The position numbers and the translations under genes are program-made. The notes below the pieces were generated by a model. The model was not told the DNA's origin. It saw nothing but the letters and a program-made list of their open reading frames with translations, and did not search any database. A stretch of 64,000 nt of DNA from sequence record NC_094493.1; one strand, written 5' to 3'. This stretch comes from a phage. This document shows, piece by piece, positions 1 through 64,000 of the stretch (position 1 is the first letter of the stretch; each line of letters opens with the position of its first letter).

Positions 1-1212
1 ATAAGCGATCTGCAGCAGAAGCGAATGCCTGACTGCAAGATACCTATGAAAATCAGCAATCAGGACGACATTAAGCGATACCTGATCAGTGCTGGTTGGC
101 TTCCGACAATGTGGAGAACTAAGGATGTAACTAAAGACAGCAAGAAGAAAGCTCTACCTGATGCAGATGTTGATGCACGAGTATATGCATACATGGACGA
201 GCTTTTAGAGTCAGAGTATTGTGACCTAATTATCAACTTCTGGAACAAAACTGATGCTAAGTTTCAGACAACAGTGCACAAGTTCCGAAGCTTTCCTAAC
301 TCCGAAAGGATTAAAAAGGAAGTATTCGGGAAAATACGTAGAAAAGCTAGGGCACTTATTACTTCTCCGCAACTGAAAGATACGTTTGGACACCTATGTC
401 CGAATCTTGAAAAATTGAACGGAGAGATGGCTAAGGATATCGTCTTGTGGTTATCCTTGCGAAACCGCAGATCGGTCCTTGATCCAATCAAGGAGGATAA
501 GGTTGATACTGGTCTTCTTAATCACCCACGCTTGAAGATTGACCATAAGCTTCCTGCTAAAAGCTCCGGATTAACAAACACTTCCAGACAGAAACACAGC
601 ATTTGTGCAAACATGCCTAAACCCTCTCCTAAAGTGGTTATGGGTAAGGAGATGCGTAGCTTGTGGGGTGTTCCTCCTGGATACTTTGAGATCGGTATTG
701 ACGGGTCCAACTTAGAGCAGCTTATCGGGGCTTGGGGTGCCTTTGAGTTCGACAACGGCTTGTATTATGATGTTGTAAGTAACGGGGACGCACACCAAAA
801 CAATGCTGAGGCATATACAAAAGTAGCAGGCAGAGAGGTGTCTCGTAACGACGGTAAACCTATCACGTATGGGGTTATGTACGGGGCACAAAAAGATAAA
901 GTTGCAGATATGCTGGACATCTCTCCAGAGTTGGGACAAAGGGTAATCGATGCACTCTGGGATGCCAACCCTGGTCTTAAGGGGCGCAAAGAGGATCTGG
1001 AGAAATTCTGGGAAGCAACAGGTAAGAAGTTTATCTACTCTTTTGATGGTCATGCTATCTGGACCCGATCTAAACACTCTTTACTTAATGCATACCAACA
1101 GAATGGTGGTGCATCGCTGTGTGACTTGGTTGGGATACTTATGCACCACCAAATGGTGAAGCGTGGGTGGTACGATGAAGGTGTTCGTCGTATTATTTAT
1201 TACCATAAATAA
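1..1212 (+). CDS. DNA polymerase, family A (Pol I/T7-like), C-terminal region; 5' end lies outside the window
   Basis: Frame is open from base 1. Motif A-like IDGSNLEQL and motif B-like RxxxxGKxITYGVMYG; segment after motif B aligns by eye with T7/Klenow up to just before motif C. No HDE motif before the stop. Confidence 0.65.
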   Translation: MSDLQQKRMPDCKIPMKISNQDDIKRYLISAGWLPTMWRTKDVTKDSKKKALPDADVDARVYAYMDELLESEYCDLIINFWNKTDAKFQTTVHKFRSFPNSERIKKEVFGKIRRKARALITSPQLKDTFGHLCPNLEKLNGEMAKDIVLWLSLRNRRSVLDPIKEDKVDTGLLNHPRLKIDHKLPAKSSGLTNTSRQKHSICANMPKPSPKVVMGKEMRSLWGVPPGYFEIGIDGSNLEQLIGAWGAFEFDNGLYYDVVSNGDAHQNNAEAYTKVAGREVSRNDGKPITYGVMYGAQKDKVADMLDISPELGQRVIDALWDANPGLKGRKEDLEKFWEATGKKFIYSFDGHAIWTRSKHSLLNAYQQNGGASLCDLVGILMHHQMVKRGWYDEGVRRIIYYHK

Positions 1213-1458
1213 CATTGTGGCTTCATAGAGTAATCTATGTCGAATAACCTCTTTAACTGCGGGAAGCCTAAACCTTATGGCAAGGTAATCCGCAACGAAG
1301 CGCTCAAAAGAGCGAACGCTCAGAGGCCATTCCGAAAGGAAGTAGACCAGCAAGTGCGGTCGAAATGGGAGGATTCCTGTGGTTGCTTATCATAGGAATA
1401 TGAGATGGTCCGATCCTACGTGAAAACGTATGGCTATGCACGTAATGGTGCGGGGTAG
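1213..1458 (+). other. Structured non-coding insert between the two polymerase ORFs; candidate group I intron
   Basis: In-frame stops separate two same-frame polymerase ORFs. Contains P-like TGCGGGAAG and Q-like AATCCGCAA elements in canonical order, plus several short hairpins with GAAA/GCAA loops. Confidence 0.3.
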
Positions 1459-1479
1459 CTTAACGACCTACCTGAACTA

Positions 1480-1836
1480 TTGGATGAGTACCAACTTCAA
1501 GTGCCTGACACACCGAAGTATAAGACTGTGTACACCTTCGACACAATTGAAGAACTGGAAGCATTTAAGGCAGAGCAGGAAGCCAAACTTCATGTGTTCG
1601 ACGGTCATAAGTACAAAAAGGCACGCAAGGATGAGGACGGAAACGAAGTGGTTGACAGAGACGGAAACACGGTGTACGATCCTATCCTGAACGATAACGG
1701 AAAGCTTGAACTTATCTGGAGCCCTGTGGGTGAAATGGTGGTGCATTGCTTCTGGCAAGCTTCTAAAATGATGGGAGTCCCGTTCCAGATCACAGGTGAA
1801 TACTTGTGTGGTAGTAACTGGGGTGATTGTCACTAA
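1480..1836 (+). CDS. DNA polymerase C-terminal segment (second ORF or exon 2)
   Basis: Same frame as 1-1212. Ends GVPFQITGEYLCGSNWGDCH, resembling family-A termini (T7 ...GPNWAICH, Klenow ...GENWDQAH). Listed start is TTG; frame is open back to 1459. Confidence 0.45.
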   Translation: MDEYQLQVPDTPKYKTVYTFDTIEELEAFKAEQEAKLHVFDGHKYKKARKDEDGNEVVDRDGNTVYDPILNDNGKLELIWSPVGEMVVHCFWQASKMMGVPFQITGEYLCGSNWGDCH

Positions 1837-1885
1837 TGTAAACTATCAGCACAGGGAGGTGCTGTTGAGCAAAGAGGAGACTTTT

Positions 1886-2170
1886 ATGGTAGTAGAGCCA
1901 ACAAAAACATTTACATCCATGACCATTCCTGTTATTATGCAGGTGGAGTGTGTTCAGGTATCTCAAGTGTGGCCTGGCACCAAAATCCCAACAGGGCCTG
2001 ATTTCTTTCAGGTTGGGAAAGTGTACAATGTCTGGAAGGCACCAGATTGTTACCCTTTCATTAAAGATGAACGTGGGATGCTGTGGTATCTTGGAAATGA
2101 CTTGACACTGCACCTTGGGAATGCTATTATTGCAGTATTCAGATTTAACAAGAAGGAGACCGATCAATGA
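1886..2170 (+). CDS. hypothetical protein
   Basis: ORF with RBS aagaggaga before internal ATG at 1886; same-strand gene-dense context. Confidence 0.4.
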   Translation: MVVEPTKTFTSMTIPVIMQVECVQVSQVWPGTKIPTGPDFFQVGKVYNVWKAPDCYPFIKDERGMLWYLGNDLTLHLGNAIIAVFRFNKKETDQ

Positions 2171-2394
2171 CGACTTTGGTTAAAGCTACCTTTGTAGAAG
2201 AAAAGATGACAGACATGTCATTCTTTAAAGAAGGAAAGACCTACGAGGTTTATTACGATAAAGCTCGTGCAAACAAAATGATTAAAGACGAGGAAGGGGT
2301 TGACTGGTATATCTCTCACCTGGCAAACGGTGAGTATCATATCTACGGAACCACTTTGCTTGCCAAGTTTGTAGTTGTTGAAGAGGACCTATGA
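2167..2394 (+). CDS. hypothetical protein
   Basis: ORF, RBS aaggaga, ATGA overlap with upstream gene. Confidence 0.5.
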   Translation: MTTLVKATFVEEKMTDMSFFKEGKTYEVYYDKARANKMIKDEEGVDWYISHLANGEYHIYGTTLLAKFVVVEEDL

Positions 2395-2585
2395 AAGTAA
2401 AGTATCTTGCTGAAGGTATGAATAGGTATTTTACCCTTGGTGAAGAATATTGGCCCTTTACAAACAACGGCGATGTCTACGTGAAAGATAATTTCGGCAC
2501 GCCGTGGTTTCTGCACTCTAATGGGCTGGGATACTCCATTTACTGCGGTGCAGTGAACAACACAACTCTTGCAGAGTTCGTTTAG
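2391..2585 (+). CDS. hypothetical protein
   Basis: ORF with ATGA stop-start overlap to upstream gene. Confidence 0.45.
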   Translation: MKVKYLAEGMNRYFTLGEEYWPFTNNGDVYVKDNFGTPWFLHSNGLGYSIYCGAVNNTTLAEFV

Positions 2586-2595
2586 AGGAGGTAGG

Positions 2596-2967
2596 ATGTT
2601 AGTAAAAGGTACCCACACAGTCAAACAACGTATTGAAGTTGAGATTGATGATTGTGAGCTGAAGCATATTTTACGGTCATGCTCCAACGTTTTGCTCCTT
2701 AGTATTCTTCAGGAGCGAGCGGAGAATGAGTTCTTAAATGCATTGGCAGGCCGTCCCGGTGACTTCTGTGTGCGTAAGCGTGGTGACAACAAGTCATGGT
2801 TGTGGGAAATCGATGCCGACTGGGATTACCACAAAAATGAGGGTATAGATGAGCCTATTCGTGAACTGACTGAAAACGAAGTTCAGATGTACGAAGATGT
2901 TTGCCAGTGGGCAAAAAGTCAACAAACCTACCTTGATCCTTGGTGGATGATTGAAAATAGTCGTTGA
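2596..2967 (+). CDS. hypothetical protein
   Basis: ORF; start moved to ATG at 2596, preceded by RBS gaggaggtagg. Confidence 0.5.
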   Translation: MLVKGTHTVKQRIEVEIDDCELKHILRSCSNVLLLSILQERAENEFLNALAGRPGDFCVRKRGDNKSWLWEIDADWDYHKNEGIDEPIRELTENEVQMYEDVCQWAKSQQTYLDPWWMIENSR

Positions 2968-3043
2968 CAAGAAGTAAGGTTAGATGTAAGATACTCCTCA
3001 CAAACAGAGTATTGATTGTTAAATAATTAAGGAGACCTCTAAG

Positions 3044-3298
3044 ATGAAAATCATGTTGAAACCAGAATGCGTTGCAAACGACCGAGCTTTTAAAGATTGC
3101 ACACTTGGCGCTACTTATGAAGCAGAGTTTTGTGAGAACCCTTTGGTAAAAGCCCTTTTGGAAGAAGGGGCCCCTCTATCACAAGAAGAGCTTGATGAGC
3201 TGGAAAACTCAGCACAGTGCCTTACCTTTAAAGATGATGAAGGAGACTCTGTCTGGTGCACTGTTAACGAAGTAGTTTTTGTAAAAACTGAACATTAA
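3044..3298 (+). CDS. hypothetical protein (paralogue of 3362-3619)
   Basis: Promoter-like TTGACA ~2962 upstream; RBS taaggaga; shares AF(K/R)DCT and C-terminal (V/F)CT motifs with the next gene. Confidence 0.55.
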   Translation: MKIMLKPECVANDRAFKDCTLGATYEAEFCENPLVKALLEEGAPLSQEELDELENSAQCLTFKDDEGDSVWCTVNEVVFVKTEH

Positions 3299-3361
3299 TA
3301 CTTGACAACAGCGATAGGACCTAATACAATGGTCCTATCAAAACGAAAGGGGACCACAGCA

Positions 3362-3619
3362 ATGACCAAACAATATCAACGAATTAAAGCCAAGGTTAAG
3401 CCAGACTACCTAGAGAAGGACTCTGCTTTTCGGGACTGCACAGCTGACAAAGTTTACACAGGGGCCGTCCTGTTGAACGATAAACTTGAAGTAGATGTGC
3501 TGGGTAAAGAGGCCGTTATCGAGGATGACAACGGTGACTGTGTTTTCTGCACCACACGGGAGCTAGAAGTCTTAGAATACTTCGGTGAAATCTTCAACTC
3601 CTTAGACGAGGAAGCGTAA
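3362..3619 (+). CDS. hypothetical protein (paralogue of 3044-3298)
   Basis: Start placed downstream of promoter 3302-3330; RBS aaagggga; paralogous motifs with upstream gene. Confidence 0.5.
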   Translation: MTKQYQRIKAKVKPDYLEKDSAFRDCTADKVYTGAVLLNDKLEVDVLGKEAVIEDDNGDCVFCTTRELEVLEYFGEIFNSLDEEA

Positions 3620-4008
3620 TGAAAAATATTTGGGATATCGATATCTTTGAAGCCTCTAAGCTTGACGGTGCTGATGGAGTGATTATGGTGTCTGATGGTA
3701 AGGCAACACTAACTTCCGGAGATATCATCTATGCCTTGGACGAGCTGGCGCTTCTGAAATCTACCGGTAACACTTTGGAGGAGCGTCTTCAAGGATTCGC
3801 TTTCAAAGAAGGTACAAATACAGCCATGATGTGCACCACGCGGACAGTTCAGGTTGGTAACGGTGTCTATATGATTATTGCTGTGTGTCCTAAATTCAGC
3901 AACGTCAACAAAGATGATGCTGACGCGGTCAACGATGTGGTTGTTCTCTTCGTGGGTGACGCTATGGCAGATCTGATGAATGCAGGAGAAGCAGCAAATG
4001 AAGACTGA
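3619..4008 (+). CDS. hypothetical protein
   Basis: ORF, start overlaps upstream stop (TAATG). Confidence 0.5.
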   Translation: MKNIWDIDIFEASKLDGADGVIMVSDGKATLTSGDIIYALDELALLKSTGNTLEERLQGFAFKEGTNTAMMCTTRTVQVGNGVYMIIAVCPKFSNVNKDDADAVNDVVVLFVGDAMADLMNAGEAANED

Positions 4009-4300
4009 AAACATCACCCCAGCAGGGTTCTTAAAAGTATACCGTGAACTGCTATATACTACAGAGGACAGTGTTCTAGAGTATCCAGAATATCTTTTGC
4101 TGTATAAGTATCTGCAGGAGGCTGGTGAAAATCTGCCAGTTAGTGCAGAAGGTGGTCCAAACTGGATATACAGCGCATGGAGAAAGGTTGACATTCTCCC
4201 AGACCCAGGTAAAGATATGGTAGTTTGGCAGCTTATCAACAACATCGGGATTCCAATCTTTGATGAAGCTGTTAAAATCTATTTTGAACTTGACGATTAA
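3998..4300 (+). CDS. hypothetical protein
   Basis: ORF; RBS aggagaagc before ATG at 3998. Confidence 0.45.
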   Translation: MKTENITPAGFLKVYRELLYTTEDSVLEYPEYLLLYKYLQEAGENLPVSAEGGPNWIYSAWRKVDILPDPGKDMVVWQLINNIGIPIFDEAVKIYFELDD

Positions 4301-4317
4301 TATCAGGAGACCTTAAG

Positions 4318-4563
4318 ATGGCTGAAGTAGTTGCTCGCGCAGGACAGAAAGTACGTTGTGTGGAAGTAGGTTTTGGTGGCAAAGGGTGTCAAAACTTGAC
4401 TCAAGGTAAGGAATACGCTGTTATTTCTGGTGGTGGCGACGAGAGTATTGTGTTCGAGGGCCACATCCTGGATGCTGAAAACTTTGAAATCTTTGACGAC
4501 GATGGAGATCCGATCACCTGCCTGCTGGACGGGAATTGGGGAACTTTCGAAGTGATTGGCTAA
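4318..4563 (+). CDS. hypothetical protein
   Basis: ORF with RBS caggagacc. Confidence 0.5.
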   Translation: MAEVVARAGQKVRCVEVGFGGKGCQNLTQGKEYAVISGGGDESIVFEGHILDAENFEIFDDDGDPITCLLDGNWGTFEVIG

Positions 4564-4646
4564 CAAATACCTATTGTAATTTACAGAAGGGGATGCTAAA
4601 ATAGTGTCTCCTTCTATGTTGTTCAAATAAAATCGGAGATTCCATA

Positions 4647-5012
4647 ATGGAACAAATGAACGATCAAGCGTCGGTTGCGATGAACGAGCAAGAACAACCT
4701 CAAGAATTTTTCTTAGGGTTAAGTAAAGATCAAGTGTCTCTTCTGCTAGTGCTTTCTTCTTTCATGGGAAGACTTCAGGAGCTCACACAACAGCCAGAGG
4801 CTGAACAATTATTCCAAGCTTTGCGTGAAGAAGAAAAATATCGTCGTTTGGACTATGCCTTAGGTTGGGTAGCTCAACAACGGGATATGCTGATGGCCCT
4901 CTCTGGGACCACAAGTTTTGCAATGGGCCTGTTGGCTCAAGTTCAGGACAAATTAATTCAAGCAGGGTTCGCACACACGGCAAGCACTAACGAAGAACAA
5001 GGAGACAAATAA
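4647..5012 (+). CDS. hypothetical protein
   Basis: ORF with RBS aatcggaga; ATGA overlap with next gene. Confidence 0.5.
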   Translation: MEQMNDQASVAMNEQEQPQEFFLGLSKDQVSLLLVLSSFMGRLQELTQQPEAEQLFQALREEEKYRRLDYALGWVAQQRDMLMALSGTTSFAMGLLAQVQDKLIQAGFAHTASTNEEQGDK

Positions 5013-6238
5013 TGAGCGTTATTCAACAATTCGCTAACCCAATGAATCCGCGTGAAACTGTTTTACTAGCTCACGGCATGATTAAACGTGTTAGCATCAA
5101 GCCTATTAAAGGTGCTGATCCTACAACAGGTATTAAAACCACTGTGTGGCAAGGTAAGAAAATTGAATCCAGCCACACCATCTCTTTACTGATTTCTGAA
5201 CTGGATTCCTCTGATAACCTGCTTCAAGGTGGTGAAGAAGTCTGGATCAGCATGGGTGATAAGCTGCTTAAACCAGGTCATCAAGACTCTGTCTCTGTTA
5301 AGATTGATGACAAGTGGGAAACCGTAACGCCAGGATGGATCGTAAATATCCCTTTGAAGGCAAACGAGCATAACGGTAAGACCTATTACAAGGGCTCACT
5401 GGCTAAGATGGTTAAGCTGGGTGCAGGAGAGGCTCCAGCAGCGACTCAGCAGCAAAAACAGCAACAAGGTGCACAATCACAAGGCCAGAAGCAGAAACCT
5501 CAGCAGAATGCCAATCAGGACGTTTTACGCATCTATGGTGATGTGACTCAGATTGTTGGCAACGTGGTTACTGTTAATGACCACAAGATTGGCGAAGGTG
5601 CTATGGTTGTAACTGATGAGCAGCTTAAAGACCTGGTGGTAGGTGGTCGTGTTGCAGCCATTGTTGACAAAGACACCGGAAACATTATCAGTGGTTTCAA
5701 GGCCTATCCCCCTAAGGCAGAGAACGGCACTCAAGGATCTGGTGGCAAGCGTAAATCCTCTTACGACCCTATCGGTGTGGAAACGGGGCATAGCATCAAT
5801 GCGTTGCAGATCATCCTGGATCGCGGGTTTAAGGTAGACGACCCACTGGGCGTGGCTAAAACACTGCACGTAGTCACCATTGAGCTTAAGAAAGAGTATG
5901 CTCAAGCCACCAACCGAACTGAAGATGAAGTAGGTGCCAGTGTCGGTAATGCGGTGTTGAACGCTTGTCGCCGTATTGACAAGAAAACGAAAGTTGATGA
6001 TTTTGCAGCGGCAATTACTGCAGAAGCAAAAGATGTCTTGACTAATCTGGCTGAACCGTTGTACGATTGGATCAAGAACGGTGCTGGGTCAACCGACCAT
6101 CAAGAACCTCAGGCTGCCAAACAGGAAGCAGCTCCACAGCAAAACACTGTAGACGCTCCTCCTGTAAATGATGCGGAAGATGACCCAATGGATCAGAATC
6201 CAGCACAGTACGCCTTTGATGATGACATCCCTTTTTAA
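5012..6238 (+). CDS. Hypothetical protein with Gln-rich linker and host-SSB-like acidic C-terminal tail (possible ssDNA-binding or SSB-mimic protein)
   Basis: 408 aa ORF; C-terminus ...YAFDDDIPF matches the conserved E. coli SSB C-terminal peptide; Q-rich low-complexity linker; hairpin plus T-run after the stop. Confidence 0.6.
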   Translation: MSVIQQFANPMNPRETVLLAHGMIKRVSIKPIKGADPTTGIKTTVWQGKKIESSHTISLLISELDSSDNLLQGGEEVWISMGDKLLKPGHQDSVSVKIDDKWETVTPGWIVNIPLKANEHNGKTYYKGSLAKMVKLGAGEAPAATQQQKQQQGAQSQGQKQKPQQNANQDVLRIYGDVTQIVGNVVTVNDHKIGEGAMVVTDEQLKDLVVGGRVAAIVDKDTGNIISGFKAYPPKAENGTQGSGGKRKSSYDPIGVETGHSINALQIILDRGFKVDDPLGVAKTLHVVTIELKKEYAQATNRTEDEVGASVGNAVLNACRRIDKKTKVDDFAAAITAEAKDVLTNLAEPLYDWIKNGAGSTDHQEPQAAKQEAAPQQNTVDAPPVNDAEDDPMDQNPAQYAFDDDIPF

Positions 6239-6252
6239 CAATTAGTTAACAT

Positions 6253-6282
6253 AGCCCTGCCCGAAAGGGTGGGGCATTTTTG
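6253..6282 (+). terminator. Putative intrinsic terminator
   Basis: GC hairpin (ctgccc gaaa gggtgg) followed by a T-run, directly after the stop at 6238. Confidence 0.4.
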
Positions 6283-6300
6283 TATAAGGAGATCTGAAAA

Positions 6301-6717
6301 ATGACATTAGAAGATATCATTGTTAAACCTGAGAACTATGACCAATACAACCTGTCAACTCAATCTGTAGACCTCGGATGCGCCACAGTCAGTGCATGGC
6401 TGGTTAACGGAAAAGAGCTTGACGAGTGCCTAGAAGCACACATGTCGGTGAATAAATTTCTTGATGAAAATACCCACTGGCTAGAGGGTGCAGGAGTATA
6501 TGCTTCATGGTTGGAGAGTATGGGATTCGACTACCAATCTGAAGAGGGGTGGTGGAGCTATTTAGCTATCTGCCCAGAGACGCTGCAATGCTTCATGAAA
6601 TATTCTGAAGATTTGGAGTACCGGGCGGTGGTTGATAGTGCCATTGCCCGTTATAGCCGTAAACCTTTTTCCCACGACATTAAAACTGTGGAAGAATTTG
6701 TTGAAGTTTTCTGTTGA
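6301..6717 (+). CDS. hypothetical protein
   Basis: ORF with RBS aaggagatctgaaaa ATG. Confidence 0.5.
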   Translation: MTLEDIIVKPENYDQYNLSTQSVDLGCATVSAWLVNGKELDECLEAHMSVNKFLDENTHWLEGAGVYASWLESMGFDYQSEEGWWSYLAICPETLQCFMKYSEDLEYRAVVDSAIARYSRKPFSHDIKTVEEFVEVFC

Positions 6718-6813
6718 CACAGGTTGAAAGGTGTGCAATTATAACTTCATATAACGGGAGGACGCGATGAACGAAGAAAACTGGGATGTATAACTAACAG
6801 GAGGCCACTGCCC

Positions 6814-7011
6814 ATGATTTATCGAATCCGTGTAAGAGAAGATGCACCAGGCTGTTACTTTGACTGGCGTGGGTGGTGGTTTCTCCACCCAATGGATGGA
6901 CTCACAGATAGAATGCTGGATGCTGCCCTTTACACAGATACCGACATAGAATATAATCTCTATCTGAAGGACGGTATAGATAACGGCCTGTTTGAAGCAA
7001 TTCCTGTGTAA
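6814..7011 (+). CDS. hypothetical protein
   Basis: ORF with RBS acaggagg; promoter-like TTGACA at ~6714. Confidence 0.45.
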   Translation: MIYRIRVREDAPGCYFDWRGWWFLHPMDGLTDRMLDAALYTDTDIEYNLYLKDGIDNGLFEAIPV

Positions 7012-7079
7012 GAGACTGTGATAACTATGTTTTATGATCTTCCTGTAGCGCCACCACCTGTTGAACCCGGAGAACTAAG

Positions 7080-7505
7080 ATGATTTATGAAATGCCAAAA
7101 CTGATTCGTGACGATGCCCAAAACGCTCACACCATTATTATGGGCAAACGCATGGATATTATTTGTCATAAAGATTTCTGGGAAGGAAGTTACTTCACAG
7201 AGTATTTTGGTAAACTGGACAATGGTCTGCTGATCCAGTTCTACACCGATGCGGAAAACAATATCTGCTGGGAGTTCGAAACTGAAGATATCCATAAACT
7301 TTTCACCTTCCTCGGTATTAAGGTTGAGGCCAAGTTTGAAGAAGGTGAGTGCGACGATTGTGGATTCTACGAGGTAACAGATTTCTACCTCCCGAGCGGT
7401 GAGAACCTTTACTATGAAAGCCACTTCGGTAACTCCAATATGCCACAGTGCTGGACTGAGTTTTTTGAAATTGCGGAAGAGGAGCTGGCATACCGTGATT
7501 ATTGA
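7080..7505 (+). CDS. hypothetical protein
   Basis: ORF with RBS ccggagaac. Confidence 0.5.
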   Translation: MIYEMPKLIRDDAQNAHTIIMGKRMDIICHKDFWEGSYFTEYFGKLDNGLLIQFYTDAENNICWEFETEDIHKLFTFLGIKVEAKFEEGECDDCGFYEVTDFYLPSGENLYYESHFGNSNMPQCWTEFFEIAEEELAYRDY

Positions 7506-7953
7506 TACTGTAGGGGGAGATCTAATCTCTCTTTTCAAGAAAGGGTCGGGCCACATGATCCACGGTTGTAACTGCTTTCACACAATGGGTGCAGGCATAG
7601 CGAAAGACATTGCCCGTGAGTTCCCTCAAGCACTGGCAGCCGACAAAGAGACTGCTTATGGTAATCTAGACAAGCTGGGTATGTTTTCTTGTTGGGAGCA
7701 TTTTGCCAAGAACAGGGTCGTATATGGAATCAACCTGTATACCCAGTTCTACCCAGGGCCCAATGCTGAATACTTCTCAATCATGAAAGGTTTTGAGCGA
7801 GTCAACGAGGTATTCAAAGGTGTGTCATTGCCGTTCTACATTCCTAAAATCGGATGCGGTATTGGCGGTCTAAAGTGGGAACATGTAGAAGATGTAATTA
7901 ATCTTGCAACCACAGATATTGATGTGGTTGTAGTAGAGTACAAAAAGTGTTGA
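7495..7953 (+). CDS. Macro domain protein (ADP-ribose binding / putative ADP-ribosyl hydrolase)
   Basis: Macro-domain signature VIIDTVGGDL...HGCNCFHTMGAGIAKDIA and GCGIGG. Start uncertain: GTG at 7495 overlapping the upstream stop, or ATG at 7552. Confidence 0.55.
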   Translation: MIIDTVGGDLISLFKKGSGHMIHGCNCFHTMGAGIAKDIAREFPQALAADKETAYGNLDKLGMFSCWEHFAKNRVVYGINLYTQFYPGPNAEYFSIMKGFERVNEVFKGVSLPFYIPKIGCGIGGLKWEHVEDVINLATTDIDVVVVEYKKC

Positions 7954-8007
7954 CGACCATCTTCTGAGGTGATATAGTCTCCACAACAACTAAGAGAGGA
8001 GAGCACT

Positions 8008-8178
8008 GTGGAGACTAAAATCTTAATTCTTGCTGTGGTAGATACAACCGAAGGAGCTATATTCGAATCTGCAGGAGGGTATTTCTACCTACCATACGGA
8101 AAAAGAACTTCCGAGCCAAGTAAAGATTCAATCCGCAAAGTGTTCCCGTGTGCTTTCTGGCTGGAGATTTTGGTATAA
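8008..8178 (+). CDS. small hypothetical protein
   Basis: 56 aa ORF, GTG start after RBS gagaggagagc; promoter-like TTGACG at ~7951. Below the ORF-track size cut-off. Confidence 0.25.
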   Translation: METKILILAVVDTTEGAIFESAGGYFYLPYGKRTSEPSKDSIRKVFPCAFWLEILV

Positions 8179-8204
8179 GATTGCAGAGGATTTGGGAGAG
8201 AATT

Positions 8205-8399
8205 ATGAGAAACAAGAAAGAGCTTTACTCTGGTGAGTGGATCAACGATCAACAGGTGGGAGAGGTAACCTGCTTCCGATGTTTTACCAGGTACAATCTT
8301 AAAACTGCACCAAAAAGTGTTCCAAAGACTGATGGTTATTACATAAAAGAACCTTATTGCCCAAAATGTAAATGCCGATTATACTGGAGTAACCTGTAA
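8205..8399 (+). CDS. small zinc-ribbon protein
   Basis: RBS gggagag before ATG at 8205; CxxC...CPKCKC cysteine pairs. Confidence 0.45.
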   Translation: MRNKKELYSGEWINDQQVGEVTCFRCFTRYNLKTAPKSVPKTDGYYIKEPYCPKCKCRLYWSNL

Positions 8400-8403
8400 A
8401 AGA

Positions 8404-8432
8404 TTGACATCTGAAAACTGCAGTGTATAATA
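8404..8432 (+). promoter_or_regulatory. sigma70 consensus promoter
   Basis: TTGACA, 17 bp spacer, TATAAT; perfect consensus, T5-early-promoter-like. Confidence 0.55.
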
Positions 8433-8462
8433 TATGCATAAACTAACAGAGAGTGATGTATT

Positions 8463-8654
8463 ATGGTAATTTTTAACCGGGATGGTATCATAGTTAGACA
8501 GCACCCGTTCCTTGAATACTATCAAATTGAGCAATGGTGCTACGGGGATTGCAGTCACTCCTATGGGCAAAGTTGGGGATATCGTACAGTTTTTGAATCC
8601 ACAGACCTTGACAAAGTAAGACAGAAAGTTTTAGAACTTATTAACAACAAGTGA
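8463..8654 (+). CDS. hypothetical protein
   Basis: ORF downstream of consensus promoter 8404-8432. Confidence 0.5.
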   Translation: MVIFNRDGIIVRQHPFLEYYQIEQWCYGDCSHSYGQSWGYRTVFESTDLDKVRQKVLELINNK

Positions 8655-8661
8655 GTATGAT

Positions 8662-8994
8662 ATGGTAACATTAGAAAGACGTAAAGCTATCGCCGCCACA
8701 CTGGCAGACATCTTTTGGGAGTGCAATTTAAAAGATACTAGATATTGTGGCGCATCTGTAGATGCATTGTTCCCACGGCCTACTATTGTTGCAATGGGCA
8801 ACCTGCTCGATGTGGTATATGGAGCATGGGACAAGGAAGGTGGATTCTATATCTGGCAACCTGACTACGGGACTTGGAAAGAGGTTAGTGGTTCTTCGGA
8901 CTTCACTCCTGCAGTGGCTAAAATGGATGGCTGGAAAATCTATGTCGGTAACGACATGGAACTGAAAGGCGAAATTGTTTACTGGTTACCTTAA
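8662..8994 (+). CDS. hypothetical protein
   Basis: ORF, same-strand context. Confidence 0.5.
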   Translation: MVTLERRKAIAATLADIFWECNLKDTRYCGASVDALFPRPTIVAMGNLLDVVYGAWDKEGGFYIWQPDYGTWKEVSGSSDFTPAVAKMDGWKIYVGNDMELKGEIVYWLP

Positions 8995-9015
8995 GAAAGT
9001 CCAGGAGATAAAGTT

Positions 9016-9261
9016 ATGAACAAAGGGTGGACATTTGTAGACGGCGTTAAAAACATGCCTCTAGGAAAGTATATTGTAGCCATGGCAGATGAGAATGGCA
9101 ATGTGGATTTCGGAGCTTGCGAGGTTGTTCTTGCAGGATCTGGTAACTATGTGGACAAAACCGGGATAATTAACGGTCAGTTCTACTTTGATCACAACCC
9201 TGTTGTAGCGTATATGGCTATGCCAGAGTTCAAGTTCCCAAAGGAGGGTGCAGATGTTTAA
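9016..9261 (+). CDS. hypothetical protein
   Basis: ORF with RBS caggagataaagtt ATG. Confidence 0.5.
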   Translation: MNKGWTFVDGVKNMPLGKYIVAMADENGNVDFGACEVVLAGSGNYVDKTGIINGQFYFDHNPVVAYMAMPEFKFPKEGADV

Positions 9262-9451
9262 GCTTAAATCTGCATGGAACATCGCTGTGGGGGACGAGAT
9301 CCGTATCCCAGGTGGAAAGACCATTATGAAGATATCTCGTATCGAGTACGAAGGTGATCGTGTATTTCATATCTTTGCAGAGGATGGTCGAGAAATTTAT
9401 ATACAGGCAGGCTCTCACATCTATATTCGTAAGAAAGGGGACGACAAATGA
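9254..9451 (+). CDS. hypothetical protein
   Basis: RBS aaggaggg before ATG at 9254. Confidence 0.5.
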   Translation: MFKLKSAWNIAVGDEIRIPGGKTIMKISRIEYEGDRVFHIFAEDGREIYIQAGSHIYIRKKGDDK

Positions 9452-9777
9452 CAGAGATCATCATTTCAACTGCAGGGTATGTGTTCCTGACAATCATTGC
9501 ACTGACCATTCTGGTGGTGGTATATGGAATTGTTATTCTCCCTATTCTTGAGACAATTAGTTTGTGTCGGTGTTGGAGAAAGGCTTACGGTCCACAGCCG
9601 TGGAAGGACTGGCCCCACCTGGTGCACATAGCGTTCTCTTATGCTTATGATCACGCCAGCAGTGCATGCATAACCGGGTATCACGCCCACAACTGGAGCT
9701 GGGAAGGGTTGAGGAAATGGAATGTTACAAAGACCATACCTCTGCGCATGTACAAACCTAAAAACAAAGACAGCTGA
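9448..9777 (+). CDS. putative membrane protein
   Basis: ORF with ATGA overlap; hydrophobic N-terminal helix (AGYVFLTIIALTILVVVYGIVILPIL). Confidence 0.5.
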   Translation: MTEIIISTAGYVFLTIIALTILVVVYGIVILPILETISLCRCWRKAYGPQPWKDWPHLVHIAFSYAYDHASSACITGYHAHNWSWEGLRKWNVTKTIPLRMYKPKNKDS

Positions 9778-9779
9778 TA

Positions 9780-10790
9780 CTTGAAAATTCCTGGCATATC
9801 AAGTATAAGGGGGATTTCTAAAATGGATTTCCTCCTTTTGATATTTCACCGGGCCGGATATTTTAAAATTCTTAGAAAATCAGAAAATGGATCGAAAACT
9901 AAAATGGATTTTTCAGAGTAGGCGCGACAAGCTGAATAACTCATCCTATCGTTTGCACCATATTCCAGGCCACCATTATAGATTTCCCACACATGCTAAC
10001 CTCCCTCTACTAGAACTTCCTCCACTTACCCTTGACCTTCTATGGTAACAATCTAACCACTATCTTGAAGTTGCGGTGCAGCTTTCCAGGTACTCGATCT
10101 ACTTTTCATTTCAGGGCTTGGATTTTCTGAAAATTTTTCTCGATAAATTTCTCAGTACTCGATCTGTTTTTCGTTTTCTGAATCGGATTTTCTGGAAATC
10201 GTTCCGGCTCTCGACCTGAAATTTTTGGGGACGAAATCGATTTTTCGTTTTCAGAAATGGATTTTTAAAATTTCTATATGGGAATATTTTAGTGGATACT
10301 ATTTTATAGGAAATTGTTACGGAGGGTAATTAGCGTGCTAATTAAATTTATTAAATGCGAGGAGTTCTCATTTAGAATTTTGAATGATAATCATTCTCGT
10401 TTGCAGAATAACGGGCAGGCCCGGTGATTGTCTCCCGGCCCCTACTGCCCCGGCTTGTTATTATAGTAACACACAGGACAAAGAAAGCAAGAAGTTTTTG
10501 CATAAATTTTTAGACGATAATGATAATCGTTCTCATTTCATGCAGCGCCCATCCCCGGTGGTTGTCTCCCCCGTCACCGGTGCCTGCCGTCCTTTCGATA
10601 GGTATATTTTGCCACCTGGCGGGGCCGCTGTCAACACTTTTCAAAAAAAAAAAATTCTAACCTGATGCGCTGACCGCTGCAACCTGGCGGGGCCAGCCTG
10701 GCAGGGCCTAACTGACCAGGTAGGAGAGAATGAAGGCTTGCAAACCTGGTGGGCCTATGCTATAGGATAGGTAACAATTGAAGAGGAGGT
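9780..10790. repeat. Repeat-rich non-coding region (iteron-like short repeats, tandem ~60-bp repeats, duplicated ~70-bp units)
   Basis: AAAATGGATTT recurs at least four times; tandem repeats at 10088-10275 (GTACTCGATCT...TTTTCGTTTTC...GGATTTTCTG); two related units 10383-10454 and 10515-10590; CCTGGCGGGGCC recurs. Confidence 0.6.
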
Positions 10791-10796
10791 ACAAAA

Positions 10797-10973
10797 ATGG
10801 AAGGTAATATGATCCCCCTGGAAAATGTAGCTATTAATGACGCTGAGGCTATCGCCCTGGTTGAAAAGGCTATGGCGGGAGCGTTGGAACATAAAGAAGA
10901 GTACGAAAAAATGATGGTTAACCTGGCAGGGGCGGCGGCTGGAGAATTCTACCCAAAAAATAATTTTAACTAA
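10797..10973 (+). CDS. small hypothetical protein
   Basis: 58 aa ORF with strong RBS gaggaggt, 7 nt before the ATG. Confidence 0.35.
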   Translation: MEGNMIPLENVAINDAEAIALVEKAMAGALEHKEEYEKMMVNLAGAAAGEFYPKNNFN

Positions 10974-11058
10974 TGGTTGACAGCTCGGACAGTTCTTGTT
11001 ATTCTTATCCTCGCAAGGTGAACAACACCACACCAATTAACAGAGAGGATAAAAAATC

Positions 11059-11256
11059 ATGAACGCCTACGGAATTAAAGTACGTCGCAACACTCGCCAG
11101 GTGGTCACCAATCAAGTGATTTGCCGGGTGGATGTAACCATCAACAACGGGCAAGGCCTTTATAAATTTCGTCGCGGTCATAGCTATACCCTGCAACAGC
11201 TTAACCGTTGCGCCCTGACAAAAGGTCAGATCAACCACTGGTTTAATAAAAAATAA
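11059..11256 (+). CDS. hypothetical basic protein
   Basis: Own TTGACA promoter (~10977); conserved RBS gaggataaaaaatc ATG. Confidence 0.5.
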   Translation: MNAYGIKVRRNTRQVVTNQVICRVDVTINNGQGLYKFRRGHSYTLQQLNRCALTKGQINHWFNKK

Positions 11257-11319
11257 TGTTGACATATGGTCTGACACAAAATACACTGAAATCGCAAAAG
11301 ACACTAAGAGGATAAAATC

Positions 11320-11718
11320 ATGAAAACCACTACCTTTAATTTTGATAATGCGGACTTTTCTTTTTCTGATGTCAAGAACTGCCGCCGTGATCGTGGATTT
11401 TACAAGTCTTATAATCTGGTGGGCCTGGACGATGACAATAATTTGCACGAAGTAGCTGAGATCCGGTATTATGCCGCCGCCAGTGGTAACACTCACTACT
11501 GCGTGTTTTGGATTCACGACAACAAGAACAATAAGTACGGTTATACTGGCGGCAAGGCGAGCGGTCACGGTTACGATAAAGCTAACGCAGCACTTGAGAG
11601 TGCATTAAATGCTATGGAGATCACTGCCGACGGCTGGATCTACGAAGAAGAGTTTTTGTCGGCACTTGCTGACCACCTGGGCTATAAAAAGCACATTGTG
11701 ACATGCGCCCACGAATAA
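11320..11718 (+). CDS. hypothetical protein
   Basis: Promoter TTGACA ~11258; RBS gaggataaaatc ATG. Confidence 0.55.
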   Translation: MKTTTFNFDNADFSFSDVKNCRRDRGFYKSYNLVGLDDDNNLHEVAEIRYYAAASGNTHYCVFWIHDNKNNKYGYTGGKASGHGYDKANAALESALNAMEITADGWIYEEEFLSALADHLGYKKHIVTCAHE

Positions 11719-11800
11719 AAATCATTGACACGCTGCAAAATTTAAGTAAACTAGACACAAAAGGCGGGAATGTTTCCCGCCAGCACAAAGGAAAAAGATC

Positions 11801-12205
11801 ATGAATAAGAACGTACGCCGCATCATGAACGAACTGGCAAACGATGAAAAAATTATTGACATGCACTTAGTGAACATTTGCCGCCGTTGTGTAACCTATA
11901 ACAACCGCGCCGCAAAAGCGCGTGAGATGAACGCAAAAGGCACCTTAAAGCCCTTCCAGGTGGTGGTAAAGGCCATTAAAGATGTAGCTAATACGGCAAA
12001 CCAGGTACAGGGGAACACCAACGAGAGTACCAATATTGATCCGGCTTACATCATGAAACGGATCCGGACCTGCAAGAACAAAGAGCAAGTGTATAACGTC
12101 ATAGACTGGTTGGATTCCATGGGCGACGTGGTTTATAATAGGTTTTCTGCAGCCATTGAGATCCAGCTAGACAGGTTGGACGGGAAAGTACTAAAAACTT
12201 ATTGA
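11801..12205 (+). CDS. hypothetical protein
   Basis: Promoter TTGACA ~11727; leader hairpin ggcgggaatgtttcccgcc (11763-11781); RBS. Confidence 0.55.
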   Translation: MNKNVRRIMNELANDEKIIDMHLVNICRRCVTYNNRAAKAREMNAKGTLKPFQVVVKAIKDVANTANQVQGNTNESTNIDPAYIMKRIRTCKNKEQVYNVIDWLDSMGDVVYNRFSAAIEIQLDRLDGKVLKTY

Positions 12206-12208
12206 GTT

Positions 12209-12252
12209 TATTTTTAGATGGCCTTGACTCCAGGGCCATCGATAAAGTAAAC
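12209..12252 (+). repeat. Conserved ~45-bp intergenic hairpin element, copy 1
   Basis: TATTTTTAGATGGCCTTGACTCCAGGGCCATCGATAAAGTAAAC; inverted repeat GATGGCC/GGCCATC around TTGACT; near-identical copies at 12829 and 16571. Confidence 0.6.
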
Positions 12253-12285
12253 TAATCTCAGTTAAGCGAAAAAGGGGGCTTTAAG

Positions 12286-12405
12286 ATGGGCACTACACGC
12301 CAATACACAAAGGTAACTATTATCGTCTGCGTTGTCGGTTACATCCTGGCGCAAATGTTAATGAGTAGCGCTAACAGTTTTGCAAAATTTTTCTTAAATT
12401 TTTAA
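12286..12405 (+). CDS. small hydrophobic peptide (39 aa)
   Basis: ATG after RBS aaaggggg; predicted single transmembrane helix; below ORF-track size cut-off. Confidence 0.3.
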   Translation: MGTTRQYTKVTIIVCVVGYILAQMLMSSANSFAKFFLNF

Positions 12406-12434
12406 TTGACAAGCTAACTTAGATCGGTATACTT
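12406..12434 (+). promoter_or_regulatory. sigma70-like promoter
   Basis: TTGACA, ~16-17 bp spacer, TATACT; followed by leader hairpin and RBS of gene 12485. Confidence 0.5.
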
Positions 12435-12484
12435 AAACCCGTAAACGGGAAAACTTCCCAGAACACACAAAAGGAGAAAACACC

Positions 12485-12826
12485 ATGACCACTATGACCG
12501 CCGCAGAAAAAGCTATTCAGGTTGCCGCACTGAAAAAACAGATCGCAGACCTTGAGAACAAGATCGATACCTTTGAAATCGACGAGGACAAGTACGACGA
12601 AAACTATGATGAATGGTTAGACGAGATCTACGGCGAAATCATGATCGGAAACATTTCTTTTCTTCCGTCGCGTATCCTCAAGGAGCTAGATCCTATCGCT
12701 TACCGCTGCGGATTTAGCGACTACATCGACAGCCTGGATATTGAGGACGATGAAGAATACCAGGAATTACAGACAGAGTTAGAAGAAGCAAAAGAAGAGC
12801 TTGCGGAGCTGGAAGAAAACGAGTAA
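12485..12826 (+). CDS. hypothetical acidic coiled-coil protein
   Basis: Promoter, hairpin leader, RBS aaaggagaaaacacc ATG; highly acidic. Confidence 0.55.
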   Translation: MTTMTAAEKAIQVAALKKQIADLENKIDTFEIDEDKYDENYDEWLDEIYGEIMIGNISFLPSRILKELDPIAYRCGFSDYIDSLDIEDDEEYQELQTELEEAKEELAELEENE

Positions 12827-12828
12827 GA

Positions 12829-12873
12829 TTATTTTTAGATGGCCTTGACTCCAGGGCCATCAATAAAGTAAAC
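12829..12873 (+). repeat. Conserved ~45-bp intergenic hairpin element, copy 2
   Basis: Near-identical to 12209-12252, placed directly after a stop codon. Confidence 0.6.
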
Positions 12874-12915
12874 TTTATACTGTTAACACTGAACTAATGC
12901 ATAGGAGTTAAAACC

Positions 12916-13161
12916 ATGGCAGCACTAATCACCAAATATTATGCCCCTACCAACACCAAAAGCGCCCGTATCATGGTAAAAGGCTTCGGACGTAAAAAGG
13001 TTTACACCTGGGATTATGCCTTAGACACGGAAGACAACTACACCAACGCGATGACAGATTTTATTAATGAGCTGAACACGCGGATCTTGACAAATTATAA
13101 AATTACCGATATTGCCTATATAGGGGAAGGCGGGATCTGTTTTGTCGGTATCGTCAAATAA
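12916..13161 (+). CDS. hypothetical protein
   Basis: RBS/start region ataggagttaaaaccatggc identical to that of gene 17188. Confidence 0.55.
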   Translation: MAALITKYYAPTNTKSARIMVKGFGRKKVYTWDYALDTEDNYTNAMTDFINELNTRILTNYKITDIAYIGEGGICFVGIVK

Positions 13162-13236
13162 ACTGTTTTTTCGGTGGTCCTGGTAGCAGGGCCATCTATA
13201 AAGATAGTTTATCAATACAATGAAAGGAGAAAGTAC

Positions 13237-13590
13237 ATGATCAGCGGGGCAAGTTTTATTATTGGCGCTATTGCTACGGCTTTAATTGTAAACAAGATCC
13301 AATCTAAAAATGAAAAAGAGAGCAACGCGCTCACAGAATACCCATTTTGGGTATTCAACGACAATGAAGACTACATTATCAAGTACAAGAATGAGAAGGG
13401 CGACCAGGTAACACCGCGACCGATCCCAGCTTACAAGATGCAAGAAACACTATACCGCCTAAAGGCTGGAGGCGCAAAAATCGTAGACTTTTGGGGATAT
13501 GATTGCAAGGATCAGGAGGTTATAAAGCGCCGTATCCGGGCTATTCAGGCCAATATTGAAGTTAGCAAGGGGGGAATATATGAAGATTAA
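13237..13590 (+). CDS. hypothetical protein with N-terminal transmembrane helix
   Basis: RBS aaaggagaaagtac ATG; preceded by a degenerate copy of the 45-bp element (13168-13205). Confidence 0.5.
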   Translation: MISGASFIIGAIATALIVNKIQSKNEKESNALTEYPFWVFNDNEDYIIKYKNEKGDQVTPRPIPAYKMQETLYRLKAGGAKIVDFWGYDCKDQEVIKRRIRAIQANIEVSKGGIYED

Positions 13591-13777
13591 TTTTGAGAAG
13601 ATTGTAAAGCGATCTCATGATTCCAAAGAGCTGCCGGAACGACGCCAGCGCAACAATAAACTGAATAAGCCAAAAAGATTTGGGAAGATCTGGCGGAATC
13701 ATTATGATCGTAAATTGCCGGGCCTACTTTTGGAACGTGAACGACAGGCGGAACGATACCGCCACAAAGGCAAATAA
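13580..13777 (+). CDS. hypothetical basic protein
   Basis: RBS aaggggggaatat ATG; R/K-rich; followed by terminator. Confidence 0.4.
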   Translation: MKINFEKIVKRSHDSKELPERRQRNNKLNKPKRFGKIWRNHYDRKLPGLLLERERQAERYRHKGK

Positions 13778-13784
13778 CAACCAA

Positions 13785-13812
13785 CGCCCCGCCATTGTGC
13801 GGGGCTTTTTTA
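13785..13812 (+). terminator. Intrinsic terminator
   Basis: Hairpin cgccccgccattgtgcggggc followed by TTTTTT. Confidence 0.6.
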
Positions 13813-14023
13813 TTTCTATCCTACGAATAGCGCCCCTGGTTGGCCCTGTAAACGCCATAAAAGCCCCTACCTATGCAATCCCCTTTCTTAACCTGAAAAC
13901 AGCGTCTAGGGCCGTTTTATGGCGTTAAAAATGTTATTGACAGTGATTTTATTTAAAGCTTGACACCTTGGAATAGTCCGGATATACTGACCACATCAAA
14001 GCAAGAAGGAAGGAGTAAACGCC

Positions 14024-14284
14024 ATGCGTAAATTGAAAAATTTTGATAAGGTAGATGTAGTACTGAATAATTTTTACTACTGCAATAATAAAGCCGTTTG
14101 GTGGCGTGATAGTTCCACCGATAAAGTTAAGGCGCGCTTTCTCCAAGGGCACTGGCAAGGCCGTCCAGTGATTAAAATCATGGGGCAATTGGTAGCGTTT
14201 AAAAATTGCCGCCGTGTTGATGACGTTGAAGAGATTTTAAGCATTTTGCGCCACAATAATTTAAAAAATAGTGTTGACAAGTAA
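14024..14284 (+). CDS. hypothetical protein
   Basis: Promoter-like TTGACA at ~13938/13962; RBS aaggaagga. Confidence 0.5.
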   Translation: MRKLKNFDKVDVVLNNFYYCNNKAVWWRDSSTDKVKARFLQGHWQGRPVIKIMGQLVAFKNCRRVDDVEEILSILRHNNLKNSVDK

Positions 14285-14300
14285 ATCTCGATAAGTATAC
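14273..14300 (+). promoter_or_regulatory. sigma70-like promoter
   Basis: TTGACA, 16 bp spacer, TATACT; leader begins with hairpin ggcgggaaaacttcccgcc (14311-14329). Confidence 0.5.
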
Positions 14301-14358
14301 TTAAACACACAGGCGGGAAAACTTCCCGCCACTAACAAAGAAAATAGGAGAAAATATC

Positions 14359-14982
14359 ATGACCACCGTTAACATTACCACAGGTTACAATTTATCTTTC
14401 GACGTGCTGACCGATGAACAAAAAGAAAAAGCTATTGAAATGGTCCGCGAAAGAGAAGAACACAGCGGGGATAACTTTTTTGCAGAAAGTGTAATTGAAG
14501 ACTATAAAGAACATATCTTTCCAGAGTATGGCCTTGAAGATACCAAGGTACATTGGTCCGGCTTTTGGTGCCAGGGCGACGGCGCGTCAATCAGTGCGGA
14601 AAACGTGGATTTAGAAAAATTCTTGCGTAAAGTCAAGTCTCTGACTAAATTCCGCTCAATTCGTCACTTGTTCGGCACAATGCACGATGGCGAGCTATCC
14701 GCAAGTGTTGAGCGTGATCCATATAGCCGCTATAGTCACGAAAACACTGTAAGCGGGTACATCGATACTACATGGCTAGACCTGACAGCCAAGCAAGAAA
14801 GTAAGGTTGAAGAGCTGGAAGAGCTGATCACCGAGACGGTACGGGAGCTATCCCGCAAGGTTTATGTAGACCTGGAGGAGGCCTATCTTGAACAGTTTAC
14901 TACCGAAAACCTGATCGGCCTTATTGAAGCCAATGATTGGCGGTTTAATGTGGATGAATATGGGGAGATGAGTTTTTCATAA
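14359..14982 (+). CDS. hypothetical acidic protein
   Basis: 207 aa ORF behind promoter, leader hairpin and RBS ataggagaaaatatc ATG. Confidence 0.6.
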   Translation: MTTVNITTGYNLSFDVLTDEQKEKAIEMVREREEHSGDNFFAESVIEDYKEHIFPEYGLEDTKVHWSGFWCQGDGASISAENVDLEKFLRKVKSLTKFRSIRHLFGTMHDGELSASVERDPYSRYSHENTVSGYIDTTWLDLTAKQESKVEELEELITETVRELSRKVYVDLEEAYLEQFTTENLIGLIEANDWRFNVDEYGEMSFS

Positions 14983-15071
14983 ATAAAGTGTTGCAATAAT
15001 CTAAAAACCTGCTATATTAAAACTCAAGGGGCGAGATGACTTGCCCCACACAAAACAAAGAGGAAAACATC

Positions 15072-15452
15072 ATGAAAAACACCACCAAGGCTATTGACAC
15101 CGTTATGTTTAACCTGGTTACATTCCGTGAAGATATGAAAGATCTTCCACGTGAAACTGTGTGCGACCATATCGAAAACTATCGCAAACTAATCAAAGAG
15201 TTGCCTTTAAAACGTGACCAATATGCGGCTAACGCTATGCTTAACGCCATGATCAAAAAGATGATTCAGTGTGATTTAACTCTGGCCTATGATTATGCAG
15301 GTGGTCGTTTTGCAGTATACAATCAGCCCGTGCCTGGTATGAGCACCACCGAAGAATTGCACGCGCTCAATCTAAAACAAGATGTGTGGGATAGTATGCC
15401 CCGCGTGGTGGTATGGGTAGAAAGCGGAAAGATTTACGGCGATAATTTTTAA
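15072..15452 (+). CDS. hypothetical protein
   Basis: Leader hairpin ggggcgagatgacttgcccc (15028-15047); RBS gaggaaaacatc ATG. Confidence 0.55.
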   Translation: MKNTTKAIDTVMFNLVTFREDMKDLPRETVCDHIENYRKLIKELPLKRDQYAANAMLNAMIKKMIQCDLTLAYDYAGGRFAVYNQPVPGMSTTEELHALNLKQDVWDSMPRVVVWVESGKIYGDNF

Positions 15453-15462
15453 TCAGGTAACA

Positions 15463-15491
15463 GGCGGCGGCATATTTGCCGCCTTATTGTT
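15463..15491 (+). terminator. Putative intrinsic terminator
   Basis: Hairpin ggcggcggcatatttgccgcc followed by a T-rich tract. Confidence 0.45.
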
Positions 15492-15519
15492 AATCAGAAC
15501 TGTAAAAGAGGTACATAGA

Positions 15520-15891
15520 ATGGAATTTATTATTTTGGCTATATTAGTTGCCTTGTTTAACGCCTGGATCGCTGGCAAGATGGGCAGATCCGCCTTTTTA
15601 TGGTTTATTATATCTATTTTCCTGGGAGTGGTTGCAACTATTGTATTGGTTATCCTTGCAATTGTTGACAAGGGGAATAATAGAAAGGGTAAAGTATTTT
15701 CAGACCTGTACGACGCTCAAACATTTGTCAACGCCTACTACAGCGATCTTCCAGTCTCCCTACGTTGCAGCCTTGCACAACAGGTTTTCGATGAAGCTAA
15801 AACCAGAGATCACGCCCATGAGATTTGTTTAACTGAGGCGGATCGCCTATTTGAGAGGAATAGAAAATATGTGGACCAGCCGTTTAAATAA
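15520..15891 (+). CDS. putative membrane protein
   Basis: RBS aaagaggtacatag ATG; two predicted transmembrane helices followed by a soluble C-terminal domain. Confidence 0.5.
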   Translation: MEFIILAILVALFNAWIAGKMGRSAFLWFIISIFLGVVATIVLVILAIVDKGNNRKGKVFSDLYDAQTFVNAYYSDLPVSLRCSLAQQVFDEAKTRDHAHEICLTEADRLFERNRKYVDQPFK

Positions 15892-16090
15892 TGCCACGTT
15901 AATTAATCCCTTTAGTGAAGATTTGAAGCCAGCCGCCTGGCGCGATGGATTCAATAACGAAAGCTTTATTTTCAGGCCTGATCTTAAGGAATTTTATAAC
16001 AATGGATCGAACAACGACAGAGATAATTTTTCTTGTAATGTGCGTGGTGATAATACTCCTGGGGGCCATTGCAAACCACGTCACTGCTAA
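15869..16090 (+). CDS. hypothetical protein
   Basis: ORF overlapping upstream gene end, RBS gagga; frame assignment uncertain; other small transmembrane-peptide ORFs overlap here. Confidence 0.3.
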   Translation: MWTSRLNNATLINPFSEDLKPAAWRDGFNNESFIFRPDLKEFYNNGSNNDRDNFSCNVRGDNTPGGHCKPRHC

Positions 16091-16234
16091 CAGGAGGGAA
16101 GGGGGAGACGATGACAACCAAGGATAAGCCCCGCACCGATAAGGTGCGCCGTGTTATGGTATGGCTTGAGATCATCGCCCTTGAAATATTGTTAGGCGTA
16201 GGGATGTACTTTATCGCTGTAAGTAACTGATAAC

Positions 16235-16265
16235 GGCCCCCAATCCCTGGGGGCTTAACTTTTTC
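16235..16265 (+). terminator. Intrinsic terminator
   Basis: Hairpin ggcccccaatccctgggggc followed by a T-rich tract. Confidence 0.55.
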
Positions 16266-16366
16266 AAAAATTTTTCTTCCCGGGTGTTGCAATCCGGTCC
16301 GGAATATGGATAATAACAATCAACGGGGAGCAATCCCCACCACAAAGACTAGAAAGGAGAAACAAA

Positions 16367-16567
16367 ATGAGCAATAATATCCGCGTTATTAACTTCAAAA
16401 AAGAAGAAAAAATTGCCGTGCTGATTGACGGTCAAGAAATCTTTAAAGGTGATTATGAAGATCATCAAACGGCGATTAGTATCACTCGCGTGATTGGTTA
16501 CCACAATTTTTACCCTCAAGGCGCTGAGGCAGCAGTAAAACGAATTAAAGAGATTGTAGGCCTGTAA
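16367..16567 (+). CDS. hypothetical protein
   Basis: Promoter-like TTGCAA ~16287; leader hairpin ggggagcaatcccc; RBS aaaggagaaacaaa ATG. Confidence 0.5.
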   Translation: MSNNIRVINFKKEEKIAVLIDGQEIFKGDYEDHQTAISITRVIGYHNFYPQGAEAAVKRIKEIVGL

Positions 16568-16570
16568 AAT

Positions 16571-16614
16571 TTATTTTTAGATGGCCTTGACTCCAGGGCC
16601 ATCGATAAAGTAAA
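16571..16614 (+). repeat. Conserved ~45-bp intergenic hairpin element, copy 3
   Basis: Near-identical to copies at 12209 and 12829. Confidence 0.6.
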
Positions 16615-16658
16615 TTTAAACCCTGTTAAAATAATCAGTGCAAAAAGGAGTAATGATC

Positions 16659-16958
16659 ATGTTTATCCAGGCTAATAATCTTTATTTCTTTGATGGTCAG
16701 ATCGTAGACGGCGTGGAAGTAGAGATCACTGGGTGCCCCGGTGGTCAGGCTATGATGTTCCGTAATAATGCCTTTGATGATCCCTGTATCCTCCTGGCGA
16801 TGGAAGTTACCAAGCTGGATGATAAGAAAACGCTGATTGACTATTCTATTAAAGATCATCCTGATTATCATATGATTCATGGCGATCTGTGTATCGTTGA
16901 CCGTGACAAGGTGGGCGGCATTGTGATCGCTATTGTGAACGATGTTTTCTCTAAATAA
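16659..16958 (+). CDS. hypothetical protein
   Basis: RBS aaaggagtaatgatc ATG at 16659. Confidence 0.5.
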   Translation: MFIQANNLYFFDGQIVDGVEVEITGCPGGQAMMFRNNAFDDPCILLAMEVTKLDDKKTLIDYSIKDHPDYHMIHGDLCIVDRDKVGGIVIAIVNDVFSK

Positions 16959-17187
16959 TTCCGGCAAATGATGCAAAATAAGGCCCCTGGCAGGGCCTGC
17001 AGCGATATAATCACATAAAGGCTATGCGGTTGCATGGCCTTTATTATTTTAGCGTTACAGCTGCCCCCAAGGCGCTTAAAAAATTTTTAAAGAAGTACTT
17101 GCATCAAGTCCTACAATATGGATAATAAAGGGTGTCGGGGGGCGGTGAGGCCTCCAATCATTAACCAGATAGATAGGAGTTAAAACC

Positions 17188-17472
17188 ATGGCTATTGTTA
17201 CCGTTGGCGATGTAGTAGAAATGGAAGCCAAATACTTAAAAGCGGGTATGCATATCATACGGAATGATCAAGAATTGTTATTAACCATGGTTGAATATAA
17301 TCCCGGTCAGGATTATCCTAGCGTTGACTACTTTTTCCAGTATGTTGATGAAGAATTAAAAGAGGATGAGGCTTATCAGGGTGAATTTTGTAATTTCTTT
17401 TGCCCTGATGAGGTTGTAAAAGTTATTTATCAACCTGGCGTACCTTTCCCGTTGCACGCCATCAATAAATAA
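17188..17472 (+). CDS. hypothetical protein
   Basis: Promoter-like TTGCAT ~17098; RBS/start region identical to gene 12916. Confidence 0.55.
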   Translation: MAIVTVGDVVEMEAKYLKAGMHIIRNDQELLLTMVEYNPGQDYPSVDYFFQYVDEELKEDEAYQGEFCNFFCPDEVVKVIYQPGVPFPLHAINK

Positions 17473-17534
17473 GCCTGGCGGGGCCGAAAAGGCCCCTCCT
17501 GAAATTATGAAAAAATAAAGAGGGGTAAATCATC

Positions 17535-17762
17535 ATGATTGAACAAGTTAAACGCGCCGAGGCTATTAATGGCAATGTGATCTATTTTGTCAGCAAAAAC
17601 GAAAAAGTACCATATGCGGCGGTAATAGTACAGCCTGACGGCAATTATTGGTTTACTGTATACGGATCTTATTCTTTTGGGCGTCCGGTGCATGATAGAA
17701 TTTTGAAAGTAGCGAACCCTACCGGGAAGAATATCACAGCAGAAAAATTTTTTGAAAAATAG
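17535..17762 (+). CDS. hypothetical protein
   Basis: RBS aagaggggtaaatcatc ATG. Confidence 0.5.
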   Translation: MIEQVKRAEAINGNVIYFVSKNEKVPYAAVIVQPDGNYWFTVYGSYSFGRPVHDRILKVANPTGKNITAEKFFEK

Positions 17763-17793
17763 TTGACATGACCGTATAAGACTGTAGTATATA
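17763..17793 (+). promoter_or_regulatory. sigma70-like promoter
   Basis: TTGACA, then TATATA-like -10; leader hairpin gggggcaagcccc follows. Confidence 0.45.
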
Positions 17794-17838
17794 AATCAAA
17801 GGGGGCAAGCCCCACCAACCACAAAGAGGATAAAAACC

Positions 17839-18018
17839 ATGGCTATTATTGCAAAGACCGAGATTGTAGGGTTAGATTCTATTCTCCTGGCATATGAGGA
17901 AGCTATAGAAATGTATGTGGTTTCCTACGGTGAATATATCCGTGAATATAAATCTGTTGATCTAGCTTTTGAATGTTATATTCGCCAGGTCAATAAAGCA
18001 TATGATGATTATCGTTAA
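17839..18018 (+). CDS. small hypothetical protein (59 aa)
   Basis: Conserved RBS aagaggataaaaacc ATG behind promoter and hairpin; below ORF-track size cut-off. Confidence 0.4.
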   Translation: MAIIAKTEIVGLDSILLAYEEAIEMYVVSYGEYIREYKSVDLAFECYIRQVNKAYDDYR

Positions 18019-18103
18019 AATAGTTTGACAACAATTATAAATCGGGTAGAATGTATTTCGTAGGGCGGCAATGATGCCGCTCACAACTAGAAGAGGGGTC
18101 ATC

Positions 18104-18298
18104 ATGGCGCTTAAAAAACTAACAAGCAATACTCGTTGGGATGAAATCGACGGGGAAGTTTACATTTTCGCCCGTAAACCAGGGGATCAAAAATGGTCAA
18201 AGGCTTTTACTTGCCACCCTGCAACAATAGACCTGATAAAAAGGGAAGGTCTACGTGAAGCAGTATCAAGAAGCCTACTGATCCCTTGTAAAAAATAG
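18104..18298 (+). CDS. hypothetical protein
   Basis: Promoter TTGACA ~18026; leader hairpin gcggcaatgatgccgc; RBS gaggggtcatc ATG. Confidence 0.45.
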   Translation: MALKKLTSNTRWDEIDGEVYIFARKPGDQKWSKAFTCHPATIDLIKREGLREAVSRSLLIPCKK

Positions 18299-18494
18299 TT
18301 GGACAATACGCGGTTACCTGGTAAAGTGTACGACATAGGGCGGGGCAATAAGGCAACGCCCATTAATGAGGGTGGAATCATGTTAGAGAAAATTTTCACG
18401 GTTGTAGTAGTGGGCCTGGCGTTATCGGTTGGAGTAGTTGCAACTATGGCTAACATGATCCTATCTTCCCACGGTATTGGATAAGGTGAATCAA

Positions 18495-18710
18495 ATGATC
18501 ACGAATAAAACAGGTAAAACAGAATTTTTACGCGGCTTGCAGATCGGCAAGCCTGAGATCTGGTATTGCACTAAAACACCACGTGACGAAATGAAAGATT
18601 TTACCGCCACGCTGAAGCGGGTAAAGATATCTATCACGCAGAAAAAAGCCTTGATAGTGGTTGAAGGTGAGATCCCCCAAACCGTTGTTATAGTTGAGCG
18701 TACAGCATAG
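18495..18710 (+). CDS. hypothetical protein
   Basis: RBS aaggtgaatcaa ATG. Confidence 0.4.
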   Translation: MITNKTGKTEFLRGLQIGKPEIWYCTKTPRDEMKDFTATLKRVKISITQKKALIVVEGEIPQTVVIVERTA

Positions 18711-18798
18711 TTTAATTTATAGAGATACCTGAAAATTAACCAATAAAGCATAAACAGGCGGTAACCGCCTTAAACGTAGCAGAAAGAGGATAGACACA

Positions 18799-19083
18799 AT
18801 GAAAAAGATGATCGCAGTGGTTGCCCTGGTTGTTGGACTTAATGCGCCTGTAATGGCTAAAGAGCTGGCAAAAGAGGTTAATCTAACGGATATTCATGCC
18901 GTCAATCAAATCGGGGTTACTTATCGCTTATGCCTTGCCGCTAAAACTTTTAATGACGGCACAACAGAGTACTACGGATTCGAGGGTATCCGGTGCGGTG
19001 AGCTTGCTCGCGACCTTAAGGAAGATCCAGATCTGGAAGATCTACCCATCACCGTAAACGGTAAAGCTTACGTAAACCGTTAA
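18799..19083 (+). CDS. putative secreted/periplasmic protein
   Basis: N-terminal signal-peptide-like MKKMIAVVALVVGLNAPVMA; leader hairpin ggcggtaaccgcc; RBS agaggatagacaca ATG. Confidence 0.55.
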   Translation: MKKMIAVVALVVGLNAPVMAKELAKEVNLTDIHAVNQIGVTYRLCLAAKTFNDGTTEYYGFEGIRCGELARDLKEDPDLEDLPITVNGKAYVNR

Positions 19084-19233
19084 CCATGAGAAAGATAACC
19101 ATCACCTTGGGGATTGTGGTAGCAATACTGGCGCTCTTTCCCCTTATGGTTAGGTATGTGCTGATCAGTGTTGTCCTGATAGTCAGTGATCTATTGGAAA
19201 CGGTTGGCACCTTGTTTTAAAGAGCGATAAAAA

Positions 19234-19425
19234 ATGAATATCGAACAAGTTAGAAAGGTATTAGCGGTACTGCGTTATCATAATCATAGAAAGGTCATAG
19301 ACGATCCTGATTATGTTGATTCAAGCCTGGAAGAGGATACACTACAAGCCATAAGTAACATGCAAGAATTGCTAAAGCGCATGACAGAGAAAAACCGACC
19401 GGACTACATAGGCGAAAAAATATAA
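19234..19425 (+). CDS. hypothetical protein
   Basis: ORF; followed by a hairpin plus T-run (19441-19472). Confidence 0.45.
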   Translation: MNIEQVRKVLAVLRYHNHRKVIDDPDYVDSSLEEDTLQAISNMQELLKRMTEKNRPDYIGEKI

Positions 19426-19440
19426 TATTTATAAACTACA

Positions 19441-19472
19441 AAACAGGGCTTGCAATGGTCCTGTTTTTTGTT
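19441..19472 (+). terminator. Putative intrinsic terminator
   Basis: Imperfect hairpin acagggcttgcaatggtcctgt followed by TTTTTT. Confidence 0.45.
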
Positions 19473-19484
19473 ATACTTATTCCA

Positions 19485-19530
19485 CGGCAGGCACCTGGCG
19501 ACGGGGGGAGACAATCACCGGGCCTGCCTG
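19485..19530. repeat. Inverted copy of the element found at 10413-10454 and 10553-10589
   Basis: Reverse complement matches core CCGGTGATTGTCTCCC plus flanking GGCAGG and GGTGCCTGCC; the element is itself a long hairpin. Confidence 0.5.
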
Positions 19531-19640
19531 TCATATAAGAACTATAAAAACCGTTGACATCTGCCATGGGGTGGGGTAACATTTATCTTGAAGGGGCAAG
19601 ACGTTTGCCCCACACAACAACCAGAAGAGAGGAAAACATC

Positions 19641-19913
19641 ATGTCAAGCTGGATTAATCAAGAGGTCGAATCACGTTTTAATGCTATATGGGATCTCATC
19701 GAAAAAGAGGACGGAACATCAAGCCCTTACCTCAATAATCTTGAATTCCATTTTGTGGAAGCGATGAACGCAGAACATGATCACGAAGGTGGTGCGGACG
19801 AGTTCGCTAAAGGGTATGGCTTCAACAATGCCAACGAAATGATCGAGGCGGTTGTACTCCAGGCTGAGGAAGATTATCAATTAAAAACGCTTGAATTCTG
19901 CCGCCGTAAGTAA
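19641..19913 (+). CDS. hypothetical protein
   Basis: Promoter TTGACA 19555 with -10 TAACAT; leader hairpin ggggcaagacgtttgcccc (19593-19611); RBS gaggaaaacatc ATG. Confidence 0.55.
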   Translation: MSSWINQEVESRFNAIWDLIEKEDGTSSPYLNNLEFHFVEAMNAEHDHEGGADEFAKGYGFNNANEMIEAVVLQAEEDYQLKTLEFCRRK

Positions 19914-19974
19914 TAAGATAATGACACGGGCCAAAAGGCCCACTAAACCAGGACCACATAAAGAGGAAAACATC

Positions 19975-20238
19975 ATGAAACGTCTTGACCAGCTCAAACT
20001 AGTTCAGTACATGGCTTACAGAATTCTTGAAGTCCAAAAAGGTAGCAAAAAAGAAGTTTGCGAGAAAGCGTACAAGATCTTTACTCGCAAAAAAGACGAT
20101 TGGATGTTACGCCAGACTAAAAAGGCTGACATCTTGGGGTACCTGGAAGAAGAGATCCGGCTTGAAGAACAAGAAGAGATCCGCCGTAGTGAGGCAGATT
20201 ATCAGGCAGCTTGGGAAAACTGGATGAGCAACAAATAA
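19975..20238 (+). CDS. hypothetical protein (basic, coiled-coil-like)
   Basis: Leader hairpin gggccaaaaggccc; RBS gaggaaaacatc ATG identical to gene 19641. Confidence 0.55.
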   Translation: MKRLDQLKLVQYMAYRILEVQKGSKKEVCEKAYKIFTRKKDDWMLRQTKKADILGYLEEEIRLEEQEEIRRSEADYQAAWENWMSNK

Positions 20239-20382
20239 TACAACAAGTTACATGGTCAGGGGCAATAAAGCCCCTTGATTACATAAAAATTATGCTATCC
20301 CTTGTTGACAGGGATCGGCAGTTTTGCTATATTCTTTTTTGAAGGGAAGTTGTAAGAAAATTAACTAAGAGGTAAAAACACC

Positions 20383-20802
20383 ATGAACATTAAATCTGAT
20401 AATCCGGCATATAGCTTTGATAACGCTTTTTGTCACGGTCCGGCGGCGAAAGGATTCGAAATCGATGGTAAACTAGTTATTGTTAATGTTGACGGGGAAG
20501 AGGTTGCAGTATATCCGGTGGCAGACGTTAAAAGCCGTCTACAATGCCGCATGGATGTTACCGCCTATCAGCTTGATCCGGTCCGGGTAGTTGCCCTGGT
20601 CCTGGAAGAAGAAATTAAAGCAATGCACCACAGCAACAAGTTTATTGGTGACGCTCAAGATAATATGCAGGTATGCCGCTATAAAGTTAATGAAGTGCTT
20701 AAAGAGTACGGCTATAAGGATTTAATGATCAAGCGTGATGAAAAATTCCGCTACCGTAACGACCTGGCAAATCGGATTTTTGAAATATACGAATCATTAT
20801 AA
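20383..20802 (+). CDS. hypothetical protein
   Basis: Promoter TTGACA ~20305 with -10 TATATT; RBS agaggtaaaaacacc ATG; terminator follows. Confidence 0.55.
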   Translation: MNIKSDNPAYSFDNAFCHGPAAKGFEIDGKLVIVNVDGEEVAVYPVADVKSRLQCRMDVTAYQLDPVRVVALVLEEEIKAMHHSNKFIGDAQDNMQVCRYKVNEVLKEYGYKDLMIKRDEKFRYRNDLANRIFEIYESL

Positions 20803-20820
20803 TTTTTTAACTGAATTATC

Positions 20821-20846
20821 AAGGGGCTTAGGCCCCTTTCTTTTTG
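20821..20846 (+). terminator. Intrinsic terminator closing the + strand block
   Basis: Hairpin aggggcttaggcccct followed by TTTCTTTTT. Confidence 0.65.
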
Positions 20847-20849
20847 TCT

Positions 20850-23290
20850 GCTCTTCCCCCTACCATAAACGGCCCTACCTGGCAAGTGGAATAATTGACG
20901 AGCCATCAATCCCACACACTGTACAAATATACATGTAAAATAGCTATTGCATAACCTTTCATTGTGTGGTAGCAGGGCTATTTTTACCCGTTTTCCCTTC
21001 CAAAATTGCACGTAATGCCGCTATTGCACAAATTTTAACCTGATGCACATCTCCAATATCTTGTCAACAACTAAAAATCTTTATAAGTCATACACTTACA
21101 CAACATAGAAAGCGTGTCCTACGCGAAAAATCGAGTATAACTATAGCCGCCAGATCTCAGAATTCACGTACGCACGCCATTCTATAGCCTGCAAAGTATT
21201 TATTCCAACCACAGAATAACGGAATAGTCAATACCTGCATAAAATAATTATTCGTGTAAACTGCATAACATAAATCAGCTCAGGTGTCAACATTTTTCGT
21301 AAACAGTCCGAAATTATCACGATGAGTTATCATAAACAGAGAAATCTTTAGTCGTCTAATGTTTACTGTACATTACTATACTGACTGGAATCATTAGATG
21401 ACTAAGAGAAAGATAAGAAATAATTAATAATGTGATTATTTTACCTGTAACAATAAGGCAACTATGCAAACGAATGGCATGGCGCGACGGAGTCGCGACA
21501 TAATATAAAAGCAGTAACCATCACCCCCGTGATAGTTTGTCTGCAATCTATTAATCAGATCATAGTTGCCTTGTATTTAGTTAATCATGACATAACAAGC
21601 AAGGCAACTATAGATCTTCTAATAGTTGCCCTGCTTTTATATTATGTCATAGAAACACCCGAAGGGGTGACCAAAGGTCACCTGGCATAGCCAGCGAAAG
21701 ATTATTAACTTGCTAATCGTTATCATGCAAACGAATGGCATGGCTTATAATTTTTGAGCAAATAGTCTATACGTGAACAGTGAGGCATGCAATAGTAACA
21801 ATTGTTATTATATCCAGTGTTTAGTTTGCCCAGTGTGTCACTATTATGTCATATTATGTCACAGTATGTCAGACAAGTTTTTCTCCTCTTTGTCAAGTGC
21901 TGCATGAAAAATTTACAAGCTGGTATGGTAGCATTTTTGCGGTCCTGTTTACATTCAGTAATGTATGTATAATCCTTGTTGTGTGGGCGTTTAGACGTCT
22001 AGACGGTTGGAAGTCCACAGGTCAATATCTAATCTATCGGCTGCTAACTATATCCCACACAAATAGTAAGAAATATGATTGTTATATGCGTAAACAGTAA
22101 CTCATGTTATCAATCCCTGTATGTATCGCCAGTGGTGCGCATAATGGGTATTATGTTAAATTGCCCGTAATGATAATGGTTCTCACAATGATATGTATTC
22201 TCATTCCCCCACACAAAATAGATTGCAAATGTTGTGCCACTATGTGAACGGCCTCACCTATTAATTTGCCTCACTGCCTCGATATTTGAGAATTGTTATA
22301 AGAATGAGAATGATTCCCATTTCGTCCGCCTGGCAGCACTCCTGTAGGACAAGCACAAAATCGTGGCATAGCTGGACCTGTTCAGATATTTCTGGCTGGC
22401 TCTTCAGGTCTGTGTGGGAAAAGCCAACCCCCTCCGGCGGCGGGGAGGGTGTCAATTAAAAAATTTATGGGGTATATGAAGCGCTCTTCAGGTAAGGCAT
22501 GTACTATGGGATGAAACCCTCTTCAGGCAATGATATTTGTGGGTGTGATATTTGCTGGAAAGCCAGATATGACGGGACTCCCGGCGGGGCAGGGGTAGTA
22601 CAGACAGGGAAAATATGGGGATGTAGTTGGGTGAATTGATCGGGCAGGTAGAGTACGGAATATGTTACAAGTATGTTAAATATGGAGGGTGAATATCTGC
22701 AGGATTTGTGTGTAAAATCAAAGACTTAAGTAGTGTTGTGGTATTTTCTATAAATAATTCAAGTTTAATAGGTAATATTTGTCTCTATCCACTTTGTGTG
22801 GTAAACAAATTCAAATGAGATTGGTTTACAAGTGTATACATAATATGCAAATTAAAGATACAAGAAACCCCCCTCCCCCTTCGGCTACCATTCACCTTTT
22901 CCTCTGACTGGTACTTAAACACTTATTCAGACTCTTCAGGTTATCACCCATACACCATATGGCAGTGACTGGTGTCCTCCGGCCCCTCTTTCGTCACCCG
23001 TCCGCTTCGCCATGCTAATGCCATAGCCAAATGTTCGGTTGTTCACCCTGTTCACTCAGGTGTATCTCCATACCCCTTCAAACCGAAGAGAACAGAAAAC
23101 CCGAATTACTCGGTAAAAGAAAAGAGAAGAACTTAATTTTATCAGGATAGGCAAGAATGTCAAGGCATGACTGCTCACTAAACAAGCAAACAGTCATGTG
23201 TGGGAGGTAAGTGATTGTGGTGGTAGGAAATTTAGTTGAAAGATGTGTTATAGGTGCTTCCAGCACTTTAGCCTGGCAGCTAATTGTGTG
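20850..23290. other. ~2.4 kb non-coding, repeat-rich convergence region between the + and - gene blocks
   Basis: No convincing ORF. Short direct repeats (AACGAATGGCATGGC x2; GGCAACTAT/ATAGTTGCC in both orientations; TATGTCA x3; CTCTTCAGG x3); GC hairpins around 22430 and 22580. Confidence 0.5.
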
Positions 23291-23572
23291 TCAGTCCAGC
23301 GGTTCATCCTCTACTTCACTGAAATCAATGTTCATGGTCTCTTCCCAACCATCGATCTCAGCACAAGAGTGGAGTTCTTTAGGGTTTACTCCCAAAGCCT
23401 CAGCAACAGAGTCTATATTTAACACCTCTGGCAGGTATGATTCATCGAATTCAAGGTAAATCAGGCCACGAGTGTTGTCAACTCCACCAAATATTTCTAT
23501 CTTCATGAAATCTCCTCTGGAAATGAGAGTGTGAACAGGGTTTATACGTTCCAATGCACTGGAATTATGCAC
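23291..23572 (-). CDS. hypothetical acidic protein
   Basis: ORF; true start may be the internal ATG at 23506 (MKIEIFGG...), matching N-termini of neighbouring paralogues. Confidence 0.45.
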   Translation of the reverse strand: MHNSSALERINPVHTLISRGDFMKIEIFGGVDNTRGLIYLEFDESYLPEVLNIDSVAEALGVNPKELHSCAEIDGWEETMNIDFSEVEDEPLD

Positions 23573-23626
23573 GTTTGCCTCTTCAGACCATGCTTTAGCA
23601 TGAGGAACCTGTGTGGGCTCGGTGCT

Positions 23627-24040
23627 TCATAGTCTACCACCCCTGAACTCTTCGTGCTCAGGCATAATAGAGAACCAGATATCTACGATGTCTTCCCACG
23701 TTAGGTCATCAGCCTCAGGATCTACCTGGAGCGAAGATGGAGAATCTTCAGAATCGAAGTTTTCCTCTTTCACTGGCTCAGCCAAGGGACATATAGTCAC
23801 TCCTTTGGATGTCTCTTCAAATGCATGTGTGTTTATCATGTTCCACCCGTGAGTATTCCGGCAACAGCCACTATGGACGTAATGATCATCAGGATCACCA
23901 CCAAAACCTCTGACAATGTTTTCATTGTGTGTCCCATATTCTCCAAACGATGTGTGGATACTATCACTGGAGCGGAAATGTGTCAACAGAAACGTCGCGA
24001 GGGTTTGGTTAAAATCCGAGCGTATGGTGATTTGGGTCAA
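23627..24040 (-). CDS. hypothetical protein
   Basis: ORF in - strand gene-dense block. Confidence 0.45.
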   Translation of the reverse strand: MTQITIRSDFNQTLATFLLTHFRSSDSIHTSFGEYGTHNENIVRGFGGDPDDHYVHSGCCRNTHGWNMINTHAFEETSKGVTICPLAEPVKEENFDSEDSPSSLQVDPEADDLTWEDIVDIWFSIMPEHEEFRGGRL

Positions 24041-24199
24041 AACGGACGTGCGTTCTCGCTACGCTCGAAATATAAAGTTGTTTGTAGGAAGCTCTTAAAC
24101 GCTCTGTAATGAGATTAACTACCCAAGGTATTCAATCGTGCACCAGACAAAGAAAAGGACGCCACAGAGCGTCCTAGGTGTCTTAAATTTGATATTTTG

Positions 24200-24511
24200 C
24201 TATACCCATGAGGGCTTATCAAGATTGGAGTAGCTAAAAGGTGTCAAAAGGTGACTGTCAAAATCTCTCAAACTATCCAGATCTTTTTCCTCGTCCTGGC
24301 ACCATCTGTGCCTACATTTATTGTTGTAGTGCATAGAATGCATAGCGTTCTGCAACTTAACAGGTACAAGTGATTCAGGAGTAGATAGTATTGTTGGGTA
24401 TGCCAGAACCACCTCAAACAGTGGAAACACATCGAAACTAAAGTCTACCTCTGCAGAGGTTGATGGCATATAGGAGTATTTAGCCGCCTTTGTAGACATA
24501 ATCCACCTCAC
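24200..24511 (-). CDS. hypothetical protein
   Basis: ORF; 4-nt overlap with upstream gene. Confidence 0.5.
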   Translation of the reverse strand: MRWIMSTKAAKYSYMPSTSAEVDFSFDVFPLFEVVLAYPTILSTPESLVPVKLQNAMHSMHYNNKCRHRWCQDEEKDLDSLRDFDSHLLTPFSYSNLDKPSWV

Positions 24512-24834
24512 ACAGGTTTGATAATACCTTTACCGAATAACTCTTTGTATCTAATCTTGTCCGGATCCCCCTCCTGGATAATTTCGAAGACAATATCCAA
24601 CCCTGGGATAATCACTTCTCCAGTGTCAAGTTTGGCAAGAACAAAACCAGAAGGTTGAATGGTTTCCCAGTTGCGACGATTGGAATAGAAGACCTCGAAA
24701 ATATCACCGACCTTGATCTGTTGATCAAGATGTTCAAGATTCTCTTTCATATAGACGCAGCGTATTTTTCGTGCAGGCCATAGACCACCTGCATCACGTT
24801 CATTCAATTCTTTTACAGTGATCGGTATACCCAT
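24508..24834 (-). CDS. hypothetical protein
   Basis: ORF, coupled arrangement. Confidence 0.5.
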   Translation of the reverse strand: MGIPITVKELNERDAGGLWPARKIRCVYMKENLEHLDQQIKVGDIFEVFYSNRRNWETIQPSGFVLAKLDTGEVIIPGLDIVFEIIQEGDPDKIRYKELFGKGIIKPV

Positions 24835-24856
24835 CTCAAATCTCCTTCATAGATAG

Positions 24857-24884
24857 TAAAAAGAGGGGCCCAAGCCCCTCTTTG
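24857..24884 (-). terminator. Putative intrinsic terminator
   Basis: Hairpin agaggggcttgggcccctct followed by a T-run on the - strand. Confidence 0.5.
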
Positions 24885-24887
24885 TCA

Positions 24888-25193
24888 TTATTCTACAGAG
24901 CGTTTGAACAGAATGTCTGCCTCAGACATGTGCTCAACCTCTTCTTCGATTTTAGCTCGACGTTTTTCAGCCTCATAGCGAATATCGAACTCGGTAGCCA
25001 CCAGAGATTTGATGAATTTAGGAGAATACAGGTGATCCTGCTTCTCAACGAGAATGATATCCTTAATGGCATCTTTCAGATCTTTAATCTGAAGCTGGAG
25101 TTCCACCAGTTCTTCGATTGTTTTGCGAAGGCGATCACGTTCTGCAGTGTCAGAAGGAAGAGAGGTGAACAGTTCAACTTTAGATTTAGCCAT
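24888..25193 (-). CDS. hypothetical coiled-coil protein
   Basis: ORF with charged heptad-like sequence. Confidence 0.5.
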   Translation of the reverse strand: MAKSKVELFTSLPSDTAERDRLRKTIEELVELQLQIKDLKDAIKDIILVEKQDHLYSPKFIKSLVATEFDIRYEAEKRRAKIEEEVEHMSEADILFKRSVE

Positions 25194-25221
25194 AGTAAGA
25201 GTCTCCTTATGTTGTTTTAAA

Positions 25222-25473
25222 TTAACGTTCTACAAAAATACCGTTCAGTTCAATAACCAAGAATTTCTGGTCTTCACTATCGTCTCGTGCCAGCACCTCA
25301 CAGACGTATCGGTCATCCCCATCATCATCGCAGTCAAATACAAGACTGAGGACTTTATCATGATAAACTTTCGCCACTACCGCCTCGTAAGTATTGCCGA
25401 TTGTGAATCCAAGATAATCTCCAATGCATTTGACAACAACATGATCACCAGCATTCAAGTCAATCTTCGTCAT
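25222..25473 (-). CDS. hypothetical protein
   Basis: ORF; start placed at internal ATG (MTKIDLNAGD). Confidence 0.45.
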   Translation of the reverse strand: MTKIDLNAGDHVVVKCIGDYLGFTIGNTYEAVVAKVYHDKVLSLVFDCDDDGDDRYVCEVLARDDSEDQKFLVIELNGIFVER

Positions 25474-25628
25474 TACTGCGCTCCTTGGGTAATAATACTG
25501 TATGTAAAACTTTAACCAGAGATGTGAATAACGCCCCAAAACACACCGATAGCGCTAAAACAGACAAGGCCATCATTAAAGCTTCAGTAAAATCAGTCAC
25601 CCCTCACCTCTTGTTAGTCACTATACTG

Positions 25629-25892
25629 TCATTTATCCTTGCCGTCAAGAACTTTTTTAAATCTTTCAGGGATATCGCCTGTTCTTAGATAGCTCATGAC
25701 CTCACAAGGTTCCCACTTAAATTTCTTACAAAGCAGGGCGGCTGAGATTGTTTCATTGCGAAAAGAAAGGATATTAATATCCCATTCTGAGAACCCCAAC
25801 TTCCGAAGGGTAGCTACAGAAATCCTCACCGCAACCCAGCAGCAAAAACATGCAACAAACGCCACTGCTATAACCCACATCAGGATGTTCAT
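25629..25892 (-). CDS. putative membrane protein
   Basis: N-terminal hydrophobic helix MNILMWVIAVAFVACFCCWVAV. Confidence 0.45.
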   Translation of the reverse strand: MNILMWVIAVAFVACFCCWVAVRISVATLRKLGFSEWDINILSFRNETISAALLCKKFKWEPCEVMSYLRTGDIPERFKKVLDGKDK

Positions 25893-25981
25893 ACAAGCAC
25901 CTTACTGAAATACAAGACACAGTGTTAAGGTTACTGACCAGCAAATAATTAATAGTGCCGTTGCAACCTTGGCAAGATTTA

Positions 25982-26269
25982 TCATAGTGCCTCTAAGATT
26001 TCATATCCTTCTGGTCGGAATACAAGCCACTCCGTGGCTCCGTTTGGTCGATACGCTTTATACAGAACAACCTGATCTCGGCACATGCACATGGCTACAT
26101 AGTTTTCATCCACACCTGCAGCCTGCATTGCATCTTCTTCTCCGGCAACCGCCTTGCTTACAACTTCCTTGGTAGGAAGGTGTGCGATCAGCTCGTCACC
26201 ATCATTAATTCCAAAATGGCTTAGTTCTCCATTGGTATCTTTAATCTTAATCTTAACCAGATCTTTCAT
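25982..26269 (-). CDS. hypothetical protein
   Basis: ORF, coupled to neighbours. Confidence 0.5.
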   Translation of the reverse strand: MKDLVKIKIKDTNGELSHFGINDGDELIAHLPTKEVVSKAVAGEEDAMQAAGVDENYVAMCMCRDQVVLYKAYRPNGATEWLVFRPEGYEILEAL

Positions 26270-26598
26270 TAGTCTTTCTCCAGGTTCAAAGGCCCTAAGA
26301 TTTCATATGCCAGATTAGAAGTTACCAGAGGATCTTCTGCATCTTTAGTATTGTACCACCCGTGAATAACCAGAGTCCCACTTTGTTTCATGTCCAACTG
26401 GAACTCTTCTGCCGTTTCCTCATCCAGCTCCAAGATTTCCATAAGGTATTTGATGTTAGGAAGGTATGCAGCTGTTACAGTTCCCTCCACCAAACCTTCG
26501 GGCCAACCTACATCTGGATGACAAGTAGGAACCAGGTTGGTCAGCTTAATGGTGTACGCTTTTTCTGCACGAGCCTTCAGTAACGGGTCAATCTTCAT
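26269..26598 (-). CDS. hypothetical protein
   Basis: ORF, 1-nt overlaps on both sides. Confidence 0.5.
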   Translation of the reverse strand: MKIDPLLKARAEKAYTIKLTNLVPTCHPDVGWPEGLVEGTVTAAYLPNIKYLMEILELDEETAEEFQLDMKQSGTLVIHGWYNTKDAEDPLVTSNLAYEILGPLNLEKD

Positions 26599-26948
26599 TA
26601 TTCGTCCTCCTCTTCGGTGCCTGCTTCCAGCAATAAGTTAAGAATATCTTCTGCACAAGGCTCATAGAACTCTTGGCCTTCATTATCGATGATTTTGTAG
26701 TCATCTCCACGAATAATCAGAGGATCACTCTCAAAATTATCAAGACCTTTAACAACGACAACACGATCAATTGCCATCATTGTAAGAACTTTATCGACAT
26801 CTTCCTCTGCTACACCATACTGCAGCAGAATGTCTTTAGTAGGAGGAACAGCATCCACCACAACACCGTTACCAAAACCTTCCGGGAGTTTAGCTAAAAT
26901 ATCTTCCGGAACCACATTCACATCAAAACCGGTAATTTCTACTTTCAT
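26598..26948 (-). CDS. small acidic protein (MK(V/I)-hairpin paralogue family)
   Basis: N-terminus MKVEITGF and acidic C-terminus; resembles 26949, 28373, 29899, 30143, 33798. Confidence 0.55.
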   Translation of the reverse strand: MKVEITGFDVNVVPEDILAKLPEGFGNGVVVDAVPPTKDILLQYGVAEEDVDKVLTMMAIDRVVVVKGLDNFESDPLIIRGDDYKIIDNEGQEFYEPCAEDILNLLLEAGTEEEDE

Positions 26949-27209
26949 TTACAGCACCTCTTCGTCAACTACTTCATAAAAATGGCCTGGGATTGCAATA
27001 GCGTTCTCACCTTCACCTACAAACACAGTTCCGTCAAGAATCAACATCATAAGAATTTCTGGAATATCCTCTTCCGGAACGTTGCCAAAACCTTTAATCA
27101 GCGTGTAGGTTGGAAGATTTACCTCTAAGATGCCACCATCTTTAGAGCGGAAATCAACACCATCCTGAATCTCTGCCATTTCAAGGTTTTTCAGTTTAAT
27201 CTTCATCAA
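26949..27209 (-). CDS. small acidic protein (paralogue family)
   Basis: MMKIKLKNL... ending ...FYEVVDEEVL. Confidence 0.55.
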   Translation of the reverse strand: MMKIKLKNLEMAEIQDGVDFRSKDGGILEVNLPTYTLIKGFGNVPEEDIPEILMMLILDGTVFVGEGENAIAIPGHFYEVVDEEVL

Positions 27210-27285
27210 TCAGTCTCCCGTCTTGTTAAGATGAAGGTATTATTTCACACAGGGTTGGTGTTGTCAACACCTGTGTGCAAGAAAA

Positions 27286-27681
27286 TTACTGAAACAGTGC
27301 GGATAAATTACCTTCTGGTGGGAACTTATCTGCCAAAAACGGTGTTAGCACAGTAGCCTTCTGAAGATCTGGGGTCCACTCGTTGTTCAGAACATCCCAG
27401 TAGTACGCAATGTTGCTGTGTGGGTGCCGCATTACGAACTTTTTCCCTTCGTAGTCATCTGAAACCTCTACAGAAGAAATAACAACAGAATCTTCAAGGG
27501 TTTCTTCATAGAAAGATCCGCCTTCAAATTTCCAACGAGATGCAAGAGCCCCTGCCTTGAACGCTGCAGATAACGGACTGTCGGCAAGAACATACATTTC
27601 TTGCACTCTGCCGCTGCGATCTTTACTTCTTACGTTGTACACAGTATCTGAGCTATACTCAACACGGTATAGGCTTACCAT
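27286..27681 (-). CDS. hypothetical protein (paralogue of 29488-29886)
   Basis: Shares HPxSxxxxYWxxxxxxWTP motif with the 132 aa protein at 29488. Confidence 0.55.
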   Translation of the reverse strand: MVSLYRVEYSSDTVYNVRSKDRSGRVQEMYVLADSPLSAAFKAGALASRWKFEGGSFYEETLEDSVVISSVEVSDDYEGKKFVMRHPHSNIAYYWDVLNNEWTPDLQKATVLTPFLADKFPPEGNLSALFQ

Positions 27682-28013
27682 TACCGCACCTCCTCAATAA
27701 CTTCCACATCTGAACCTACCACAAATGCAAAAGGACAGGTTTCATGAAAGACATCCGGATCGCCGCCAAGCTTGCTAACAATTTCTCCACCACTAATAAA
27801 CACAAGCTCACCGATATTCATCAGATTGCTGAAATAGTATCCATAATGATTGAAGAATGCAGCAGGGTCAGGTAGACTAGTAGCCTCAAGTTCTACATCT
27901 GTTGAGATTACTTTCTTATCATAACCTCTCGCCTTCTGAGATGCAAGATCCGCAGAATCTTCAGGCGACCGGAGATGCACAGGAATTGTTTCACCAATAA
28001 AGCGTACTTTCAT
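27681..28013 (-). CDS. hypothetical protein
   Basis: ORF; start placed at ATG 28013 (MKVRFIG), immediately after the upstream stop. Confidence 0.45.
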   Translation of the reverse strand: MKVRFIGETIPVHLRSPEDSADLASQKARGYDKKVISTDVELEATSLPDPAAFFNHYGYYFSNLMNIGELVFISGGEIVSKLGGDPDVFHETCPFAFVVGSDVEVIEEVR

Positions 28014-28017
28014 ATTA

Positions 28018-28281
28018 TCACCCAACAACCATAGCTTCAAAAGGGGTCATGAACGAATAAACGGCATCATCATCTGCTTCAGGGAATGCTCCCAAAGACT
28101 TCATGTCTGAGCCCTTGACAAATACAAGGTTTTGATCAAAAGCTTCTTGGGGATCAATCCGATACATATTTCGTAGAATGTCGCTTACCTCCTCATCAAG
28201 AGGTGAGTATGCTGTGCACGTTTTTCCGATCAAGCTTTGAGAATCAGGGTATCCACCTGAAGTTTTAAAATAAACAATCAT
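28018..28281 (-). CDS. hypothetical protein
   Basis: ORF in coupled array. Confidence 0.5.
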   Translation of the reverse strand: MIVYFKTSGGYPDSQSLIGKTCTAYSPLDEEVSDILRNMYRIDPQEAFDQNLVFVKGSDMKSLGAFPEADDDAVYSFMTPFEAMVVG

Positions 28282-28372
28282 ATAGTATCACCTCTGGTAA
28301 GAGATTGGGATTCCTTTCCCACAAATAATTACAAATCTTCCTTATCGAGGAAGTATGCTAATCCAAGCAGGA

Positions 28373-28642
28373 TTATTCCTCTACAATCTCATACACATCA
28401 GGAGTTACAATCAACTCTTCTCCGTTACCCGGTGCAACAAACACCACCAAACCTTCAGGTGTGTGCTTTTTAGCCATCTCGATAACATCTTCGCGCAGAG
28501 CTGGCTCCATCAGATCAAAACCTTCACCCAGGGCATCACTAACCACCTTCATATAGTCCACTGGTTGTGCTTCAACAATCATGCCTTCAACCAGTCCACA
28601 GTTTTTGTCTGCCAGCTCAGTTTTGAATAATTTAATTTTCAT
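28373..28642 (-). CDS. small acidic protein (paralogue family)
   Basis: MKIKLFKTEL... ending ...TPDVYEIVEE. Confidence 0.55.
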   Translation of the reverse strand: MKIKLFKTELADKNCGLVEGMIVEAQPVDYMKVVSDALGEGFDLMEPALREDVIEMAKKHTPEGLVVFVAPGNGEELIVTPDVYEIVEE

Positions 28643-28779
28643 TTAGAGGTCTCCTCAATTATTTGATATTAATAGCCGTAACCTAACACATTAACTACAA
28701 TTGCGATTGCAAACATAATTTCAAAGCATGCAATCTCTACATTTGGGACTAATTTCTTAATCACACCCATTGTAGCACC

Positions 28780-29097
28780 TCATTCTCCAAAGTCAATCTT
28801 TACTTTGCCTTTCCCCTTACCTTTCTTTCCACCACATTTAGCCAGCTGACGTGCTGCAACATCTACCATACGGTCAGTTGCCTCGTAAGCATCACTGCCT
28901 TTAGCTTTGGCAATAACTTCTTTTCCAGAATTGTCAAAAATGAACGCCATAACTTCCTGGTGATCATTTTCAACTTTTACACTCACACGTGCATAGTTGG
29001 CAGAGGGGTGCAAACGCTCCAGCTTAGACATTTTGTGGGAAATGAAAGACACCATACCTTCAGTGATTTCTACGTTGCCAGTGATTTCAATTTGCAT
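28780..29097 (-). CDS. hpf: Ribosome hibernation promoting factor / ribosome-associated inhibitor (HPF/RaiA, YfiA family) homologue
   Basis: MQIEITGNVEITEGM...KLE...VSVKVEN...AKGSDAYEATDRMVDVAARQL aligns by eye with E. coli HPF (MQLNITGNNVEITEAL...KLE...VLKVEK...AEGQDMYAAIDGLIDKLARQL); extra Lys/Gly-rich C-terminal tail. Confidence 0.7.
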   Translation of the reverse strand: MQIEITGNVEITEGMVSFISHKMSKLERLHPSANYARVSVKVENDHQEVMAFIFDNSGKEVIAKAKGSDAYEATDRMVDVAARQLAKCGGKKGKGKGKVKIDFGE

Positions 29098-29179
29098 AAC
29101 GTGTTCCTTTTAAAGAAGAGGGAACCAAACCCTCTTTGAAAACAATGATACTAAATCTGAAGCGTTGTGTCAACAGTTT

Positions 29180-29470
29180 TTACAGATTGTTGTCGATAGT
29201 ATTTAAAATATCTACAGCAAGATCTGCCATTTTTCGAACATACTCTGCAAACTCAACAGGATCCTTGATCAAAGAATTTACAGGGTCGTACCCTAGAGCG
29301 TTCAAAATGGCTGCAGCATCTACAACCTTTTCATCATTTGCAAAGATCTCTCCGTCAAACTTATAGGTCCATTTTGAGTCAATCTTGGCAGGGCATGGCT
29401 GGTCCATGCTTGTTACACCATCGTCTTTAACCTCTCCTGCGTTATCAATATTCAGAACTAAATCCATCAT
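29180..29470 (-). CDS. hypothetical acidic protein
   Basis: ORF in coupled array. Confidence 0.5.
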   Translation of the reverse strand: MMDLVLNIDNAGEVKDDGVTSMDQPCPAKIDSKWTYKFDGEIFANDEKVVDAAAILNALGYDPVNSLIKDPVEFAEYVRKMADLAVDILNTIDNNL

Positions 29471-29487
29471 AGTGGCACCTCACTGTT

Positions 29488-29886
29488 TCAGTTTAGCTTT
29501 TCTTCAACAACCCCATAGCTTGGGACAGAATCAAGAGCTTTCTGGTTTAAAAGTGGTGTAGCAGAATCTGCAAACGGTGTCCAAGTTTTTGTTCTGGAAT
29601 TCCAGTAATGCTTCACTCTGGAATCTGGATGCACTATAACAAAAACTTTTTCACTTGTCAACACATTAATTTCTTCTACACCCTTGCTGATAATTTCTCC
29701 GTCATAGCCCCCAGTCTGGTATCCTTCGTACCAGGTTCTTGCATAGGCATAGCCAGCCTGCCAGCATGCAGCCTCCTCCGAGGTGGAGACTACGTAGAAG
29801 TCCTTCTCAAATTCCGGAATACGCCCTTGCTTTACGCTCCAAGCTCCGCGAATTTTCATTGTAACTTTGAACAGTTTATTTTTCAC
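29488..29886 (-). CDS. hypothetical protein (paralogue of 27286-27681)
   Basis: Shared HP..S...YW......WTP motif. Confidence 0.55.
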   Translation of the reverse strand: MKNKLFKVTMKIRGAWSVKQGRIPEFEKDFYVVSTSEEAACWQAGYAYARTWYEGYQTGGYDGEIISKGVEEINVLTSEKVFVIVHPDSRVKHYWNSRTKTWTPFADSATPLLNQKALDSVPSYGVVEEKLN

Positions 29887-29898
29887 AACGGTTACCCA

Positions 29899-30153
29899 TC
29901 ACAGCTCTACAATATCTGCATCTGACCCTACCCCAAAGGCATAATAGGACTCTTCCCCGAAATAATATTCAGGTGCACCAGCGGTGATCAGGTCTGATCC
30001 TAAGATAAACACCACGTTGTGGCCTACATAACTGTGATGTTGCCGCACAGGATCATCCCACGGCAACCCTTCAAAGTATACCGCAGGGACGACCTTTCCT
30101 TTCAGGAAGGATTGCCCCAAGTAGACGTTAGAATCAAGAATTTTAACCTTCAT
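29899..30153 (-). CDS. small acidic protein (MKVK-LD paralogue)
   Basis: MKVKILDSNVYLGQ...DLITAGA...; closely related to 30143 and 33798. Confidence 0.55.
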   Translation of the reverse strand: MKVKILDSNVYLGQSFLKGKVVPAVYFEGLPWDDPVRQHHSYVGHNVVFILGSDLITAGAPEYYFGEESYYAFGVGSDADIVEL

Positions 30154-30370
30154 GATCGTCCTCCACTATCTCTACATCCTCACCTAGGGCAAAGTTGTAG
30201 GTCCACTGACTGTCAAAGCATTCCTGAGATGCACCAGCGGCAATAAGATCTGCCCCTTTTATTTTTAAAAGGTCAGGGTAATCTTCGTTAGGGACAGCAG
30301 TAAACACTTTCCCCACTAAAGGCTCCTGACCAATATAGAATCTTGAATCTAAAACTTTAACTTTCATCAA
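30143..30370 (-). CDS. small acidic protein (MKVK-LD paralogue)
   Basis: MMKVKVLDSRFYIGQ...DLIAAGA...; tandem with 29899. Confidence 0.55.
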   Translation of the reverse strand: MMKVKVLDSRFYIGQEPLVGKVFTAVPNEDYPDLLKIKGADLIAAGASQECFDSQWTYNFALGEDVEIVEDDHEG

Positions 30371-30654
30371 CGGTCTCCATCAGGTGGTTGTGGGACGTAA
30401 ACACTGTTACGAATATCGTCCGCAGTATAGTAATAAGTGTCTCCAACCCTATCTCTGGCTGCAATGTACTCTGCTATACCAATAAGTGCCATTGATTTGG
30501 TGGCGTATCTTCCCCACTCGTTAGCTCCCCAGTAGAATTTAGACCAATAGGGAATAAGACCGAACAAATATACCTTTTGACGAACTTCCCAGTAAGTGCC
30601 TTTCCCGACAAGTTTAAACTCAACTTCACCACTGTTAATCTTTTTCATTATCAA
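30367..30654 (-). CDS. hypothetical protein
   Basis: ORF, 4-nt overlap coupling. Confidence 0.5.
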   Translation of the reverse strand: MIMKKINSGEVEFKLVGKGTYWEVRQKVYLFGLIPYWSKFYWGANEWGRYATKSMALIGIAEYIAARDRVGDTYYYTADDIRNSVYVPQPPDGDR

Positions 30655-30947
30655 TCTCCCTCTACCGTGGTCGGATTGTCAGTAAGAAATTGAGCATTAG
30701 CTGGAGGCACACCTGACATTTTCCACACGACCATAAGTTTGTAACCAGGCACTCTATTAAGCGCAGATCGAGTAGAGTTTGTGCACGTATACTTTCGCTT
30801 TCCAAACCCGTTCTCCATCATAATCCAGTACCCAGTATCTTTGTCACCAGGTATTGGTAGACCACCTTCATCAACCCACTGAATGGACCACGGCACGATG
30901 GCTACAGCTTTATATTTAAACTTTTTAAACCACTCAAAAAGTTTCAT
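30651..30947 (-). CDS. hypothetical protein
   Basis: ORF, coupled. Confidence 0.5.
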   Translation of the reverse strand: MKLFEWFKKFKYKAVAIVPWSIQWVDEGGLPIPGDKDTGYWIMMENGFGKRKYTCTNSTRSALNRVPGYKLMVVWKMSGVPPANAQFLTDNPTTVEGD

Positions 30948-31042
30948 AATTCAGCCTCGCATAGACATAATCACTATAAACAGGCAAACAATGAATCCGA
31001 ATGCCACGCCACCCATAAACGTTAATATTGATGCAATCATAG

Positions 31043-31228
31043 TCAATCAGCCTCGCTTGGCAACTCTTCCACCTTAACATGCCGAAAAGTGTTACCGTAA
31101 TGGTTGATCCATGACATCAGCTCACTTTCTTGCTCTTCCTCTGGGATGAACTCTCGAATACTGACAAGTTTTAAGAAAACCCAATCACAATCTGCACCCA
31201 TTCTACCAGACAGACAATAGTGCTTCAT
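31043..31228 (-). CDS. hypothetical protein
   Basis: Short ORF in array. Confidence 0.35.
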   Translation of the reverse strand: MKHYCLSGRMGADCDWVFLKLVSIREFIPEEEQESELMSWINHYGNTFRHVKVEELPSEAD

Positions 31229-31247
31229 AAAAACCCTCCATCCTGGT

Positions 31248-31448
31248 TTAGAATACTGCCTCTTTTAATGATCCAAGGAGCAGCAGGTGTGAAATCTGAT
31301 CCACATCCATGGTAGATTCAATCTCCTCTTTTTTGAAAGGTTCTCGGCAAAACAGTACTACATTTGGGTTTTCGCTACGCACTATATAATACAGATCGTT
31401 CAAATCATTCTCATAGTAGGTATTAAATTTAAGAATTTTGTCACTCAT
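31248..31448 (-). CDS. hypothetical protein
   Basis: ORF; 4-nt overlap with upstream gene. Confidence 0.45.
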   Translation of the reverse strand: MSDKILKFNTYYENDLNDLYYIVRSENPNVVLFCREPFKKEEIESTMDVDQISHLLLLGSLKEAVF

Positions 31449-31732
31449 TTTCTAATCCTCTTCTTAGATTTTTGTGCAGAAACGCTTTCTGCAATACGAG
31501 ACAGGCGTTCTTCTGAAGCTTTACCTACCCCAGGTTTCTTGAGCGGGTTATCTTTATGACCGCAATCCAATTGGATGCTAGATACCTCCCCAACCTTGTA
31601 AGTCAATTCTAACAAAAGGTTGTCGTCCTTGTCAAATGTTTTTACGATAAATTTTTTATCGTCCTCCTGAACTTCATACCTAGTACCTGCAGTATACAGC
31701 ATGGTGCCATCAGTGTAGGATATCCAAATCAT
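31445..31732 (-). CDS. hypothetical protein
   Basis: ORF, coupled. Confidence 0.5.
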   Translation of the reverse strand: MIWISYTDGTMLYTAGTRYEVQEDDKKFIVKTFDKDDNLLLELTYKVGEVSSIQLDCGHKDNPLKKPGVGKASEERLSRIAESVSAQKSKKRIRK

Positions 31733-32076
31733 TGCACCTCCTTCTGCTGCAACAGCATTAACTCTTTGTTGGAAATCTTTACTGCTGTCTTTATTGTTCC
31801 ATCTTCACGGAACCACGACCAGAATTCTACAGTGTCACCACTATCAAGCAAGGCATGACCATGGTAAAAATCCTTGTCCTTAGACAGTTTCTCATCTATA
31901 TCTGCATCGACACATTCGTGATCCATAGCATTTTGCCTGAATGCATCGGTTATGCCAATGCATGCCTTGCTCTCAAGACTGGTATATCCGATATCTTTTA
32001 ATTCAGTTTCCCAAGTCCAGTATCCTACAAAAGCCACAACAGCTACCCACATTAATATCGATTTAATCTTTGACAT
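31729..32076 (-). CDS. hypothetical protein with N-terminal signal/anchor
   Basis: Hydrophobic N-terminus MSKIKSILMWVAVVAFVGYWTW. Confidence 0.5.
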   Translation of the reverse strand: MSKIKSILMWVAVVAFVGYWTWETELKDIGYTSLESKACIGITDAFRQNAMDHECVDADIDEKLSKDKDFYHGHALLDSGDTVEFWSWFREDGTIKTAVKISNKELMLLQQKEVQ

Positions 32077-32136
32077 TCTCTCTACCTCTTTCTTAATTTG
32101 TTTAATTATGGCACATCCTTTGTGCCTTGTTGCACA

Positions 32137-32598
32137 CTACTTAAACAACAGTTCAAAATAGTGCAAAATTAACAGAAGTTGAATTACGCCTAGCACAACA
32201 GCAAGTATGTTAATCTTAGAATCAAAAAACTTCTTAACTTTTACCCTAAAAGGTTCCTTAATGTCCTTTACGATCCTATCTATAGATGACCTCATATCCC
32301 TGATTACCATCCTGAACATTAAAGACGGATGATCCCTCTCTGTAACGGAATCGAAAACATACTCTCTTTGATCACAAGGGCCGCCAGCTCTGCGTATTAA
32401 CCTCTCCACAGAGACCTCGTACGACACACCTGTAACGTAATCATCTATGACAAGGAGTGACGGGTCTTTATCGTCCAAGGGTATCAAAGTTATCTTTCCA
32501 GATTTTGTTAAAATTTCTCCTTTTTCAAGTAAGGTGTACCAATGCTCTCTGCCAAGACTGTTGAGGCACGTTTTTACATATTTAACAAACATCGTCAC
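32137..32598 (-). CDS. hypothetical protein with C-terminal transmembrane helix
   Basis: 153 aa ORF; hydrophobic C-terminus ILAVVLGVIQLLLILHYF. Confidence 0.5.
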   Translation of the reverse strand: MTMFVKYVKTCLNSLGREHWYTLLEKGEILTKSGKITLIPLDDKDPSLLVIDDYVTGVSYEVSVERLIRRAGGPCDQREYVFDSVTERDHPSLMFRMVIRDMRSSIDRIVKDIKEPFRVKVKKFFDSKINILAVVLGVIQLLLILHYFELLFK

Positions 32599-32780
32599 CC
32601 CTCATCGCACGTCTGATATAACCACTCTATAAAATCTTGATACCATTCGCCCTCTGAGCGCTCCGTAGGCCAATAATCTTCACCCTCTCGTGCATTAAAA
32701 TCTGAGTATTCAACTTTCCACTCCTTTACCAGCTCGTGGAGAAGGTTTTCAGCCTGCTCTAAAGATTTATTTTTTGCCAT
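32595..32780 (-). CDS. hypothetical protein
   Basis: ORF; start placed at ATG 32780 after RBS aaggaga (MAKNKSLEQ...). Confidence 0.45.
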   Translation of the reverse strand: MAKNKSLEQAENLLHELVKEWKVEYSDFNAREGEDYWPTERSEGEWYQDFIEWLYQTCDEG

Positions 32781-32999
32781 TGCTGTCTCCTTTTTCAAGA
32801 TAGTTATACATCAGAACTGCACCACCTAAGATGGCTACCAGTAACAATACCCCAGATAGCATCTCAATAAACATGGCTTGAAACACTGGAAGGTCTCCCT
32901 AAATTAACGCACCATTTTAAATACATGCTCTTTTCCCATAAAGGTGCCTGGCTAAGATCTGCGTAGAACGCAATCTCTTTAAGAACAGTATAAACAGTT

Positions 33000-33236
33000 T
33001 TAGGTGCGGTCTCCATCCCTACTCTCCTTTTTCTCCTTACGGATATTCTTGTAGTAATCAACTAGGCACATTATTACAATGAAGATAACAATAGGCCAAA
33101 AAGGTGCAGCAGTGATGATGGTGATAAAATCATCAAACTTCACCTTTCGTCTAGCTACTATGCATACACCTGTCAAGAATACCGCTGTTATAACGGCTAT
33201 TACCAGGTAACCTATTAGCACAGCATTTATACTCAT
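33000..33236 (-). CDS. putative membrane protein (two transmembrane helices)
   Basis: Strongly hydrophobic, with a basic C-terminus. Confidence 0.45.
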   Translation of the reverse strand: MSINAVLIGYLVIAVITAVFLTGVCIVARRKVKFDDFITIITAAPFWPIVIFIVIMCLVDYYKNIRKEKKESRDGDRT

Positions 33237-33267
33237 TAGTCCTCCCTTTTGTAGGTTAAATTATATA

Positions 33268-33801
33268 CTACAGATGGTTGCTTATGGTGTCAAGAAAATT
33301 ATCTCGTTCTTTCTCGGAGTTTTCACGGGTGTAGCTGAAAAACATATCTAGAATAACCTTATTGATATATTCCAGCTCCTCTGTGTTCAGGTACTTAGCA
33401 GGATCTACAATGACATCCCAAATATCATACAGACCACACTCATGATATCCATAACGCCACTCAATTGTCAAGCTGAGCGGCAAATCTTTACCGTCACAAA
33501 CAACCTTCCATCTACATATGTTGGTATCTGGGCGTATCTGTGCACGGTATACCTGTACAAAATCCAATTTGAATTTGAGGTATTCGTCATACAATTTAAG
33601 CACAAAGCTCTCGATTTGTGGAGACACTTTTGCAGCAAACTGTGCGTATTTGTATTTGCACTGGATGATCTTTCTGCGTTTTGCAGTTAAATTTTTTGCC
33701 GCCAGTTGTTCTTCAGTGTATCTCCACCTACGATCAACAAACGCAACAGGGTCTTTGTCCCCATAGAGGTCTTCCCAGTTAATCAGAAGCATACCTGTCA
33801 C
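33268..33801 (-). CDS. hypothetical protein
   Basis: 177 aa ORF. Confidence 0.5.
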   Translation of the reverse strand: MTGMLLINWEDLYGDKDPVAFVDRRWRYTEEQLAAKNLTAKRRKIIQCKYKYAQFAAKVSPQIESFVLKLYDEYLKFKLDFVQVYRAQIRPDTNICRWKVVCDGKDLPLSLTIEWRYGYHECGLYDIWDVIVDPAKYLNTEELEYINKVILDMFFSYTRENSEKERDNFLDTISNHL

Positions 33802-34031
33802 TCCTCCACAACTTCAAGGCCTTTACCGCCTCGCTCTGGCAGATTACTTAAAGATAGGTAATACATATAATCAGGAGAGATCCTGCCAGACTCTGCACCT
33901 GCAGATAGTAAATCTTTTCCCTTAACCATGACAACATTATCGTTTGCAGATAGTCGTTTTGCTTCCACAATTTTACCAACGCAGTCAACCAAGGAAGGGT
34001 ACCCTAAATCTGTAAGAAATTTAACTTTCAT
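33798..34031 (-). CDS. small acidic protein (MKVK-LD paralogue)
   Basis: MKVKFLTDLGYPSL...DLLSAGA...GLEVVEE. Confidence 0.55.
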   Translation of the reverse strand: MKVKFLTDLGYPSLVDCVGKIVEAKRLSANDNVVMVKGKDLLSAGAESGRISPDYMYYLSLSNLPERGGKGLEVVEE

Positions 34032-34070
34032 GCTACCTCCTACCTCTACCGTCCCTGGTAAGATAAATTA

Positions 34071-34469
34071 TTACTGAACAAAGCGCGGAGCTGGGAAGGA
34101 TAACTCTTCTAAAGAGAAGATTTCATTCCCCACAATCCATGTTGCAGGATCATCTGGGTTGACTGGATAGATAATCATCACCTCGTCAGTGTTACATACC
34201 CGCTTTTTACCTGTGGAGTCATCAGCAACCAGCATGCGCGGTTCTTCAGAAATGCACAGGTAGCCTCCTCGGCCCACTGTTCCTTCCACAGGGTCTTGCC
34301 CTTTGATCACGATGATTATCTTCTCTCCTGTGGTGATATTACCTTGCACACTCACCGTTTGACCAACTTTAGATGTGCCGAACTTGGTGGTTTCAAACAT
34401 TAAATCTCGAATTACTGTTGCATAGTCTCCAGACACTTTCTTACCTTCTTTAGTGATCTCAATCTTCAT
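34071..34469 (-). CDS. hypothetical protein
   Basis: 132 aa ORF. Confidence 0.5.
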   Translation of the reverse strand: MKIEITKEGKKVSGDYATVIRDLMFETTKFGTSKVGQTVSVQGNITTGEKIIIVIKGQDPVEGTVGRGGYLCISEEPRMLVADDSTGKKRVCNTDEVMIIYPVNPDDPATWIVGNEIFSLEELSFPAPRFVQ

Positions 34470-34732
34470 ACACTGGGCTCCTTAAATGAATCTATGTAAT
34501 CAATTAAATCCCAAGCATCCCTATGACCTGTCAGAGGGTATACTTCTCCAAGAGGGATCATAGCAATAAGTCTATCAAAAACCCAATCTGGGCGCAACAT
34601 TTTATGGTGATACTCCCACTCACCTTCTACAGATTTTTTCTGAGTAATCAGGATCTCTGTGTAGTGTTTCGCCTGTCTTGAGTAAATTGAAAATGACTTG
34701 TACATAAATGACCCCCTTGTTGAGAACAACAA
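34466..34732 (-). CDS. hypothetical protein
   Basis: ORF, 4-nt overlap. Confidence 0.45.
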   Translation of the reverse strand: MLFSTRGSFMYKSFSIYSRQAKHYTEILITQKKSVEGEWEYHHKMLRPDWVFDRLIAMIPLGEVYPLTGHRDAWDLIDYIDSFKEPSV

Positions 34733-34739
34733 TACATAA

Positions 34740-35021
34740 CTACCAGGTTACTGTCAAGTAGGCAACCGTGTTATTTTTCTCTGGAGAGATGCCAACAACA
34801 TCTACCTGCAGACCTCCTGCCCTCAAATCCCCAACAATATGCGGGAAGTAATCTGAGAGATGTGAGGGTAGATTTATCGAAAATCCGCATCCCAGAAAGC
34901 CTGCTAACGCTTTATTTTGTATCTCCCCTACAATCGCATCATAAATGGAGTTAAGCTCGTCAGGGAGCGTTACAGGACGTTTTAGCGCTAACTGGTGCAA
35001 CTTGTCCTTAGCACTCATTTT
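34740..35021 (-). CDS. hypothetical protein
   Basis: Start placed at ATG overlapping the upstream stop by 1 nt (MKMSAKD...). Confidence 0.45.
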   Translation of the reverse strand, partial: KMSAKDKLHQLALKRPVTLPDELNSIYDAIVGEIQNKALAGFLGCGFSINLPSHLSDYFPHIVGDLRAGGLQVDVVGISPEKNNTVAYLTVTW

Positions 35022-35554
35022 CATTTCAAATCTGCCTCTGGTGGTGCCAACCACATAAATGGCGGCAAGTTTAGACGGTTTTTCTTGTCCCATACAAAAT
35101 ATGCATATGCCTGCCCATCCGTTCTACCATTGGATTGGAATGACGGGCGCTTAGATATTGTGATCACAGTGGTAGGTGCATTATCAAGCCACCATTCAAA
35201 TCTGGCCTTGCTTTCCAGAAAATTAAGACGCAAAAGCATAATAACTACGTCGGCATCTTTCAACGCCTTGTCCACAAACTCACGAGCCAGGCTGTACGGC
35301 GGGTTGGTGATAATACAGTCAACATGGTTGTATTCTGTATTCAGATAGTCAACACCTTCTTGGATTTCTCCCCATGCAGATCCTAATGGCATACGGGAGT
35401 AGAACACACCTGAGGCACTATTCCTGCAAGGCTCTAAGTAGGTCCAGTCTTCTGGGAACGTAATAAGGTCATACAGCCCTTCTGCACACCACTCCGGTGT
35501 CACATACTCATCGTAGGCGTTACGTTGTTCATCAGGTTTTCTAGCACAAGTCAT
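35021..35554 (-). CDS. DNA methyltransferase (amino-methyltransferase, NPPY motif)
   Basis: IITNPPYS catalytic motif IV of N6-adenine/N4-cytosine methyltransferases; 177 aa. Confidence 0.55.
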   Translation of the reverse strand: MTCARKPDEQRNAYDEYVTPEWCAEGLYDLITFPEDWTYLEPCRNSASGVFYSRMPLGSAWGEIQEGVDYLNTEYNHVDCIITNPPYSLAREFVDKALKDADVVIMLLRLNFLESKARFEWWLDNAPTTVITISKRPSFQSNGRTDGQAYAYFVWDKKNRLNLPPFMWLAPPEADLK

Positions 35555-35564
35555 GCAAATCTCC

Positions 35565-35596
35565 AGATCATAAAAGCCCTCCGAAGAGGGCTTTAG
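35565..35596 (-). terminator. Putative intrinsic terminator
   Basis: - strand hairpin agccctcttcggagggct followed by TTTAT. Confidence 0.5.
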
Positions 35597-35605
35597 AATT
35601 AATGT

Positions 35606-36655
35606 TTAAGCTTCTTCGACAATTCCTGCACCCAGGATTTTTTCATTGAGCTCTTTTGCTGTTTTAATGATATTGTCCATCAGACGCTTGCGGGTCTTAT
35701 CTTTCACCTTAACCTCTTCACCGCCGTTCAGAGTAGTCTTCAATTGAGACAGAATATCCTGAAGTTCAACGACAGAGAATCTCTGCAGATCTTCTGAAGT
35801 AATCTCACCCAGGGCAATTCTGACGGTCTCGCCACTTTCCATCTGCAGATTCAGGAACACAGTGTGAACATCACCTTTCGAACCACCCGCTTTTGCAGAT
35901 TCAACCGCATGAACTAACTCATCTAAAGATGTGCACTGGTGAATCTCCGGAAGACCTGCTTCACCTAACACGCCTTCTTCATCACCTTTTGCCAGAAGCT
36001 TTTTCGGTTTTTGTCCGTTCTGGATGCGTTGTATGTTGCCTTCATCCAGAATAATAGCTCCAGTGCGTGCTGCCAGCTCTTCTCCGTCCAACCACACTTC
36101 GCCACCAGCTGTGATGGATGCGATCTCATCTTCTGTTAGCACCCCACCGTAGTATTTTTCGATCAGGCGTTCAAAACGTTTTTTCCAGTAGCTGACCTGA
36201 GTATTCATGTTCACACCGTTACCATAAGTGCCACCTTGATAGTAGTGGAACATAAACTCTGTGTCCGGAGCCACAGTACGTTCTTTACAACCAAGCCATA
36301 AGATTGTTCCAGCAGAGCAGCACATCCCTTCAGCATGTGCAACAACGCTTGCCTGAGACTCTCGGAATGCCTGCAGATAAGCCATTGCAATGTGCACGCA
36401 ACCCCCAGGGCTATTGATGATCACCCGAATGCTTTCTTCCGGCTGAGCCATACGGATCGTCTGCAGACGAGACATATGATCTTGTAAGTCTTCCAAATCG
36501 TCGATATAAAGAACGTGGTCAACAACAGGTGTTGGGTAGCTGTATGTTTCCATGATACCGCCCGGCATACCAAACATTTTATTACTCATAGGTTCGAAAC
36601 CGTTCTGTTTTTCTTTCATGCCGTGTACCATGGCTCTGCGAGGTGTTAAATTCAT
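35606..36655 (-). CDS. ClpP-family serine peptidase with N- and C-terminal extensions
   Basis: VINSPGGCV...GMCCSAG (Ser site) ...FMFHYYQGG (His) aligns with ClpP INSPGG...GQAASMG...MIHQPLGG. Confidence 0.6.
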   Translation of the reverse strand: MNLTPRRAMVHGMKEKQNGFEPMSNKMFGMPGGIMETYSYPTPVVDHVLYIDDLEDLQDHMSRLQTIRMAQPEESIRVIINSPGGCVHIAMAYLQAFRESQASVVAHAEGMCCSAGTILWLGCKERTVAPDTEFMFHYYQGGTYGNGVNMNTQVSYWKKRFERLIEKYYGGVLTEDEIASITAGGEVWLDGEELAARTGAIILDEGNIQRIQNGQKPKKLLAKGDEEGVLGEAGLPEIHQCTSLDELVHAVESAKAGGSKGDVHTVFLNLQMESGETVRIALGEITSEDLQRFSVVELQDILSQLKTTLNGGEEVKVKDKTRKRLMDNIIKTAKELNEKILGAGIVEEA

Positions 36656-36715
36656 GAGAAATCCTTAATATTGGAAGTTGAAAGCTATTTATTTAAACCT
36701 GATTCACATTTACCT

Positions 36716-37027
36716 TTATTTAGCAATCACTATGGAATACTTACGATTGTCAGAAGCATCACAACTCAATGATTGCCAGTCTACCACATACCACGTATCA
36801 TTGTCAACAATTACTTTATCGCCTGTTCTGTAGCAAGTGCTGCTTTCAATAATTCTAGACTCGATAAAGAATCTGTGTCGGCGCTCACGTAGCAACGCTA
36901 AGTTAATTATATTACCACCGCTGTCCTTGGTCCACACATTCTTGGATCCCTTATTTGCCAAAATTGTCTCTCCGTTATAGACAAACAGGCAGTATATTTT
37001 ATTCAGTTTCTCTTGTATTGTAGCCAT
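36716..37027 (-). CDS. hypothetical protein
   Basis: ORF with its own promoter at 37056-37084. Confidence 0.5.
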   Translation of the reverse strand: MATIQEKLNKIYCLFVYNGETILANKGSKNVWTKDSGGNIINLALLRERRHRFFIESRIIESSTCYRTGDKVIVDNDTWYVVDWQSLSCDASDNRKYSIVIAK

Positions 37028-37055
37028 ACTGTCCTTCTCTCTGTTTTGTCCGATA

Positions 37056-37084
37056 ATAATATCTAAAGCTTACCTATTTGTCAA
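37056..37084 (-). promoter_or_regulatory. sigma70-like promoter (- strand)
   Basis: - strand reads TTGACA, 17 bp spacer, TATTAT. Confidence 0.5.
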
Positions 37085-37128
37085 CAACTGTTTTAGATAT
37101 TTAAGGGTGGAATAACCACCCTTCTGTA

Positions 37129-37917
37129 TTACTCGGAAACAGGGGTCCAAATATGATTTGCACGATCCTCAATAAGATTGAGTGCGATCTGACGACCCAA
37201 CCCAGAACGAACGACATCGTCTGGACTATCAAAGCTGATCATTCCAACCTCAGGATCTGGATGACGAGTAAAGAAATCCGTCACCCATGCAAGGCCAGAT
37301 TTACCAGGGATGTCACGTTGGCTATTATCACCCATAATTACAAGGGTGGCTTGATCAGAGATCCTTGTGATAATTGACAACATTTCTTCAGGGTTAGTTT
37401 GCTGTGCCTCGTCAATCAGGACAAAGCATCGCTCATCGAAACTACGACCACGAATGCTTTCAACTTCACAAATCTCGATACGGCTGTTCTGACCGTCTCC
37501 CAGCATTGCGGCAAAAGCACCTTTGCCAACACGACGACAAATCGTGTCCATCATGCTTCGAAGATAGGGCCACAGTTTCTGCATTGCATTTCCAGGTTTA
37601 AATCCTGAAGTCTTTCCTGTCTGAACGTAAGGACGTGCAACAATAATCTTATCAATCTCGTTCTTACGCAGAAGATCACCTGCATATGCAGATGCCATGA
37701 ATGTCTTACCGGATCCAAACACACCGTTTACAATAATAATCTTACGTGACCCTAGATAATCAAGATACTTTTGCTGCTTCTTATTCATTGGTCGGAGAGC
37801 TGGAGCGGTGTGCTCTCTTTCGTCAGCAAATTTCTCAGCAGCCTTACGCAGGCGATCAGATTTGCGAGCCTCTCTAGCTTCATCACGCATGCGTTTTGTT
37901 TCTTTAGCTCGACCCAT
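37129..37917 (-). CDS. phoH: PhoH-like ATPase
   Basis: Walker A GVFGSGKT; PhoH-type conserved blocks (IVARP, DEAQ, GDxxQ). Confidence 0.8.
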   Translation of the reverse strand: MGRAKETKRMRDEAREARKSDRLRKAAEKFADEREHTAPALRPMNKKQQKYLDYLGSRKIIIVNGVFGSGKTFMASAYAGDLLRKNEIDKIIVARPYVQTGKTSGFKPGNAMQKLWPYLRSMMDTICRRVGKGAFAAMLGDGQNSRIEICEVESIRGRSFDERCFVLIDEAQQTNPEEMLSIITRISDQATLVIMGDNSQRDIPGKSGLAWVTDFFTRHPDPEVGMISFDSPDDVVRSGLGRQIALNLIEDRANHIWTPVSE

Positions 37918-37955
37918 GTTGGGACTCCTTTCAGATTGAGATGTGCCAAGTACTT

Positions 37956-38306
37956 TTACTGCAACAGTTTTTCAATAGCCGCTTCCATGCTGCTTGCAAC
38001 AGCCTGAACTCGGATATTCATCTCTTCTTGGTGGATCAGCTCCTTAAGCTCTTTAATGGTAAATTCTTTAGAGAAACCTTCCACCATAATCTTGTGCAAG
38101 GCTTCTTGCGTGTCTACTTGCAAGAACTTTTCCAGTTTGTTGGCAGAGGCTTCTAAATCAGCCCGAATACGAGGGTCATCTGTGCGATTCAGCATTAGGC
38201 GTAAGCCATCAAGATTAGTAGAAATAGCATCTGCATGTTGAGTAACTAACCGTGGCAAAATGAGATCTACAAACTTATTAGCCAAATCGATACGTTCTTG
38301 TGTCAC
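37956..38306 (-). CDS. hypothetical protein
   Basis: ORF with GTG start overlapping the upstream small ORF stop. Confidence 0.45.
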   Translation of the reverse strand: MTQERIDLANKFVDLILPRLVTQHADAISTNLDGLRLMLNRTDDPRIRADLEASANKLEKFLQVDTQEALHKIMVEGFSKEFTIKELKELIHQEEMNIRVQAVASSMEAAIEKLLQ

Positions 38307-38416
38307 TGTTGCACCCCCTCTTCATCTTCATGATGTTTCTTTTCACGCTTGTGTTTTTTCTTAAGCTCAAGCGCAATCTCTTTCTTGTACGCCTTCTTCA
38401 AGGCTTTTTTAGCCAT
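38303..38416 (-). CDS. small Lys-rich protein (37 aa)
   Basis: Strong RBS aggaggtgccaa ATG; MAKKALKKAYKKEIALELKKKHKREKKHHEDEEGVQQ; below ORF-track cut-off. Confidence 0.35.
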   Translation of the reverse strand: MAKKALKKAYKKEIALELKKKHKREKKHHEDEEGVQQ

Positions 38417-38478
38417 TTGGCACCTCCTCTGCTTTCATTACGGCAATTATAACCAACTCAACAAAGCTTTGTCAACAA

Positions 38479-38952
38479 CTAGTCTACCTGAACCCAACCG
38501 CCTGATACTTTTTTAAACATTCTTTGGTTATCACTGCCTCGGAACGGTTTCTTGGTTGGTAAATCTTTTACATACTTACCGTCAATGATGATATCAGCCA
38601 GTTTAAGAACATCACTAGAGATATGGTCAAATGTGAACCCAGTATATACAAGAATAGTTTTCTTGTCACCAAATTTTTCCTTAATTTTCTCCATCAGGCT
38701 AATAATATCTGGCTCATTATAGTATGCTAAGGGTTCTCCACCCAGCAGAGAGATACCGCACACAGACGGGTTATCTAAATCTGACAAGATTTTTTGCAAG
38801 TCTTCTTCAGTAAACTCTCTCCCCTTATCTTTTGACCAAAATGCCTGATTAAAGCAACCATGGCAAGCGTGTGGGCACCCAGATACCCATAAGGCAGTTC
38901 TAATACCTGGCCCTTCGGTGTAAGATATTTCTGTGTATCCGGCAATATTCAT
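38479..38952 (-). CDS. nrdG: Anaerobic ribonucleotide reductase activating protein (radical SAM)
   Basis: CPHACHGC radical-SAM cluster motif; directly downstream of nrdD. Confidence 0.75.
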   Translation of the reverse strand: MNIAGYTEISYTEGPGIRTALWVSGCPHACHGCFNQAFWSKDKGREFTEEDLQKILSDLDNPSVCGISLLGGEPLAYYNEPDIISLMEKIKEKFGDKKTILVYTGFTFDHISSDVLKLADIIIDGKYVKDLPTKKPFRGSDNQRMFKKVSGGWVQVD

Positions 38953-39065
38953 AGATACTCCGCATCACATTTAGGGCAATGCCAAATAAAATCGTCCAGT
39001 GCCTTGCACCAACGAAGATTGCAACGACAACCACACTTGCAAATTTTATAAATACCTGTAGACAT
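38949..39065 (-). CDS. small Cys-rich (zinc-ribbon-like) protein, 38 aa
   Basis: RBS aggaggtacagt ATG; MSTGIYKICKCGCRCNLRWCKALDDFIWHCPKCDAEYL; stop overlaps the nrdG start (ATGA). Confidence 0.4.
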   Translation of the reverse strand: MSTGIYKICKCGCRCNLRWCKALDDFIWHCPKCDAEYL

Positions 39066-39128
39066 ACTGTACCTCCTAGCTCACTGTATGTCAATAATAT
39101 GCCACATCCTTGTGGCTTTTGTCAAGTA

Positions 39129-41252
39129 TCAGCAACCACAACTTCCGTAGTGCTTAACCCGTTCTATAACTTCCGCTTGCTTACCTTTATTGTAAGGACG
39201 GGAGTTTGGACTAGACAGGTACCCGGATACACGTCTGATCACACTGATCGTTCCCTCTTCATGGTTTCCACACTCTGGGCATACGAATCCCTTAGCTGTT
39301 GCACTGAACTCACCAGAGAAACCACACTTAAGACATTTATCCACAGGCTGGTTGATACCAAAATACATAATGTGTTTATATCCGAAATCAACAAGAGCTT
39401 CCAAAGCATCTAAGTTGTTTTTCAGATTTGGTGTCTCTACGTATCCGATGTTGCCACCAGAAGAGATCATAGCAAAACCTTCCTCATACTCCCACTTATC
39501 AAAAGGAGAGCTATTGATCCATACTGGCTGATGGAAACTGTTGGTGAGATATTCATGCTCGTGCTTCAACACTTCAGGATATTCACGATCCAGACAGGTT
39601 GCAGCTTTATAGCATAGACTCTCAGAAGGGGTGCCGTACAAGCTAAACGCTAGTCTACTTTCCTTCTTGTATCGCTCACAAGCATCTCTCATGTGCTGAA
39701 GTATTCCAAGAGCTAAAGCCTTGTCACCCTCCCTGCCCAAAATCTGACAGGTTTCATACACACCAATATACCCAATACTGATGGAAGCGTACCCGTCATA
39801 GAAGAGTTTATCAATACTCTCTTCAGGATCCAGGCGAGCAAGAGCGCCTTCACACCACATGATAGGGTTCTGCCCTGCCTTTGTTCCTTTTAGACGGTTA
39901 ACCCTTACAAGGTGAGCTTCATACGCCAAATCCAGATACTCGTCAAGAACTGCAAAGAAATCAACACCTTCCGTTTTAGCTTTTGCCGCAATCATTGGTA
40001 GGTTAAGGCTAACAACGCCTAAGTTAAATCTGCCAAGGTATTTCTCCTCGCCTGTTTCCAAGTCATTATATTTGCTAAGAAAACTCCGGCAACCCATGCT
40101 CGTTACTTTACCATCTGTCGAGCCTGTCACTTTACGATTTAGTGGAACAGAAACAAAGTCAGGATAAATCCGCTCTGCAGAGCATTCCAGAGCTAATCGT
40201 TTCAAATCATAGTTAGGATCTCCAGGGTTCATGTTGACACCCTCTTCTAGGAAGAACAGCACTTTAGGGAACACAGGTGTGATACGTTCTTCACCAAGAC
40301 CCATTTTGTGGACTTTCAAGTAATTTTTGGTAATCATTCTACCAAAGACCGAGGTATCCAGTCCTAAACTTAATGTGATGAATGGAGTTTGCCCGTTGAC
40401 AGAAGTTAACGTATTGATTTGATAGAGCAAAGTCTGCATGCTGTCAAATACGTCTTTATCTGTCATTTGCATTGCAACAGTCTCAGCATCTGGCAACCAA
40501 TGTTCCTGGCAAAATTTAAGGTTCTTCTCATAGGTCGCTTCAGCATACTGTGCCAGATAATGATCAATATGGCTCATAGTCTGACCCCCATATTGAGCAC
40601 TAGCTACTGCACTAGAGATTTGGCTAAGGATTGTTGTTGCAACCCCTATTGACTTAGGCTTACTGACATGGGCGTTACCAATGTTGAATCCGTTTTCCAA
40701 CATATCTGGATAATTTACCAAACAACAGTTTGTTAACGGACTGATCAAGTAGTCAAGATCATGCACATGGATGAAGCCTCTATTGTGCTCTTCTGAGACA
40801 CGGTCTGGCAGGATCTGTGTTGATGCAAGGTGTTTGCTAAGGATGCCTGCAAGCAGGTCACGATGAGTGTGTACATGATTGGTAGGCTTATTTGCGTTTT
40901 CTTTTGTAAATTCATCACAAGTGCGATCCAAGAAGCCACTAATATCTGCAAGCAGTTTTCCACCTGCCTCTCTGTTATTATCTCTTGTCTGCCTATACTG
41001 GATGTATTCTCTGGCTGCACATTTTAAACCCATATCCATAAGAGCGTCTTCAACAAGGATATGGATATTTTTTACAGAGATCGTGCACTGGTCGGTTGGT
41101 AGATTGTTAGCAACAACTTCATTAACCGCGCAGGCGATCCGGTAAGCTTCTTCTTCAGTATGCCCAGACTCAAGTAAGGCGGACTCTGCCGCCTTGATCA
41201 CCTTAATTCCGTTATAGACCTCTTCTCTACCATCCCGTTTTACAACTTTCAC
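39129..41252 (-). CDS. nrdD: Anaerobic ribonucleoside-triphosphate reductase (class III)
   Basis: 707 aa; N-terminal ATP-cone-like; C-terminal glycyl-radical region RVSGYL and terminal Cys cluster. Confidence 0.8.
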   Translation of the reverse strand: MKVVKRDGREEVYNGIKVIKAAESALLESGHTEEEAYRIACAVNEVVANNLPTDQCTISVKNIHILVEDALMDMGLKCAAREYIQYRQTRDNNREAGGKLLADISGFLDRTCDEFTKENANKPTNHVHTHRDLLAGILSKHLASTQILPDRVSEEHNRGFIHVHDLDYLISPLTNCCLVNYPDMLENGFNIGNAHVSKPKSIGVATTILSQISSAVASAQYGGQTMSHIDHYLAQYAEATYEKNLKFCQEHWLPDAETVAMQMTDKDVFDSMQTLLYQINTLTSVNGQTPFITLSLGLDTSVFGRMITKNYLKVHKMGLGEERITPVFPKVLFFLEEGVNMNPGDPNYDLKRLALECSAERIYPDFVSVPLNRKVTGSTDGKVTSMGCRSFLSKYNDLETGEEKYLGRFNLGVVSLNLPMIAAKAKTEGVDFFAVLDEYLDLAYEAHLVRVNRLKGTKAGQNPIMWCEGALARLDPEESIDKLFYDGYASISIGYIGVYETCQILGREGDKALALGILQHMRDACERYKKESRLAFSLYGTPSESLCYKAATCLDREYPEVLKHEHEYLTNSFHQPVWINSSPFDKWEYEEGFAMISSGGNIGYVETPNLKNNLDALEALVDFGYKHIMYFGINQPVDKCLKCGFSGEFSATAKGFVCPECGNHEEGTISVIRRVSGYLSSPNSRPYNKGKQAEVIERVKHYGSCGC

Positions 41253-41527
41253 TTTTTCTCTCCAAAACCATTCTTAACAAAAGAGATGAAATCGTCGGCA
41301 CCGCCTATATGGACACTTTCAAGATTGCTTTCTAAGAAGATCTGCGGCAACGTTCTGGGTACGATTGGACTGCACTTCTCAATAAGCTCTTCTTTTGTGT
41401 AACCCTCGCCAAGTGTCTTATATACAAAAGGCAGACCTTTACTGACTGCAAATTCTTTTGCTCTTACACAATGTGGGCAGTTATCTTTACCGTAAATAAT
41501 AAAGAAAAAAGATTTTTCACAGCTCAT
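41249..41527 (-). CDS. Glutaredoxin/NrdH-like redoxin
   Basis: CPHC active-site motif in a thioredoxin-fold-sized protein next to nrd genes. Confidence 0.6.
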   Translation of the reverse strand: MSCEKSFFFIIYGKDNCPHCVRAKEFAVSKGLPFVYKTLGEGYTKEELIEKCSPIVPRTLPQIFLESNLESVHIGGADDFISFVKNGFGEKK

Positions 41528-41530
41528 GTA

Positions 41531-42619
41531 TTAAAACTCCCAAATTTCTTCTTCAGCGTCATTAACAGTTGTGTTGACGCGGTAGTCAGTGTTCGACATT
41601 TCTTGGTTCGCCGTCTGTTGCAATGAAGGTTTCATCCACACCTGCATAAACGGTAGAGGGTCCTTTGTTGGCGGCACAAAGTCTTTGTCGATGCCGTAGT
41701 AATCATAAATCGGTGAGCAGTTATAGTCAACCCATTCTTTAAGCAACGGTGAGTTAAGACCTATAATCGCTCTTCCTTCGCTGAAAATATAGTCACTCCA
41801 ACCGTACTCTTTGGTTCGTACTTCATCAAGAATCTCTTTTAACTCCCCTTTTATCTCAAGGAAGCTTTTCTCCCATGCCGGATCATTAAGCAGGATATCA
41901 ATGATGGCAAAATCACCTTTCGAATGTAGCATTTCGTCAAGCATGATTTTTTGAACAAGCTGCGCCACCTGAACAAAAATACCCTGTTCAGCTACTGCGA
42001 AAGTGCATGCAAAACTTGCAATAAACTCAATACTTTCCAGGGCTAAAAGTGCAAAAAGCGCTCTAAGAATGCATTTCCGCACAATATCTTCTTCAACACT
42101 AGAAGGATCCAGTCGGTATTTTGCACCAATAACCTCAAGCTCTTGCATGTATTTGACAATAACGCCGGATCTGCTCAGAACGTTTTGGTTTTCCTGAATC
42201 TCTTCTATAATCTCACGGGCATTGGGGAGGCATTGTCTAACAATCTCTGAGTAAGTTAGTGCGTGAAGAACTTCAATCTCTGACTGTTTCATCAATAGAG
42301 TGAAAAGCTCACTATTGGTGATAAATGGTGAAAACAGACAAATGATAGATCTTGCCGCAACGCTATCAGCCTCCCATTGCCACATCAAGGTCTGCACCAT
42401 CACGTCATAAGTTGACTTTGAGCATGTTACAAAATCTGAAATAGATTGCGACAAATCCACTTCATCCTCTGCCCAGTCTTGTTCTTTTTGTTTTTTGTAT
42501 AGTTCAAACAGTTGTGGATATTTTTTGTTGATAGAGTCGTACATACCCATTTGCTGTCCTAGAAACAGCGGATAGTCACCAGTTTTATGAGCGGTGTTCT
42601 CAGCATTAAATACAGCCAT
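41531..42619 (-). CDS. nrdB: Ribonucleotide reductase class Ia beta subunit
   Basis: 362 aa; RNR small-subunit-like conserved helices; adjacent to nrdA. Confidence 0.75.
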   Translation of the reverse strand: MAVFNAENTAHKTGDYPLFLGQQMGMYDSINKKYPQLFELYKKQKEQDWAEDEVDLSQSISDFVTCSKSTYDVMVQTLMWQWEADSVAARSIICLFSPFITNSELFTLLMKQSEIEVLHALTYSEIVRQCLPNAREIIEEIQENQNVLSRSGVIVKYMQELEVIGAKYRLDPSSVEEDIVRKCILRALFALLALESIEFIASFACTFAVAEQGIFVQVAQLVQKIMLDEMLHSKGDFAIIDILLNDPAWEKSFLEIKGELKEILDEVRTKEYGWSDYIFSEGRAIIGLNSPLLKEWVDYNCSPIYDYYGIDKDFVPPTKDPLPFMQVWMKPSLQQTANQEMSNTDYRVNTTVNDAEEEIWEF

Positions 42620-42626
42620 TATTCTA

Positions 42627-42655
42627 ACCTCTAAAATGGGGCCGAAGCCCCTTTA
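42627..42655 (-). terminator. Putative attenuator/terminator between nrdA and nrdB
   Basis: - strand hairpin aggggcttcggcccct (UUCG loop) followed by ATTTTAG. Confidence 0.45.
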
Positions 42656-42658
42656 AAA

Positions 42659-44974
42659 TTATAGTGCACAACTTTCGCAATACTGATCTTCAACTGAACT
42701 ATCTGCAGTCAAAGGATAGTTCTTTCTGGTTTCATCTTCAGCCTGTTTCTTGGCATGAAGTTCCTCTGCCAAGGAGTCACCAGCACCAACCCTAGAGTTT
42801 AAATAATACCATGTCTTCATTCCGAATTTAGTGGCACGGATAAGGTACCCTAGCTGCTCCTTCATTGAAATTTTACCATCTTTCAACTTGGTGTAGTCTA
42901 TGTACAAATCCGCGCTGATTGCCTGACCTGTGAATTTTTGAATCACAGCATACATATCGATCATGTCGTTAGTATCAACGTCCCAAGCCGAAGTGTAATA
43001 CTCTTTCAACTCATCATAGTCAGGAACGATAAACAGCACCTGCCCTTGTGGCGACTTTTTAAAGATAATGTGCTCACGGACAGGATAGACCCCGTTAGTG
43101 GTGTTTGTTGCCAGCGAAGAGCTTTCATTAGGCATATATGCTTCAAGAACGCTATTACGTAGCCCACCATTTTCAATGATTTCTTTACGTAACCCTTCCC
43201 AATCCTGTTTAAGAGAAGGATCTTTCACCACGCTATCGACCTCTTTGTTATAGGTGTCGATTGGTAACCAACCTTCTGGATATTTTGTTTTATGCATCCA
43301 CTCGCAGACACCACGCTCTTTTGCCAACCGTAAACTTGCCTTATGCAAGCTGTAGCTGTGAAGTTCTGCAAGATCGTGAACGAGCTGTTTACTTTCAGGA
43401 GATCCGTAAGTAACCTTGTGGCTGGCAATAAAATGTGCAACATTGGTAAGGCCAACCCCGATGGATCTGCGTTTTTTAACTGTGCTTTCCATATTTTCAT
43501 ACGGATATGTCATGATTTCCATAACATTGTCAATCATAAGCACCGTATAGTATGCAACATCCTCATACTCCTCTGGAGTAACCCTCCCAGCTACAAGAGA
43601 TGACAGGAAGCACAATGCAACCTCTCCATCATCAGCATCGTACTTGAAGATATTACGCATATCTGAATAGCCTTTTGTCGGGAGGGCTATTTCTGCACAC
43701 AGGTTACTTGAATAGATCACATCTTTAAAAGGTGTATGTCTATTCATCTCATCTGTCCAGTATACATACAGCCTTCCCACCTCAGTACGCTGCGTGATCA
43801 GTTCAACAGCAAGATCTCTAGCCCGGATCCATGTTTTAGGAATACTGTCATCTTTAGCAATACGATCAACCTCTGCATCAAACTCCTCCATAGACATGGT
43901 GAAGATACCCTCATGCAGTTGAGGCGCGTGCTTATAAGAAACAAGCATCCAATCCAAATTCTTAGCCACACGGTTGATAAACGACCTATTAATACCGATG
44001 GAGTAGTCCATGGTGTTGATTCTTTTTGAAGCAACAGTCATAGGGTTTCTCAAACGGATTAGCTCATCAATCTGCGGGTCCAGTGCAAGGAATGATACTG
44101 TTGCAGAACCGCCACGTGATTGTTGTCTGTTCTCCTTAACACCAGCATCAATACCTCGATAATATGGAATCTTACCCATATGTTTAATAGTGTTACCACG
44201 AACACCATCGCCTGCAGATCTTGAGGATAAGTAGTAGCCGATACCTGCCTGGTTAACCGTCATTGTGTACGCAACTTCACGTGCCACACCAATAGATTTT
44301 GCTGTATCGTCAGCTTTTATTACACAACAAGATGCATACCCTGTCTTACCTGTGCGCAGCCCGTTTAAGTACGGTGTCGGGGCATTGATCTTTAAGTCGG
44401 ACAGATAAGTGTATAATTTTACAACATCGTTGATACGACGTTCTTTCGGCATATTCTTCATGACAGCCATTGCTATCCCCATAAACATCATCTGGGGAGA
44501 TTCAAACAGGGTGTCTTTAAGAGTATCTTTGATCCCGTATTTGTCGCGAAACTGTTTAAGGACTGCATAGCCGTAACCGAGATCTTTACTGTGGTCAATA
44601 ACAGCGTCTAAAGTGTTTAGCTCGGTAAAGCTATAACCCATATCCTCCCAATAACCTTTCTCAACCATGTCATTGTAAAATGATGGTAAGGAAGGGATCT
44701 TTGTAAACCCTCCAAAAGCCTCTTTATAGATCTGACCAATAAGAACACGACCAGCCATACGGGAATGTGCTTCGTCTTTACGGCTAACACAAGAGTCTAT
44801 AATAGCTTGGTTAACTTCTTTGGTTGTACATCCATCATACAACCGCTTGTAGGCATCCAGTGCAATATGTGACCAATTGCCGTTACCATCGTCACCGAAA
44901 ATAGCTGCCTTATTTAAACGTTCTGGATCGAATGCCACTTCACATCCGTTGCTTTTAATTACCTTGGTGATCAA
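42659..44974 (-). CDS. nrdA: Ribonucleotide reductase class Ia alpha subunit
   Basis: 771 aa; N-terminal ATP cone; NLCAEIALP active-site region. Confidence 0.8.
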   Translation of the reverse strand: MITKVIKSNGCEVAFDPERLNKAAIFGDDGNGNWSHIALDAYKRLYDGCTTKEVNQAIIDSCVSRKDEAHSRMAGRVLIGQIYKEAFGGFTKIPSLPSFYNDMVEKGYWEDMGYSFTELNTLDAVIDHSKDLGYGYAVLKQFRDKYGIKDTLKDTLFESPQMMFMGIAMAVMKNMPKERRINDVVKLYTYLSDLKINAPTPYLNGLRTGKTGYASCCVIKADDTAKSIGVAREVAYTMTVNQAGIGYYLSSRSAGDGVRGNTIKHMGKIPYYRGIDAGVKENRQQSRGGSATVSFLALDPQIDELIRLRNPMTVASKRINTMDYSIGINRSFINRVAKNLDWMLVSYKHAPQLHEGIFTMSMEEFDAEVDRIAKDDSIPKTWIRARDLAVELITQRTEVGRLYVYWTDEMNRHTPFKDVIYSSNLCAEIALPTKGYSDMRNIFKYDADDGEVALCFLSSLVAGRVTPEEYEDVAYYTVLMIDNVMEIMTYPYENMESTVKKRRSIGVGLTNVAHFIASHKVTYGSPESKQLVHDLAELHSYSLHKASLRLAKERGVCEWMHKTKYPEGWLPIDTYNKEVDSVVKDPSLKQDWEGLRKEIIENGGLRNSVLEAYMPNESSSLATNTTNGVYPVREHIIFKKSPQGQVLFIVPDYDELKEYYTSAWDVDTNDMIDMYAVIQKFTGQAISADLYIDYTKLKDGKISMKEQLGYLIRATKFGMKTWYYLNSRVGAGDSLAEELHAKKQAEDETRKNYPLTADSSVEDQYCESCAL

Positions 44975-45201
44975 TTTGCTTCCTCCACTTCACTAACGTA
45001 TTTATCAAGGCAGGTATCAGTATCTTGCTGGATAAAAGTATCCTCTTCTACAGAGATATTTATAATTTTACCTGTATACTCGTCATAATAGACATCATCA
45101 TACATTTTAATATCGTTTGTCAGGCCATTGAACCAAAGCCAACCAACATACTCTGCCCGACTTGCAAAACCAAGATCCTTCCACTTGGAGTTATGACTCA
45201 T
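44971..45201 (-). CDS. hypothetical protein
   Basis: ORF; start placed at internal ATG (MSHNSKWKD) to avoid a long overlap. Confidence 0.4.
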   Translation of the reverse strand: MSHNSKWKDLGFASRAEYVGWLWFNGLTNDIKMYDDVYYDEYTGKIINISVEEDTFIQQDTDTCLDKYVSEVEEAN

Positions 45202-45211
45202 CTTCACCACC

Positions 45212-45712
45212 TTAGCTTTCAATACCGAATAATTTTTCCAGGCGATGCAGATCTTCAAAATTGAAAGGTTCATCAACAATATGAATATCTTCAGCCTTTT
45301 CAGATTGTTTTGTATACTTTCTTACATTAACACGATCCTCTACAGGGATATCATACGGGAGATCTTGAACAAGCATTGCCTCACCAGGTGCTTTATCTAC
45401 ATCTAAAATATCTACACCGTTATACATTTGTGGGTATCTAAAGTCTGCACGCATGACACCAGCAAATACATCTGCCTTTCGATAATGTGTTGGCTTATTT
45501 TTGCATCGAACGTTTTTTCCACGAAGAACATCAATACTTTTTAAATCAAACCCTACGGCAAAGAGTGCAGCTCGGAGACCGTTTCGTGTGCGAACGTTAA
45601 ACCCGGGGACGGTAGATAGAAAATCTAAAGTAACTGAAATAAATGTCTTTTTAGGAATCATAACATTACTCATATCTGTCTCCATTTCTGGCTCACCAAC
45701 AAAGTGAGCCAT
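45212..45712 (-). CDS. hypothetical protein
   Basis: 166 aa ORF behind consensus promoter 45714-45742. Confidence 0.5.
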   Translation of the reverse strand: MAHFVGEPEMETDMSNVMIPKKTFISVTLDFLSTVPGFNVRTRNGLRAALFAVGFDLKSIDVLRGKNVRCKNKPTHYRKADVFAGVMRADFRYPQMYNGVDILDVDKAPGEAMLVQDLPYDIPVEDRVNVRKYTKQSEKAEDIHIVDEPFNFEDLHRLEKLFGIES

Positions 45713-45713
45713 T

Positions 45714-45742
45714 ATTATAGATTATCTAATACTATTAGTCAA
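45714..45742 (-). promoter_or_regulatory. sigma70 consensus promoter (- strand)
   Basis: - strand reads TTGACT, 17 bp spacer, TATAAT. Confidence 0.55.
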
Positions 45743-45771
45743 CACAAAAGTTACCTATCGCTGTGATAGGA

Positions 45772-46755
45772 TTAACCTTTCACGAAGTGGTTATTAAGCA
45801 GTTGTCTGTGCTGAACCCACCCACAAAAGTTGGCAGACCAGAATTTACCATCACGGTCTTGATGGGTTACACCTTCCTGCCAAGTACTGATGTCTTGTGT
45901 GATTTCACATGAAGACAGGTAGTAGTTTAAACGTTCCATTGCGTTATCGTGATCCATAGGTGTTGCCTGGTGCTCGTAAGGGCTTGCATGAATACGATCC
46001 CCACCAATCAATTTTTTAGCCACACTATCTGCCTTTTCAAACGTGCTGTCAATATTTCGATAAGATACTTGTGCACAGCAACTAGCACTGATAGACAGAG
46101 CTTCTTTAGTATCGAGAATGCAGAGCTTTCCTTCTGTGTCACGTACAGCGTAGTTAAACTCTCCGTCCAAATAAACGTGCTCTACATATGGGGTGTGCCA
46201 TTGACCCGGTTTAAGGATTTCAGGAGTGCTATTCTCAAGAGCCTCCCACATACAATTAGCTAACATCTGAATCGTAGGATCCGCATCGTGCCAGCAACGG
46301 AGGTGGAAAAAATTATTCCACTCGGTGCTTGTTACAACTGTTTTCATGCGCTGGAACGGCTCCACTAAGCGGTTACATACTTGCTTATGGTAACCAGCAA
46401 GGGCGAACTTCTCTGCATGCCAAGCGGCGTTTTTTGCAGCTTCTTTCCAAAACTCTTCAGGAGTTAGCTCCATGTCAGTGTACTCTACACGGATCTTTTG
46501 ATCGTGTTCCCCACCATCTTCCATTCCTCGCTTATTTACACCGAAGCGAACTGGCATTGCCGGATTCTCCACAATCTGTTGCAGCATCTTGCCGACAGGT
46601 ACTGCACGGGAAGACATGGCGTTTCGGCTGAACACTCGGTGCGTCATAAGCTCTGAGTGAATAATTCGAGGATACTCTAGTTCAAAAGTGGTGATACGCT
46701 TACCTTTCTCGGAAATGCTGTCAGCAATAATCTTTGCAGTGCACAGTTTTAGCAT
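45772..46755 (-). CDS. thyX: Flavin-dependent thymidylate synthase (ThyX-like)
   Basis: THRVFSRNAMSSRA resembles the ThyX RHR-x7-S signature; sits in the nucleotide-metabolism cluster. Confidence 0.5.
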   Translation of the reverse strand: MLKLCTAKIIADSISEKGKRITTFELEYPRIIHSELMTHRVFSRNAMSSRAVPVGKMLQQIVENPAMPVRFGVNKRGMEDGGEHDQKIRVEYTDMELTPEEFWKEAAKNAAWHAEKFALAGYHKQVCNRLVEPFQRMKTVVTSTEWNNFFHLRCWHDADPTIQMLANCMWEALENSTPEILKPGQWHTPYVEHVYLDGEFNYAVRDTEGKLCILDTKEALSISASCCAQVSYRNIDSTFEKADSVAKKLIGGDRIHASPYEHQATPMDHDNAMERLNYYLSSCEITQDISTWQEGVTHQDRDGKFWSANFCGWVQHRQLLNNHFVKG

Positions 46756-46955
46756 TATTTAGCTCTCCTTGTTTTAATTTTGGAAATTTCGTCTGGGTTT
46801 ATGTTGGCCTTAAATGCAAGGTATCTGTTGAACATGTCAGAGCACATATCTTGGGTGATCCTAGAGGCATACACTAGCTTACCTCCTAGATCATACACCT
46901 CTAGCCAGTCACCGTATCTGACTACAGGATCGCCACCTTTAGAACATCTGCCCAT
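46755..46955 (-). CDS. hypothetical protein
   Basis: ORF, coupled. Confidence 0.45.
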   Translation of the reverse strand: MGRCSKGGDPVVRYGDWLEVYDLGGKLVYASRITQDMCSDMFNRYLAFKANINPDEISKIKTRRAK

Positions 46956-46956
46956 T

Positions 46957-47550
46957 TCAAATACCTTCTAAAAACTTTCCTATTTTATACCAGCTATTGG
47001 CGGTATAGTCAACACTGACCTTTAACTCCTCGAATTGCTCATAAGGCGTATCTTTTAGGATTTTAATAACTTCAGGTCGTGAAGCGAATTGGTTAAGGTA
47101 TTCATGCCTGTCGTCAATTATAACATCTACAGCCACATTTCCTTTGAAATGTGTGGCGTAGAAGCCGTGACCCTGGGTGTGATCGTCCAGATCCATAAAA
47201 TCACTGGTCCAACGCTTTAAGAACCTTGATTTAGATGCAAGGTGACCTTTCTTGCATACCGAGATAAATGCAAGCTTGTGACCACGAGCCACCAAATCTT
47301 TCATAACCTCAATAGCCCCCTCTTCAGGCTTAAGAAAGTCGTAGAGGAATGGGTCACTCCAGAAATCAAAAGGCCCTATGATGTTTTCTTTGGGGCGATC
47401 AGGCCAATACTTTGACAGATCGTAATACATCAGTCCATTAGAAGGTTTAGCGACTGTCTTACTGGCTGGACCATACAAACGCTCCAACCACTCCCACCAT
47501 GCTGTTCCTGAATCTACCAGTGTCAAATCTACATCAATTCCGATTAACAT
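46957..47550 (-). CDS. HAD-family phosphatase, putative 5'-(deoxy)nucleotidase
   Basis: N-terminal DxD motif (IGIDVDLTLVDSG) typical of HAD nucleotidases; next to dNMP kinase. Confidence 0.45.
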   Translation of the reverse strand: MLIGIDVDLTLVDSGTAWWEWLERLYGPASKTVAKPSNGLMYYDLSKYWPDRPKENIIGPFDFWSDPFLYDFLKPEEGAIEVMKDLVARGHKLAFISVCKKGHLASKSRFLKRWTSDFMDLDDHTQGHGFYATHFKGNVAVDVIIDDRHEYLNQFASRPEVIKILKDTPYEQFEELKVSVDYTANSWYKIGKFLEGI

Positions 47551-48161
47551 TCTTCTTGGGCCTCTTTAGCATCAATATACTTGCACACAATCTCCGATGC
47601 ACACTCCCAAGGTGCACCTTCAGGGTTTACAACATCGAACTCAATCCCTTTTATTCCGTTCTTTTCCAGACTTAGATAGGTTCTGGAATCATTTCCCCAG
47701 TCATATCCGACACGGTGAATACGGAACAACAACAGATCTCCACCTGTGCTGTATGCGTACTCGCTAAGGCATGCCAGCTCCTCTTTGAATCCACCATCGG
47801 AGTAAACAACAACCCCTTTACCTTTAGGGAAATCTTTCTTCAAGGATGTGACTGCGGCCTTACCGAAAGCATCTTCACCAAAGATAGGTTTAATCAGATT
47901 TTCACTACAATGGATCATCCACTCTCGCGGAGAAACATGCTTACCGTCTATCATTAAGAAAGGGCAAGGCTCTTCTTTGTAGTGGCGGTCATAAAGTGCA
48001 TTCCAGAGTTGAGGAGTTACACCAGCTGCCTTAATTGCCACGCTGAAGAGCATCTCCTTAACCTCACGATGGTGTGAGTTAGGAATAGCTTCCAACAAGA
48101 GATCTGCAATGTGATCCTTACCACTACTAGGTGGGGCGTTAAGAACAATAATATCCATCAA
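47544..48161 (-). CDS. Deoxynucleoside monophosphate kinase
   Basis: P-loop LNAPPSSGKDHIADL resembles T4 gp1 (GVKRSGKDTTADF). Confidence 0.6.
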   Translation of the reverse strand: MMDIIVLNAPPSSGKDHIADLLLEAIPNSHHREVKEMLFSVAIKAAGVTPQLWNALYDRHYKEEPCPFLMIDGKHVSPREWMIHCSENLIKPIFGEDAFGKAAVTSLKKDFPKGKGVVVYSDGGFKEELACLSEYAYSTGGDLLLFRIHRVGYDWGNDSRTYLSLEKNGIKGIEFDVVNPEGAPWECASEIVCKYIDAKEAQEEC

Positions 48162-48361
48162 AAACCTCCGTGGTATTCTTCAACTGCATCAATAATACTT
48201 TTACACTTATCTACCAGCTCGTTAGCCACTACAGCATCGTCTTCCCAAACAGCCTCTTCAATCTGATCAAGCAATGATCGCATCTTATCCATCATTTCTG
48301 GGATAAAGTTTTCTGAAAAGCTGTCTGGAACTGTTAACCTTAGTGTCATTGCGGTCTCCAA
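48158..48361 (-). CDS. hypothetical acidic protein
   Basis: ORF, coupled. Confidence 0.45.
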   Translation of the reverse strand: METAMTLRLTVPDSFSENFIPEMMDKMRSLLDQIEEAVWEDDAVVANELVDKCKSIIDAVEEYHGGF

Positions 48362-48376
48362 TCATACTATGCGTTA

Positions 48377-48835
48377 TTAGAAGTTTGTTTTTACACGTCC
48401 CTTTTCATCTACCTCATTGTTAGCTAAAAGCGTTACAAAGTCTGTGAAACGGACATGAAGAACTCTTTTCTTGTCAAGGTATCCTAAAGCCACCCCTGAA
48501 AAATTTAGCATCAAGGGGGCTAAAGAAGCTCTAGCACTGAAATGCTGTTGTTCTACTCTTCCTACACCCTTAGTGTAGGATGGGTTAAGATTGTAAGTTC
48601 TGAATCCCAGTTTTGTTGGAGCTTTAGAATTAAAAACAACTTTATAGCGTTTCTTACTCAACTTATGCTCCAGGATAAGAATTCCCTTATCACCCTTGAT
48701 AAGTTGAAAATCTGTAAAGTGCTCTTTTAAGACGAAAGGTAGTGCCAGTCCCATCGCCTGCCCTCTTTGTACCGCTGTCTCACCAAAAGCTTTCGCATCA
48801 GTGAGTTCTTTGGTCAAGTCTATGCTTTTGATCAT
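48377..48835 (-). CDS. hypothetical protein
   Basis: ORF with RBS ggagacc; overlaps the 3' end of the upstream methyltransferase ORF. Confidence 0.45.
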   Translation of the reverse strand: MIKSIDLTKELTDAKAFGETAVQRGQAMGLALPFVLKEHFTDFQLIKGDKGILILEHKLSKKRYKVVFNSKAPTKLGFRTYNLNPSYTKGVGRVEQQHFSARASLAPLMLNFSGVALGYLDKKRVLHVRFTDFVTLLANNEVDEKGRVKTNF

Positions 48836-49646
48836 ACCTGGTCTCCAAAATGTATTGTAGTTCTTTCTTGCCTATACTCTTCATTCCAGCAGTCTTACCT
48901 GCTTCTTCTTGAAAAGAAGAATAGCATTCAGCAAACACTCTGTCAACACCGTCAACTAAAGATTTTATGAAATATGTCGATTCTTCAGATTTTGGGTCAT
49001 CATCTCCCAATACTTTTCCAGCATTATACCCAACACGTCTTACACAGAAGTCGTAGTCATCTGGAGTGCTAAAAGAAAATAACTTATTCTCTCCAATCTC
49101 TACAGGATCCCTATTACACGCCTTTTTCTCCCAAATTTGGAAAACACACGGCACGTCATAAGGTTTGCCATTAAGTAAAAACGAATTCTTAGGGCACCTT
49201 TCGCTGTAGACAAGGTGCATCGACATGTCCAGTTTGTTTGCAAAAAATATTTTTTCAAATGTCCGTGGCAAGATGAAGGCTATAGCCCCTCCAAGCTCTA
49301 GCAATGATGCACAATGGTTGAAGAATTTGCAAGCTAAAGATGAATTCTTGCCAAATGGTGGGTTACCTATGAAGACATCTGCCTTGGGATGCACCTCCAA
49401 GAAGTTTGCCTGAATGCACGGTGTTGGTCCTTCAAATTCAGGATCTGGTACTAAATCGTACGACAGTATCTCTGAAAATAGTTTTGAAAAAGAACCCCTT
49501 CCAGCAGAAGGCTCAACGTATGCACAATTCCCATACTTATCTTTTACTTTACCAACAAGATATTCTGCATACTCAGGGTTTGTGTAATATTTGTCGTTGG
49601 ACTCTTTCTTACTCAAAGTGCCTCCAAAAGGAAAAGGGAGGCGCAA
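48798..49646 (-). CDS. DNA N6-adenine methyltransferase (NPPF motif)
   Basis: FIGNPPFG motif IV; 282 aa. Confidence 0.55.
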   Translation of the reverse strand: MRLPFPFGGTLSKKESNDKYYTNPEYAEYLVGKVKDKYGNCAYVEPSAGRGSFSKLFSEILSYDLVPDPEFEGPTPCIQANFLEVHPKADVFIGNPPFGKNSSLACKFFNHCASLLELGGAIAFILPRTFEKIFFANKLDMSMHLVYSERCPKNSFLLNGKPYDVPCVFQIWEKKACNRDPVEIGENKLFSFSTPDDYDFCVRRVGYNAGKVLGDDDPKSEESTYFIKSLVDGVDRVFAECYSSFQEEAGKTAGMKSIGKKELQYILETRYDQKHRLDQRTH

Positions 49647-49658
49647 GCCTCCCTCTAC
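49626..49658 (-). terminator. Putative intrinsic terminator
   Basis: - strand hairpin gggaggcttgcgcctccc followed by TTTTCC. Confidence 0.5.
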
Positions 49659-49661
49659 TTG

Positions 49662-50645
49662 TTAGATTATCTGAATCAGGGTGTTTTTCATCTCTTCTCT
49701 GGTACGGATGTTGTTACGATCACGAACAACAGATCCACAACCTTCGCAGCGGTATGTTTTAAATGCACTCAGCTGAGTATACGCCAAAGCTTCTTCCTCG
49801 TGAAGGTGTTCTCCACCACAGCGTGGGCAACGAACCTTTGGCTCCTCGTCCTGGTAGTACAATGACATGTTTGGGTGCTGCTTAGCAAACGGGCGAGCCA
49901 GCAAATACAAGCCTTCCAGAGACAGGATATCACCAACATTATACTCCCGCATCTGTTTAAATGCCTCAAGATCGCCATGGACACACTTGATCCACATTTC
50001 AAATGTGTGGTCAATCAGTTTCTGTCGGGCCAGTTGGAAGTATTTGCATGCATACTCTAAAGTGTTTGCATTCAAACGGAATGCCTTCTTGATCATTTTA
50101 AGGGTGTCAACCTCTTTGTAGGGGCTTGTTGGAGGCAACCCGTGAAATGCAAATCGTTGGTTGGCCCACCCGCAGTCAAAACCTGAATTGTGGGCTACTG
50201 CGACATCGCATTTATCCAGATAATACCACAAATCCTGAATCAATTCGAGATCATTGTGAATATCCTCATCCCACATTTTGTAATCTGGAAGAGCGCAGTC
50301 AACCACACTAGGGCTGTCTAACCACTTACCTGCGAAAGTTAGCATATAGGGCATAACTTCAATACCACAGGTTTGAATGTTGGTCTTATAGTGCCCAAAG
50401 AACCAGCCGTTTGTTGGGGATGTCTCTGTATCATACACCCAAACTTTAGCACCTTTGTGCTCTTCAAGGAAGCGCTCCGTTGCTTCTCCTACAATCTCCG
50501 ACATATTCTCTTGTGCACGTTTAAGCTGTAGTCGGATCCAGCTCTCACGTGACTCACGGCCTAAAAATTCACGAGCAATTTGTCTATTAGTGTATCCTTG
50601 TTGCTTTAGTGTTAAAATTTGCTCAAGAGTTAACTTTGTCATCAT
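49662..50645 (-). CDS. DnaQ-like 3'-5' exonuclease with C-terminal zinc ribbon
   Basis: VYDTETS (Exo I-like) and HNSGFD (Exo II-like) motifs; C-terminal CPRCGG...CEGCGS. Confidence 0.5.
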   Translation of the reverse strand: MMTKLTLEQILTLKQQGYTNRQIAREFLGRESRESWIRLQLKRAQENMSEIVGEATERFLEEHKGAKVWVYDTETSPTNGWFFGHYKTNIQTCGIEVMPYMLTFAGKWLDSPSVVDCALPDYKMWDEDIHNDLELIQDLWYYLDKCDVAVAHNSGFDCGWANQRFAFHGLPPTSPYKEVDTLKMIKKAFRLNANTLEYACKYFQLARQKLIDHTFEMWIKCVHGDLEAFKQMREYNVGDILSLEGLYLLARPFAKQHPNMSLYYQDEEPKVRCPRCGGEHLHEEEALAYTQLSAFKTYRCEGCGSVVRDRNNIRTREEMKNTLIQII

Positions 50646-50657
50646 CGTTAAGATTCC

Positions 50658-50879
50658 TTAGTAAAACTGAAGAATGTCTTTTAAAGCGAAGTCACGATAT
50701 TCGCCCTTGTCTACATCGAAGGCACGCATCAACCACTGCTCTTCTTTATGATACTCTGTAGAGCCAAACCATAAATTAGGCTCAGTAACGCAGCGATCTG
50801 CAACAACACCTTTCCAGTTACGGTATTTCATCCTGATCAGGACTGAGTCGCAAGGATTGAATACCTTTTTCATCCCCAT
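50658..50879 (-). CDS. hypothetical protein
   Basis: ORF with RBS gaggagag; overlaps the 3' end of the upstream ORF. Confidence 0.4.
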   Translation of the reverse strand: MGMKKVFNPCDSVLIRMKYRNWKGVVADRCVTEPNLWFGSTEYHKEEQWLMRAFDVDKGEYRDFALKDILQFY

Positions 50880-51423
50880 AGAAATCTCTCTCCTCAGTTT
50901 TCTTTATAAACTCCTGCATGTAGAGCTCAATAGCCTCATGCTTGGTGCACTCTGGATTAATGACAAGATTGAGATCTGATTCTGCTCGTGCAATAATCGT
51001 AGCTTTAGAGCATCTCCTCAAGAACTTTGTCATATCATCTCTGTAGTTTTTGTGGAGCGGGAAGTCGCTGTAGTCTTTCTCCAAATAGTCAGCCATCCGG
51101 CGCAACGCCTCTGATAAACTGCAATCTGTATACTCGTTACAGTATTTCATCCAGTATTTAAGCACATACCCCTCAAAGGTATTAGTGCATTGAGACAAAA
51201 CACCCCTGCAACGACCAGTCAGATGATCATGATCTAAACAAGGCTTACGAAGTGGCTCGCACAAGATCGGATCAAGACCATCCTGCTCCTCTGACAATTC
51301 TTTTCGAAAGTTGGCTATGTCCTTAGAATCTTTTAACCACCCGTTATGAACTGGGGCTTTGACAGCTTTCTTTCTTATTTTACGCTTTGCGATAATCCCT
51401 CCAGATGAGCCCTGCCTATCCAA
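50818..51423 (-). CDS. Endonuclease VII-like / HNH-type nuclease
   Basis: CEPLRKPCLDHDHLTGRCRGVLSQCTN resembles the T4 Endo VII zinc/His-Me finger core; start uncertain (overlaps neighbours). Confidence 0.45.
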   Translation of the reverse strand: MDRQGSSGGIIAKRKIRKKAVKAPVHNGWLKDSKDIANFRKELSEEQDGLDPILCEPLRKPCLDHDHLTGRCRGVLSQCTNTFEGYVLKYWMKYCNEYTDCSLSEALRRMADYLEKDYSDFPLHKNYRDDMTKFLRRCSKATIIARAESDLNLVINPECTKHEAIELYMQEFIKKTEERDFYGDEKGIQSLRLSPDQDEIP

Positions 51424-52004
51424 TAAGCATCTGCGAGATCGGCCTTACCTTGTACCAAATTGATCCCGTCTAGGAACCCAGGTTCAGATACTTCGCAGGC
51501 CTTAACCATCAACTTTTTATCCATTGTAACAGGTTTCTTCACAGTATGCTCTTTACCTGTCTTTTTGTCAAGCTTTTTCTTCTCCTCAAAAGCAAGTTCT
51601 TCAGGAAGATGACTACGAGCAAACTTTTTGGCAGTTGTTGGTGTCACTGTGTGGACCTTAAACAGGCCGTCATTTTCACAATCAGCTAAGGCATCCCAAA
51701 GCATAATTTCAAGACCGTAAAACAACCCAGCCAGTTCACGTGTGGCATCCCCGCGTGATCCAAAGGAAAGCCCTTCCATAACCACGGTGTCAACGTGATG
51801 CGTGTGGATATAATATCTGACCTGTTTGCAGATCCAGTCAATACGCTCAGCAGCTGTTGCAAAAGAAACCGTCCCTGGTTTCTTCTCTTTTGCAGATGAG
51901 CTTTGAGTTCGTAACACAACCTTATGAACAGGCTTTCCATCGTCCCATACAACGCAAGCTGTGTGTGTCAACGACTGGTCTATGGATAATAGACGCTCTC
52001 TCAT
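51375..52004 (-). CDS. RuvC-like Holliday junction resolvase (putative)
   Basis: N-terminal LSIDQSLTHTACVVWD and C-terminal DLADAYWIGRAHL resemble RuvC-fold catalytic blocks. Confidence 0.4.
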   Translation of the reverse strand: MRERLLSIDQSLTHTACVVWDDGKPVHKVVLRTQSSSAKEKKPGTVSFATAAERIDWICKQVRYYIHTHHVDTVVMEGLSFGSRGDATRELAGLFYGLEIMLWDALADCENDGLFKVHTVTPTTAKKFARSHLPEELAFEEKKKLDKKTGKEHTVKKPVTMDKKLMVKACEVSEPGFLDGINLVQGKADLADAYWIGRAHLEGLSQSVK

Positions 52005-52336
52005 GCTTCCTCATCCTCCTCTCCTTCATCAGGAGCATAAGCCTTATCTTTGAACAAGACGAGAGAGCAAAGCTTAACATCTGTTTCCACACTGGTGAAC
52101 ATGCATAACCGCTCGCCCTCAATCAACTCACAATCCTCTTTTAAAACAGCAGACCATACACGGTCATCTGCGTAATCATCTGTGTACAGGATGTATGAAA
52201 TAGTGTCATCTTCATACAACCGCCACATACCTGTGGCAACAATAAATGTATTTTTTGTTTTAATGGTCCCTGTTGTATGATCATCCTCAAAAACAGCTTC
52301 CATAATTGCATTATCTACAGAATTTTTAGTCATCAA
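52001..52336 (-). CDS. hypothetical acidic protein
   Basis: ORF, coupled. Confidence 0.45.
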   Translation of the reverse strand: MMTKNSVDNAIMEAVFEDDHTTGTIKTKNTFIVATGMWRLYEDDTISYILYTDDYADDRVWSAVLKEDCELIEGERLCMFTSVETDVKLCSLVLFKDKAYAPDEGEEDEEA

Positions 52337-53472
52337 ATTGCTCCAACATTTCTAAGAACGTTAACAAGTTTTGTTCGATCATTGAATGTTCGCTTCATAT
52401 ACAAACAGTCAAAAATTATACTCATCCACTGACCTACGGAAATTCTACGATCAATACCATTGAAGTCAGTATACTTAACAACACCTTTCGGGAACCACTT
52501 CTTGTACTGATCAATAATAGCCGCCCACATCTCCTTTGGAGTGCTGCACTGAGACAGTAGGTAGAATGCTGAGGCATCCCCGAACTTACCCTTACCGATA
52601 AGTCCTTGATACGGCTTGATGTTGTCAGCAGAGTCACCACACAGCATTTGGTATCCGAAGAACAGCATTCCGTAACCACCAACCTCTCCATTAGGCTTCA
52701 TGAAGATGTTACCCATACCGTTATCGATCAGCATAGGGGTTTCCCTTACAAAATCTCCCTTATCATTTCGCATGGGATCGAACACAAGCCCCGGTAGTGT
52801 TCTTTGGTCCTTATCAATAGAGATAATAAACTTGTTGAACTTACCTGTTTTTTGGTAGTGGTTCCAACCTTCAAATTGCTGGATAGCTAACCAGTCGTCA
52901 GCCTCGATACCGTTGATCACTTGAGCATTATACTGCTTTTGGAGATACTGTCTTGCATCTCCAAGCAGCAGTGGTCGAAGAGTATTGTTACGGTTGGCTT
53001 TATATCTTTCCGGCATTGGGAGATCTAGTCTGAAGTTACCTGTGCCTCCCAGCACCCCAACGCACCGATCTTCCGGAATACCGAGATAATTAAGGACTGC
53101 ATTAGCTTTACACTTAATTGTGTGCAAGCAGTTCTCTACAGGATCTGGGGTTTGGATATCCAAGACATCGAAATCTTCTCGTGTCCACGGAATAAACTCC
53201 TTGCCAGCCTTTTTACATGCAGCTTCACGGTTGGTATTCTCAGCTTTTAACCAACCACCAACGGTGTTCTTCTGCCGCCCCCAGAACTCTGTTCGTGTTT
53301 TAAACATCTTCTTACGTCCGGAGGCTTTGTGTGTTACCTCAATTGTCCTTTTTTCACAACTTGCTGCAGCTTGATATGCAACCTGATCGAAGTCATAATA
53401 AACTATAGCGTCAGGTTCAAGAAGATCAGCCAGACAATCTATGGACTCAATAAGCGGATATTCTCTACTCAA
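52333..53472 (-). CDS. 5'-3' exonuclease / flap endonuclease
   Basis: CGDSADNIKPYQGLIGKGKFGDA matches the helix-hairpin-helix region of T5 D15/FEN family (GDxxDNIxG). Confidence 0.6.
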   Translation of the reverse strand: MSREYPLIESIDCLADLLEPDAIVYYDFDQVAYQAAASCEKRTIEVTHKASGRKKMFKTRTEFWGRQKNTVGGWLKAENTNREAACKKAGKEFIPWTREDFDVLDIQTPDPVENCLHTIKCKANAVLNYLGIPEDRCVGVLGGTGNFRLDLPMPERYKANRNNTLRPLLLGDARQYLQKQYNAQVINGIEADDWLAIQQFEGWNHYQKTGKFNKFIISIDKDQRTLPGLVFDPMRNDKGDFVRETPMLIDNGMGNIFMKPNGEVGGYGMLFFGYQMLCGDSADNIKPYQGLIGKGKFGDASAFYLLSQCSTPKEMWAAIIDQYKKWFPKGVVKYTDFNGIDRRISVGQWMSIIFDCLYMKRTFNDRTKLVNVLRNVGAI

Positions 53473-53773
53473 AGACCCTCCTGTTAGTTATTCTGCAAGA
53501 TGGTTGGATGCTGTAATGGAATGCATCATCACTCTCTGCAATAAGTGACTCAACATCCCAATACTTTTCAAAAAGGAACGGATTAGACCCCCAGTGGTGG
53601 GTTATTTTCATCAAGGAGTCTGGTATCATATAACCACAGATCTTAATTACATCGCCAGGTTGAATTGTGTTTTCATGAAGGTTGCTTGCCTTCTTCAGAA
53701 TCATACCTTTATGATTCTCGTTTGCATACAACTGGACAATATCTTTATCTTCAATAATAAAAATTTTAAGCAT
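53465..53773 (-). CDS. hypothetical protein
   Basis: ORF, coupled. Confidence 0.45.
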   Translation of the reverse strand: MLKIFIIEDKDIVQLYANENHKGMILKKASNLHENTIQPGDVIKICGYMIPDSLMKITHHWGSNPFLFEKYWDVESLIAESDDAFHYSIQPSCRITNRRVFE

Positions 53774-53832
53774 ATCTAGTTCTCCTAGTTTATAGATATC
53801 TGACCGATAATATCAGATTAATAACACTTTTG

Positions 53833-54126
53833 TCAAGACTTTTTAGTCTTTCTTGGAGAGCTTTTTGTTGATCTTTTCCTTTTGTGGTAGATTCCAAGTG
53901 CAGCGTTTTCTTGGGCGCACGTTTTAACAGTTCTCAGACAAGAACTTTCAGCTTTAGGCAGGTTTAACTCCCACCAACCAAGCCAGTAAAGTTCTGATTC
54001 AGACAACTGCTCAGATTCAGCCTTCCGATACAAGGCTTGCATACCTCTGATGATATCGTCCAGAGGTGTATCGAATACAAAAGCTGTCTTATCGAATTTC
54101 TCTTTTACAGGTTTCTTAGCCATCAA
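53833..54126 (-). CDS. hypothetical protein
   Basis: ORF with basic C-terminus. Confidence 0.45.
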   Translation of the reverse strand: MMAKKPVKEKFDKTAFVFDTPLDDIIRGMQALYRKAESEQLSESELYWLGWWELNLPKAESSCLRTVKTCAQENAALGIYHKRKRSTKSSPRKTKKS

Positions 54127-54580
54127 GGTAACCCTCTATCCACGAAAAGTCAGTCTTCCATTCTGGAACTTTACTAAGCTCACGCCACTCTGCAAAGCAG
54201 TCTCGGTAATAGGCCTCTGCCATACCCTTGGTGATCTTATTCACCTTAGCTAACTGACTAACTGCCTGAGCATACTTTCCACGGATATTTGCTAACCCAG
54301 GATGCACCGATGTGTGACAATCTGGGCACAACGCTATCAGTCCGACAAGCCGGATCACTCCCTCTTCGAAAGTGTAAAGTTCATGACACTCCACTGGGTG
54401 TTTGCTGCCTTTACCGCCGCACACCTCACAGGTGTAGTTGGCTTCTCTATAGCACTTCTTGCGGATCTTATCCCACTCACTCTTCTTCACAGCGTTTCGG
54501 AGGTTATTATACCAAGCTGTTTCTGGGATCAGTTGCACAATAAGCCTGCGTTCAGACTTCATTAAACGTCCGTCTTCCAC
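54116..54580 (-). CDS. HNH endonuclease
   Basis: CEVCGG...HPVECHEL...CPDCH HNH/zinc motifs. Confidence 0.6.
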   Translation of the reverse strand: MEDGRLMKSERRLIVQLIPETAWYNNLRNAVKKSEWDKIRKKCYREANYTCEVCGGKGSKHPVECHELYTFEEGVIRLVGLIALCPDCHTSVHPGLANIRGKYAQAVSQLAKVNKITKGMAEAYYRDCFAEWRELSKVPEWKTDFSWIEGYLDG

Positions 54581-54589
54581 GTATTCTCC

Positions 54590-54796
54590 TCACTCAAAGA
54601 AATGGGTGCGAGGACAAGATCCAGCCTCGCCTTGTTTCACAAGCTCGTAGAGCTCACCTTGACTTGTCTCATAAAGGCAAATACGTTTACCATTGTCCCG
54701 ATATACATCGACAAGATACGCTGTTTCACCTGCAAACACGACACCACAGGCCAGACATGCTGCCATGAACAAAATTGCCAACAGAAAGTCTTTCAT
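54590..54796 (-). CDS. putative lipoprotein
   Basis: Signal peptide with lipobox-like LAC/AAC (MKDFLLAILFMAACLACG); 68 aa; beside the lysozyme gene. Confidence 0.5.
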   Translation of the reverse strand: MKDFLLAILFMAACLACGVVFAGETAYLVDVYRDNGKRICLYETSQGELYELVKQGEAGSCPRTHFFE

Positions 54797-54859
54797 GGTT
54801 AAACCCTCCTAAACATTTTATGAGGTAACAATACCACGTCCGTGTGGTTATGTCAATGA

Positions 54860-55330
54860 TCAATCAAGGACAACACCGCCTGCCTTTTTAAACACCTCGA
54901 TCAACTTCTCAATCTTCTGTTCATGCTGACCATATCCAGCACCAGGCAACGAAGCCCAGCGGGAACGGCATTTATGGATAGCCTCGTGGATACGCCCTTC
55001 GTCAATGTCGGCGAGAGCCTTGCACTCACGGATCAGTTGCAACGCAATCTTGTCCTGACTGGCAGGGCCAAAATCTGGCAATCCTAACTGTTCCATGTAG
55101 TGTTTAGCAAACTTCTCCAAAACCTGGTAACGCCCAGCAGCGGAGGAGGTAAGTTTAGCATTTAGCTTAACGTAAACACCGGGATGCTTGCTGTAATCGC
55201 TGAACAGCTTGCCTCCGACTATGACATCGTATCCCCGATCCTTGGTAGGTTGTCTACCATTATCTGTGCCTTCCGAATATGCGATCATATCCAAGAAAGC
55301 CTTTCGTTGAACATTTTTATCAAGTTTCAT
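54860..55330 (-). CDS. Endolysin, lambda R-type lytic transglycosylase
   Basis: Near-colinear by-eye match to lambda R (QRKAFLDMIAYSEGTDNGRQ...GYDVIVGG...AGRYQ...WASLPGAGYGQ). Confidence 0.8.
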   Translation of the reverse strand: MKLDKNVQRKAFLDMIAYSEGTDNGRQPTKDRGYDVIVGGKLFSDYSKHPGVYVKLNAKLTSSAAGRYQVLEKFAKHYMEQLGLPDFGPASQDKIALQLIRECKALADIDEGRIHEAIHKCRSRWASLPGAGYGQHEQKIEKLIEVFKKAGGVVLD

Positions 55331-55472
55331 TTTTCATACTCTCCAGTTCACTCATAACGAGCCCCGATCAGCACCACTGTGTGGTGTGGCTAGGTTGCAC
55401 AGTTCATACATCAGGGCATATGTAGGTGCAAATTGAAAACACTTATTCAATTGGCTACTAAACATACCTAAA

Positions 55473-56756
55473 TTATTCCAGCACCTCCCAAGTGTCTGGG
55501 TTAACATTTCGGACGCAGATACCGACAGGGAATTGGTAGTTGTTGTCTTCTGTCCTTGCTTGATATTTGAAGGTGACAAACTTGCCGATCATTTCCTGCA
55601 TTCTGTCATAGCTACGCTCCTCGTGCGTACCTTTCATCTTCATTTTAACAACAATACCTTCCTTGTCAACACAGATAAGAACACCTTCATCATTCTTATC
55701 TTTCTCAACGTCAATAACTTTCACCTCTGCGTCGTTGAACTTTTTCCATTTCAATGCTTCAGATGTTCTCTGACCGTACTCATATTTACCACAGAAGTTA
55801 CGCATAATGGTACCTTCATATCCTTCGGACATGAATATACCAACAGATTCTTCGCAATGATCAACTGTGTACGCAAGCTCTGCGTCAACAACCTTGATAT
55901 GGTCAAGCATCAGAGTGGTAACGGTATCCTCTGCATCCATAAGATCCTTGCAGCGTCCAGACTCTGTTTCGGGATCCCACCACACCTTGTCGCTAGGAAT
56001 ATCAAAAATGTGATACTCCAGATCGTAGCTACAGTACCCACCGTAACGCAAATCATCACGAACAGGCTCAACATCGACAGGAATATCTACCTTGTTGAAG
56101 TTTTTATATGTTGATAAGCCGGACTTAATTGCGGCATGACGGCGTTTTTTATCTGCCTCATAGTCTTTATCGATCTCGGCCTGAATCTCTTCCTGTGTGC
56201 GCCACCGTTTAGCAAGAGACACTATTTTCTGCAAAGGAAGACCATGAATGTATAGTTCCCCATCAAGTTGTTTAATCCCAGTGGTAGAATGGAAAGAACG
56301 AAGTTGCTCTAAAAGCTTTCCTTGAATAGGGTAGGACTTATTACCACGGGAAATAAATTTAGGCTCACCATTTTGGAAAACAACAAGCAGACGAAGGCCA
56401 TCTAACTTACGCAAGATCCAGCAAGGTAGTTTAAGTGCCTTGCCACGCTTCAGGTAGTCATGCACCAGCATGGGTAAAAGATCAACACCCTGCTCGCAAT
56501 CTTCCATGTTTTCAACATACCCCAGACGGACTTGTTTTTCCCACTTGCTGATAGCCTCAAGCTCGGCCTGTTGCTCAGCTGTAGTCTCATTGGCACGACC
56601 TACGTTCTTAGGTGTGCATACCGTCTCTTTGTACTGCAATTTACCGTCAAGCTTGCCAAACTCTACGATAACCTTTTCGCCATCAGTGAATACTTTCCAC
56701 TGTTGGTAGCTGCCATCTTTGTTCAGTGCGTACAGTGTTGTTTTGATTTGATGCAT
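55473..56756 (-). CDS. ATP-dependent DNA ligase
   Basis: Nucleotidyltransferase motif I KLDG (ILRKLDGLRLLV); 427 aa. Confidence 0.6.
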   Translation of the reverse strand: MHQIKTTLYALNKDGSYQQWKVFTDGEKVIVEFGKLDGKLQYKETVCTPKNVGRANETTAEQQAELEAISKWEKQVRLGYVENMEDCEQGVDLLPMLVHDYLKRGKALKLPCWILRKLDGLRLLVVFQNGEPKFISRGNKSYPIQGKLLEQLRSFHSTTGIKQLDGELYIHGLPLQKIVSLAKRWRTQEEIQAEIDKDYEADKKRRHAAIKSGLSTYKNFNKVDIPVDVEPVRDDLRYGGYCSYDLEYHIFDIPSDKVWWDPETESGRCKDLMDAEDTVTTLMLDHIKVVDAELAYTVDHCEESVGIFMSEGYEGTIMRNFCGKYEYGQRTSEALKWKKFNDAEVKVIDVEKDKNDEGVLICVDKEGIVVKMKMKGTHEERSYDRMQEMIGKFVTFKYQARTEDNNYQFPVGICVRNVNPDTWEVLE

Positions 56757-57025
56757 TACTCGGCCTCTTCCTTAAAAATTTTAAACATCTCTTCTTTACT
56801 CATTACCAACCAGTCTCCCATAAAGTCAACTAGCCAATCTCCCTGGTACAAGACAAGGTTACCAAAAGGCTCGACAAGCTCACACATGCGACGAAGATCT
56901 CTGGTCCGAACAGGTGACGATGTAAACACACCTGTATCAATCCACCGTTGCAGATCAGATACTGATGAAGAGCTTCCGTCAAACTGGTGGGCTTCTACAG
57001 GTTTAGCAAGATTAAATAACGGCAT
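56756..57025 (-). CDS. hypothetical protein
   Basis: ORF, coupled. Confidence 0.45.
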   Translation of the reverse strand: MPLFNLAKPVEAHQFDGSSSSVSDLQRWIDTGVFTSSPVRTRDLRRMCELVEPFGNLVLYQGDWLVDFMGDWLVMSKEEMFKIFKEEAE

Positions 57026-57320
57026 TGCAGTCCTCCTTCTGTAGTAGGTCTTTTATAGGATAAACAAGTAAGTGTGGATCGGAATAACGTATAGTCTTAT
57101 TCTGCCACACTATGAACTTTATTACAACCAAATTTACAATATCTTTATCACCATGTAGCCCAACACACACATTTGTCCATATTTTGTGGTTGAAGATCTT
57201 GCTATCGATGTAGATTTTAGTGTCAAACTTATCTTCCATTCTACCTATAAGTTTGATCAGCTCCTTCATCTGGTCGCCAAACACAGCATCTTTTTCAAGA
57301 TCTCTGGAATGCTTGTACAT
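57012..57320 (-). CDS. hypothetical protein
   Basis: ORF. Confidence 0.45.
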   Translation of the reverse strand: MYKHSRDLEKDAVFGDQMKELIKLIGRMEDKFDTKIYIDSKIFNHKIWTNVCVGLHGDKDIVNLVVIKFIVWQNKTIRYSDPHLLVYPIKDLLQKEDCNAVI

Positions 57321-57382
57321 AACTAACTACCTCGCTGCATACTTTCCATAATAAGTAAAGCCGGGATTACCCGGCTATGTTG

Positions 57383-58096
57383 TCAAATATACTCTGTTAC
57401 ATCCTTGAAGCTCGAAGGCTTCATGATCTTACCTTTACTGTCAAGGAATATGATAACTTTATTACCGTTGTAGAATTCTTCCTTAGCAACAAAACCTTCA
57501 TATCGACCATCAAAGCGTCGCTCAAGATCTTTAATCTCCAACTCGATGAGTTGTTCAGCAGGCATATCTGCACTGGCACCGTGTGAATACCGTAGATGGT
57601 TGACCCGTGCAAACTTGCTGTCATTCGATTTGAGAACCTTACGCATCATCCCGCACACATCGCCGCGAAGCTGGAACAGCAAAGCTGTTGACAACTCTGC
57701 TAAGCGGTAAGCAGACGCTCTTTGCTTAGAGGTGTTTTTCGCAGCGATCAGTGTATCATAGAACTCACCAATCTTGAACTTAATACCTCGTGGATTATCA
57801 AACAGGTTTGACCACTTTTCGTGATTGTCATTAACAAGATAAGCGGCATAACTTGTGACAACATGAAGATCGCAGGCCTCTTTTAGCAAGTGATCTCCAC
57901 CATCACCTTTCTCCAGCTCTTCCAAAACTTCATTGAACTCTTCCTCAATGAAGCTAAGCTGTAATTCGAATGGTGTGTATGATTTTTTCACCTTAGCTGC
58001 CACACGGTTCCAGTTTTCCACCCAGTTGGCAGACCAAAGGTAGTTTTCAGGCTGAGACAGTTTTTCCAGGTTGTCGATCAGTTTAGTATTCAGCAT
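57383..58096 (-). CDS. MazG-like nucleoside triphosphate pyrophosphohydrolase domain protein
   Basis: EEEFNEVLEELEKGD...KEACDLHV matches the MazG EExxE...E...D metal-binding helix pattern. Confidence 0.5.
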   Translation of the reverse strand: MLNTKLIDNLEKLSQPENYLWSANWVENWNRVAAKVKKSYTPFELQLSFIEEEFNEVLEELEKGDGGDHLLKEACDLHVVTSYAAYLVNDNHEKWSNLFDNPRGIKFKIGEFYDTLIAAKNTSKQRASAYRLAELSTALLFQLRGDVCGMMRKVLKSNDSKFARVNHLRYSHGASADMPAEQLIELEIKDLERRFDGRYEGFVAKEEFYNGNKVIIFLDSKGKIMKPSSFKDVTEYI

Positions 58097-58109
58097 TAAA
58101 GGTCTCCTT

Positions 58110-58871
58110 TTAAAGTTCCATAAAGTTTTCTACAGTTTCAATAAATACTTTATCAGAGAAAGCGTCAACAGCACCGTTAAACCATACAGGGATCCCGCGA
58201 TCCTCATATTGATAAAGGTCGCTACGTGAAATGCCACTTCCATCTGCACTCTGCGAATCATACTTGTTTACAATCAGCAGTTTTGTGCCTTTACAAGTAG
58301 CAGGAAACAATTCCCAGTTAAAATTAATAACTGTGTTAGAACAACCTACCAGGATAACCATATCATTGCTTGTGAGAGATGTCAACAGGTCATACATGTC
58401 TGTATACTTAGGAGCAACCTCACCGAAGAACACTACATTGGGCTTAACCCAGGTATACTTACCTGTATCTACCTCCGTGTATCCGATATTTTTAATTACA
58501 TCATTACCTTCAGCATCTTCGTAGGTGATTTCAGGCAAATACCCGTGGACATGTAAAATATCTTCATGTTTTACACCAGCACGCTCCAGCAAATCATCTA
58601 CATTGGTGGTAAGGTTGATCACACGACCAGACCAGCGGGAATACCACTCAGCGATCCGAAGATGTGCAAGGTTAGGATCAACACTGCCCAGAGCTACACG
58701 ACGTGCATTGTAAAAGTCATGCACCTTATAGTAGTTCTTGGCAAAGGTGTGGATGTTGCACACCTCATCTATGCTGAAATTCTCCCACATTGCAGTACTA
58801 CCAGATCGGAAAGTGGGAATACCAGATTCAGCGCTCAAACCAGCACCGGAGATAATAATCAGTCGTCGCAT
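58110..58871 (-). CDS. Sir2-family NAD-dependent protein (zinc-ribbon-less sirtuin-like)
   Basis: GAGLSAESGIPTFR, TTNVDDLLERAG, HVHG, PNVVFFGE, VILVGCS sirtuin motifs; no CxxC pairs. Confidence 0.65.
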   Translation of the reverse strand: MRRLIIISGAGLSAESGIPTFRSGSTAMWENFSIDEVCNIHTFAKNYYKVHDFYNARRVALGSVDPNLAHLRIAEWYSRWSGRVINLTTNVDDLLERAGVKHEDILHVHGYLPEITYEDAEGNDVIKNIGYTEVDTGKYTWVKPNVVFFGEVAPKYTDMYDLLTSLTSNDMVILVGCSNTVINFNWELFPATCKGTKLLIVNKYDSQSADGSGISRSDLYQYEDRGIPVWFNGAVDAFSDKVFIETVENFMEL

Positions 58872-58879
58872 AAGTGCCC

Positions 58880-59230
58880 TCAGTAGATGTTTTGTTTAAT
58901 CTCTATTCCAAACTTTTTAAACGAGTCAGCTGCAAGCATGAATTTACGAGCCGCTGATGGATTAGAAGTATGTACGAAAATCTTCACGTTGTCAACCACG
59001 GGAGGCTTACCGAATACAAATTTTTCCTCCAACATGGATAGGCAATCGTATCCTTCGAATACTTCTCCTAGGTCGTTGTCCATATGCCACTCAGAAACGC
59101 GTCTGTAGAGCTTTCCCTTATCGTTAATAAAATCCATAAACTCGGAGGAATTCTTCAGCCAAACAGCGTCTGGGAGCCCGTAATTTGACGGATCTCTTAA
59201 GTCATCTAGCCACACAATCAACTTCTTCAT
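58880..59230 (-). CDS. hypothetical protein
   Basis: 116 aa ORF between the Sir2-like and RNA ligase genes. Confidence 0.45.
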   Translation of the reverse strand: MKKLIVWLDDLRDPSNYGLPDAVWLKNSSEFMDFINDKGKLYRRVSEWHMDNDLGEVFEGYDCLSMLEEKFVFGKPPVVDNVKIFVHTSNPSAARKFMLAADSFKKFGIEIKQNIY

Positions 59231-60162
59231 TGCATATAGTTCTCGTTGTGGAAATAGTAATCAAGTATCTCACGGCGTTCCTGCTCCAGGAGGCAGTTCC
59301 ACACATCCTCTGTGTAATTGCTACGAATGAAGTTTACCATGCCGTAAAACTCTTCGTCAACACGTTTAAAGATATCATCATCCCAAATCTTCCAAGCTTT
59401 ACCCCTCATTACGGCCTTCCGTGCCAGATAGTATGGAGACTTGATCTTCAGCTGCAGATCATAAGGGTAGTAAGGCTTACGAATCATATACCCTTCACCT
59501 CTTGTTTCTGCAGCTAATTCTTTTGCATAGCTGAACGGAATTTCACGCACAGTGTGAGGACGTTTTGCACCAAGGTATTTGGCAATCCCATCTAAAGCTG
59601 CTTCTGGTAGCATTATTCCAGAATCATTATATCTGCAACCTATCAAATATGCGCCATGATCTTCCTGAACAATATGCGGATCTGAAGGGTGACAAATTTC
59701 AAACATGAATGTCATGTTTTCATTGCCCATAACCTTCTTGATAAGATCTAAATTACCACATTGCTCTTGGATGGTTTCCTTTGCAAGGTTACAATATGGA
59801 GAATCAAGAGACCCGGTTGTTGAGAACAATAGTTCACCTTTATGAGATGATACCACACCGAGGAATCCGTTCTTTTTCTCTACCGCAGTAACAAGTTTAC
59901 TGTCCGGTAGGTTGGTGGAGTTTTCTCCTAAGTTGAATACTTTTGTGAAAGGCCATGCCACAACATTCCCCTCATTGCCAACAACAATACCTCGGCACTC
60001 CAGTAAACGCGGAGACAAATGCCACAGATTGTTGTAGAATACTTTTCTGGCATATTTATAGATCTTTAATCCAAGATCTGGATAATACCGACTGGTTACA
60101 AGACCTTTGTCTACTAGGTCATCTGCATTAAAATACTTCATCATACGTTCCTCATTTGTCAT
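59227..60162 (-). CDS. RNA ligase, T4 Rnl1-like
   Basis: LLECRGIVV...KVFNLGEN...EKKNGFL...LFSTTGS aligns with T4 Rnl1 ALECRGIMF...KFFNLNEN...TKEDGSL...LFKSKGS; motif I reads KKNG rather than KxDG. Confidence 0.6.
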   Translation of the reverse strand: MTNEERMMKYFNADDLVDKGLVTSRYYPDLGLKIYKYARKVFYNNLWHLSPRLLECRGIVVGNEGNVVAWPFTKVFNLGENSTNLPDSKLVTAVEKKNGFLGVVSSHKGELLFSTTGSLDSPYCNLAKETIQEQCGNLDLIKKVMGNENMTFMFEICHPSDPHIVQEDHGAYLIGCRYNDSGIMLPEAALDGIAKYLGAKRPHTVREIPFSYAKELAAETRGEGYMIRKPYYPYDLQLKIKSPYYLARKAVMRGKAWKIWDDDIFKRVDEEFYGMVNFIRSNYTEDVWNCLLEQERREILDYYFHNENYMQ

Positions 60163-60262
60163 TTTGTCAGTCTATCCTGCCACACAAATAACCTAGTGTC
60201 AACACTTGAAATTAACAAAACAGTTAGGTATACTATCATTAAAATTAAAACGGAGGGTTGCT

Positions 60263-60673
60263 ATGTCTAAAATGCTATATATCGTGCGTGGTCTGCCAGG
60301 GTCTGGCAAATCAACACTGGCAAATGCGCTATCTTTAGAAGGTCTGTATCCACATTTTGAGAACGACATGTTCTGGTATGACGATGACGGCAATTACAAC
60401 TGGGATGCAAGTAAAGTAACACTCGCAGCAAAATGGTGCAAAGATAACGTAGAAGATATGATGCGTATGGGATACGACCGTATCGTGGTAAGTAATACGT
60501 TTACAAAAGAAAAACATGTGCAGGAATATGTTGACATGGCAATCAGTCACGGGTATAGTTATACCGTGATCGTGGTTGAAAACCGCCACGGTAATAAAAG
60601 CATTCATGATGTTCCAGACAAGGTTGTGGATCGTATGGAACGCCAGCTTAAAAACTGCATTAAACTTAAATGA
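60263..60673 (+). CDS. P-loop polynucleotide kinase-like protein
   Basis: Walker A GLPGSGKST resembles T4 Pnk kinase N-terminus; RBS ggaggg; divergent from the RNA ligase gene. Confidence 0.5.
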   Translation: MSKMLYIVRGLPGSGKSTLANALSLEGLYPHFENDMFWYDDDGNYNWDASKVTLAAKWCKDNVEDMMRMGYDRIVVSNTFTKEKHVQEYVDMAISHGYSYTVIVVENRHGNKSIHDVPDKVVDRMERQLKNCIKLK

Positions 60674-60680
60674 GGAATGT

Positions 60681-61235
60681 ATGAAATACTTTGTAACAAG
60701 CGACACACACTTTCTCCACCAGCGGGTCATGGAGTTTGATTCATGTCAAAAACACAGATCTCAGTATGATCACAATCTTGACAGTATGAATGCGGGAATC
60801 ATCACCAAGTGGAACTCTGTTGTGTCACCTGCAGACACTGTGTTTCACTTGGGAGATATTGCGTGCACTAATGATAAGAATATCAACAAATTGCTCCCAG
60901 ATGTTCTAAATATGTTGAACGGACATATTATTCTTGTTCGTGGTAACCATGACACAAGGACGACTGTCAGAATTATGAAAGAGTTCGGTCATGAGGTTGT
61001 AGATTATTACGAGCTTCGCCACAACAAGAATTTGATCTGTATGAGCCATTACCAGTTTGCAAAGTGGAACAGAAAGCCTCACGGATCAGTCCAACTGTTC
61101 GGTCATGCTCACGGAACCACACAGCAGTTGTTTGGCAGGCAGTTTGATGTCGGTTGGGATGTGTGGGGGAGACTCTTACCATTAGAAGAGGCATACCGTA
61201 TTGCAATGAGTCTTGCTATTGACAGCGGGGAGTAA
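60681..61235 (+). CDS. Calcineurin-like metallophosphoesterase
   Basis: SDTHF, HLGDI, GNHD, GHAHG metallophosphatase motifs; RBS aaatgagga. Confidence 0.65.
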   Translation: MKYFVTSDTHFLHQRVMEFDSCQKHRSQYDHNLDSMNAGIITKWNSVVSPADTVFHLGDIACTNDKNINKLLPDVLNMLNGHIILVRGNHDTRTTVRIMKEFGHEVVDYYELRHNKNLICMSHYQFAKWNRKPHGSVQLFGHAHGTTQQLFGRQFDVGWDVWGRLLPLEEAYRIAMSLAIDSGE

Positions 61236-61282
61236 TCCCTGCTATTTTAAAGAAAATTGCCACACAAGGAGAATCAGGAGAT

Positions 61283-61633
61283 ATGAAAGATGGGGATAAG
61301 CTGCTATATCTTAAAGTCCCCCTTGAAATACTGTCTATGTCAAAAGTTTTGAATGACACAACTGGGGAGGTTGTTGTTCTTGACTTATATGACAAGATCG
61401 TATACTGCTACCTGCACAACTGGTATAAGCTTGGAGGAAATTCACGCTTCACACCCAGCACAAGGAAAATTGCAGCAGATGTTGGGATAAAGAAAACAAA
61501 AGCAGCAGCGTGCGTTAAAACTTTAGAATGTGCAGGAGTGGTTGAAATATCCACACAAGGGAGAGGTAAAAGATGTACATTTTCCAAAGTTTTGCCACCA
61601 GAAGAGGTTATTCGAATGTCAACAACTGGTTAG
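61283..61633 (+). CDS. HTH DNA-binding protein (putative replication initiator or regulator)
   Basis: Helix-turn-helix-like STRKIAADVGIKKTKAAACVKTLECAGVVE; immediately upstream of the palindrome array. Confidence 0.5.
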   Translation: MKDGDKLLYLKVPLEILSMSKVLNDTTGEVVVLDLYDKIVYCYLHNWYKLGGNSRFTPSTRKIAADVGIKKTKAAACVKTLECAGVVEISTQGRGKRCTFSKVLPPEEVIRMSTTG

Positions 61634-61706
61634 ACCAGTAAAAACTTAAATATCTGTACTATAAGGATTCGTATGTTTTATGTTCGCTCTGGAACAGAGG
61701 TCAGTA

Positions 61707-61790
61707 ACTGTCCGTGATACGGACACTACTGTCCGTCACGCGGACACATCTGCCCGTAATACGGACACTAACTGTCCGTGATACGGACAC
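61707..61790. repeat. Four tandem 21-bp imperfect palindromes (iteron/operator array)
   Basis: ACTGTCCGTGATACGGACACT repeated four times head-to-tail with minor variation; each is a GTCCGT-N3-ACGGAC palindrome. Confidence 0.75.
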
Positions 61791-61920
61791 ATAAAGAATA
61801 TAACTAAAATAACTAAATAATAAAAATAAAAGATCTAGTACTTATGGTACTAAGTACATATACTTAACTTATGTAGAATATACTAGATCCTAAGTACCAT
61901 GTTTTAAAATTATTACTTAC
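61791..61920. other. AT-rich tract adjacent to the palindrome array (possible DNA unwinding element)
   Basis: About 80 percent A+T over ~130 bp, with palindromes AGTACTTA/TAAGTAC. Confidence 0.45.
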
Positions 61921-62160
61921 TATAGGTAGTGTCGGCCCTTCATTGGCACTCGCCTACGAGGGGCGAGATGCCGGGCCTCCTTGGTGCACACAATAACAGA
62001 AGTGCATACATGCAGGTCTGTTAACATGTGTGGGAGCGAAGCGATAGCGCAGGCCAAAGGCCGAGCACTGATGTGGACCACCGACGAAAGCTTGCCAGCG
62101 CCGTAAGGAGTCGGTTGAGAGTCTCCCGCGCGAGCTTGGATGAAGTTTATGTGTGGAAAC
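61921..62160. ncRNA. GC-rich structured island (candidate ncRNA)
   Basis: Sharp rise in G+C with many short complementary segments; the only ORF is a - strand R/P/C-rich artefact. Confidence 0.25.
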
Positions 62161-62292
62161 TGACAAGAAGGCCCCTAAATCGCTCCACAGCTATATAAAC
62201 TATACCAGGTAATGCAATCGCACCAGTTTGATAGAAAAGCTCGTTACAAAGTGATACAGTGAGTTTTTCTATAACTTGAAGAGGAGGCGGCT

Positions 62293-62871
62293 ATGGGTTC
62301 ACGCAAAGATGACCGTGAAAAGATTGCAAAACGTTATCAGAATGAAGAACAGATGGAGAAAACTTTCAAATGGAAGCCTGGTTTCCAGCGTAATCATTCT
62401 AACGCTCGTGATCGTAAGCATCCAGATAAGTGGCTAACACCGCCAAATGATGGCATGCAGGTTGGTGATGAGAAGGAGATGTCACCTGGAAAAGATGGCA
62501 ACTACATTCGCACTAAGGAAGCTGGTCCAAAGGATGACAGCTATCTTGTAGATAAGGTTCTTAATGGTATTGATGTAGATGTTGACACTGCACGAAACCT
62601 TTTTCTTGGTTGGTATCGTACAGGGTTTTTCGACATCAAGGCTATTCGTCGTGTTTGTGATATTAAAAAGTCTGCCTATGATGATGACTCCCTACATCGC
62701 ACTCTGAGACAATACTCAGAGAGATACGGTCATCCAGTTATCACTCTTGACGATATTAACGAAGTGATGTATCATGCAGAGGTTGTTGCAGGTAGATTCG
62801 GTGATGCATATCTAGATATCCTTTCTGCAAAGGATGAGGTAATGTTAAATAAGATTTACTATGAACGCTGA
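62293..62871 (+). CDS. hypothetical protein
   Basis: 192 aa ORF with strong RBS gaagaggaggcggct ATG. Confidence 0.55.
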   Translation: MGSRKDDREKIAKRYQNEEQMEKTFKWKPGFQRNHSNARDRKHPDKWLTPPNDGMQVGDEKEMSPGKDGNYIRTKEAGPKDDSYLVDKVLNGIDVDVDTARNLFLGWYRTGFFDIKAIRRVCDIKKSAYDDDSLHRTLRQYSERYGHPVITLDDINEVMYHAEVVAGRFGDAYLDILSAKDEVMLNKIYYER

Positions 62872-62881
62872 GGGGTGCTTA

Positions 62882-63070
62882 ATGAACAATCCGGTAGCAA
62901 AGAACTGTAATAAGTTCAACAAGTCTGCAATTCACACTGACAGGAAAAAGAGCTGGTCTCCTGACATTGACGAGGAGCTTGAGAGTTACTTTGAAGACAT
63001 GGTCACCAATGCAGATGAGGTTGCGATTAAAGAATACGCAGACAGGAAGGATAAGGCCGGAATCTGTTGA
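62882..63070 (+). CDS. hypothetical protein
   Basis: RBS gaggggtgctta ATG. Confidence 0.45.
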   Translation: MNNPVAKNCNKFNKSAIHTDRKKSWSPDIDEELESYFEDMVTNADEVAIKEYADRKDKAGIC

Positions 63071-63146
63071 CAAAAATAGTGTTACCTGATAAGATCTGCA
63101 ATATGATGTGATGCAATTTTAACTTACGAGGTCTACAGGTAATGCT

Positions 63147-63389
63147 ATGTTTAAGGTTAAGCTCGTTTTTCGTTCCATGAATGAGGATTATTTAGAAGAT
63201 GAAGGTGAATTTCGTGCACTGGATGATGCAATAGATTTTGCCAACGACTTAGCTTGTATGAATACAGGTTATGGGCTATGTTGTTGGGATGGTGGTGTTC
63301 AGATCGGTGATAGCAAGATCTTCTACTTCTACCCTGAGCCTGATAACAAACAAATTAAGTATGTTTTATTTATTTGTGCTTTACAATGA
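63147..63389 (+). CDS. hypothetical protein
   Basis: 80 aa ORF. Confidence 0.4.
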   Translation: MFKVKLVFRSMNEDYLEDEGEFRALDDAIDFANDLACMNTGYGLCCWDGGVQIGDSKIFYFYPEPDNKQIKYVLFICALQ

Positions 63390-63469
63390 GGTTGTTTTCG
63401 TGTATCATGATGAATATCCAATTTAAAGATGAATTTGATGGCTTTATCTCTGGATGCTTTGAAACAGGG

Positions 63470-63690
63470 TTCGGAGAAGGCTGAGTTCCCCTTAGAGGGC
63501 TTGATAGTGCACCACACTTAAAATGGTAGGGGCAGCCAGCACATGACGATGTGACCCCAGCCAACCTGTAACAAGGTCGAGCCGAAGCGCGGGTAATAGG
63601 CCTCTGGTAACCCACTTGTTGGGTCTTGCTGGTCCAGGACGCTGGACAAGTCGCAGGGAATACCACCCTGCGGCGAACTTGACAATCAGT
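63470..63690. ncRNA. GC-rich structured island (candidate ncRNA)
   Basis: High G+C with many complementary segments, upstream of promoter-like TTGACA at ~63679; - strand ORF there has artefactual composition. Confidence 0.25.
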
Positions 63691-63735
63691 ATTTGCTATG
63701 ATAAAATCCACCTATCACGTGATAATGGAGGAAAC

Positions 63736-64000
63736 ATGGCGGATACAACTAAAAAGCGTCGCCGTAGAGGCAGACCTCTGAAAGAGGAGTCCAACGCCAT
63801 TCAGCTAGAGAAGAACATCCTTGATATGAAGGAATCTTTTATAGCGATGGTTCCAGAAGCTCACAAAGTTTTAAGAGAGCTGATGTTGGACCCGAAAACC
63901 AAACAAAATATTCGTCAAAGCATTGCAGAGTATGTTCTTGATAAGGCAGACCGAATGCAGGAAGAATATGATGAGATGTTTGGTGAAGAGGAAGAGGTGG
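63736..64000 (+). CDS. hypothetical protein, partial (3' end outside the window)
   Basis: RBS ggaggaaac ATG; basic N-terminus (KKRRRRGRP) then acidic region; ORF open to window end. Confidence 0.5.
   Translation, partial: MADTTKKRRRRGRPLKEESNAIQLEKNILDMKESFIAMVPEAHKVLRELMLDPKTKQNIRQSIAEYVLDKADRMQEEYDEMFGEEEEV

What the first reader, a model, noticed from the sequence alone, without database searches (positions are those of the whole stretch)
61283..61920. Origin-like module: HTH protein gene, four tandem 21-bp palindromes, AT-rich tract
Directly after a small HTH protein gene lie four head-to-tail copies of ACTGTCCGTGATACGGACACT, phased every 21 bp (two helical turns), followed by ~130 bp of ~80 percent A+T. 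This is the classic layout of an iteron-type replication origin (initiator sites plus unwinding element), or alternatively a strong multi-site operator.
Basis: seen in the sequence. Interest (0 to 1): 0.65.

Follow-up and report, generated by a model that had tools for sequence, protein, structure and literature searches.

The report
Probable replication origin of rV5-like phage
In this rV5-like E. coli phage, a small DNA-binding protein related to known replication initiators sits next to four evenly spaced binding-site repeats and the most easily melted DNA in the window; this is most likely the phage's still-unmapped replication origin, of a familiar (lambda / RepA_N) kind.

Summary
The window is a Vequintavirus (rV5-like myophage). 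A 116-aa winged-helix gene lies at 61283-61633. It is followed by four 21/21/22-bp-phased palindromes (TGTCCGT-N3-ACGGACA, 61707-61790). Next comes a 130-bp, 80% A+T, A-strand-biased tract (61791-61920), the most AT-rich and least stable stretch of the 64 kb.

The origin reading is supported by four lines of evidence.
1. The protein's closest solved relatives, by sequence (E 1.4e-6) and by fold (Foldseek E 9.5e-6), are the N-terminal DNA-binding domains of RepA_N initiators. These include Vibrio PLE RepA (4RO3) and staphylococcal RepA, which bind semi-palindromic iterons as dimers.
2. A pattern scan of viral contigs found the same TGTCCG-N5-CGGACA sites in unrelated phages: 3-7 copies, 20-25 bp apart, followed by an A-rich tract. 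They lie inside "replication initiation / O-like" genes just after the winged helix, as in lambda.
3. The array (distance 0.024) and the AT tract (0.056) evolve far more slowly than synonymous sites (0.25-0.64).
4. Related genera pair a similar small protein with different tandem palindromes plus an AT tract.

The genome ends lie about 39 kb away. Nothing is shown experimentally. It is a new member of a known kind, with a twist: the initiator is reduced to its DNA-binding domain and the iterons lie outside the ORF.

The parts
61219..61248 (+). Sigma-70-type promoter (TTGACA-18-TATTTT with upstream TG) in front of the initiator-like gene. It is annotated P76 in rV5.
   Evidence: Consensus scan gives 10 of 12 matches. 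The same site is annotated as a promoter in NC_011041. No terminator-like site lies between it and the array, so transcription probably runs through the module (inference).
61283..61633 (+). Gene for a 116-aa winged-helix protein (rV5 ORF79/gp075). It has the fold of a RepA_N/DUF6945-type initiator DNA-binding domain and carries no C-terminal domain.
   Evidence: Pfam: DUF6945 27.1 bits (cutoff 28) and HTH_36 24.5 bits (cutoff 25). PHROGs: 12838, 8102, 428 and 270, all 'replication initiation protein'. phmmer against PDB: 4RO3 at E 1.4e-6. AF2 model: pLDDT 82.7. Foldseek top hits: 4RO3, 4PQL, 4PT7, 5KBJ. dN/dS is 0.105 against the most divergent lineage.
61634..61706 (.). Spacer between the stop codon and the array. 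It is poorly conserved.
   Evidence: 76.7% identity to L005, JC distance 0.279, which is close to the synonymous rate.
61707..61790 (.). Array of four tandem 21/21/22-bp units, the putative iterons. The palindromic cores TG(T/C)CCG-N5-CGGACA are at 61709-61725, 61730-61746, 61751-61767 and 61773-61789.
   Evidence: TRF, pattern search with shuffles and repeat finder. Across Vequintavirus lineages only the central 5 bp and position 3 of the left arm vary; the arms and inter-site spacers are invariant. JC distance is 0.024, against dS of 0.25-0.64 in neighbouring genes.
61791..61920 (.). A+T-rich, strand-asymmetric tract, the putative DNA-unwinding element. It contains two GATC sites and two interleaved inverted repeats: GATCTAGTA 61832-61840 with TACTAGATC 61881-61889, and ATGGTACTAAG 61844-61854 with CTAAGTACCAT 61890-61900.
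   Evidence: 80% A+T, with A 47-57% against T 27-33% on the + strand. It is the least stable 50- and 100-bp stretch of the window. Inverted repeat I9 comes; the other was read. 94.6% identical in the most divergent lineage. Its 11-mers do not recur elsewhere in the window, apart from simple A-runs.
61921..62200 (+). Conserved G+C-rich (56-59%) non-coding island next to the AT tract. Whether it belongs to the module is uncertain; it may be a structured transcript or a DNA element.
   Evidence: Composition. RNA fold z-score -2.7. Substitutions are spread evenly over the codon positions of the annotated rV5 'ORF78' frame (5, 3, 4), so it is not coding. The core is almost invariant among lineages. 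No compensatory pairs and no Rfam family.

Best explanation
This is most likely the vegetative replication origin of Vequintavirus (rV5-like) phages, built on the lambda / RepA_N plan. The early gene at 61283-61633 makes a 116-aa winged-helix protein. This protein corresponds to the N-terminal, iteron-binding domain of RepA_N / O-like initiators. Dimers of it would bind the four palindromic sites, one dimer per TGTCCG-N5-CGGACA core. The sites lie two helical turns apart, so all dimers would sit on one face of the helix. The resulting nucleoprotein complex would bend and strain the DNA and open the adjacent 130-bp A-rich tract. That tract is the least stable DNA in the window. Transcription from the promoter at 61219-61248, which reads through the module, may help, as pR transcription does at ori-lambda. 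The phage's own primase-helicase and polymerase would then load on the bubble. Shown here: the anatomy, the homology and fold of the protein, the recurrence of the same site type in initiator genes elsewhere, and strong purifying selection. Inferred: binding, melting, helicase loading and the role of transcription.
For: (1) Anatomy: four phased palindromes followed by the window's most extreme AT-rich, strand-asymmetric tract. Ori-lambda has four partially symmetric 19-bp iterons next to a 49-bp A-T-rich, strand-asymmetric arm. O binds the iterons as dimers through its N-terminal half (PMC4488673, PMC3017604). (2) Protein: phmmer E 1.4e-6 to 4RO3. The confident AF2 model (pLDDT 82.7) has as best PDB matches 4RO3 (E 9.5e-6, TM 0.66), then 4PQL, 4PT7, 5KBJ and 4PTA. 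PMC7145576 identifies 4RO3 as the NTD of PLE RepA. That protein was shown by EMSA and genetics to bind the PLE ori iterons. The other hits are staphylococcal RepA_N NTDs, one of them in complex with iteron DNA. PHROG hits are all 'replication initiation protein'. BFVD neighbours include 'replication protein' and DUF6945 phage proteins. (3) An IMG/VR scan for CGGACA-N5-TGYCCG-N5-CGGACA returned 24 loci, none similar to the window by blastn. In 19 of them (7 lineages), 3-7 such sites phased 20-25 bp apart lie inside an ORF, 86-190 codons from its start. They sit just after a winged helix and are followed by a locally A-rich tract. In 6 of the 7 lineages the ORF hits replication-initiator / O-like PHROGs or HTH_36. 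In the window the array starts at the equivalent of codon 142. hhalign of the window family against those N-terminal domains gives probability 83%, E 9e-6. (4) Constraint: JC distance is 0.024 for the array and 0.056 for the AT tract, against dS 0.64, 0.48 and 0.25 in the three neighbouring genes and 0.279 in the spacer. The gene's dN/dS is 0.105. Variation is confined to the central 5 bp of the sites. (5) Other genera show the same layout with different sequences. PVP-SE1 and Mydovirus NDO71 have two 24-bp tandem units (ATTCCC-N4/5-GGGAAT) plus an AT/GATC tract next to a 117-121-aa protein. That protein has weak HTH_36 (E 0.013) and DnaD-like N-terminal (PHROG 186, 2.7e-5) hits. The DUF6945 homologues P0019 and P0017 also have two 23-bp tandem repeats plus a TA-rich tract beside the gene. 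(6) The module lies about 1.5 kb from the divergence point of the leftward and rightward transcription units and the local cumulative GC-skew minimum. The rV5 paper reports a skew switch at that divergence point but could not define an origin (PMC3606486).
Against: There is no experimental evidence of binding or initiation. The protein falls just under the curated Pfam cut-offs: DUF6945 27.1 against 28, HTH_36 24.5 against 25. It lacks any C-terminal domain or SSB-tip-like tail, which full-length initiators and its own distant homologues carry, so how a helicase would be recruited is unexplained. Winged-helix domains of this type also occur in transcription factors. The similarity to PVP-SE1 gp098 is weak: BLASTP E 0.017, hhalign probability 56%. 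DnaA-box-like sites are not clearly enriched. Large lytic phages can also start replication from R-loops or recombination intermediates, so an initiator-dependent origin is not required. The IMG/VR pattern was derived from this array, and 5 of the 24 loci carry only 1-2 sites in unrelated contexts.
Confidence: 0.65

Rival explanations
1. Multi-site operator or transcriptional roadblock. The winged-helix protein is a transcription factor. Cooperative binding to four phased palindromes would control transcription passing from the early genes (ATPase, phosphoesterase, this gene) into the downstream block (ORF77, tRNAs, lysis and late genes). Alternatively it would control a non-canonical promoter in the AT tract.
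For: GenBank submitters annotated the gene as 'putative transcriptional regulator'. Palindromic sites bound by dimers are typical of operators. The gene sits at the head of the long 81-to-27 transcription unit of rV5, which also holds late genes (PMC3606486). In PVP-SE1 the analogous repeats abut the -35 of the leftward early promoter (read). There is no terminator between the gene and the array.
Against: No sigma-70-like promoter lies in 61634-62292. The array lies downstream of its own gene, not over a promoter. The AT-tract motifs are not repeated upstream of other genes in the window. The nearest characterised relatives of the protein are initiators, not repressors. The same site type elsewhere sits inside initiator ORFs. 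An operator does not explain why the window's least stable DNA adjoins the array and is itself conserved.
Confidence: 0.17
2. Promoter and leader of a structured non-coding RNA. The AT tract holds a phage-specific promoter that drives the conserved G+C-rich 280-nt element (61921-62200). The palindromes regulate it. The RNA might even serve as a primer or R-loop former, in which case this rival merges with the origin model.
For: The G+C-rich island is non-coding by its substitution pattern. It is strongly conserved. It folds better than shuffled sequence, z -2.7, and is G-rich on the + strand.
Against: No promoter consensus was found. There are no compensatory base pairs and no Rfam match. The fold z-score is modest and similar on the minus strand, -2.2.
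Confidence: 0.1
3. Packaging or genome-end signal, or a partition (centromere-like) site bound by the small protein.
For: Tandem protein-binding repeats next to a small DNA-binding protein gene also describe pac or cos accessory sites and parC/parS sites. Several public contigs end at the array.
Against: Vequintaviruses have 458-459-bp direct terminal repeats (PMC6563267, PMC7471380). The HdK5 repeat (first 459 bp identical to the last 459 bp) maps to window 21.9-22.3 kb, about 39 kb from the module. The contig breaks are what short-k assemblers produce at 21-bp repeats. A strictly lytic phage has no obvious need for partition. The protein's fold is that of an initiator NTD, not ParR/ParB or a small terminase.
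Confidence: 0.03
4. Inactive relic of a decayed O-like / RepA_N gene, in which the N-terminal domain ORF and former in-frame iterons survive without function.
For: The layout looks like a full-length initiator gene cut after its first domain. The array is open in the same reading frame as ORF-embedded arrays elsewhere (read).
Against: dN/dS is 0.105 for the gene. The array and AT tract evolve 10-25 times more slowly than synonymous sites. All 118 related phage records keep the gene at 88.8% or higher protein identity.
Confidence: 0.03

Closest known systems
Bacteriophage lambda ori with O protein
   Same: Both have four tandem, partially symmetric initiator sites about two helical turns apart. 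In both, an A-T-rich, strand-asymmetric tract follows immediately. The sites are bound (in lambda) by dimers through the initiator's N-terminal winged-helix half. Both lie downstream of an early promoter whose transcription passes the origin (PMC4488673, PMC3017604).
   Different: Lambda's iterons lie inside the O reading frame, and O has a C-terminal domain that recruits P-DnaB. Here the ORF stops 73 bp before the array and there is no second domain. There is no Pfam Phage_rep_O match. The host phage is a 137-kb strictly lytic myovirus with its own primase-helicase (PMC3606486).
RepA_N initiators: Vibrio cholerae PLE RepA (PDB 4RO3) and Staphylococcus pSK41/pTZ2162 RepA (4PQL, 4PT7, 5KBJ)
   Same: These are the best sequence and fold matches of the 116-aa protein. 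Their NTD dimers bind semi-palindromic direct repeats at the cognate ori (PMC7145576).
   Different: Those proteins have a genus-specific C-terminal domain. Their iterons usually converge on a poly-A centre. There is no Pfam RepA_N hit here; the nearest Pfam models are DUF6945 and HTH_36, both just under their cut-offs.
HTH_36 / 'replication initiation O-like' phage proteins with embedded TGTCCG-N5-CGGACA arrays (IMG/VR loci L015, L019, L020, L025, L032, L035)
   Same: They share the same palindrome arms, the same 20-25-bp phasing, 3-7 copies, the same position relative to the winged helix, and an A-rich tract on the same side.
   Different: Those arrays are translated as part of a 143-387-aa initiator. 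Sequence similarity of the winged helix to the window protein is remote (hhalign probability 83%). None of these loci has been studied experimentally.
PVP-SE1 (Seunavirus) and NDO71 (Mydovirus) gp098-type protein with 24-bp tandem palindromes
   Same: They belong to the same subfamily. A 117-121-aa protein of the same architecture sits beside two tandem palindromic units and an AT-rich tract containing GATC.
   Different: The palindrome sequence is different (ATTCCC-N4/5-GGGAAT) and there are two copies, not four. The module lies upstream of the gene, in a divergent promoter region. Protein similarity is only marginal.

Membership tests
Iteron-type (lambda-like) replication origin | Three or more tandem initiator-binding repeats with helical phasing | tested here: met
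   Four units at 21, 21 and 22 bp. They are far above chance.
Iteron-type (lambda-like) replication origin | Adjacent A+T-rich DNA-unwinding element | tested here: met
   61791-61920 is 80% A+T. It ranks first in the window for AT content and for duplex instability, and is strand-asymmetric.
Iteron-type (lambda-like) replication origin | Cognate initiator gene in cis | tested here: met
   The adjacent gene encodes an initiator-type winged helix. Assigning it as the binder is an inference.
Iteron-type (lambda-like) replication origin | Initiator binds the repeats | not testable with these tools
   This needs EMSA, footprinting or ChIP. The only indirect support is that protein and repeat sequence differ together between genera.
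Iteron-type (lambda-like) replication origin | Replication starts here (copy-number peak, bubble arcs, or autonomous/infection-dependent plasmid replication) | not testable with these tools
   No data were found. The rV5 paper could not define the origin from skew (PMC3606486).
RepA_N / DUF6945 initiator family | N-terminal domain fold: beta-hairpin, three-helix winged helix, wing | tested here: met
   AF2 model pLDDT 82.7. Foldseek top hits are 4RO3, 4PQL, 4PT7 and 5KBJ. phmmer to 4RO3 gives E 1.4e-6.
RepA_N / DUF6945 initiator family | Passes the curated Pfam threshold of the family model | tested here: not met
   DUF6945 scores 27.1 bits against a cut-off of 28. HTH_36 scores 24.5 against 25. 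There is no RepA_N (PF06970) hit.
RepA_N / DUF6945 initiator family | C-terminal effector domain or tail | tested here: not met
   The protein ends 5-10 residues after the wing and last helix. Distant homologues carry 40-100 extra residues with SSB-tip-like ends.
RepA_N / DUF6945 initiator family | Semi-palindromic direct-repeat iterons | tested here: met
   7-3-7 palindromes repeated in tandem.
Lambda O family (Pfam Phage_rep_O) | Sequence match to Phage_rep_O; iterons inside the ORF | tested here: not met
   There is no Phage_rep_O hit at E<=1. The array lies 73 bp past the stop codon.
Transcriptional operator | Sites overlap or adjoin a promoter that they control | tested here: not met
   No sigma-70-type promoter on either strand in 61634-62292. 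Non-canonical phage promoters cannot be excluded.

The most novel reading that the evidence does not exclude
The origin may work with a minimal initiator that is only a DNA-binding domain. The adjoining, highly conserved G+C-rich, G-strand-biased non-coding element (61921-62200) would then be the second half of the machine. Transcribed through the opened AT tract, it would form a structured RNA or persistent R-loop that primes synthesis or loads the phage primase-helicase. That would make it a hybrid of an iteron origin and a ColE1/T4-type RNA-dependent origin.
Probability: 0.12. Interest if true: 0.65.

Novelty: new member of a known kind. Interest (0 to 1): 0.45.

Why it matters
rV5-like phages (Vequintavirus) are among the most often isolated E. 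coli phages. They are used in typing sets, in the BASEL collection and in therapy candidates. Their replication origin has never been mapped; the rV5 genome paper tried GC/AT skew and found only switches in transcription direction. A concrete, testable origin with a candidate initiator would have several uses. It would allow origin-based vectors or reporter constructs, and mutants with controlled replication. It would give a better reading of how satellites or defence systems might target these phages. It would also show that a RepA_N/O-type initiator can be reduced to its DNA-binding domain in a large lytic phage that brings its own replisome. Finally, it links a widespread, undescribed iteron type (TGTCCG-N5-CGGACA) to HTH_36 / O-like initiators.

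Tried and rejected
The following checks led nowhere or excluded an idea.
- Rfam found nothing in the module, either at gathering thresholds over the whole window or at relaxed thresholds over 61600-64000. The only hits there were a 20.7-bit 'rli43' match and a 15.2-bit STnc410 match at 63137-63194.
- ARAGORN found no tRNA or tmRNA in the window.
- The sigma-70 promoter and terminator scan found none in the intergenic region.
- tblastn against phages and the word-indexed protein search found the protein only in Vequintavirus. Distant relatives needed the full HMMER scan.
- The first AF2 run, with 5 near-identical sequences, was unusable (pLDDT 47).
- The phosphoesterase neighbour was used to find syntenic regions in PVP-SE1, Mydovirus, phi92-like and phAPEC8-like phages. 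Gene order there is rearranged. The protein after the phosphoesterase there is unrelated. Phi92-like and phAPEC8-like phages show an AT/GTAC-rich divergent region but no clear tandem palindromes.
- Genome terminus or pac site is rejected from the HdK5 terminal-repeat mapping.
- The annotated 56-aa 'ORF78' in the G+C-rich island is rejected as coding on its substitution pattern.
- RNA covariation in that island could not be assessed because there are no informative changes.
- DnaA-box count: 5 near-matches in 60.0-62.6 kb against 34 in 64 kb, too few to interpret.
- GATC is not enriched in the module.
- ICP1 ORF88, a fold neighbour, does not lie in the 54-66 kb stretch around the reported 60-kb ICP1 origin peak. 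This lead was dropped.
Full report
**Identity of the window**

The region 61200-62300 is 95-99.9% identical to 117 Vequintavirus (rV5-like) E. coli myophage records. The gene at 61283-61633 is rV5 ORF79/gp075. Submitters annotated it 'putative transcriptional regulator', and RefSeq/pharokka-style pipelines annotated it 'replication initiation protein'. Two records (naam, pangalan) mark the repeats only as 'repeat_region'. The rV5 genome paper tried to locate the origin by AT/GC skew. It found only switches tied to transcription direction, one of them at 66.7 kb in rV5. That position is the divergence point about 1 kb upstream of this gene (PMC3606486). I found no paper that discusses this module.

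**The observation**

- The ORF encodes 116 aa.
It is the strongest tandem array in the window.
- Each unit contains a 7-3-7 palindrome, TGTCCGT-NNN-ACGGACA. Start-to-start spacings are 21, 21 and 22 bp.
- With up to 3 mismatches the pattern occurs 10 times (counting both strands), against 0.96 expected. Apart from one 3-mismatch site at 48439, all matches are in the array.
- The next 130 bp are 80% A+T. At 60-, 100- and 130-bp scales this is the most AT-rich stretch of the 64 kb, and it has the weakest nearest-neighbour stacking energy.
- The tract is A-rich on the + strand: A 47-57% against T 27-33%.
- The array begins 73 bp after the stop codon.

**The protein**

- Pfam places it just under the cut-offs of DUF6945 (27.1 against 28 bits) and HTH_36 (24.5 against 25).
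- Its own PHROG (12838) and three more distant ones (8102, 428, 270) are all labelled 'replication initiation protein'.
- Against solved structures, the one significant sequence match is 4RO3 (E 1.4e-6, residues 12-90). Weak hits to RepA_N N-terminal domains follow.
- The family is tiny. There are five 90%-identity clusters, all Vequintavirus. A full HMMER scan of 1.84 billion representatives gave only 15 hits at E<=1e-3.
- The remote hits are mostly small DUF6945/HTH_36 proteins of 113-228 aa, plus a few longer multi-domain ones. Several end in acidic tails such as ...DEAPF...DPDAPF and ...EENPPF, which resemble the SSB C-terminal tip.
- With those sequences in the alignment, AlphaFold2 gives a confident model (pLDDT 82.7, pTM 0.77). 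It shows an N-terminal beta-hairpin, three helices, a beta-wing and a short last helix.
- Foldseek against the PDB ranks 4RO3 first (E 9.5e-6, TM 0.66), then 4PQL, 4PT7, 5KBJ and 4PTA.
- PMC7145576 states that 4RO3 is the N-terminal domain of RepA of the Vibrio cholerae satellite PLE. RepA is required for PLE replication and binds the semi-palindromic 'repeat 3' iterons of the PLE origin in EMSA. The same paper says the domain resembles the staphylococcal RepA_N initiators, which bind iterons as dimers (5KBJ).
- Among predicted viral structures, the nearest neighbours include proteins named 'replication protein', 'replication initiator protein' and DUF6945. A 105-aa Proteus phage Mydo protein is also among them.

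The protein is therefore an initiator-type DNA-binding domain, and nothing more. It stops a few residues after the wing.

**The sites elsewhere**

I scanned IMG/VR for CGGACA-N5-TGYCCG-N5-CGGACA. This gave 24 loci, none related to the window by blastn.
- Nineteen loci, falling into seven lineages, carry 3-7 TGTCCG-N5-CGGACA palindromes phased 20-25 bp apart (mostly 22).
- In every one of these the array lies inside an ORF, beginning 86-190 codons from the start. It sits immediately after a winged-helix domain and is followed by a locally A-rich tract.
- In six of the seven lineages the ORF hits HTH_36 and/or PHROGs named 'replication initiation protein' or 'replication initiation O-like'. Examples are L035 (phrog_391, 3.8e-25) and L015 (phrog_270, 1.1e-9).
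- This is the lambda arrangement. Ori-lambda lies inside gene O, with four 19-bp partially symmetric iterons, then a 49-bp A-T-rich strand-asymmetric arm. O binds through its N-terminal half as a dimer (PMC4488673, PMC3017604).
- From my own knowledge, RepA_N plasmids also carry their iterons inside repA.
- In the window the array would start at 'codon 142' of the gene, the same relative place. The reading frame, however, has ended.
- A profile comparison of the window family with the N-terminal domains of those initiators gives probability 83%, E 9e-6.
- Five of the 24 loci have only one or two sites in unrelated contexts and are probably chance matches.

**Conservation**

I compared the window with the most divergent Vequintavirus lineage available (L005-L007 and Aya; protein 88% identical).

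| Segment | Distance or rate |
|---|---|
| This gene, synonymous (dS) | 0.64 |
| Phosphoesterase gene, dS | 0.48 |
| ORF77, dS | 0.25 |
| Spacer 61634-61706 (JC) | 0.279 |
| Array (JC) | 0.024 |
| AT tract (JC) | 0.056 |
| G+C-rich island (JC) | 0.104 |
| This gene, dN/dS | 0.105 |

Among ten sequences, the six-base arms and the short inter-site spacers never change, apart from T/C at arm position 3. The central five bases do vary. That is the footprint expected for a dimer contacting two half-sites.

**Relatives in other genera**

- In PVP-SE1 (Seunavirus) and NDO71 (Mydovirus) the neighbouring genes are rearranged. The divergent early intergenic region there holds two 24-bp tandem units with the palindrome ATTCCC-N4/5-GGGAAT, then an AT-rich tract with several GATC sites.
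- Beside that region lies a 117-121-aa gene (gp098). It has the same length and sequence pattern, a weak HTH_36 hit (E 0.013), and a PHROG 186 'DnaD-like helicase loader' N-terminal hit (2.7e-5).
- Its direct similarity to the window protein is marginal: BLASTP E 0.011-0.017, hhalign probability 56%.
- Two metagenomic DUF6945 homologues show the same pairing. P0019 has two 23-bp repeats starting 12 bp after its stop codon, followed by a TA-rich tract with a 22-nt inverted repeat. P0017 has two 23-bp repeats plus an AT tract in the upstream divergent region.

Protein and repeat sequence thus change together while the layout stays the same. This is the best indirect evidence that the protein binds the repeats.

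**What it is not**

- It is not the genome end. Vequintaviruses have 458-459-bp direct terminal repeats (PMC6563267, PMC7471380). In HdK5 the first and last 459 bp are identical, and they map to window 21.9-22.3 kb.
- It is not an intrinsic terminator. No T-run follows the hairpins on either strand (one search finds none).
- It is not a recurring promoter motif.
- No sigma-70-like promoter is found in the 660-bp intergenic region.
- The promoter at 61219-61248 (rV5 P76) would send transcription through the module. This recalls transcriptional activation of ori-lambda by pR (PMC3017604). That role here is an inference.

**Mechanism proposed**

Dimers of the 116-aa protein occupy the four sites on one face of the helix. 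The complex distorts the DNA and opens the adjacent A-rich tract. The phage's own primase-helicase (gp4-like, per PMC3606486) and polymerase then assemble there.

The weak point is recruitment. The protein has no second domain and no SSB-like tail. Either melting alone suffices for a self-loading helicase, or another factor supplies the link. Candidates for such a factor are the product of the conserved downstream gene ORF77 (PHROG 12226, unknown function) or a transcript of the G+C-rich island.

I put about 0.85 on the protein binding the array, and about 0.65 on the module being a replication origin.

**The G+C-rich island (61921-62200)**

It is non-coding by its substitution pattern and its core is nearly invariant. 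It folds somewhat better than shuffled sequence (z -2.7). It shows no covariation and has no Rfam family. Its role is open. It underlies the 'novel case'.

**Verdict**

It is a new member of a known kind, an iteron origin of the lambda/RepA_N type. Two variant features stand out: an initiator reduced to its N-terminal domain, and iterons lying outside the ORF. Interest is moderate. It fills a gap for a common and practically important phage group and is directly testable, but it does not overturn anything.

Noticed in passing
window 61921-62200 (+): A conserved G+C-rich (56-59%) non-coding island lies right after the AT tract. rV5 annotates a 56-aa ORF78 here, but substitutions are spread evenly over codon positions (5, 3, 4). 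The core is nearly invariant, the RNA fold z-score is -2.7, and there is no Rfam hit and no covariation.
   Followed up: partly
window 63450-63680: A second G+C-rich (52-58%) non-coding island lies in a gap between annotated genes. It sits just upstream of a strong sigma-70-type promoter (TTGACA-17-TAAAAT with TG, 63679-63707; rV5 P74) and a few hundred bp before the tRNA cluster seen in relatives.
   Followed up: no
window 1197-1432 (+): Rfam group I catalytic intron match (RF00028), 64.7 bits against a gathering score of 50, E 4e-14, covering the full model.
   Followed up: no
window about 21872-22330: The 459-bp direct terminal repeat of phage HdK5 (its first and last 459 bp are identical) maps here at 92-93% identity. 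The physical genome end of this phage type therefore lies inside the window. AT-rich peaks at 21357-21456 and 22743-22842 flank it.
   Followed up: partly
proteins P0009, P0016, P0017, P0019 (distant homologues): DUF6945/HTH_36 relatives of the 116-aa protein carry long acidic C-terminal tails. The tails end in ...DEAPF, ...DPDAPF, ...EENPPF and ...DGENF, which resemble the SSB C-terminal tip (DDDIPF). This suggests recruitment of SSB-binding replication proteins. The window protein lacks such a tail.
   Followed up: no
L008 (ends at 1839) and L009 (ends at 4519); also MG065672.1: Public short-read contigs and one GenBank record end inside or just after the 21-bp repeat array. These are most likely assembly breaks at the repeats, not real ends.
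   Followed up: partly
CP057073.1 (PLSDB), 137,565 bp: A complete Vequintavirus genome is filed as a non-mobilizable E. coli 'plasmid' from pooled cattle faeces. It is the only plasmid-collection hit for the 116-aa protein (98.3% identity).
   Followed up: no
L012 1140-1330 (phage SD2) and L014 1950-2140 (tuntematon): Phi92-like and phAPEC8-like relatives have an AT-rich divergent intergenic region, next to the tRNA cluster in tuntematon. It is rich in GATC and GTAC motifs and is followed by a shared CTCGCTGCGCTCG motif. No tandem palindromes and no small winged-helix gene were seen there.
   Followed up: no
window 58880-59230 (-): A 116-aa protein next to the RNA ligase gene carries a precomputed Pfam hit to cREC_REC (PF20274) in related contigs. 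Two Sir2-like genes follow it. This could be an NAD- or defence-related early gene cluster.
   Followed up: no

What the first reader, a model, noticed from the sequence alone, without database searches (positions are those of the whole stretch)
61921..63690. Two GC-rich structured islands in otherwise AT-rich intergenic DNA
Segments 61921-62160 and 63470-63690 are markedly GC-rich and full of short complementary runs. The ORFs predicted in them have R/P/C-rich artefactual composition. They may encode structured non-coding RNAs or be horizontally acquired fragments.
Basis: seen in the sequence. Interest (0 to 1): 0.45.

Follow-up and report, generated by a model that had tools for sequence, protein, structure and literature searches.

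The report
Two conserved structured RNAs in rV5-like phage
Two GC-rich patches in an rV5-like E. coli phage are real, non-coding, folded elements, most likely RNAs, that match no catalogued RNA family; one lies beside the phage's probable replication origin and also occurs in a small family of phage-like E. coli plasmids.

Summary
The window is an rV5-like E. coli phage (Vequintavirus). Both islands are real: 56% GC against a window mean of 42.7%. Frame-breaking indels show they are not coding. Neither matches any Rfam family, tRNA or tmRNA.

Related genomes show compensatory and wobble-only substitutions in hairpins read on the + strand. So both are conserved structured elements, most likely RNA.

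Island 1 (about 61929-62180) follows a winged-helix initiator gene, four iterons and a 130-bp stretch of 20% GC. That is an iteron-type origin layout. A divergent relative has swapped the initiator and iterons but kept island 1. The island's core also lies next to unrelated iterons in eight roughly 13-kb circular E. coli plasmids, one recorded as a 39.6-kb trimer. These plasmids encode capsid and tail proteins and no annotated terminase or portal, so they look like phage satellites.

I infer that island 1 is an initiator-independent, origin-associated cis element, acting as a pre-primer or replisome-loading signal.

Island 2 (about 63485-63677) is unrelated to island 1 and is confined to Vequintavirus. 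It sits between a 25-codon gene and the promoter of the next gene. In sister genera, tRNA genes occupy that position. Its function is unknown.

No transcript data were found. Both mechanisms are inferred, not shown.

The parts
61283..61633 (+). 116-aa winged-helix protein, the probable replication initiator ('Rep116'). Context for island 1.
   Evidence: Pfam HTH_36 and DUF6945, both just below their curated cut-offs. PHROG phrog_12838 'replication initiation protein', E 2.5e-80. 24% identical to the N-terminal domain of the plasmids' 288-aa Rep. Replaced by a different 143-aa protein in L007.
61699..61790 (.). Four iterons (core CTGTCCGTGATACGGACAC) spaced 21-22 bp apart.
   Evidence: the repeat finder family D1. 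Annotated as repeat_region in phage nom. L007 carries five different iterons at the same place.
61791..61920 (.). AT-rich stretch (20% GC) containing an 11-nt inverted repeat. Candidate DNA-unwinding element.
   Evidence: GC 0.20. Inverted repeat 61844-61854 / 61890-61900.
61929..62180 (+). Island 1: conserved non-coding structured element, about 250 nt.
   Evidence: 56% GC. Present in all 118 Vequintavirus records at 89-100% identity. No Rfam match. Folding z = -3.2. Covariance model R2 finds one copy per genome.
61934..61977 (+). Island 1 helix H1, a three-part hairpin: GGCCC/GGGCC, GGCA/UGCC, CUCGCC/GGCGAG, with loop UACGAGG.
   Evidence: Plasmid L027 has GUCA/UGAC and CUCUCC/GGAGAG, two compensatory G-C to U-A exchanges. 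96% identical in the divergent phage L007.
62071..62133 (+). Island 1 core: AUGUGGACC, then helix H2 (CCGAC 62081-62085 / GUCGG 62110-62114, inner CUUGC/GUAAG, loop CAGCGCC), then AGAGUCUCCCGCGCG.
   Evidence: The unpaired stretches are identical in phages and type-1 plasmids, while the H2 stem changes to CUGCC/GGCAG, two compensatory pairs. Covariation score 0.204 against 0.106 +/- 0.013 in shuffles, 0 of 500 as high. Type-2 plasmids carry a different 8-bp hairpin in its place.
62126..62156 (+). Island 1 helix H3, a G.U-rich hairpin (CCGCGCGAGCUU / AAGUUUAUGUGUGG).
   Evidence: RNAalifold pairs, columns 210-240 of A7. Four G.U pairs. One pair shows the series C-G / U.G / U-A and another G.U / G-C across phages. 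Valid only on the + strand. Replaced by other short hairpins in the plasmids.
62206..62224 (.). Near-palindrome CCAGGTAATGCAATCGCACC downstream of island 1. The plasmids carry the same motif inverted (GTGCAATTGCATTACCTG). Candidate protein-binding site.
   Evidence: Read directly. Not tested further.
63407..63484 (+). 25-codon ORF whose stop codon abuts island 2. It defines the 5' limit of island 2.
   Evidence: All five differences from L007 are synonymous third-position changes. Annotated as a CDS in phages nom and YP-6. Promoter-like site at 63380-63408, 10 of 12 matches.
63485..63677 (+). Island 2: conserved non-coding structured element, about 193 nt, unrelated to island 1.
   Evidence: 57% GC. 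Present in all 118 Vequintavirus records at 90-100% identity. No Rfam match. Over 16 distinct sequences, 99.7% of cells pair. Covariance model R1 finds only this copy and none in other genera or in the plasmids.
63540..63553 (+). Island 2 hairpin B (CACAU-GACG-AUGUG), inside the invariant 5' half.
   Evidence: Invariant in all 16 sequences, so it is neither supported nor refuted by covariation.
63610..63624 (+). Island 2 hairpin D (ACCCA-CUUGU-UGGGU).
   Evidence: A-U to U-A exchange in L007. Hairpin D is removed almost exactly (14 nt) in phiWec189; in metagenome contig L025 a 10-nt deletion removes its loop and 3' arm.
63632..63647 (+). Island 2 hairpin E (GUCCAG-GACG-CUGGAC).
   Evidence: Two compensatory pairs in L007 (GCUCAG/CUGAGC). 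U-A to U.G in five sequences and C-G to U.G in one. All are allowed only on the + strand.
63650..63674 (+). Island 2 hairpin F (GUCGCAGGG-AAUACCA-CCCUGCGGC).
   Evidence: Nine pairs, one C-G to U.G change, loop variable.
63679..63707 (+). Sigma-70-type promoter (TTGACA-17-TAAAAT) of ORF74. It bounds island 2 at the 3' side.
   Evidence: 11 of 12 matches. Annotated as P74 in phage rV5.

Best explanation
Both islands are conserved, non-coding, single-strand-structured elements read on the + strand. They are most likely structured RNAs transcribed with the rightward early genes. They are two different elements, not copies of one family.

Island 1 is the initiator-independent part of an iteron-type replication-origin module. 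The order is initiator gene, iterons, AT-rich unwinding stretch, island 1. I infer that it acts in cis at the origin. Its hairpins would display invariant unpaired sequences (AUGUGGACC, GAAAG, loop CAGCGCC, AGAGUCUCCCGCGCG) to a factor that does not depend on which initiator or iterons are present. Candidate factors are the phage's primase-helicase or polymerase, or a host replication factor. The element could work as a pre-primer or R-loop-forming transcript, or as a priming or helicase-loading signal. The roughly 13-kb phage-like plasmids carry the same core next to their own iterons. This would let them use the same factor.

Island 2 is a separate, genus-specific structured RNA. It lies in the 3' untranslated region of a 25-codon gene, at the upstream edge of the ORF74 and tRNA block. 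Its most likely role is a processed stable small RNA or a cis-acting 3'-end or processing element. This is a weak inference.

Shown: the islands exist, are non-coding, are conserved, have + strand structure with covariation, sit in the described genomic context, and are distributed as described. Inferred: transcription, the link to replication, and any mechanism.
For: Existence and non-coding nature: GC content; frame-breaking indels.

Structure of island 2: 55 predicted pairs over 16 distinct sequences, 99.7% paired. Three pairs change on both sides (4 of 500 shuffles as high). Seven one-sided changes in helices E and F all go to G.U, and only 0.3% of cells in the model fail to pair. Hairpin D is removed almost exactly in one genome and partly deleted in another.

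Structure of island 1: compensatory exchanges in H1 and H2 between phage and plasmid copies. Covariation score 0.204 against 0.106 +/- 0.013, 0 of 500 shuffles as high. H3 is G.U-rich and shows a C-G/U.G/U-A series. Folding z = -3.2.

Origin context: HTH_36 and 'replication initiation protein' matches for the 116-aa protein. Four iterons at 21-22 bp spacing. A 20% GC stretch.

Initiator independence: L007 has another initiator and other iterons but keeps island 1, at 96% identity in H1 and 91% in the core, against 85-89% in the flanking genes. The plasmids carry at least two further iteron types, a Rep only 24% identical to Rep116, and still an 84-85% identical island 1 core in the same order and orientation.

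Specificity: one copy per replicon and none in sister genera.
Against: - No transcript, replication-start or genetic data exist for any of these elements.
- Island 2's folding energy is not better than shuffles.
- Most double changes in island 2 come from a single lineage (L007). Sequence diversity is low, at 89-100% identity.
- The middle of island 1 has no stable consensus fold. The putative closing helix has 3 mismatches among 17 sequences.
- In the plasmids, strong promoters lie downstream of the island-1-like core, so what transcribes it there is unknown.
- Adjacency to the origin could reflect linkage to the downstream operon rather than function. Island 1 also sits near the head of a long co-directional gene array, which fits a regulatory leader equally well.
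- DnaA-box-like motifs reach only 7 of 9 matches (read from the sequence).
- Nothing ties island 2 to replication.
Confidence: 0.45

Rival explanations
1. Island 1 works as single-stranded DNA, not RNA. In this reading it is a single-strand initiation (ssi) or primosome-assembly signal. When the adjacent AT-rich region is opened, the strand folds into hairpins that a primase or helicase loader recognises. Known examples, from my own knowledge, are the G-site downstream of oriR in plasmid R1 and ssiA/ssiB of RSF1010.
For: The layout is the same as in iteron plasmids: iterons, AT-rich stretch, then a GC-rich hairpin block. The element is independent of the initiator. It is shared by a phage and by plasmids that encode no annotated primase or polymerase. 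The two best-supported helices, H1 and H2a, contain only Watson-Crick pairs. Both strands fold well, z = -3.2 and -2.95.
Against: Helix H3 has four G.U pairs and wobble-type substitutions. As G.T mismatches these would make a DNA hairpin weak. No similarity to any known ssi sequence could be tested. Island 2 shows RNA-type wobble changes, so at least one of the two islands is RNA.
Confidence: 0.2
2. Both islands are cis-regulatory RNA leaders or spacers of the long rightward transcription unit. Possible roles are processive antitermination (put/nut-like), an RNase processing site or an mRNA-stabilising element. In this reading, the plasmids copied island 1 so that their own operon responds to a phage-encoded transcription factor.
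For: Structure is on the + strand, co-directional with all flanking genes. rV5 is proposed to have one transcription unit running through this region into the tRNA, lysis and structural genes (PMC3606486). No promoter is annotated between the initiator gene and ORF77, so island 1 should lie inside a polycistronic RNA. In the plasmids the element precedes the long Rep-to-tape-measure operon. A second short hairpin element is also shared between phage and plasmids, as expected if regulatory signals are being mimicked.
Against: In the plasmids, consensus promoters lie between the island-1-like core and the operon. Island 2 ends exactly at the -35 box of the next promoter, so it is not in that gene's leader. 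The scan found no terminators in the region. No similarity to put, nut or any Rfam cis-regulatory family. This reading does not explain the fixed position next to iterons in unrelated replicons.
Confidence: 0.2
3. The islands encode trans-acting small RNAs. Candidates are decoys or inhibitors of host defence or host RNA enzymes, or stable RNAs processed together with the tRNA cluster like the T4 'species 1 and 2' RNAs (from my own knowledge).
For: Island 2 lies at the upstream edge of the tRNA block, where sister genera carry tRNA genes. Its 5' half is almost invariant: it differs from the divergent phage L007 at 2 of 86 positions (97.7%). RNA repair genes (RNA ligase, polynucleotide kinase/phosphatase) lie 1-3 kb upstream.
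Against: No terminator or obvious 3' end. No tRNA-like features. No complementarity to E. coli detected by BLAST on either strand. Island 1's fixed position beside iterons is not explained.
Confidence: 0.1
4. The islands are functionless GC-rich remnants, for example decayed tRNA genes or fragments of foreign DNA, that are conserved only because the genus is young.
For: The available genomes differ little (89-100% identity). Island 2 folds no better than shuffles. tRNA genes occupy the island 2 position in other genera.
Against: Compensatory changes keep the helices intact. The island 1 core is 84-85% identical between replicons whose Rep proteins are 24% identical and which share no other protein-level similarity nearby. 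Parts of the islands are more conserved than the flanking coding sequence. No tRNA signal at any threshold.
Confidence: 0.05

Closest known systems
Single-strand initiation (ssi) signals and primosome assembly sites beside plasmid origins (R1 G-site, RSF1010 ssiA/ssiB, G4 oric type). Recalled from my own knowledge.
   Same: A GC-rich block of several hairpins placed next to the iterons and AT-rich stretch of an origin. Independent of which initiator is used. Can be shared or exchanged between replicons.
   Different: Those signals act as DNA. Island 1 has a G.U-rich helix and wobble substitutions that point to RNA. No sequence comparison with known ssi signals was possible, and no functional assay exists.
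Origin transcripts that prime replication: ColE1 RNA II, and the T4 oriF/oriG and T7 primary-origin transcripts. Recalled from my own knowledge.
   Same: A structured or R-loop-forming RNA made at the origin, whose fold decides whether priming occurs.
   Different: Those origins have no initiator and iteron system. No promoter, RNase H site or RNA-DNA transition is identified here. No Rfam family matched.
Cis-acting antitermination RNAs of lambdoid phages (HK022 put, lambda nut). Recalled from my own knowledge.
   Same: Short conserved hairpins with invariant unpaired bases near the head of a long operon, read on the sense strand.
   Different: put and nut are about 20-70 nt and lie just downstream of a promoter. 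Island 1 is about 250 nt, lies beside iterons, and in the plasmids sits upstream of the operon's promoters.
Stable non-tRNA RNAs of the phage T4 tRNA region ('species 1 and 2' RNAs). Recalled from my own knowledge.
   Same: For island 2: a conserved non-tRNA structured element at a phage tRNA cluster, with unknown function.
   Different: No sequence or structure comparison was possible. Island 2 is separated from the tRNAs by ORF74 and its promoter. No processing signal was found.
Helper-phage cis-acting sites carried by phage satellites, for example the P2-type cos site on P4. Recalled from my own knowledge.
   Same: A small element that encodes some virion proteins but lacks most of a phage genome, and shares short non-coding sequences with a large phage while sharing almost no protein similarity.
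   Different: A helper-satellite relation between rV5-like phages and these plasmids is not demonstrated. The shared element lies at an origin and is not shown to be a packaging site.

Membership tests
Any Rfam 15 RNA family (4227 models) | Score at or above the family's gathering threshold | tested here: not met
   The whole window at gathering thresholds gives only a group I intron at 1197-1432. For 61600-64000 at E<=10 there are three chance-level hits: rli43 at 20.7 bits against a threshold of 100, UPD-PK2, and STnc410. The plasmids and L007 give only tRNAs.
tRNA / tmRNA (including decayed copies) | Cloverleaf detected by ARAGORN or the Rfam tRNA model | tested here: not met
   ARAGORN finds no gene in the window. 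No tRNA hit at E<=10 over the islands.
Group I intron | Match to the RF00028 core, and insertion within a gene | tested here: not met
   RF00028 matches only 1197-1432. Neither island interrupts an ORF.
Protein-coding gene | Reading frame preserved among relatives | tested here: not met
   Indels of 1, 2, 14 and 18 nt lie inside the islands. In contrast, the neighbouring 25-codon ORF shows only synonymous changes.
Structured RNA (generic criterion) | Base pairs kept through compensatory or wobble changes on one strand | tested here: met
   Island 2: (3 double changes, 7 wobble-only changes, 99.7% paired). Island 1. The caveat is few independent lineages.
Structured RNA (generic criterion) | Folding energy below dinucleotide shuffles | tested here: inconclusive
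   Island 1 gives z = -3.2. Island 2 gives z = -0.9 to -1.1.
Structured RNA (generic criterion) | A transcript is detected | not testable with these tools
   No expression data are available and no Vequintavirus transcriptome paper was found.
Iteron-type replication origin (context of island 1) | Three or more direct repeats in helical phase | tested here: met
   Four copies at 21-22 bp spacing, 61699-61790. Five copies in L007 and 4-6 in the plasmids.
Iteron-type replication origin (context of island 1) | Adjacent AT-rich unwinding stretch | tested here: met
   61791-61920 is 20% GC.
Iteron-type replication origin (context of island 1) | Adjacent gene for a winged-helix initiator | tested here: met
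   HTH_36 and PHROG replication-initiation families. The Pfam scores are just below the curated cut-offs.
Iteron-type replication origin (context of island 1) | Replication actually starts here | not testable with these tools
   The GC-skew switch at about 60.2 kb coincides with the switch in gene orientation and is not informative (PMC3606486).
ssi / primosome assembly signal | Supports primase-dependent complementary-strand synthesis on single-stranded DNA | not testable with these tools
   Only the position and the hairpin content could be assessed.
Phage satellite (the 13-kb plasmids) | Encodes only a subset of virion genes and lacks terminase, portal and replisome | tested here: inconclusive
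   The annotations and PHROG scan show major capsid, neck/tail-completion, baseplate-like, tape-measure and Rep proteins, and no annotated terminase, portal or polymerase. Several ORFs have no match.
Phage satellite (the 13-kb plasmids) | Depends on, and is packaged by, a helper phage | not testable with these tools
   The only hints are shared non-coding elements with the phage and remote (22-25%) similarity of the capsid and tape-measure proteins to those of Vequintavirinae-type phages.

The most novel reading that the evidence does not exclude
Island 1, together with a second three-hairpin element at 21649-21701 and 23764-23820, is a recognition signal shared between rV5-like phages and a family of plasmid-borne phage satellites for which I found no description in the literature searched. 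By carrying the helper's structured origin-associated RNA next to their own iterons, the roughly 13-kb plasmids would capture the helper's replication or expression machinery on infection. Island 1 would then be the first RNA-type 'helper handle' of a satellite. Island 2 would be a new genus-specific phage small RNA.
Probability: 0.25. Interest if true: 0.8.

Novelty: new variant of a known kind. Interest (0 to 1): 0.6.

Why it matters
rV5-like phages are widely isolated and are used in E. coli biocontrol and therapy cocktails. Yet these two elements are either unannotated or mis-annotated as hypothetical proteins in GenBank records.

If island 1 is an origin-associated RNA, it would locate the so far undefined replication origin of this genus. 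It would also add a structured-RNA component to an iteron-type origin.

The occurrence of its core in capsid- and tail-encoding 13-kb plasmids points to an uncharacterised satellite-like family in E. coli. It offers a concrete, testable handle on how that family might exploit a lytic myovirus.

Both elements are candidates for new RNA families.

Tried and rejected
Rfam: searched at gathering thresholds on the whole window and at E<=10 on 61600-64000. Nothing relevant. Rfam on the plasmids and L007 gave only tRNAs.

ARAGORN: none.

Host origin: blastn of both islands against 5,426 complete E. coli genomes gave no chromosomal match.

Wider distribution by blastn in the phage collection: only the 118 Vequintavirus records.

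IMG/VR and metagenome pattern scans: only close relatives, plus two 17-mer chance hits, L008 and L009.

Two GTDB genome scans: no hits.

Synteny approach: ORF77 is genus-specific. ORF74 homologues in Mydovirus, Seunavirus-like, Avunavirus and Certrevirus phages are preceded by tRNA genes, not by an island-2-like element.

Homology between the two islands: neither covariance model finds the other island.

A closing stem for island 2 that reaches into the small ORF was rejected. It gives A.C mismatches in two sequences, and the ORF is under coding constraint.

A T7-like promoter reading of TACTATAGGTAG upstream of island 1 was rejected, because the motif is not conserved among strains.

Literature searches for a Vequintavirus transcriptome, non-coding RNAs or satellites found nothing relevant.

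Protein similarity between the phage genes around the islands and the plasmids: none beyond the initiator winged-helix domain.
Full report
WHAT THE WINDOW IS. The last 2.4 kb of the window is 98-99.5% identical to more than 100 Vequintavirus (rV5-like) E. coli myoviruses. Annotated relatives give this gene order, all on the + strand:
- polynucleotide kinase/phosphatase
- phosphoesterase
- a 116-aa 'transcriptional regulator / replication initiation protein'
- a repeat region
- a 660-bp gap
- ORF77, ORF76, ORF75 and a 99-nt ORF
- a 250-bp gap
- ORF74
- the tRNA cluster, just past the end of the window
.

They are the two highest GC peaks in the 64 kb. Island 1 follows a 130-bp stretch of 20% GC. 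Island 2 is bounded by a coding sequence and a promoter, and the DNA between the islands is ordinary coding sequence. The R/P/C-rich ORFs inside the islands are artefacts. Relatives carry indels of 1, 2, 3, 14 and 18 nt there.

NOT A KNOWN RNA, NOT HOST DNA. Rfam gives no hit over the islands at gathering thresholds or at E<=10. The only Rfam match in the window is a group I intron at 1197-1432. ARAGORN finds nothing. Island 2 has no match in 5,426 complete E. coli genomes, and island 1 matches no chromosome. Both islands occur in all 118 Vequintavirus records at 89-100% identity. blastn finds them in no other phage.

STRUCTURE OF ISLAND 2 (63485-63677). Its 5' limit is the stop codon of a 25-codon ORF. 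All five differences between that ORF and the divergent relative L007 are synonymous. Its 3' limit is the -35 box of the ORF74 promoter.

Over 16 distinct sequences, a 55-pair model is 99.7% paired. Three pairs change on both sides:
- hairpin E: GUCCAG/CUGGAC to GCUCAG/CUGAGC
- hairpin D: A-U to U-A

Seven one-sided changes in helices E and F all go to G.U, and only 0.3% of cells in the model fail to pair. Sliding the partners drops pairing to 27-44%.

Hairpin D is removed almost exactly (14 nt) in phiWec189, and its loop and 3' arm are deleted in one metagenome contig, L025. G.U-only changes are permitted on the + strand only, so the folded strand is the sense strand of the flanking genes.

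Three weaknesses remain. Folding energy is not better than shuffles, z = -0.9 on either strand. The invariant 5' half gives no covariation information. The double changes come from one lineage.

STRUCTURE OF ISLAND 1 (61929-62180). Within the phages the element is very conserved, and its consensus fold is stable only in parts. The decisive comparison came from an unexpected source. blastn against E. coli genomes hit unannotated DNA on small circular 'plasmids'. In NZ_CP020521.1 two blocks match at 84-85% identity, and each shows clean compensatory exchanges:
- GGCA/UGCC to GUCA/UGAC
- CUCGCC/GGCGAG to CUCUCC/GGAGAG
- CCGAC/GUCGG to CUGCC/GGCAG

The unpaired stretches GAAAG, the loop CAGCGCC, AUGUGGACC and AGAGUCUCCCGCGCG stay identical.

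On a 17-sequence alignment of the core, the covariation score is 0.204 against 0.106 +/- 0.013 in shuffles, with 0 of 500 as high. A third helix (62126-62156) has four G.U pairs. One of its pairs shows the series C-G / U.G / U-A among phages. This favours RNA on the + strand. Folding z is -3.2.

A covariance model of the core finds exactly one copy in the window, in L007 and in every plasmid unit. It finds none in four other Vequintavirinae genera. The island 2 model finds only island 2. The two islands are therefore unrelated single-copy elements.

CONTEXT OF ISLAND 1: AN ITERON-TYPE ORIGIN. Three features sit immediately upstream of island 1:
- A 116-aa protein matches Pfam HTH_36 and PHROG 'replication initiation protein' families.
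- Four iterons spaced 21-22 bp apart follow it.
- A 20% GC stretch with an inverted repeat comes next.

Two further facts show that island 1 does not depend on the initiator.

First, the divergent rV5-like contig L007 has no nucleotide similarity over the initiator and iterons. It encodes a different 143-aa protein and five different iterons. Yet it keeps island 1 at 96% identity in H1 and 91% in the core, above the 85-89% of the flanking genes.

Second, the plasmids have their own Rep, 288 aa and 24% identical to Rep116 in the winged-helix domain. They carry at least two further iteron types. Even so, they carry the island 1 core in the same order and orientation: iterons, AT-rich stretch, GC-rich hairpins, core. 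Some plasmids replace H2 with a different 8-bp hairpin at the same place, and their upstream hairpin differs by compensatory changes (AUGC/GCAU against GUGC/GCAC). This is the behaviour expected of a structured element.

THE PLASMIDS. Eight records carry the element: seven complete circular molecules of 13.2-13.7 kb and one 39.6-kb trimer. It was found in 7 of the 5,426 E. coli genomes, and the eighth record comes from PLSDB. They encode a major capsid protein, a neck/tail-completion protein, a baseplate-like protein, a tape-measure protein, HTH proteins and Rep. No terminase, portal or polymerase is annotated. Each has a non-coding region of about 2.3 kb.

Their capsid and tape-measure proteins are only 22-25% identical to those of phages of about 133-145 kb. 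The longest tape-measure matches are to Vequintavirus. They look like phage satellites, but helper dependence is untested and I found no description of them in the literature searched.

Besides island 1 they share with the phage a second 51-56-nt element made of three back-to-back hairpins. It lies at window 21649-21701 and, inverted, at 23764-23820. It again shows a compensatory change: CUGGC/GCCAG to CUGCC/GGCAG. No protein near the islands is shared.

CONTEXT OF ISLAND 2. In Mydovirus, Certrevirus and a Seunavirus-like Salmonella phage, the ORF74 homologue lies inside the tRNA cluster, with tRNA genes directly upstream. In Vequintavirus that position holds island 2, which has no tRNA features. 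Nothing links it to an origin or to the plasmids.

INTERPRETATION. Shown: both islands are conserved, non-coding, folded on the + strand, single-copy and unrelated to each other and to any Rfam family. Island 1 is a module that stays beside iteron origins of four or more specificities in two very different kinds of replicon.

Inferred for island 1: it is an initiator-independent, origin-associated cis element. It is probably RNA, acting as a pre-primer or R-loop-forming transcript or as a replisome-loading signal. Its invariant unpaired bases would be read by a factor common to the phage and the plasmids.

Rivals for island 1:
- the same role played as single-stranded DNA (ssi-like)
- a regulatory leader, antitermination or processing element of the long rightward operon
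- a trans-acting small RNA

For island 2 I can only offer a weak guess: a stable processed small RNA or a 3'-end/processing element at the edge of the tRNA block. No transcriptome of these phages was found.

VERDICT. The 'structured non-coding RNA' reading is supported by comparative evidence rather than by Rfam or, for island 2, by thermodynamics. The 'host fragment' reading is rejected. The finding is of moderate to good interest. It yields two candidate new RNA motifs in a well-studied phage genus, a probable location for its origin, and a lead to an apparently undescribed satellite-like plasmid family.

Noticed in passing
L027-L034 (NZ_CP020521.1, NZ_CP043822.1, CP148565.1, NZ_CP035869.1, NZ_CP074841.1, NZ_CP178698.1, NZ_JBUCKS010000006.1, NZ_AP045055.1): A family of circular E. 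coli 'plasmids' of about 13.2-13.7 kb, one of them a 39.6-kb trimer. They encode a major capsid protein, a neck/tail-completion protein, a baseplate-like protein, a tape-measure protein, Rep and HTH proteins. No terminase, portal or polymerase is annotated. Each has a non-coding region of about 2.3 kb with iterons. They look like an undescribed plasmid-borne phage satellite.
   Followed up: partly
window 21649-21701 (+) and 23764-23820 (inverted); L027 10882-10937, L030 10646-10700, L031 9966-10020 and 3055-3105, L032 8549-8599: A second short non-coding element is shared by the phage and the plasmids at 82-88% identity. It consists of three back-to-back GC hairpins followed by (C/U)GAAAG, with a compensatory change in the third hairpin. 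The two phage copies face each other across a stretch (21011-23211) with no ORF of 80 aa or more. That stretch may correspond to the 'non-coding' box drawn in the rV5 genome paper; its position there was not checked.
   Followed up: partly
window 1197-1432 (+): A group I intron: Rfam RF00028, 64.7 bits, E 4e-14, full-length match. This is the only Rfam hit in the window. The host gene was not examined.
   Followed up: no
L007 1819-2380 versus window 61283-61925: In a divergent rV5-like metagenome genome, the initiator gene (143 aa instead of 116 aa) and the iterons (GATACATATTTGCATCAGAT, five copies) are replaced as a cassette with no nucleotide similarity. The flanks, including island 1, are kept.
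   Followed up: yes
window 63407-63484 (+): A 25-codon ORF (MMNIQFKDEFDGFISGCFETGFGEG) appears to be a real gene. All five differences from L007 are synonymous. It is annotated in only some records.
   Followed up: partly
window 62206-62224; plasmid non-coding regions (alignment): The near-palindrome CCAGGTAATGCAATCGCACC, downstream of island 1, recurs in inverted form (GTGCAATTGCATTACCTG) downstream of the island-1-like core in all plasmids, after a shared CCCCTAAAT. It is a possible operator.
   Followed up: no
L013, L014, L016: In other Vequintavirinae genera the ORF74 homologue is embedded in the tRNA cluster, with tRNA genes where Vequintavirus has island 2. Record PQ002170.1 is filed under Demerecviridae although it has this Vequintavirinae-type layout.
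   Followed up: partly
phage records MG065635-MG065690: Eighteen records named 'Campylobacter phage', with host Campylobacter jejuni, are 97-100% identical to E. coli rV5-like phages over this region. They are probably mislabelled or propagated on a contaminating host.
   Followed up: no
L007 3577-4428: An insertion of about 850 bp lies between ORF77 and ORF76 in the divergent relative and is absent from the window. Its content was not examined.
   Followed up: no
CP057073.1: A 137.6-kb 'plasmid' in an E. coli assembly from cattle faeces matches the island 1 region. It has the size of an rV5-like phage genome, which suggests a phage carried in or co-purified with the culture.
   Followed up: no
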